From an archaeon (lineage in GTDB: Archaea; SpSt-1190; DYHY01), in assembly GCA_043803745.1 (NCBI GenBank), contig JAZDJS010000046.1, positions 1-10,454 on the forward strand: a stretch of DNA of 10,454 bases, given 5' to 3'. The position numbers and the translations under genes were made by a program. This document shows positions 1 to 10,454 of this stretch, piece by piece; positions within the stretch are counted from its first letter, which is position 1; each line of letters starts with the position of its first letter. Under the pieces are notes generated by a model. It saw only the letters and a list, made by a program, of their open reading frames with translations, had not been told where the DNA came from and did no database searches.

Positions 1-429
1 GCGATATCTTACTCCAGTCGCGAATCCCCGGTCAATTAGCGCGGGTTTTTTCGCCAAGCCAATATCGACAAAGCCCGTGTTCTCAGTCAGGTTTTCCACT
101 TCAAGGCGGGAAGCGTCCGTCGGCGTGCCGTCATATTCCCCGAGCCGTTCTCCGAGAAGCGCCTGATAGAACTCGAGCTGGAGGGCAAGGTTTCCTTCAG
201 CCAAAAGCCGCGTGCCAGGATTCGCGAATCTTTCATCACCTTCCTCAACATAGGTGTTCTGGTAATTTGTCTTGAGTTTTCTCGCAGTTACCAAAAGTCC
301 CTCGGCGTCCGCCGATTCAAGCACATAACCCCATGTTTTCGCGCTTGCTACGGAAAAGAAGAGCGCGCCGTTCGGAGCCCGGATGTAGGTTATGCCCTCA
401 ATCGTTTCTTCAGTGAATTCCCCAGCCAT
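1..429 (-). CDS. Hypothetical protein, runs off the left window edge (at least 143 aa)
   Basis: Manual translation from the ATG at 429 is open to base 1: MAGEFTEETIEGITYIRAPNGALFFSVASAKTWGYVLESADAEGLLVTARKLKTNYQNTYVEEGDERFANPG...GFATGVRYR. It is missing from the ORF track because no stop is in the window. A TATA-like TTAAAAAA lies about 21-28 nt upstream. No family recognised. Confidence 0.75.
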   Translation of the reverse strand, partial: MAGEFTEETIEGITYIRAPNGALFFSVASAKTWGYVLESADAEGLLVTARKLKTNYQNTYVEEGDERFANPGTRLLAEGNLALQLEFYQALLGERLGEYDGTPTDASRLEVENLTENTGFVDIGLAKKPALIDRGFATGVRYR

Positions 430-448
430 TCCCGCCGGAGCTTTCGCT

Positions 449-470
449 CTTTTTTAACAGTTCTCTTTTC
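449..470 (-). promoter_or_regulatory. Putative TATA box with purine-rich upstream element for the 429 ORF
   Basis: Minus strand reads GAAAAGAGAACTGTTAAAAAAG; spacing to the ATG fits a leaderless start. Confidence 0.45.
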
Positions 471-490
471 TGGATTTAAGCCGCTGGGAA

Positions 491-937
491 CTACTGGACC
501 ATCGGGCTGACATAAACGTCGATTGCAACGAACGTTCCCTCGTCGGGCGCGCCCGTCTTGTCTTCCCAGCCGGTTGTTGCTAGCGTCACCCCGTATTTTT
601 CAGGGGGAAAGAACGCAGAAACGGCAGATGCGTATTTTCTGACGGTTCCGAAAACATCCTCCATCTCTTTGAGAATGGGGGTTATCCGGACAACCTCGAT
701 CCTTTCAGTTAGCTTGAGTTTGCCAGCGGCACCGACGAGCCGTTCGAATTCACGATATGCTTCCGCGGCAATCAGGGCCGGAGGCTCGTCAGGATATCCC
801 GTTACTGCGTTCATCCCCGGCTGGATTGTAAGAACTTCCATATTCTGCAATTCACCCTCCCCAAAATAAGCTTTCGGCGTTCTCGTAGTTATCATGACCA
901 CGCAGGAATGGGTTTTCTTTTTAAGAGTTCCTGCCAT
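491..937 (-). CDS. Divergent RidA/YjgF (Rid)-like protein, apparently lacking the catalytic Arg
   Basis: The C-terminal two thirds follow Rid motifs in order: EAYREFERLVGAAG (~QALENLKAILEAAG), EVVRITPILKEMEDVF (~DVVKVTVFLKDMNDF), SAFFPPEKYGVT (~AEFFPEPYPARS), GTFVAIDVYV (~GALVEIEAIA). The CDS is likely real; the family call is by eye. Confidence 0.55.
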   Translation of the reverse strand: MAGTLKKKTHSCVVMITTRTPKAYFGEGELQNMEVLTIQPGMNAVTGYPDEPPALIAAEAYREFERLVGAAGKLKLTERIEVVRITPILKEMEDVFGTVRKYASAVSAFFPPEKYGVTLATTGWEDKTGAPDEGTFVAIDVYVSPMVQ

Positions 938-970
938 CTATCCCGGGAATTTCCCGTTTCTGTCGGCTCC

Positions 971-1252
971 TCACTTAAGTTCGTCGGAGACCTTCTTCGA
1001 GAATTCCCTCGCCGACTTGCCGATTTCCCCGCATGCGTCCTTGACAGCCGAAATCGCGGACCCCTTGGAGGTTTTCACGGAAATGACTGCCGTCTTCTTC
1101 AAGGGATGCTCCAGCTTTGCCACCGCAAATGAGACTGACTTGTTCTTCAGAAGCTCGCCCCTAAGGCCCTGCCCCATGAAATTCCCTTCGCCGTCAACAA
1201 AAATTACTGCTTCCTTCCCCGCTGCCTTCTCCTCGACCTTTCCTATTTCCAT
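971..1252 (-). CDS. rpoL: DNA-directed RNA polymerase subunit L (Rpo11)
   Basis: 93 aa with VDGEGNFMGQGLRGELLKNKSVSFA...EHPL...ISVKT matching the Rpo11 pattern (GEDHTLGNLLREEL...V.FA.Y...HPL...I.T). It follows the METTL5-type gene, as in the known cluster. Confidence 0.85.
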   Translation of the reverse strand: MEIGKVEEKAAGKEAVIFVDGEGNFMGQGLRGELLKNKSVSFAVAKLEHPLKKTAVISVKTSKGSAISAVKDACGEIGKSAREFSKKVSDELK

Positions 1253-1884
1253 ATTTTGTGATAGTCAACCTCCGCTGTTTTCCTCGGCTTCCTGTGGAAC
1301 TCAAAGGATGCCGGCAGAGGGAACTGGAATGTCCCAAGGACGGAATCCCTGAACCCGGATGACTCTGAAAATCCCCTTATAAAGTTTCTTGTTTCCGTGA
1401 GATGGAGGGAATAGACGACCGGCGCATTAAGGGAGAATGCCTTGGCAAGGAATTCCCTGTCGGAATGGCGGGAGGCGAACTGGGCTCCGAAAGGCGGGTT
1501 CATCAGGACAACGTCAATCCCCGCTTCCGAGAATCCGGAAATGTCCGAATTGACTATTTCCGCGGAAATCCCAAACATTTCGAAATTCTCTCGCATTATC
1601 CCGCAGGCTAGGGGGTCGATTTCAACTGAAATAACGTGCCCCGCGCCAACAAGAAAGCATCCCGCCGAGAGTATCCCCGTTCCAGCCCCTAGGTCGCAGA
1701 CGGTTTTCCCCTCAATATCCTGCCTGGCAAGGAAGATCATTGTTGCCGCAACGTTTCCCGGGGTTGCCCATTGCTCAAGCTCGGGCCTGGGTTTCGAGAA
1801 CCCGCGGAATCCGGAAGAAAGGAGGATTTCAAGCTCCTTCTGCCTCATCTCGCTAGCAGCCCCTTTCACGCCGGCAGGAATCAT
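1243..1884 (-). CDS. METTL5-family SAM-dependent (probable rRNA m6A) methyltransferase
   Basis: F.KP.PELEQ(W).TP N-terminal motif, motif I DLGAGTG, VEID, catalytic NPPFG, YSLH, and C-terminal F.FH....EVD. The true start may be the second Met at 1848 (MRQKELEILLS). Confidence 0.92.
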   Translation of the reverse strand: MIPAGVKGAASEMRQKELEILLSSGFRGFSKPRPELEQWATPGNVAATMIFLARQDIEGKTVCDLGAGTGILSAGCFLVGAGHVISVEIDPLACGIMRENFEMFGISAEIVNSDISGFSEAGIDVVLMNPPFGAQFASRHSDREFLAKAFSLNAPVVYSLHLTETRNFIRGFSESSGFRDSVLGTFQFPLPASFEFHRKPRKTAEVDYHKIWK

Positions 1885-1886
1885 GC

Positions 1887-2216
1887 CTACTTGGCCTGTG
1901 CAGGGGCGGCCTTCTTGTTCTTTCCTTCCTTTTCTTTCTGAACCTTTACCTTGCCCTCGGAGACCAGCATCGAAGCAGCGTCGCCATAGACAAGCGCCTG
2001 CCCGAAGGTCTTGTTGAGTCCGTATGTCGTGCGGAAACCGTTTATTGCGAGAAGATTCTCTTCCGCGCCAAGAAGGATCGAAAGCTTGCTCTTCAGTTCC
2101 GATCTTTTCGGAGTCGTGGACGCCCCGTGGCTGACCTCGAAATCAACAATCTTCCTTTTCAGGAGGGGTTCCTCAGCCGTTTTCAGTATCTTTATTTCTC
2201 CGTTCATTTCATTCAT
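1887..2216 (-). CDS. rps24e: 30S ribosomal protein S24e (eS24)
   Basis: PLLKRK..F...H....TP.R......L, T.YG...T.G.A.VY and a Lys-rich tail. GAGGA at 2217-2221 abuts the first ATG, so the Met at 2207 is the more likely start. Confidence 0.93.
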   Translation of the reverse strand: MNEMNGEIKILKTAEEPLLKRKIVDFEVSHGASTTPKRSELKSKLSILLGAEENLLAINGFRTTYGLNKTFGQALVYGDAASMLVSEGKVKVQKEKEGKNKKAAPAQAK

Positions 2217-2242
2217 TCCTCGTTTTGTTCAATCCATATTTC

Positions 2243-2286
2243 CAGACTCGGAACCTCGGGTTTGCGGCCCTCGGTCACTCCATCCG
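2243..2286 (-). other. Intergenic bulged RNA stem-loop with tandem G.A pairs
   Basis: Minus strand CGGA-UGGA-GUG-ACC-GA-GGG-CCGCAAA-CCC-GA-GGU-UCCG-AG-UCUG folds by hand into one 44-nt hairpin. Confidence 0.4.
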
Positions 2287-2288
2287 TA

Positions 2289-2483
2289 CTACCGGACCCG
2301 TAGCGCGAACTCTCCCTTGACTTCGACGCCCATTTCCTTTGCAATCTGGGAGTTGGCCGGGTCGTATATTATCGCCATTCCCGCCCAGGTTGTCGTGAAA
2401 TCGTTTCCTCCGCATAGGGGGCAGGCGGTCCCGCGCGCGGAAACGACAATCCTGCAGTTCCTGCAAACCTTTTCCTGTACCAT
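2289..2483 (-). CDS. spt4: Transcription elongation factor Spt4 (RpoE'')
   Basis: CRNC...CPLCG zinc ribbon, T.W.G..II.DP..S.IA..M.....G.FALRVR; directly downstream of rpoE1. Confidence 0.96.
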   Translation of the reverse strand: MVQEKVCRNCRIVVSARGTACPLCGGNDFTTTWAGMAIIYDPANSQIAKEMGVEVKGEFALRVR

Positions 2484-2486
2484 GTC

Positions 2487-3053
2487 CTATTTCTTCTCCG
2501 TTCCGCCCTTCCGTTCCTCTTCGAGCCATTCGAACTTTCCAAGTCCCGGCTGCTTCATCGTGAGTCCTATTTTCGATGACGCGCTCTTCAGGCTTATCGT
2601 TACGAGGCGCGCCCGGACCCGGTCCCCGACCTTGAGGCTTTTCCCCCCCGTCTTTCCGGAGAGAACGCCCTCCTTCGAGAAGCTCATGAACTCGTCCGAT
2701 GCCTGGGAAACGTGCACAAGCCCGTCAAGGGGGCCTATCCGCACGAAAACCCCGAACTCGACAACCTCGATCACCTCGCCGTCGACAACCTCGTGGAGTT
2801 CCGGCTTGTAAACAAGCGCCTCGAAAAGCGTGTCATAGTAGACCGCGCCGTCTCCGGCAATTATGTTCCCGTCCGAGATTTCCTTGACGCTCGTCACACA
2901 GAGGATTATCCCCTTTTCCTTGTCCATCATCCCCTCAACGCCTTCCCGAAGCGCCTTTTTGACCGATTCCAGGGAGCTTTCCTCCAGGAACTTAGGCGGC
3001 ACCCGAACGCTTTCCTTCATTGTCACAATCTCATACATTTTCGCTGTATTCAT
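2487..3053 (-). CDS. rpoE1: DNA-directed RNA polymerase subunit E' (Rpo7)
   Basis: VRVPP, GDGAVYY, P..HEVV.GEV..V.EFG.FVRIGPLDGLVHVSQ, GD.VRAR, KIGLTMKQPGLGK.EW. The start is probably MY at 3038. Confidence 0.97.
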   Translation of the reverse strand: MNTAKMYEIVTMKESVRVPPKFLEESSLESVKKALREGVEGMMDKEKGIILCVTSVKEISDGNIIAGDGAVYYDTLFEALVYKPELHEVVDGEVIEVVEFGVFVRIGPLDGLVHVSQASDEFMSFSKEGVLSGKTGGKSLKVGDRVRARLVTISLKSASSKIGLTMKQPGLGKFEWLEEERKGGTEKK

Positions 3054-3609
3054 CCTCCAATTCTTCGGAACCGGCGGCTTCGGAGAGGACCTTCCTCCTA
3101 AAAACCTTGGTTCCGTGCATTATGACCTTTTTCGCCTCATTCTCATCCCCCCAGCCGATTATCTCGAAGGTCGTCCTTCCGCCAAGGGCCTCGCGGAAGG
3201 TTGTGAAGAAGTGGAAAAGTTCCTCCTGGATGTGCGGGGAAAGATCCCTCGCTGAGAAAACCTTCTCGTATTTCGGGTCCCCGAGCGGCACCGAGAGTAT
3301 TTTGTCGCTCCGCTTTTCGTCAGCGCCGAGAATCTTGAGGACGCCCACAGGGCGGGCGGGAATTACGCAGCCGGGAAAAGTCGGCTCGTCAACAAGAACG
3401 AGGGATTCGATTGGCCTCCCGCTGTCCCAGCAGGTTCTCGGGACGAATCCGCAGTCAGTCGGGTATGCCAGGGCCGAGAAAACGCCCTCAAGAACGGGAT
3501 GATCCCCCTCAAGGTTGAATCTCTGCCTGCCGCCCTTGAGAATTTCGACTACGACGTTTATATCCTCAGGCGGGTTTTTTCCGCAGGGCAATTCCTTCCA
3601 AAGACCCAT
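3031..3609 (-). CDS. ppa: Family I inorganic pyrophosphatase homologue with a degenerate active site (probable pseudo-enzyme)
   Basis: Scaffold motifs are intact (G.NPPEDINVVVEI, YP.D.GFVPRT, LVLVDEPTFPGCVI.ARPVGVLK, DKILSVP..DP, HFF, I.GW.D..EA), but the DGDPxD signature reads SGRPIE. It occupies the usual ppa position upstream of rpoE1. Confidence 0.88.
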   Translation of the reverse strand: MGLWKELPCGKNPPEDINVVVEILKGGRQRFNLEGDHPVLEGVFSALAYPTDCGFVPRTCWDSGRPIESLVLVDEPTFPGCVIPARPVGVLKILGADEKRSDKILSVPLGDPKYEKVFSARDLSPHIQEELFHFFTTFREALGGRTTFEIIGWGDENEAKKVIMHGTKVFRRKVLSEAAGSEELEDEYSENV

Positions 3610-3615
3610 TCTCAG

Positions 3616-3981
3616 TCAGTTTCCTCCGGAGATCACGAGCTTGCGCTTTCCCCTTAGGAAAAGATGCCTGAATTTTCCTTTAAAAGACTTTAGTTTTCTG
3701 ACGAGGGCAAAGTCCTGGGTGCCGACAACCAGCACCTCCCCCGAGGATTCGATGAGTTTCCCGATTTCCCGGTCAGCATAATGCGCTTCCCCCGGAAGCT
3801 GCTTACACCCGCCCTTCAGGAGATATTCCAGGACGGGCCCCTTCCCAAGCCGCACAAGTTCGTGCGCAACCGCAGAGGGGACGAGAATCTTTCCGGATGA
3901 AAGCTGCTTCAGCTCAATCAGGTCAAGCCTCTTGTATCTGAAAAGCTCGAGAACAAGCGAGGTATCGAGGATGAGCGTCAT
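3616..3981 (-). CDS. PIN-domain ribonuclease, Fcf1/Utp24-like
   Basis: The acidic tetrad is present: ILD6TS, V.HE41L, YAD70, TQD90..L.RKL, plus C-terminal FLRGKRKL. This family is commonly syntenic with aIF2-gamma and rpoE. Confidence 0.88.
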   Translation of the reverse strand: MTLILDTSLVLELFRYKRLDLIELKQLSSGKILVPSAVAHELVRLGKGPVLEYLLKGGCKQLPGEAHYADREIGKLIESSGEVLVVGTQDFALVRKLKSFKGKFRHLFLRGKRKLVISGGN

Positions 3982-4628
3982 TTCTCAAGTTCCAGCCGCA
4001 GGACTCCGCCCGAAAAGCTTTTCCCGACAATGTGCGCCTCGGAAGGGATTGCGATTATCTTGAAATATCCCTGTTCCTTCCCGTATGCGCGGACTTCGAT
4101 CGAACTCTCCATTTTCGCGATTTCAACATCCCGGATTGACGATATCTTCGGAAGGTTCATCTCAACCACGACCCGCGCACCCTCGCTCGTGACCTTTGTC
4201 TGGGGCTCGGAGAAGCTTTTCGGGGCCGCCTTTTGAACCCCTTTCGGGGCGCCGCCCCTGCCGGGATTGAGCGCTCTTGTCCCCGGGCTCCCGCCAACCT
4301 CAAGCCCCTGCGCCTGAAGACTCCTTTCGACATCCTCAGGCCTGACGTTCCCGAATGTCTTTATCTCGACCGCAGGCTTTTCCCCGCCGCTTTTCCTGGT
4401 TATTTTCACCGAAAACCCGCCGGCGTTATGTGAGAACATCGGGGTCGCGTCGAAAGCCTCGAAATTGTGGTTCTGCATCGGCGCCCTCGCCATCCGCCGA
4501 ATCCGTTCGTTGAACTCGCTTATGAACTCGCTGAAGAAATCCGTGTAAAGCTCCTCCCCGCAGCCCGGGCAGAACTTCCAGGATGAATCGACGATTTCCC
4601 CGCAGTTGACACACCTTCTTGCAGCCAT
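3978..4628 (-). CDS. Zinc-ribbon plus archaeal Hsp20/alpha-crystallin domain fusion protein
   Basis: N-terminal CVNCG...WKFCPGCG; Phe-rich helix; GFSVKI....KP.VEIKTFGNV as in archaeal Hsp20 N-regions; Gly/Pro linker; alpha-crystallin-like EP.TKV...VVVEMNLP.I...DVEI...SIEVRA...YFKII.IP...FSGGVL.LEL.K. Confidence 0.8.
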   Translation of the reverse strand: MAARRCVNCGEIVDSSWKFCPGCGEELYTDFFSEFISEFNERIRRMARAPMQNHNFEAFDATPMFSHNAGGFSVKITRKSGGEKPAVEIKTFGNVRPEDVERSLQAQGLEVGGSPGTRALNPGRGGAPKGVQKAAPKSFSEPQTKVTSEGARVVVEMNLPKISSIRDVEIAKMESSIEVRAYGKEQGYFKIIAIPSEAHIVGKSFSGGVLRLELEK

Positions 4629-5531
4629 TCAGCGGGGGGTTGCCCCGGGGTTAAAAATTTTGTGATTGAAAATGCCGAGAAAAACGAGGACGCCCCCGAC
4701 TATTACCGCGCCTCCGAGGAGCTGGCCTGCCGAGGGAACAAGGCCGAGGAAAACGAATGAAAAGAGCGCCGAAAAAAGGACGTTCGTAACCCCGGCAAAC
4801 TGCATCCGGGAGGGCCCGAATTTCTCAATGCAGTAGAATATCAGGCTCACGTTCGCGACAAAGAAAGCGGCTCCGCCAAGCGCGTACGGGAACTCTGAAG
4901 AAAAAGTCCGAATCGGGTTAACCCCGAAAAATAGGGGCTCGAGGACGTAAAACCCCGCGGTTGCGACAGCAACGCTTGAAAGAAGGAGCGCGTTCCGCTC
5001 AGCGCCCTCTGAAAAGCCCTTCTTCGAGGCAATGTTGCCTGATGAGACGAAAAGGACGAATCCAAGGATGAGAACGCTTCCGGAAGAAATGGAAAAGCCG
5101 CCTCCTGAAAGTATTATCATCGCAGCTCCGGCAAGCATCACAAGTCCCCCGAGGAATTCCCTGGCCGACATCCTTTCCCTGAGGAAAACGTATGCCAGAG
5201 CGGCAGTTGCAAAGGTGGACAGCTGGGAAAGGAGTGTGAATGCTGTCGGGGTCGTTCTTGACTGGGCGATGAAATAGAACAGGTCCGCGAAAACCCGCAG
5301 GCCTCCGAGGATTGCGGCCCATTTCAGAAGCGTCGCAGGATTCTTCCGAACGGAAGCCAGCAGGGACCTGCCGAAAAAGGCGGCCAGCAGAAGGACCGCA
5401 AGGAGGCTCCTGTTCGCTGTGAAAGTCACAGGGTCTATTTTCCCCGCTGAAAAAGCCCATTTCAGGAAGACCAGCTCAAGGGAGAAGATGAGCGGGCTTG
5501 CCAGGAGAATCAGGGGGAACGGTTTTTTCAT
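4629..5531 (-). CDS. DMT/EamA-family transporter (about 10 TM helices)
   Basis: 300 aa, very hydrophobic, two EamA-type repeats: DP...TANR, LAYVFLRERMS.RE.LG..VML.G, IEKFGPS, FLG......QLLGG.VIV.GV. Confidence 0.92.
   Translation of the reverse strand: MKKPFPLILLASPLIFSLELVFLKWAFSAGKIDPVTFTANRSLLAVLLLAAFFGRSLLASVRKNPATLLKWAAILGGLRVFADLFYFIAQSRTTPTAFTLLSQLSTFATAALAYVFLRERMSAREFLGGLVMLAGAAMIILSGGGFSISSGSVLILGFVLFVSSGNIASKKGFSEGAERNALLLSSVAVATAGFYVLEPLFFGVNPIRTFSSEFPYALGGAAFFVANVSLIFYCIEKFGPSRMQFAGVTNVLFSALFSFVFLGLVPSAGQLLGGAVIVGGVLVFLGIFNHKIFNPGATPR
4648..4666 (-). promoter_or_regulatory. Putative BRE-TATA for the Zn-ribbon/Hsp20...rpoE unit, inside the 3' end of the EamA gene
   Basis: Minus strand CACAAAATTTTTAACCC; TTTTTAAC at 4650-4657 is 22-29 nt upstream of the ATG at 4628, in otherwise GC-rich sequence. 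Confidence 0.55.
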
Positions 5532-6436
5532 TTCTTTTTCTTTCCCTTTGCCCGCTCGAGCTCCTTTTTTAAAACCCGTCCCTCCTCCCGGAAGAAGAGG
5601 ACTGCGCCGGCAACGAGAATCCCGCCCCCGAAAAGTTGGTGCGCCCTGATTATTTCAGAAAGGACTGCTGCGGAAATCAACGGCGTGAATACTGCGGAGA
5701 GGATGAAGACGAGGTTCGTTTTGGAGGGTCCTATCCTCTCAATTAAAATCAAGACTATTTTCGTCAAGGCGACAATCAAGACAGCCTCAATCAGCGCGTA
5801 GAGGGAAACTTCGGCAAGATTGGCGGGAACCCGCCCATAAAACGGGATAAGGACAAGTCCCGCCGCAGCCGAGAAGAACATCCCGCCGACAAGGTAGCTG
5901 TTGTAGCTCATCCCGGCCTTCTCCCCGACCTTCAGGAGGATGCTTGCCGCCGCAACAAAAAAGGCGAAAAGCAACGTTAGCAGGTCGCCAGCCGAAGGGG
6001 CGTCAAGCCTTCCTCCGGTTACTATTATCCCCGCCCCGACAACCATTACCAACCCAAAGAGGATTTCCCGGAAGGTCAACCGCTCGGAAAGGGCGAAATA
6101 TGCAATTATTGCCGTGAAAACCACCGCGAACTGGGAGAGGAAGGAATAGTTTATCGGGCTTGAATATTTCTGGGCGAAGAAGAAGAGAAAGTCTCCCGCG
6201 GCGCGGAAAACGAAGACAGCAATGAGGATTTTCAGGGCCCGCCCGCCCTTGGAGAAGCTTGCAACAAGCTCCTTTAGGTGGAATGGAGCAAGAATTATTC
6301 CGGCGAAAAGGAGGGAGAGAAAGGTGAAGAAGATCGGGTCAATTCCCCGCTTCATCAGCCAGTTAGCGAGGATGACTTCTATGCTTGCGATGAGCGGACC
6401 GGCAAGGAGGAGTGAGAGGGAGATTTTTTGAGACAT
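5528..6436 (-). CDS. DMT/EamA-family transporter (about 10 TM helices)
   Basis: 302 aa with IDP, IAYFALSERLT.REI.FG.VMV.GA, GDLLTL, IERIGPS, LSE.I..HQLFGG.ILV.G; ATGA overlap with the next EamA gene. Confidence 0.92.
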   Translation of the reverse strand: MSQKISLSLLLAGPLIASIEVILANWLMKRGIDPIFFTFLSLLFAGIILAPFHLKELVASFSKGGRALKILIAVFVFRAAGDFLFFFAQKYSSPINYSFLSQFAVVFTAIIAYFALSERLTFREILFGLVMVVGAGIIVTGGRLDAPSAGDLLTLLFAFFVAAASILLKVGEKAGMSYNSYLVGGMFFSAAAGLVLIPFYGRVPANLAEVSLYALIEAVLIVALTKIVLILIERIGPSKTNLVFILSAVFTPLISAAVLSEIIRAHQLFGGGILVAGAVLFFREEGRVLKKELERAKGKKKK

Positions 6437-6457
6437 TCCCGGGACTTCGCAAATTCC

Positions 6458-6475
6458 AGTTTATAAAATGAACAA
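6458..6475 (-). promoter_or_regulatory. Putative TATA box for the EamA pair
   Basis: TTTATAAA at 6460-6467, 24-31 nt upstream of the ATG at 6436, in an AT-rich 48-bp spacer. Confidence 0.6.
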
Positions 6476-6484
6476 ATCAACTAA

Positions 6485-7636
6485 TCAATCCCACAAGCCC
6501 ATTGCCTTCCCATAGATTCCGGTCGTCCACCTTGAAATCCGGTCCCAGGTGAAATTCGTCTCAACCCAGGAGTGCCCGTTCTTCCCAAGCCAGTTCGACC
6601 AGGACTGGTCGGATAGAACGCGAGAGACTTGGTTCACAATGGAATCAACGTGCGCGGGATATGTGTGGAGGCCGGTGTATTCGTGGACAATCGTGTCCTT
6701 GAGCCCCCCAATATATGAGCCGACAACGGGGCGCTTTGCAGCCGAGGCTTCGAGCGCAACAATCCCGAACGGCTCGTAAACGCTCGGGGCAACGAAGGTC
6801 TCCGCCATTGAATAGAGGGAGGGGAGGAGGTGGTCCGGGGTATAGCCGCAGAAATAGAACTTGTTCGCAACGCCCAGCTGGCTCGCGAGCTGGAGGTAGC
6901 GGGAGGAATCCCCGCCTCCGGAAACGACGAACTTTGTTTCCGGATGCTCCCTCAGTATTTTCGGCGCGCCCCAGACAAGATATTCGAGCCCCTTTTGGTG
7001 GGAGAGCCGCCCGACGAAAAGGACTATCTTCTCCCAGTCGGAGGCGACTGCCGACCGGTCCATGAAAAACTTGACATCCTCGAACCTCTTGATGTCAACG
7101 CCGTTCGGGACATAGTGTATCTTCTCGGCGGGAGGGTTGAAAAGTCCCTTCACTTCCTCGCAGAAATCCCTCCCAACGGTGACAATCTGGTCCGCCTCGT
7201 ATGTCCCGTACCATTCAAGGTCGTTGATCATCTTGCTGTACCTGTCGTGGACTCCGCCGCGCCCCTTCTCCGTCGAGTGCAGCGTGAAGACGAAAGGGAG
7301 CCGGAGCGTTTTCTTTATCCCGATCGCGGCAGGAACCATCATCCAGTCGTGCGCATGGACAACGTCGAAATGATTTTCCCTGTGGAGCCTGAGCGCTTCC
7401 CGTTCCATCTTGTGGCAGAGGAACATGCTCCAGGAAATTGTGTTCGGCGCCCAGGTGCTCGGGATCCGGTGGACGGTGACCTTTCCGACTTCCTCGATTC
7501 CGGGAGTTTCCCCGTAGGTCAGGACATGGACGTTATGCCCCATCTTCGCAAGGGACTGGGAAAGGTCGTTGACGTGGCTCGCAATCCCCCCGACCTTGTA
7601 TGGCGGGAATTCCCAGGAGAACATCAGGATTTTCAT
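6485..7636 (-). CDS. GT4-family (GT-B fold) retaining glycosyltransferase; may act as an alpha-glucan/glycogen synthase
   Basis: MKILMFSWEFPP..VGG, DVVHAHDW, HSTE, VPNGVD, LFVGRL..QKG, PS.YEPFGIVALEA (EX7E), GGL, F.WD.I. The substrate cannot be read from the sequence. Confidence 0.93.
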   Translation of the reverse strand: MKILMFSWEFPPYKVGGIASHVNDLSQSLAKMGHNVHVLTYGETPGIEEVGKVTVHRIPSTWAPNTISWSMFLCHKMEREALRLHRENHFDVVHAHDWMMVPAAIGIKKTLRLPFVFTLHSTEKGRGGVHDRYSKMINDLEWYGTYEADQIVTVGRDFCEEVKGLFNPPAEKIHYVPNGVDIKRFEDVKFFMDRSAVASDWEKIVLFVGRLSHQKGLEYLVWGAPKILREHPETKFVVSGGGDSSRYLQLASQLGVANKFYFCGYTPDHLLPSLYSMAETFVAPSVYEPFGIVALEASAAKRPVVGSYIGGLKDTIVHEYTGLHTYPAHVDSIVNQVSRVLSDQSWSNWLGKNGHSWVETNFTWDRISRWTTGIYGKAMGLWD

Positions 7637-8235
7637 TTCCGGTGGATGACGACCTCCTCGAGAAGGGAAATGAAACTGAAAAGCCCTTCGGTCGAAATTA
7701 TCTTCTCAGCCGGAATTTTCAGGTCGTAGATTAGCGAGTTCCGGCAGTTTTCGTTCATTGCGACAACCCTGCGCGACGTGTAGCCGGCCTCCCACTCAAT
7801 GTCGGAGATCGGCCGGGAATTCTCGGATGAAAAGCCCCTGTTGTTCTCCGTGGACTGGAAGACCGTCACGAGCGGAATGTTGAAGAGCGTTGAGATTGCG
7901 GATGCCGCAGGGTAGCCCGTCCAATCGCTTGCAAGAACGAGAAGATAATCCACGTCCTCGGCAAGCTCCCGTCCCTTCTTCTTCAGCTCCCCGTTCATTA
8001 GGAGCAGCCAGTTGAAATAGCTGTCGCCGTGAAGCATGAACGGAACCCGGAAGACATTCAGGAAGCCGTCAAGCTGCGTTTCCTTCGAATATTCGGGCGC
8101 GAACGTCACAAGGTCAATTGAAATCTCCTTCTTCCGCATTTCCCCTGCGAAGCCGGCAATGAAATCGCTTGCGGGATCCCCGGGATTGAACTCCTTTGCG
8201 AAAACGAGGATTTTCGGAGGCTTTGCCGGAGGCAT
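7633..8235 (-). CDS. Stand-alone GT4 N-terminal-domain protein, degenerate paralogue of the downstream GT4
   Basis: Colinear with the first ~180 aa of 6485..7636: KILVFAKEFNP/KILMFSWEFPP, LASDW/HAHDW, PLV..FQSTE..RG/PFV..LHSTE..RG, S..I.DIEW/S..I.DLEW, PAEKI/PAEKI. It ends there, with an ATGA overlap. Confidence 0.85.
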   Translation of the reverse strand: MPPAKPPKILVFAKEFNPGDPASDFIAGFAGEMRKKEISIDLVTFAPEYSKETQLDGFLNVFRVPFMLHGDSYFNWLLLMNGELKKKGRELAEDVDYLLVLASDWTGYPAASAISTLFNIPLVTVFQSTENNRGFSSENSRPISDIEWEAGYTSRRVVAMNENCRNSLIYDLKIPAEKIISTEGLFSFISLLEEVVIHRK

Positions 8236-8254
8236 GGCTGCTGAAAGACCCCGA

Positions 8255-8272
8255 CGGGTTTAAAAAAAGTTG
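8255..8272 (-). promoter_or_regulatory. Putative TATA box for the GT4 pair
   Basis: Minus strand TTTAAACC at 8257-8264, 22-29 nt upstream of the ATG at 8235. Confidence 0.55.
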
Positions 8273-8299
8273 GAAAAATCAGGAAAAAAAGGGCTAAAA
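8262..8299 (-). terminator. Oligo-T tracts downstream of aIF2-gamma (archaeal-type terminator candidate)
   Basis: Minus strand TTTT-AGCCC-TTTTTTT-CCTGA-TTTTT-CCAAC-TTTTTTT, 55-90 nt after the stop codon. Confidence 0.5.
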
Positions 8300-8352
8300 T
8301 AGGTATATAATGGAACTCACCTTGAAATGGTGAATTGGGTTCTTCCGACAAG

Positions 8353-9750
8353 TCAGGCGACGAGTATACCGTGTCCGATAAGCCGCCAGCGCTGCCCAAC
8401 CCTTCTTGAAATGGCAACCCGGTCACCAGTATCGGCGCAAACGGGAACCTTCAGGGCAACCGCCGCCCTTTTCCCCTTGACATCGGAAACAATTCCGCTC
8501 GTCATCCCGGAATTTATGTTAAGGAGGAGGGGCTCGCTTAGCTTTATCGGCTCGACCGCAATCTCATTCTCCGTCCCGACAACGTGCGGAAGGAGGGAAA
8601 CCTCCATTTTCAGGGAGGTCTGTATCGGCGGAAGTTTCCCAACGGGTCCGACAACGCTTCCTGAAAGGGAATCCGACTTTGTCAAAGCGGGGTCAAGGTT
8701 CGTCCCAATCCCGAGGCTTCCGCCCGGGCGGGCTTTTTCGACAAAAATCCTGCCTACCGAGAGGCTCTTCACCTTCGCTTTCAGCGGAATCCATTTTGTC
8801 CTGCCGTTTTCCTCGGACCGGAAACCCGGGAGAATTTCAACCTCGGTTCCAACTGAAAGGACGCCTTGAACAAGCGCGCCACCCAATATCCCGCCCCTCA
8901 ACTTCTGGTATTCCGTTCCCGGCCTGTTGATGTCGAAGCTCCTCGCGACAAGGAACTTGGCCGGCTTCGTTTCGTCGTGTGTGGAGTCGGGGAGGAACCT
9001 GTCAATTGCCTCAAGAACCACGTCAATGTTCGCCCCGTGGAGGGCGGAAATCGGGATTATCGGAACGCTTTCGAACCCGTAGCCGGAAAGGAAGGCTTGG
9101 ATTTCCTTCACGCTCTCGCGCGCCCTTGCCTCGTCAACAAGGTCTATTTTGTTCTGGAGAACGAGCAGGTTCTTGACGCCCATTATCTTCAGCGCCGCAA
9201 CATGCTCCTTTGTCTGGGGTTGGGGGCAGGAATCCTTCGCGGAAATCACGAGGAGCGCCCCGTCCATTATTGCCGCCCCCGCAAGCATCGTGCTCATCAG
9301 CGCCTCGTGCCCCGGCGCATCGACGAAGGAGGCAACCCGGAGTACTTTTGTGTCGGAACCGCAGTGCTTGCATTTCTCCTCAATCGTGTAGCCGTCCGGG
9401 TTCGGGCATTTGGGGCATTTCCTGAAAACGACATCGGCATATCCGAGGCGGATTGTCATGCCGCGTTTGAGTTCCTCGGAGTGGACGTCGGCCCACTTTC
9501 CGGTTATCGCCTTGGTGACCGTCGTTTTCCCATGGTCAATCTGGCCGCTTGTCCCGATGTTCAGGACCGGAACAAGCTGGACTGGCGAAGAATGAGCTTC
9601 CGTCTCGTCATGTTTCAAATGGGTCGCGGCTGTTTCTTTTCCAGCAGCGGAGGAAGGAACGGAAGAGCCGGCGGAGGCCTTTTTCGGGGAAGGGACCTTC
9701 CTCTTGCCCGCTTTCTTTTCGCCAGGATTTTCCGAAGCTTTCGTCATCAA
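8353..9750 (-). CDS. eif2g: Translation initiation factor 2 gamma subunit (aIF2-gamma) with an N-terminal extension
   Basis: NIG..GQIDHGKTT, HSEELKRGMTIRLGYA, CPKC...CKHC zinc knuckle, SFVDAPGHE, QPQT.EH, QNKID, ISA, ARSFDINRPG, LDPALTK.D, R.AISRR...RWRLIG.G. Confidence 0.98.
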   Translation of the reverse strand: MMTKASENPGEKKAGKRKVPSPKKASAGSSVPSSAAGKETAATHLKHDETEAHSSPVQLVPVLNIGTSGQIDHGKTTVTKAITGKWADVHSEELKRGMTIRLGYADVVFRKCPKCPNPDGYTIEEKCKHCGSDTKVLRVASFVDAPGHEALMSTMLAGAAIMDGALLVISAKDSCPQPQTKEHVAALKIMGVKNLLVLQNKIDLVDEARARESVKEIQAFLSGYGFESVPIIPISALHGANIDVVLEAIDRFLPDSTHDETKPAKFLVARSFDINRPGTEYQKLRGGILGGALVQGVLSVGTEVEILPGFRSEENGRTKWIPLKAKVKSLSVGRIFVEKARPGGSLGIGTNLDPALTKSDSLSGSVVGPVGKLPPIQTSLKMEVSLLPHVVGTENEIAVEPIKLSEPLLLNINSGMTSGIVSDVKGKRAAVALKVPVCADTGDRVAISRRVGQRWRLIGHGILVA

Positions 9751-9755
9751 AAAAA

Positions 9756-10160
9756 CTACTTGCCTTCTTTCTTCTTCTCGCCGGCGGGAATCAGTTCCTC
9801 AAGCGGCTTTTCCCCAATTTTGAGAACCTTCACGTTAACCTGAGCGATTATCTGATCAATGTTTTCGGAATGGACGGTAATCTTCCGCCTCTCGCCGTCC
9901 TTTTTCGGATGGAACCCAACCCCTCCTGAAAGAATCGGCTTGTGCTTGCCAACCCCAGGAATCCCCTTCCGCATCGGGAAGCCGTCCCTGTCGCTGCCGC
10001 CGGTTATCACGAGCTCATAGCCGGGAAGACCGAACGCCTCCCCCTTCAGCTTGGAGCCGATTTTCAGGTTTGCGAGCTTTCCCGTCTCAGCCGGGGAAAG
10101 CATCTTTTGATGCGTTTTCTTGGTAGAAGGATTCCCTACTACGAGCCTTACGTCAACCAT
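9756..10160 (-). CDS. rps6e: 30S ribosomal protein S6e (eS6)
   Basis: KIG....G...GL.GYEL.ITGGSD.DGFPMR, GVGF.P..DGERR..TV, Q.N.KV; immediately upstream of aIF2-gamma. Confidence 0.97.
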   Translation of the reverse strand: MVDVRLVVGNPSTKKTHQKMLSPAETGKLANLKIGSKLKGEAFGLPGYELVITGGSDRDGFPMRKGIPGVGKHKPILSGGVGFHPKKDGERRKITVHSENIDQIIAQVNVKVLKIGEKPLEELIPAGEKKKEGK

Positions 10161-10180
10161 GCGATTGCCCGCTGGCAGGG

Positions 10181-10198
10181 GTTTTTAATCCTTTTCGC
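10181..10198 (-). promoter_or_regulatory. BRE-TATA promoter of rps6e
   Basis: Minus strand GCGAAAAGGA-TTAAAAAC; the TATA at 10181-10188 is 21-28 nt upstream of the ATG at 10160. Confidence 0.65.
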
Positions 10199-10219
10199 GC
10201 GGATTTTTCGCTCCCGAAA

Positions 10220-10257
10220 AACCAGTTAGGAACCAGTTAGGAACCCATTAAGGAACC
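10220..10257. repeat. Short tandem repeat with 11-bp unit AACCAGTTAGG (2 perfect, 1 degenerate, 1 partial)
   Basis: AACCAGTTAGG 10220-10230, AACCAGTTAGG 10231-10241, AACCCATTAAGG 10242-10253, AACC 10254-10257. Confidence 0.85.
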
Positions 10258-10315
10258 TTTCAGCTTAAAGTTGCTTTTCTTCAAATCCCTCCAAGACCTT
10301 ACAAACAAGGGATAG

Positions 10316-10344
10316 TTACTACTTGGTAGTAAGTTATTTAAACC
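10316..10344 (+). promoter_or_regulatory. Palindromic operator candidate next to the TATA box of the divergent gene
   Basis: Perfect inverted repeat TTACTAC-TTG-GTAGTAA at 10316-10332, then TTTAAACC at 10337-10344 and an ATG at 10366. Confidence 0.6.
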
Positions 10345-10365
10345 CCAAGAGCAGTTTAGTTTGTT

Positions 10366-10454
10366 ATGTACCGCTTGGTTGTGGCAGATATCGAACACGA
10401 GCAGATATTCTGCGAGGCCTGGATTGATGCGGGCGGGGATTCTGCGGAAATAGG
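10366..10454 (+). CDS. 5' fragment of a divergently transcribed hypothetical protein
   Basis: MYRLVVADIEHEQIFCEAWIDAGGDSAEI... is open to the window end. GC content rises at this ATG, and the TATA spacing matches the other genes. Confidence 0.55.
   Translation, partial: MYRLVVADIEHEQIFCEAWIDAGGDSAEI

Follow-up and report, generated by a model that had tools for sequence, protein, structure and literature searches.

Does a gene that encodes the fold of a soluble inorganic pyrophosphatase (PPase), and that lies directly upstream of the gene for an archaeal RNA polymerase subunit, still specify an enzyme when most of its catalytic residues have been replaced? This question is raised by a stretch of archaeal DNA of 10,454 nucleotides (contig JAZDJS010000046.1; the window), and it concerns a protein family, the family-I PPases, whose active site is invariant to the point of being a textbook example. 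The PPase-like ORF (3031..3609, minus strand) starts with ATG and runs through 192 codons to its stop without interruption. Its residues 19-168 match positions 1-150 of the 153 in the Pfam profile PF00719 with 97.1 bits (E 1.1e-27; gathering cut-off 23.5 bits; 97.4 bits in the whole-genome search), a full-length match above the cut-off that makes it a member of this homologous family. A phmmer search of the PDB sequences matched 38 distinct PPase sequences, the best being 3i98 from Thermococcus thioreducens (E 1.6e-28). The AF2 model (pLDDT 92.9, pTM 0.87) was aligned by Foldseek to the T. thioreducens PPase structures 3i98/3q5v with TM 0.84/0.92 and an rmsd of 1.5-1.6 Å, and the top 50 Foldseek matches in the PDB were all PPases (TM up to 0.86/0.92), such that the predicted structure falls within the PPase fold, a twisted beta-barrel flanked by two helices. 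The ESM Atlas returned generic PPase clusters only and held no structure for this protein. The first-pass annotation had described a full-length, uninterrupted family-I ORF with a preserved scaffold, and this description is confirmed. With the NCBIfam equivalog NF002317 (inorganic diphosphatase), the protein reached 96 bits against a cut-off of 200, a test that is weak by itself, because the canonical second PPase copy of a related genome (G001) also misses this cut-off with 175.4 bits.

The catalytic centre has not been preserved in the same way. We take the active site to consist of about 15 conserved polar residues (E. coli numbering): E20, K29, E31, D42, R43, Y51, Y55, D65, D67, D70, D97, D102, K104, Y141 and K142. 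Mutant entries in the PDB corroborate that D42, D65, D70 and D97 have been studied, and passages of the review PMC11210485 name D115, D120, D152, Y93 and K56 of the yeast enzyme as catalytic. We re-derived the residue map in three ways, by phmmer against 3i98, by MAFFT L-INS-i with archaeal PPases, and by BLASTP against E. coli K-12 Ppa. E20, Y51 and K104 are kept (as E22, Y49 and K103). K29 is replaced by R30, E31 by N32, Y55 by C53, D65 by S63, D67 by R65, D70 by E68, D102 by S101 and Y141/K142 by F138/R139, and D42/R43 correspond to E41/G42 inside a shortened hairpin. Depending on the alignment, 11-12 of the 15 positions thus differ and 3-4 are identical: four canonical residues are counted in an alignment of 259 homologues of 150-240 amino acids, and three in the alignment of the careful tree described below. 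All 15 canonical residues are present in 183 of these 259 homologues, a constellation that the PPase-like protein lacks to an extent beyond chance. The pattern D-x-D-P-x-D, the metal-binding signature of family-I PPase enzymes (a PROSITE-type pattern), reads S63-G-R65-P-I-E68 in three independent alignments. Residues 63-68 (SGRPIE; 3406..3423, minus strand) occupy the place of the former DGDPxD metal-binding and general-base signature. Likewise in three alignments, residues 28-32 (3514..3528, minus strand) read RQRFN where canonical archaeal PPases have RNKYE.

A third segment, residues 95-103 (GADEKRSDK; 3301..3327, minus strand), is a remodelled loop that contains K103, S101 and a one-residue insertion, and this insertion makes the equivalent of D97 alignment-dependent. 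It is G95 according to phmmer, A96 according to MAFFT, and the query's own D97 in the 259-homologue alignment and in BLASTP, and D97 of the canonical site may thus have survived. BLASTP against E. coli Ppa pairs the query's D102 with E. coli D102, but only by opening a gap. Archaeal PPases read D102-D103-K104, with which S101-D102-K103 of the query aligns without a gap in MAFFT, and S101 therefore is the parsimonious equivalent of the catalytic Asp. The residue map of the first-pass annotation stands with respect to all replacements, to the three kept residues E20, Y51 and K104 and to the reading of DGDPxD as SGRPIE, whereas its pairing of D97 with G95 is only one of the possible ones.

Several carboxylates are still present in the pocket (E22, E41, E68, D97/E98 and D102), and together with the possible survival of D97 they mean that one metal site may persist. 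Furthermore, E. coli PPase retains some residual activity when one of these positions is changed conservatively, and we therefore infer inactivity from the combination of changes. The remaining carboxylates, three basic clamp residues, a D97 that is perhaps kept and the strong conservation of the pocket (see below) are what would be expected if the protein were still an enzyme, be it a PPase whose mechanism has changed (to a single-metal or metal-free one, for example) or a hydrolase that acts on other phosphoanhydrides or phosphoesters. However, both M1 ligands other than D70 are replaced, and the general-base Asp has become Arg or Lys. As shown further below, the genomic distribution of PPi hydrolases also speaks against a persisting enzyme, and we consider this explanation improbable. 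A Cys-based phosphatase motif at C53 was considered separately and rejected, as the spacing is CX4R and not CX5R, and R58 is Q in two of five related sequences. The same idea is undercut by the occurrence of Cys at this position in otherwise canonical PPases (EKEDRYCDDDDDKYK, 2 rows of 259).

Has the gene then simply decayed? A functionless relic, either a recent pseudogene or an ORF that is kept open for the translation or transcription of rpoE', would be in line with the overlap between its stop codon and the Rpo7 start, and with the fact that the close relatives G002 and G004 have canonical PPases. However, four orthologues in two genera, at about 68-78% identity, carry the same catalytic replacements. 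The resulting clade of five has internal identities of 68-100% (69-78% across the two genera), and the next matches fall to 37-45%. Invariant in all five are R28, R30, F31 and N32 (position 29 is Q or F), S63, P66, I67 and E68 (position 64 is G or E, position 65 R or K), as well as G95 and E98-K103. This sample of only five sequences shows no variation at 12-13 of the 15 ex-catalytic positions, as compared to 77-78 of the 160 remaining core positions (one-sided Fisher test, p 0.018 and 0.004); 90 of the 192 columns are invariant across the two genera. The gene has a dN of 0.185-0.291 and a saturated dS (2.1 or not computable); wherever omega could be calculated, it is 0.11. Spt4 has a comparable dN (0.14-0.23), and the values of S24e, the PIN-like protein and the Zn-ribbon protein encoded nearby are higher. 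A long stem (0.94-0.97 changes per site) leads to the clade, inside which the branches are short (0.09-0.28).

The shared replacements in two genera, the low dN with saturated dS and the invariance of the ex-catalytic positions mean that the pattern reflects selection and not decay, as the first-pass annotation had argued. It had also reasoned that canonical close relatives combined with neutral evolution of this copy would point to a recent pseudogene; the relatives are indeed canonical (G002, G004), but the gene is not evolving neutrally. An omega of 0.11 or below, the invariance of the replaced residues themselves and a predicted fold that is intact at high confidence all go against a relic. 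Nor does the operon need a PPase gene, since genomes of a further family of the phylum (f3) have none beside Rpo7. We thus regard a relic as extremely improbable. Two hallmarks of a pseudo-enzyme come together here: judged from the alignments, residues essential for catalysis are lost, and purifying selection has acted on the gene after that loss. That the PPase fold has been kept by selection while catalysis was lost is, in our view, very probable.

A wider degenerate clade that included the homologues P0125, P0134, P0154 and P0244 (96* in a quick tree) was rejected, as it dissolved in a careful tree calculated without the catalytic columns and the loop. When metagenome contigs were scanned with the clade alignment, none of the 594 pattern stretches that matched encoded a relative, and a scan of genome contigs with the single protein, from which records near the source genome may be left out, yielded canonical PPases only (at most 44% identity).

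A further feature of the clade is an acidic C-terminal tail, which comprises residues 175-192 (LSEAAGSEELEDEYSENV; 3034..3087, minus strand) in the protein studied here and is modelled at low confidence (pLDDT 62 and then 49 over the final two blocks of the AF2 model). The net charge of the tail is -2 to -7 in the clade members (computed for four, counted by hand for our protein), and such a tail is found in 5/5 of them and in 0/11 other aligned sequences; P0134, outside the clade, ends in a shorter EEE. The coding sequence of the tail overlaps the rpoE' start codon, as had been noted at the outset. The ORF reaches 8 nt into rpoE' when counted from the methionine of MYEIV, and 23 nt when counted from the first ATG, and the start of Rpo7 orthologues with MYEIV or MHEIV supports the former, i.e., the ATG at 3038.

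The gene is embedded in an array of genes that all point in the same direction (all on the minus strand). Downstream lie rpoE'/Rpo7 (2487..3053, likely start at 3038; SHS2 and S1 domains, PF03876 and PF00575), Spt4/RpoE'' (2289..2483; PF06093, 48.1 bits) and ribosomal protein S24e (1887..2216; PF01282, 63.3 bits). Directly upstream, with a gap of 6 nt, is a weak PIN-like ORF (3616..3981; PIN_9 23.3 bits and PIN 19.3 bits, both below cut-off, and no match in NCBIfam). It is preceded by a gene for a Zn-ribbon protein (3978..4628; Zn_ribbon_3, 32.2 bits) with a weakly Hsp20-like C-terminal half (34.1 bits with NF041800, cut-off 140). Both upstream genes are syntenic in G001 and G003, and the entire order ZnHsp-PIN-PPase-like-Rpo7-Spt4-S24e-MTase is identical in these genomes. 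A look for sequencing runs covering 2280-4640 listed none, RNA included.

The place of the gene inside the PIN-rpoE-spt4 operon, which the first-pass annotation had noted, is not a new recruitment. In many archaea, including the sister genus and the sister family, rpoE'/spt4 are directly preceded by canonical ppa. Among relatives, a PPase gene adjoins Rpo7 in 10 of 21 loci; canonical genes do so in G004, G029, G018, G021 and G022, and the PPase fragment beside Rpo7 in G002 has the canonical C-terminus FFRTYKELEGK and no acidic tail. The product of locus L015, which adjoins Rpo7, has the same first residues as the 3i98 chain. Thus, the place beside rpoE'/spt4 is the ancestral one of canonical ppa in many archaea.

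This bears on the possibility that the protein is purely a protein-protein adaptor or scaffold, whose fold and tail would recruit or mimic Rpo4/7, Spt4/5, the PIN-like protein or a factor of the small ribosomal subunit, with the pocket being kept only for stability. The first-pass annotation had named RNA polymerase, the PIN nuclease and the Hsp20 fusion as candidate partners, and a ligand sensor as a further possible role. The tight co-directional array, in which the gene starts 6 nt after PIN and ends within the Rpo7 start, the conserved gene order in G001 and G003, the clade-specific acidic tail and the basic C-terminal tail of the Rpo7 orthologues are all compatible with such a role. However, canonical tail-less PPases are equally neighbours of Rpo7, and for this reason binding does not follow from adjacency as such. 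Rpo7 ends in a basic tail in G002 and G004 as well, although the PPases there are of the canonical type. Furthermore, invariance is higher at the ex-catalytic positions than elsewhere in the protein, which would be unexpected if only stability mattered. Co-folding of Rpo7 with the PPase-like protein, which was run without controls, gave a score of 0.00 against a mark of 0.32 and speaks neither for nor against binding. We consider a pure adaptor unlikely.

If the PPase-like protein has lost its activity, other enzymes should hydrolyze PPi, and the first-pass annotation had suggested a search of the genome for them. We surveyed all 17 genomes of the phylum for PF00719 and for the membrane H+-PPase. 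A soluble PPase scoring at least 175 bits is present in 9/17 genomes, including the G002 fragment, which is cut by a contig end, and an H+-PPase in the other 8/17; none has both a full-scoring soluble PPase and an H+-PPase, and none has neither. As the 17 genomes are kin, this exclusivity rests on perhaps 3-4 independent events. Five genomes contain a low-scoring PF00719 copy (97-127 bits), and all of them have a second PPi hydrolase, which is the H+-PPase in G000, G003, G006 and G008 and a canonical soluble PPase in G001. The source genome encodes an H+-PPase with 871 bits in an open frame of 695 amino acids; profile searches found no canonical family-I PPase in this genome, nor in G003. As the source genome is 90% complete, a canonical soluble PPase could lie in its unassembled part; for the genomes of the two genera, the missing part amounts to 6-10%. 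A PPDK_N match in an 832-aa frame of the same genome fits PPDK and PEP synthase alike.

The distribution argues further against a persisting enzyme: all five genomes with a low-scoring copy possess another PPi hydrolase, G001 keeps a canonical copy beside the degenerate one, and the low-scoring copies are distributed in the phylum as if a soluble PPase were absent. It also bears on the suggestion that the protein joins an active family-I PPase in a hetero-oligomer, as its regulatory or structural subunit. Passages of the review PMC11210485 describe family-I PPases as homo-oligomers, and the degenerate and the canonical copy are found together in G001. However, such a role is not general, as no canonical partner was found in the source genome or in G003, which nevertheless keep the degenerate gene under selection, and we consider it highly improbable. 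Retention of the gene is not a general outcome either, since f3 genomes with an H+-PPase lack any PF00719 gene.

We thus favor the following scenario, to which as a whole we assign a probability of about 60%. The gene is the positional orthologue of the soluble family-I PPase upstream of rpoE'/spt4, and its catalytic centre was dismantled in an ancestor shared by two genera of one family: Ser took the place of the metal ligands D65 and D102, Arg or Lys that of the general-base Asp D67 and Asn that of E31, R43 was lost, and the residues replacing Y55 and Y141 have no hydroxyls. This state was then frozen by purifying selection, with PPi hydrolysis presumably carried out by the H+-PPase of the membrane or, in one species, by the canonical soluble PPase that is present as a second copy. 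The protein has kept the PPase fold together with three basic phosphate-clamp positions (R30, K103 and R139), gained a basic side chain where the two-metal site was, and acquired an acidic, probably flexible C-terminal tail. Such a protein would no longer hydrolyze PPi, and its pocket would bind, in the absence of metals and of turnover, either PPi, Pi or a nucleotide or else an acidic peptide, such that it could act as a sensor or adaptor for the co-transcribed transcription/translation module. That the remodelled pocket binds a phosphate-bearing ligand or an acidic peptide is a tentative part of this scenario that we put at less than even odds; the loss of R43 and of two tyrosine hydroxyls, which contact PPi in canonical enzymes, argues against tight binding of PPi. 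More specific, and a long shot, is the idea of a non-hydrolyzing PPi/phosphate sensor that is made in stoichiometry with Rpo7 and Spt4 and would report cytosolic PPi, which would have become an energy currency for the H+-PPase in these cells, to transcription and translation via its basic pocket and acidic tail. Should this be the case, the protein would be the first regulator of gene expression in archaea that is built on a PPase fold, and the linkage of ppa to rpoE'/spt4 across Archaea would be explained.

Irrespective of the ligand, the locus is a clean natural case of a PPase fold that has been kept by selection after removal of its chemistry, with an origin that can be dated to within one archaeal family. 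It further offers a way to find out if there is more to the widespread ppa-rpoE' linkage than the removal of PPi. A literature search for inactive or pseudoenzyme family-I pyrophosphatases found no paper on such proteins, and searches on the archaeal gene cluster, on Undinarchaeota PPases and on the roles of family-I residues gave nothing usable; the words "inactive" and "non-catalytic" do not occur in the searched passages of the review PMC11210485.

The closest known comparison is with canonical archaeal family-I PPases (T. thioreducens 3i98/3q46; Pyrococcus horikoshii 1ude), with which the PPase-like protein shares the Pfam family, the fold, the length class, 32% identity and the place upstream of rpoE'/spt4. 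It differs from them in the 11-12 replaced catalytic residues of 15, with SGRPIE for DGDPxD, in two small deletions in the D42/R43 hairpin, in the one-residue insertion in the D97-D102 loop and in the additional tail of about 18 amino acids. A precedent for the fold as a subunit of a complex comes from eukaryotes, in that NURF-38, the PPase subunit of the Drosophila NURF chromatin remodeller, reportedly places a family-I PPase fold in a transcription-related assembly. Unlike our protein, whose association with RNA polymerase is putative, NURF-38 is said to have kept its catalytic residues and to be enzymatically active.

Within the same phylum, the large-genome family f4 harbors a cluster of partly degenerate syntenic PPase homologues (P0126), encoded at the same position, between aIF2-gamma and Rpo7. 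Like the PPase-like protein, they have a low Pfam score (126 bits), co-occur with an H+-PPase and carry an R-S-D motif in the D102 loop. They are changed at D42/R43, Y51, D65, D67 (to Glu), D97, D102, K104 and Y141/K142 (pattern EKETTHYNEDTSTQS) but, unlike our protein, keep K29, E31, Y55 and D70 and have no acidic tail. Once the catalytic columns are removed, they fall beside the canonical protein of G004 and outside the degenerate clade, and their catalytic loss therefore probably was independent. Scattered degenerate homologues also exist elsewhere: P0125 (labelled Candidatus Aenigmarchaeota archaeon), P0134, P0154 and P0244 are single-domain PPase folds with 33-38% identity to our protein and 8-11 of 15 positions changed, in which a basic residue recurs at D67 or D70. 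A search with P0125 in the 17 genomes of the phylum found no closer relative (best identity 46%).

Low-scoring PF00719 homologues are named inorganic pyrophosphatase or diphosphatase by their sources although they are distributed as if no PPase were present, and metabolic reconstructions of these small archaea would thus wrongly credit them with a soluble PPase; this distribution can serve as a practical rule derived from the phylum. The members of the P0126 cluster, which appear at NCBI under the labels "Candidatus Undinarchaeales archaeon" and "Methanopyri archaeon", are annotated as inorganic diphosphatase, and so is one named member of the P0125 cluster.

The uninterrupted ORF at 3031-3609 (minus strand) encodes a protein of 192 residues that covers the whole Pfam PF00719 profile (97.1 bits, E 1.1e-27) and matches 38 distinct PPase sequences of the PDB in a phmmer search, foremost that of Thermococcus thioreducens (3i98, E 1.6e-28). 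Its AlphaFold2 model, built from a 65-row alignment, has a mean pLDDT of 92.9 and a pTM of 0.87, low confidence being confined to the final ~20 residues, and Foldseek superposes the model on the PPases of T. thioreducens, Pyrococcus, Sulfolobus and E. coli (best TM 0.84/0.92, rmsd 1.5-1.6 Å). By these matches of profile, PDB sequences and model, the scaffold is intact.

For the catalytic centre, we used the positions (E. coli Ppa numbering) assigned to family-I PPases in the literature. Part of this list is backed by the PDB entries of the E. coli mutants D42N, D65N, D70N and D97N, and yeast equivalents of part of it are named in passages of reviews. Residues were mapped by phmmer to 3i98, by L-INS-i with archaeal PPases and by BLASTP to E. 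coli K-12 Ppa (sequence from the annotated genome). All three alignments agree that E20, Y51 and K104 are retained (as E22, Y49 and K103), that K29, E31, Y55, D65, D67 and D70 have become R30, N32, C53, S63, R65 and E68, that D42/R43 correspond to E41/G42 in a shortened hairpin, and that Y141/K142 correspond to F138/R139. The equivalent of D97 varies between G95, A96 and D97, because the loop carries a one-residue insertion. BLASTP paired D102 of the query with D102 of E. coli by opening a gap; since the archaeal D102-D103-K104 aligns without a gap to S101-D102-K103 in L-INS-i, the catalytic Asp more probably corresponds to Ser. All 15 catalytic residues are present in 183 of 259 homologues (150-240 aa), and the query has four of them in this alignment and three in that of the careful tree. 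The protein belongs to the family by its PPase fold, yet it fails the defining features of the enzyme.

Searching 5.8 billion clustered proteins yielded four further proteins (P0002-P0005) that are 68-78% identical to the query, after which the matches fall to 136 bits and 37-39% identity. When 1.84 billion 50%-representatives were searched exhaustively with HMMER, the clade appeared as one representative, P0004, below which only multi-domain matches or matches of at most 45% identity follow. All five members share the identical replacements. Of the 15 ex-catalytic positions, 12-13 do not vary within the clade, compared with 77-78 among the 160 other core positions (p 0.018 and 0.004); for five related sequences, this is indicative and no strict test. 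Among the genomes with DNA (the source genome G000 and its relatives G001 and G003), dN of the gene is 0.185-0.291 with saturated dS, and omega is 0.11 where computable; this dN resembles that of Spt4 (0.14-0.23), exceeds that of Rpo7 (0.11-0.16) and is lower than those of S24e, the PIN protein and the Zn-ribbon protein. In trees the clade is fully supported; its stem is long (0.94-0.97 changes per site) and the branches inside it are short. The gene thus went through a burst of change that gave way to constraint, and catalytic loss is a conserved state rather than decay. The evolutionary status of the protein as a pseudo-enzyme, inside a classic enzyme family, is well supported.

The canonical multi-metal mechanism is very unlikely to operate, because the two ligands of the first metal site that became Ser, the water-activating Asp, E31 and R43 are lost; the step from lost residues to lost mechanism leans on established PPase enzymology. 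In the pocket, whose geometry and electrostatics were derived purely by homology mapping, three basic phosphate-clamp positions are conserved (R30, K103 and R/K139), an Arg/Lys is added at position 65 in place of metals, and the loop residues K99-R100 are invariant in the clade. Specific to the clade is an acidic tail, which is 14-23 residues long and has a net charge of -2 to -7. Because these features are conserved, we favour a non-hydrolytic binding role, in which the pocket would hold an anionic phosphate-bearing ligand or an acidic peptide and the tail would act as an intramolecular lid or a partner-recruiting element.

The source genome contains no second PF00719 match and no DHHA2 match, and it encodes an H+-PPase (871 bits, open 695-aa frame). 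We searched all 17 sampled species genomes of the phylum with the models for soluble PPase and H+-PPase; they are related and 72-99% complete, and the resulting pattern represents a few events rather than 17. A soluble PPase of at least 175 bits is found in nine (G001 as a second copy, the sister-family genome G004, six genomes of family f3, and the sister-genus genome G002, whose fragment was counted as canonical), and an H+-PPase in the other eight (G000, G003, G006, G008 and four f3 genomes). The two are mutually exclusive, no genome having both or neither. Low-scoring PF00719 copies occur in G000, G001, G003, G006 and G008 (97, 103, 106, 126 and 126 bits), each accompanied by a second PPi hydrolase, and the four H+-PPase-bearing f3 genomes contain no PF00719 gene. 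In their distribution, degenerate copies thus equate to having no soluble PPase. It is plausible that loss was driven by the waste of PPi by a soluble PPase in cells using PPi to drive an H+-PPase. The role retained by the degenerate gene would not be tied to the pump, since G001 still keeps the gene with a canonical soluble copy and no H+-PPase detected by profile search.

This second copy of G001, the sister species (L023, G001:C13:185-721), groups with the distant-archaeal P0143 and G019 (support 97/85*), apart from the syntenic copies found in its own order; it was probably acquired or is an old paralogue. Within f3, a family of small genomes, soluble PPase and H+-PPase are divided along genus lines. 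In one of two tandem H+-PPase genes of G006 (G006:C9:113557-116022), the profile match is split (1-601 and 602-645), with ~320 nt between the two parts inside a single open 938-aa frame. This suggests an in-frame insertion of ~100 aa near the C-terminus, perhaps an extra domain or a mini-intein.

Similar degenerations are seen in a syntenic protein of f4, a family of the same phylum, and in scattered proteins, among them one with the label Aenigmarchaeota; in the latter group, D67 or D70 is often replaced by a basic residue. These proteins leave the clade's group when catalytic columns are removed from the tree, and their degenerations appear independent of the clade's. Degenerate proteins of this sort are named 'inorganic pyrophosphatase/diphosphatase' in the sources, and our literature search found no paper describing inactive family-I PPase homologues. 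In three proteins of 620-650 aa (P0121, P0122 and P0132), three family-I PPase domains in tandem are followed by a C-terminus resembling a coiled coil, and one domain of each has lost signature Asp residues (e.g., EDGKPVD or EDREEMN for DGDPxD).

The gene lies in a co-directional minus-strand array: S6e, aIF2-gamma, two glycosyltransferase ORFs, two EamA transporters, Zn-ribbon/Hsp20-like, weak PIN-like, PPase-like, Rpo7, Spt4, S24e and a methyltransferase. It begins 6 nt beyond the PIN-like ORF and ends in a stop codon that overlaps the start of Rpo7; G001 and G003 share the gene order from the Zn-ribbon protein through the methyltransferase. This position reflects no special recruitment: a PPase gene directly adjoins Rpo7/Spt4 in 10 of 21 relatives' loci, often right after aIF2-gamma. 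Fully canonical PPases among these loci come from distant archaea and from the same order (G004; pattern ENEDRYYDDDDDKYK). The syntenic PPase of G004 (L008, G004:C2:157022-157543) is canonical save for K29, which is Asn (SRNNYE), and scores 175.6 bits against 204-212 for the phylum's other canonical copies.

In G002, a PPase fragment at a contig end reads FFRTYKELEGK and has no acidic tail. Rpo7 identities to G000 (G001 85%, G003 78%, G002 67%, G004 61%) place G002 outside the two genera with the degenerate form, so that catalytic loss dates to their common stem.

Elsewhere in the window, ORFs of 148 aa (491-937, minus strand) and 143 aa (1-429, minus strand, open-ended) matched nothing in Pfam at the thresholds applied. 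The PIN/rpoE' block, otherwise a conserved information-processing cluster, is separated from aIF2-gamma (4629-8235, minus strand) by a pair of tandem EamA transporters, a GT4 glycosyltransferase and a 200-aa ORF whose Glyco_transf_4 match stays below threshold. The gene at 3978-4628 (minus strand), which joins a zinc-ribbon N-terminus to a C-terminal half with weak likeness to Hsp20 (NF041800, 34.1 bits; cut-off 140), is kept upstream of PIN in G001 and G003.
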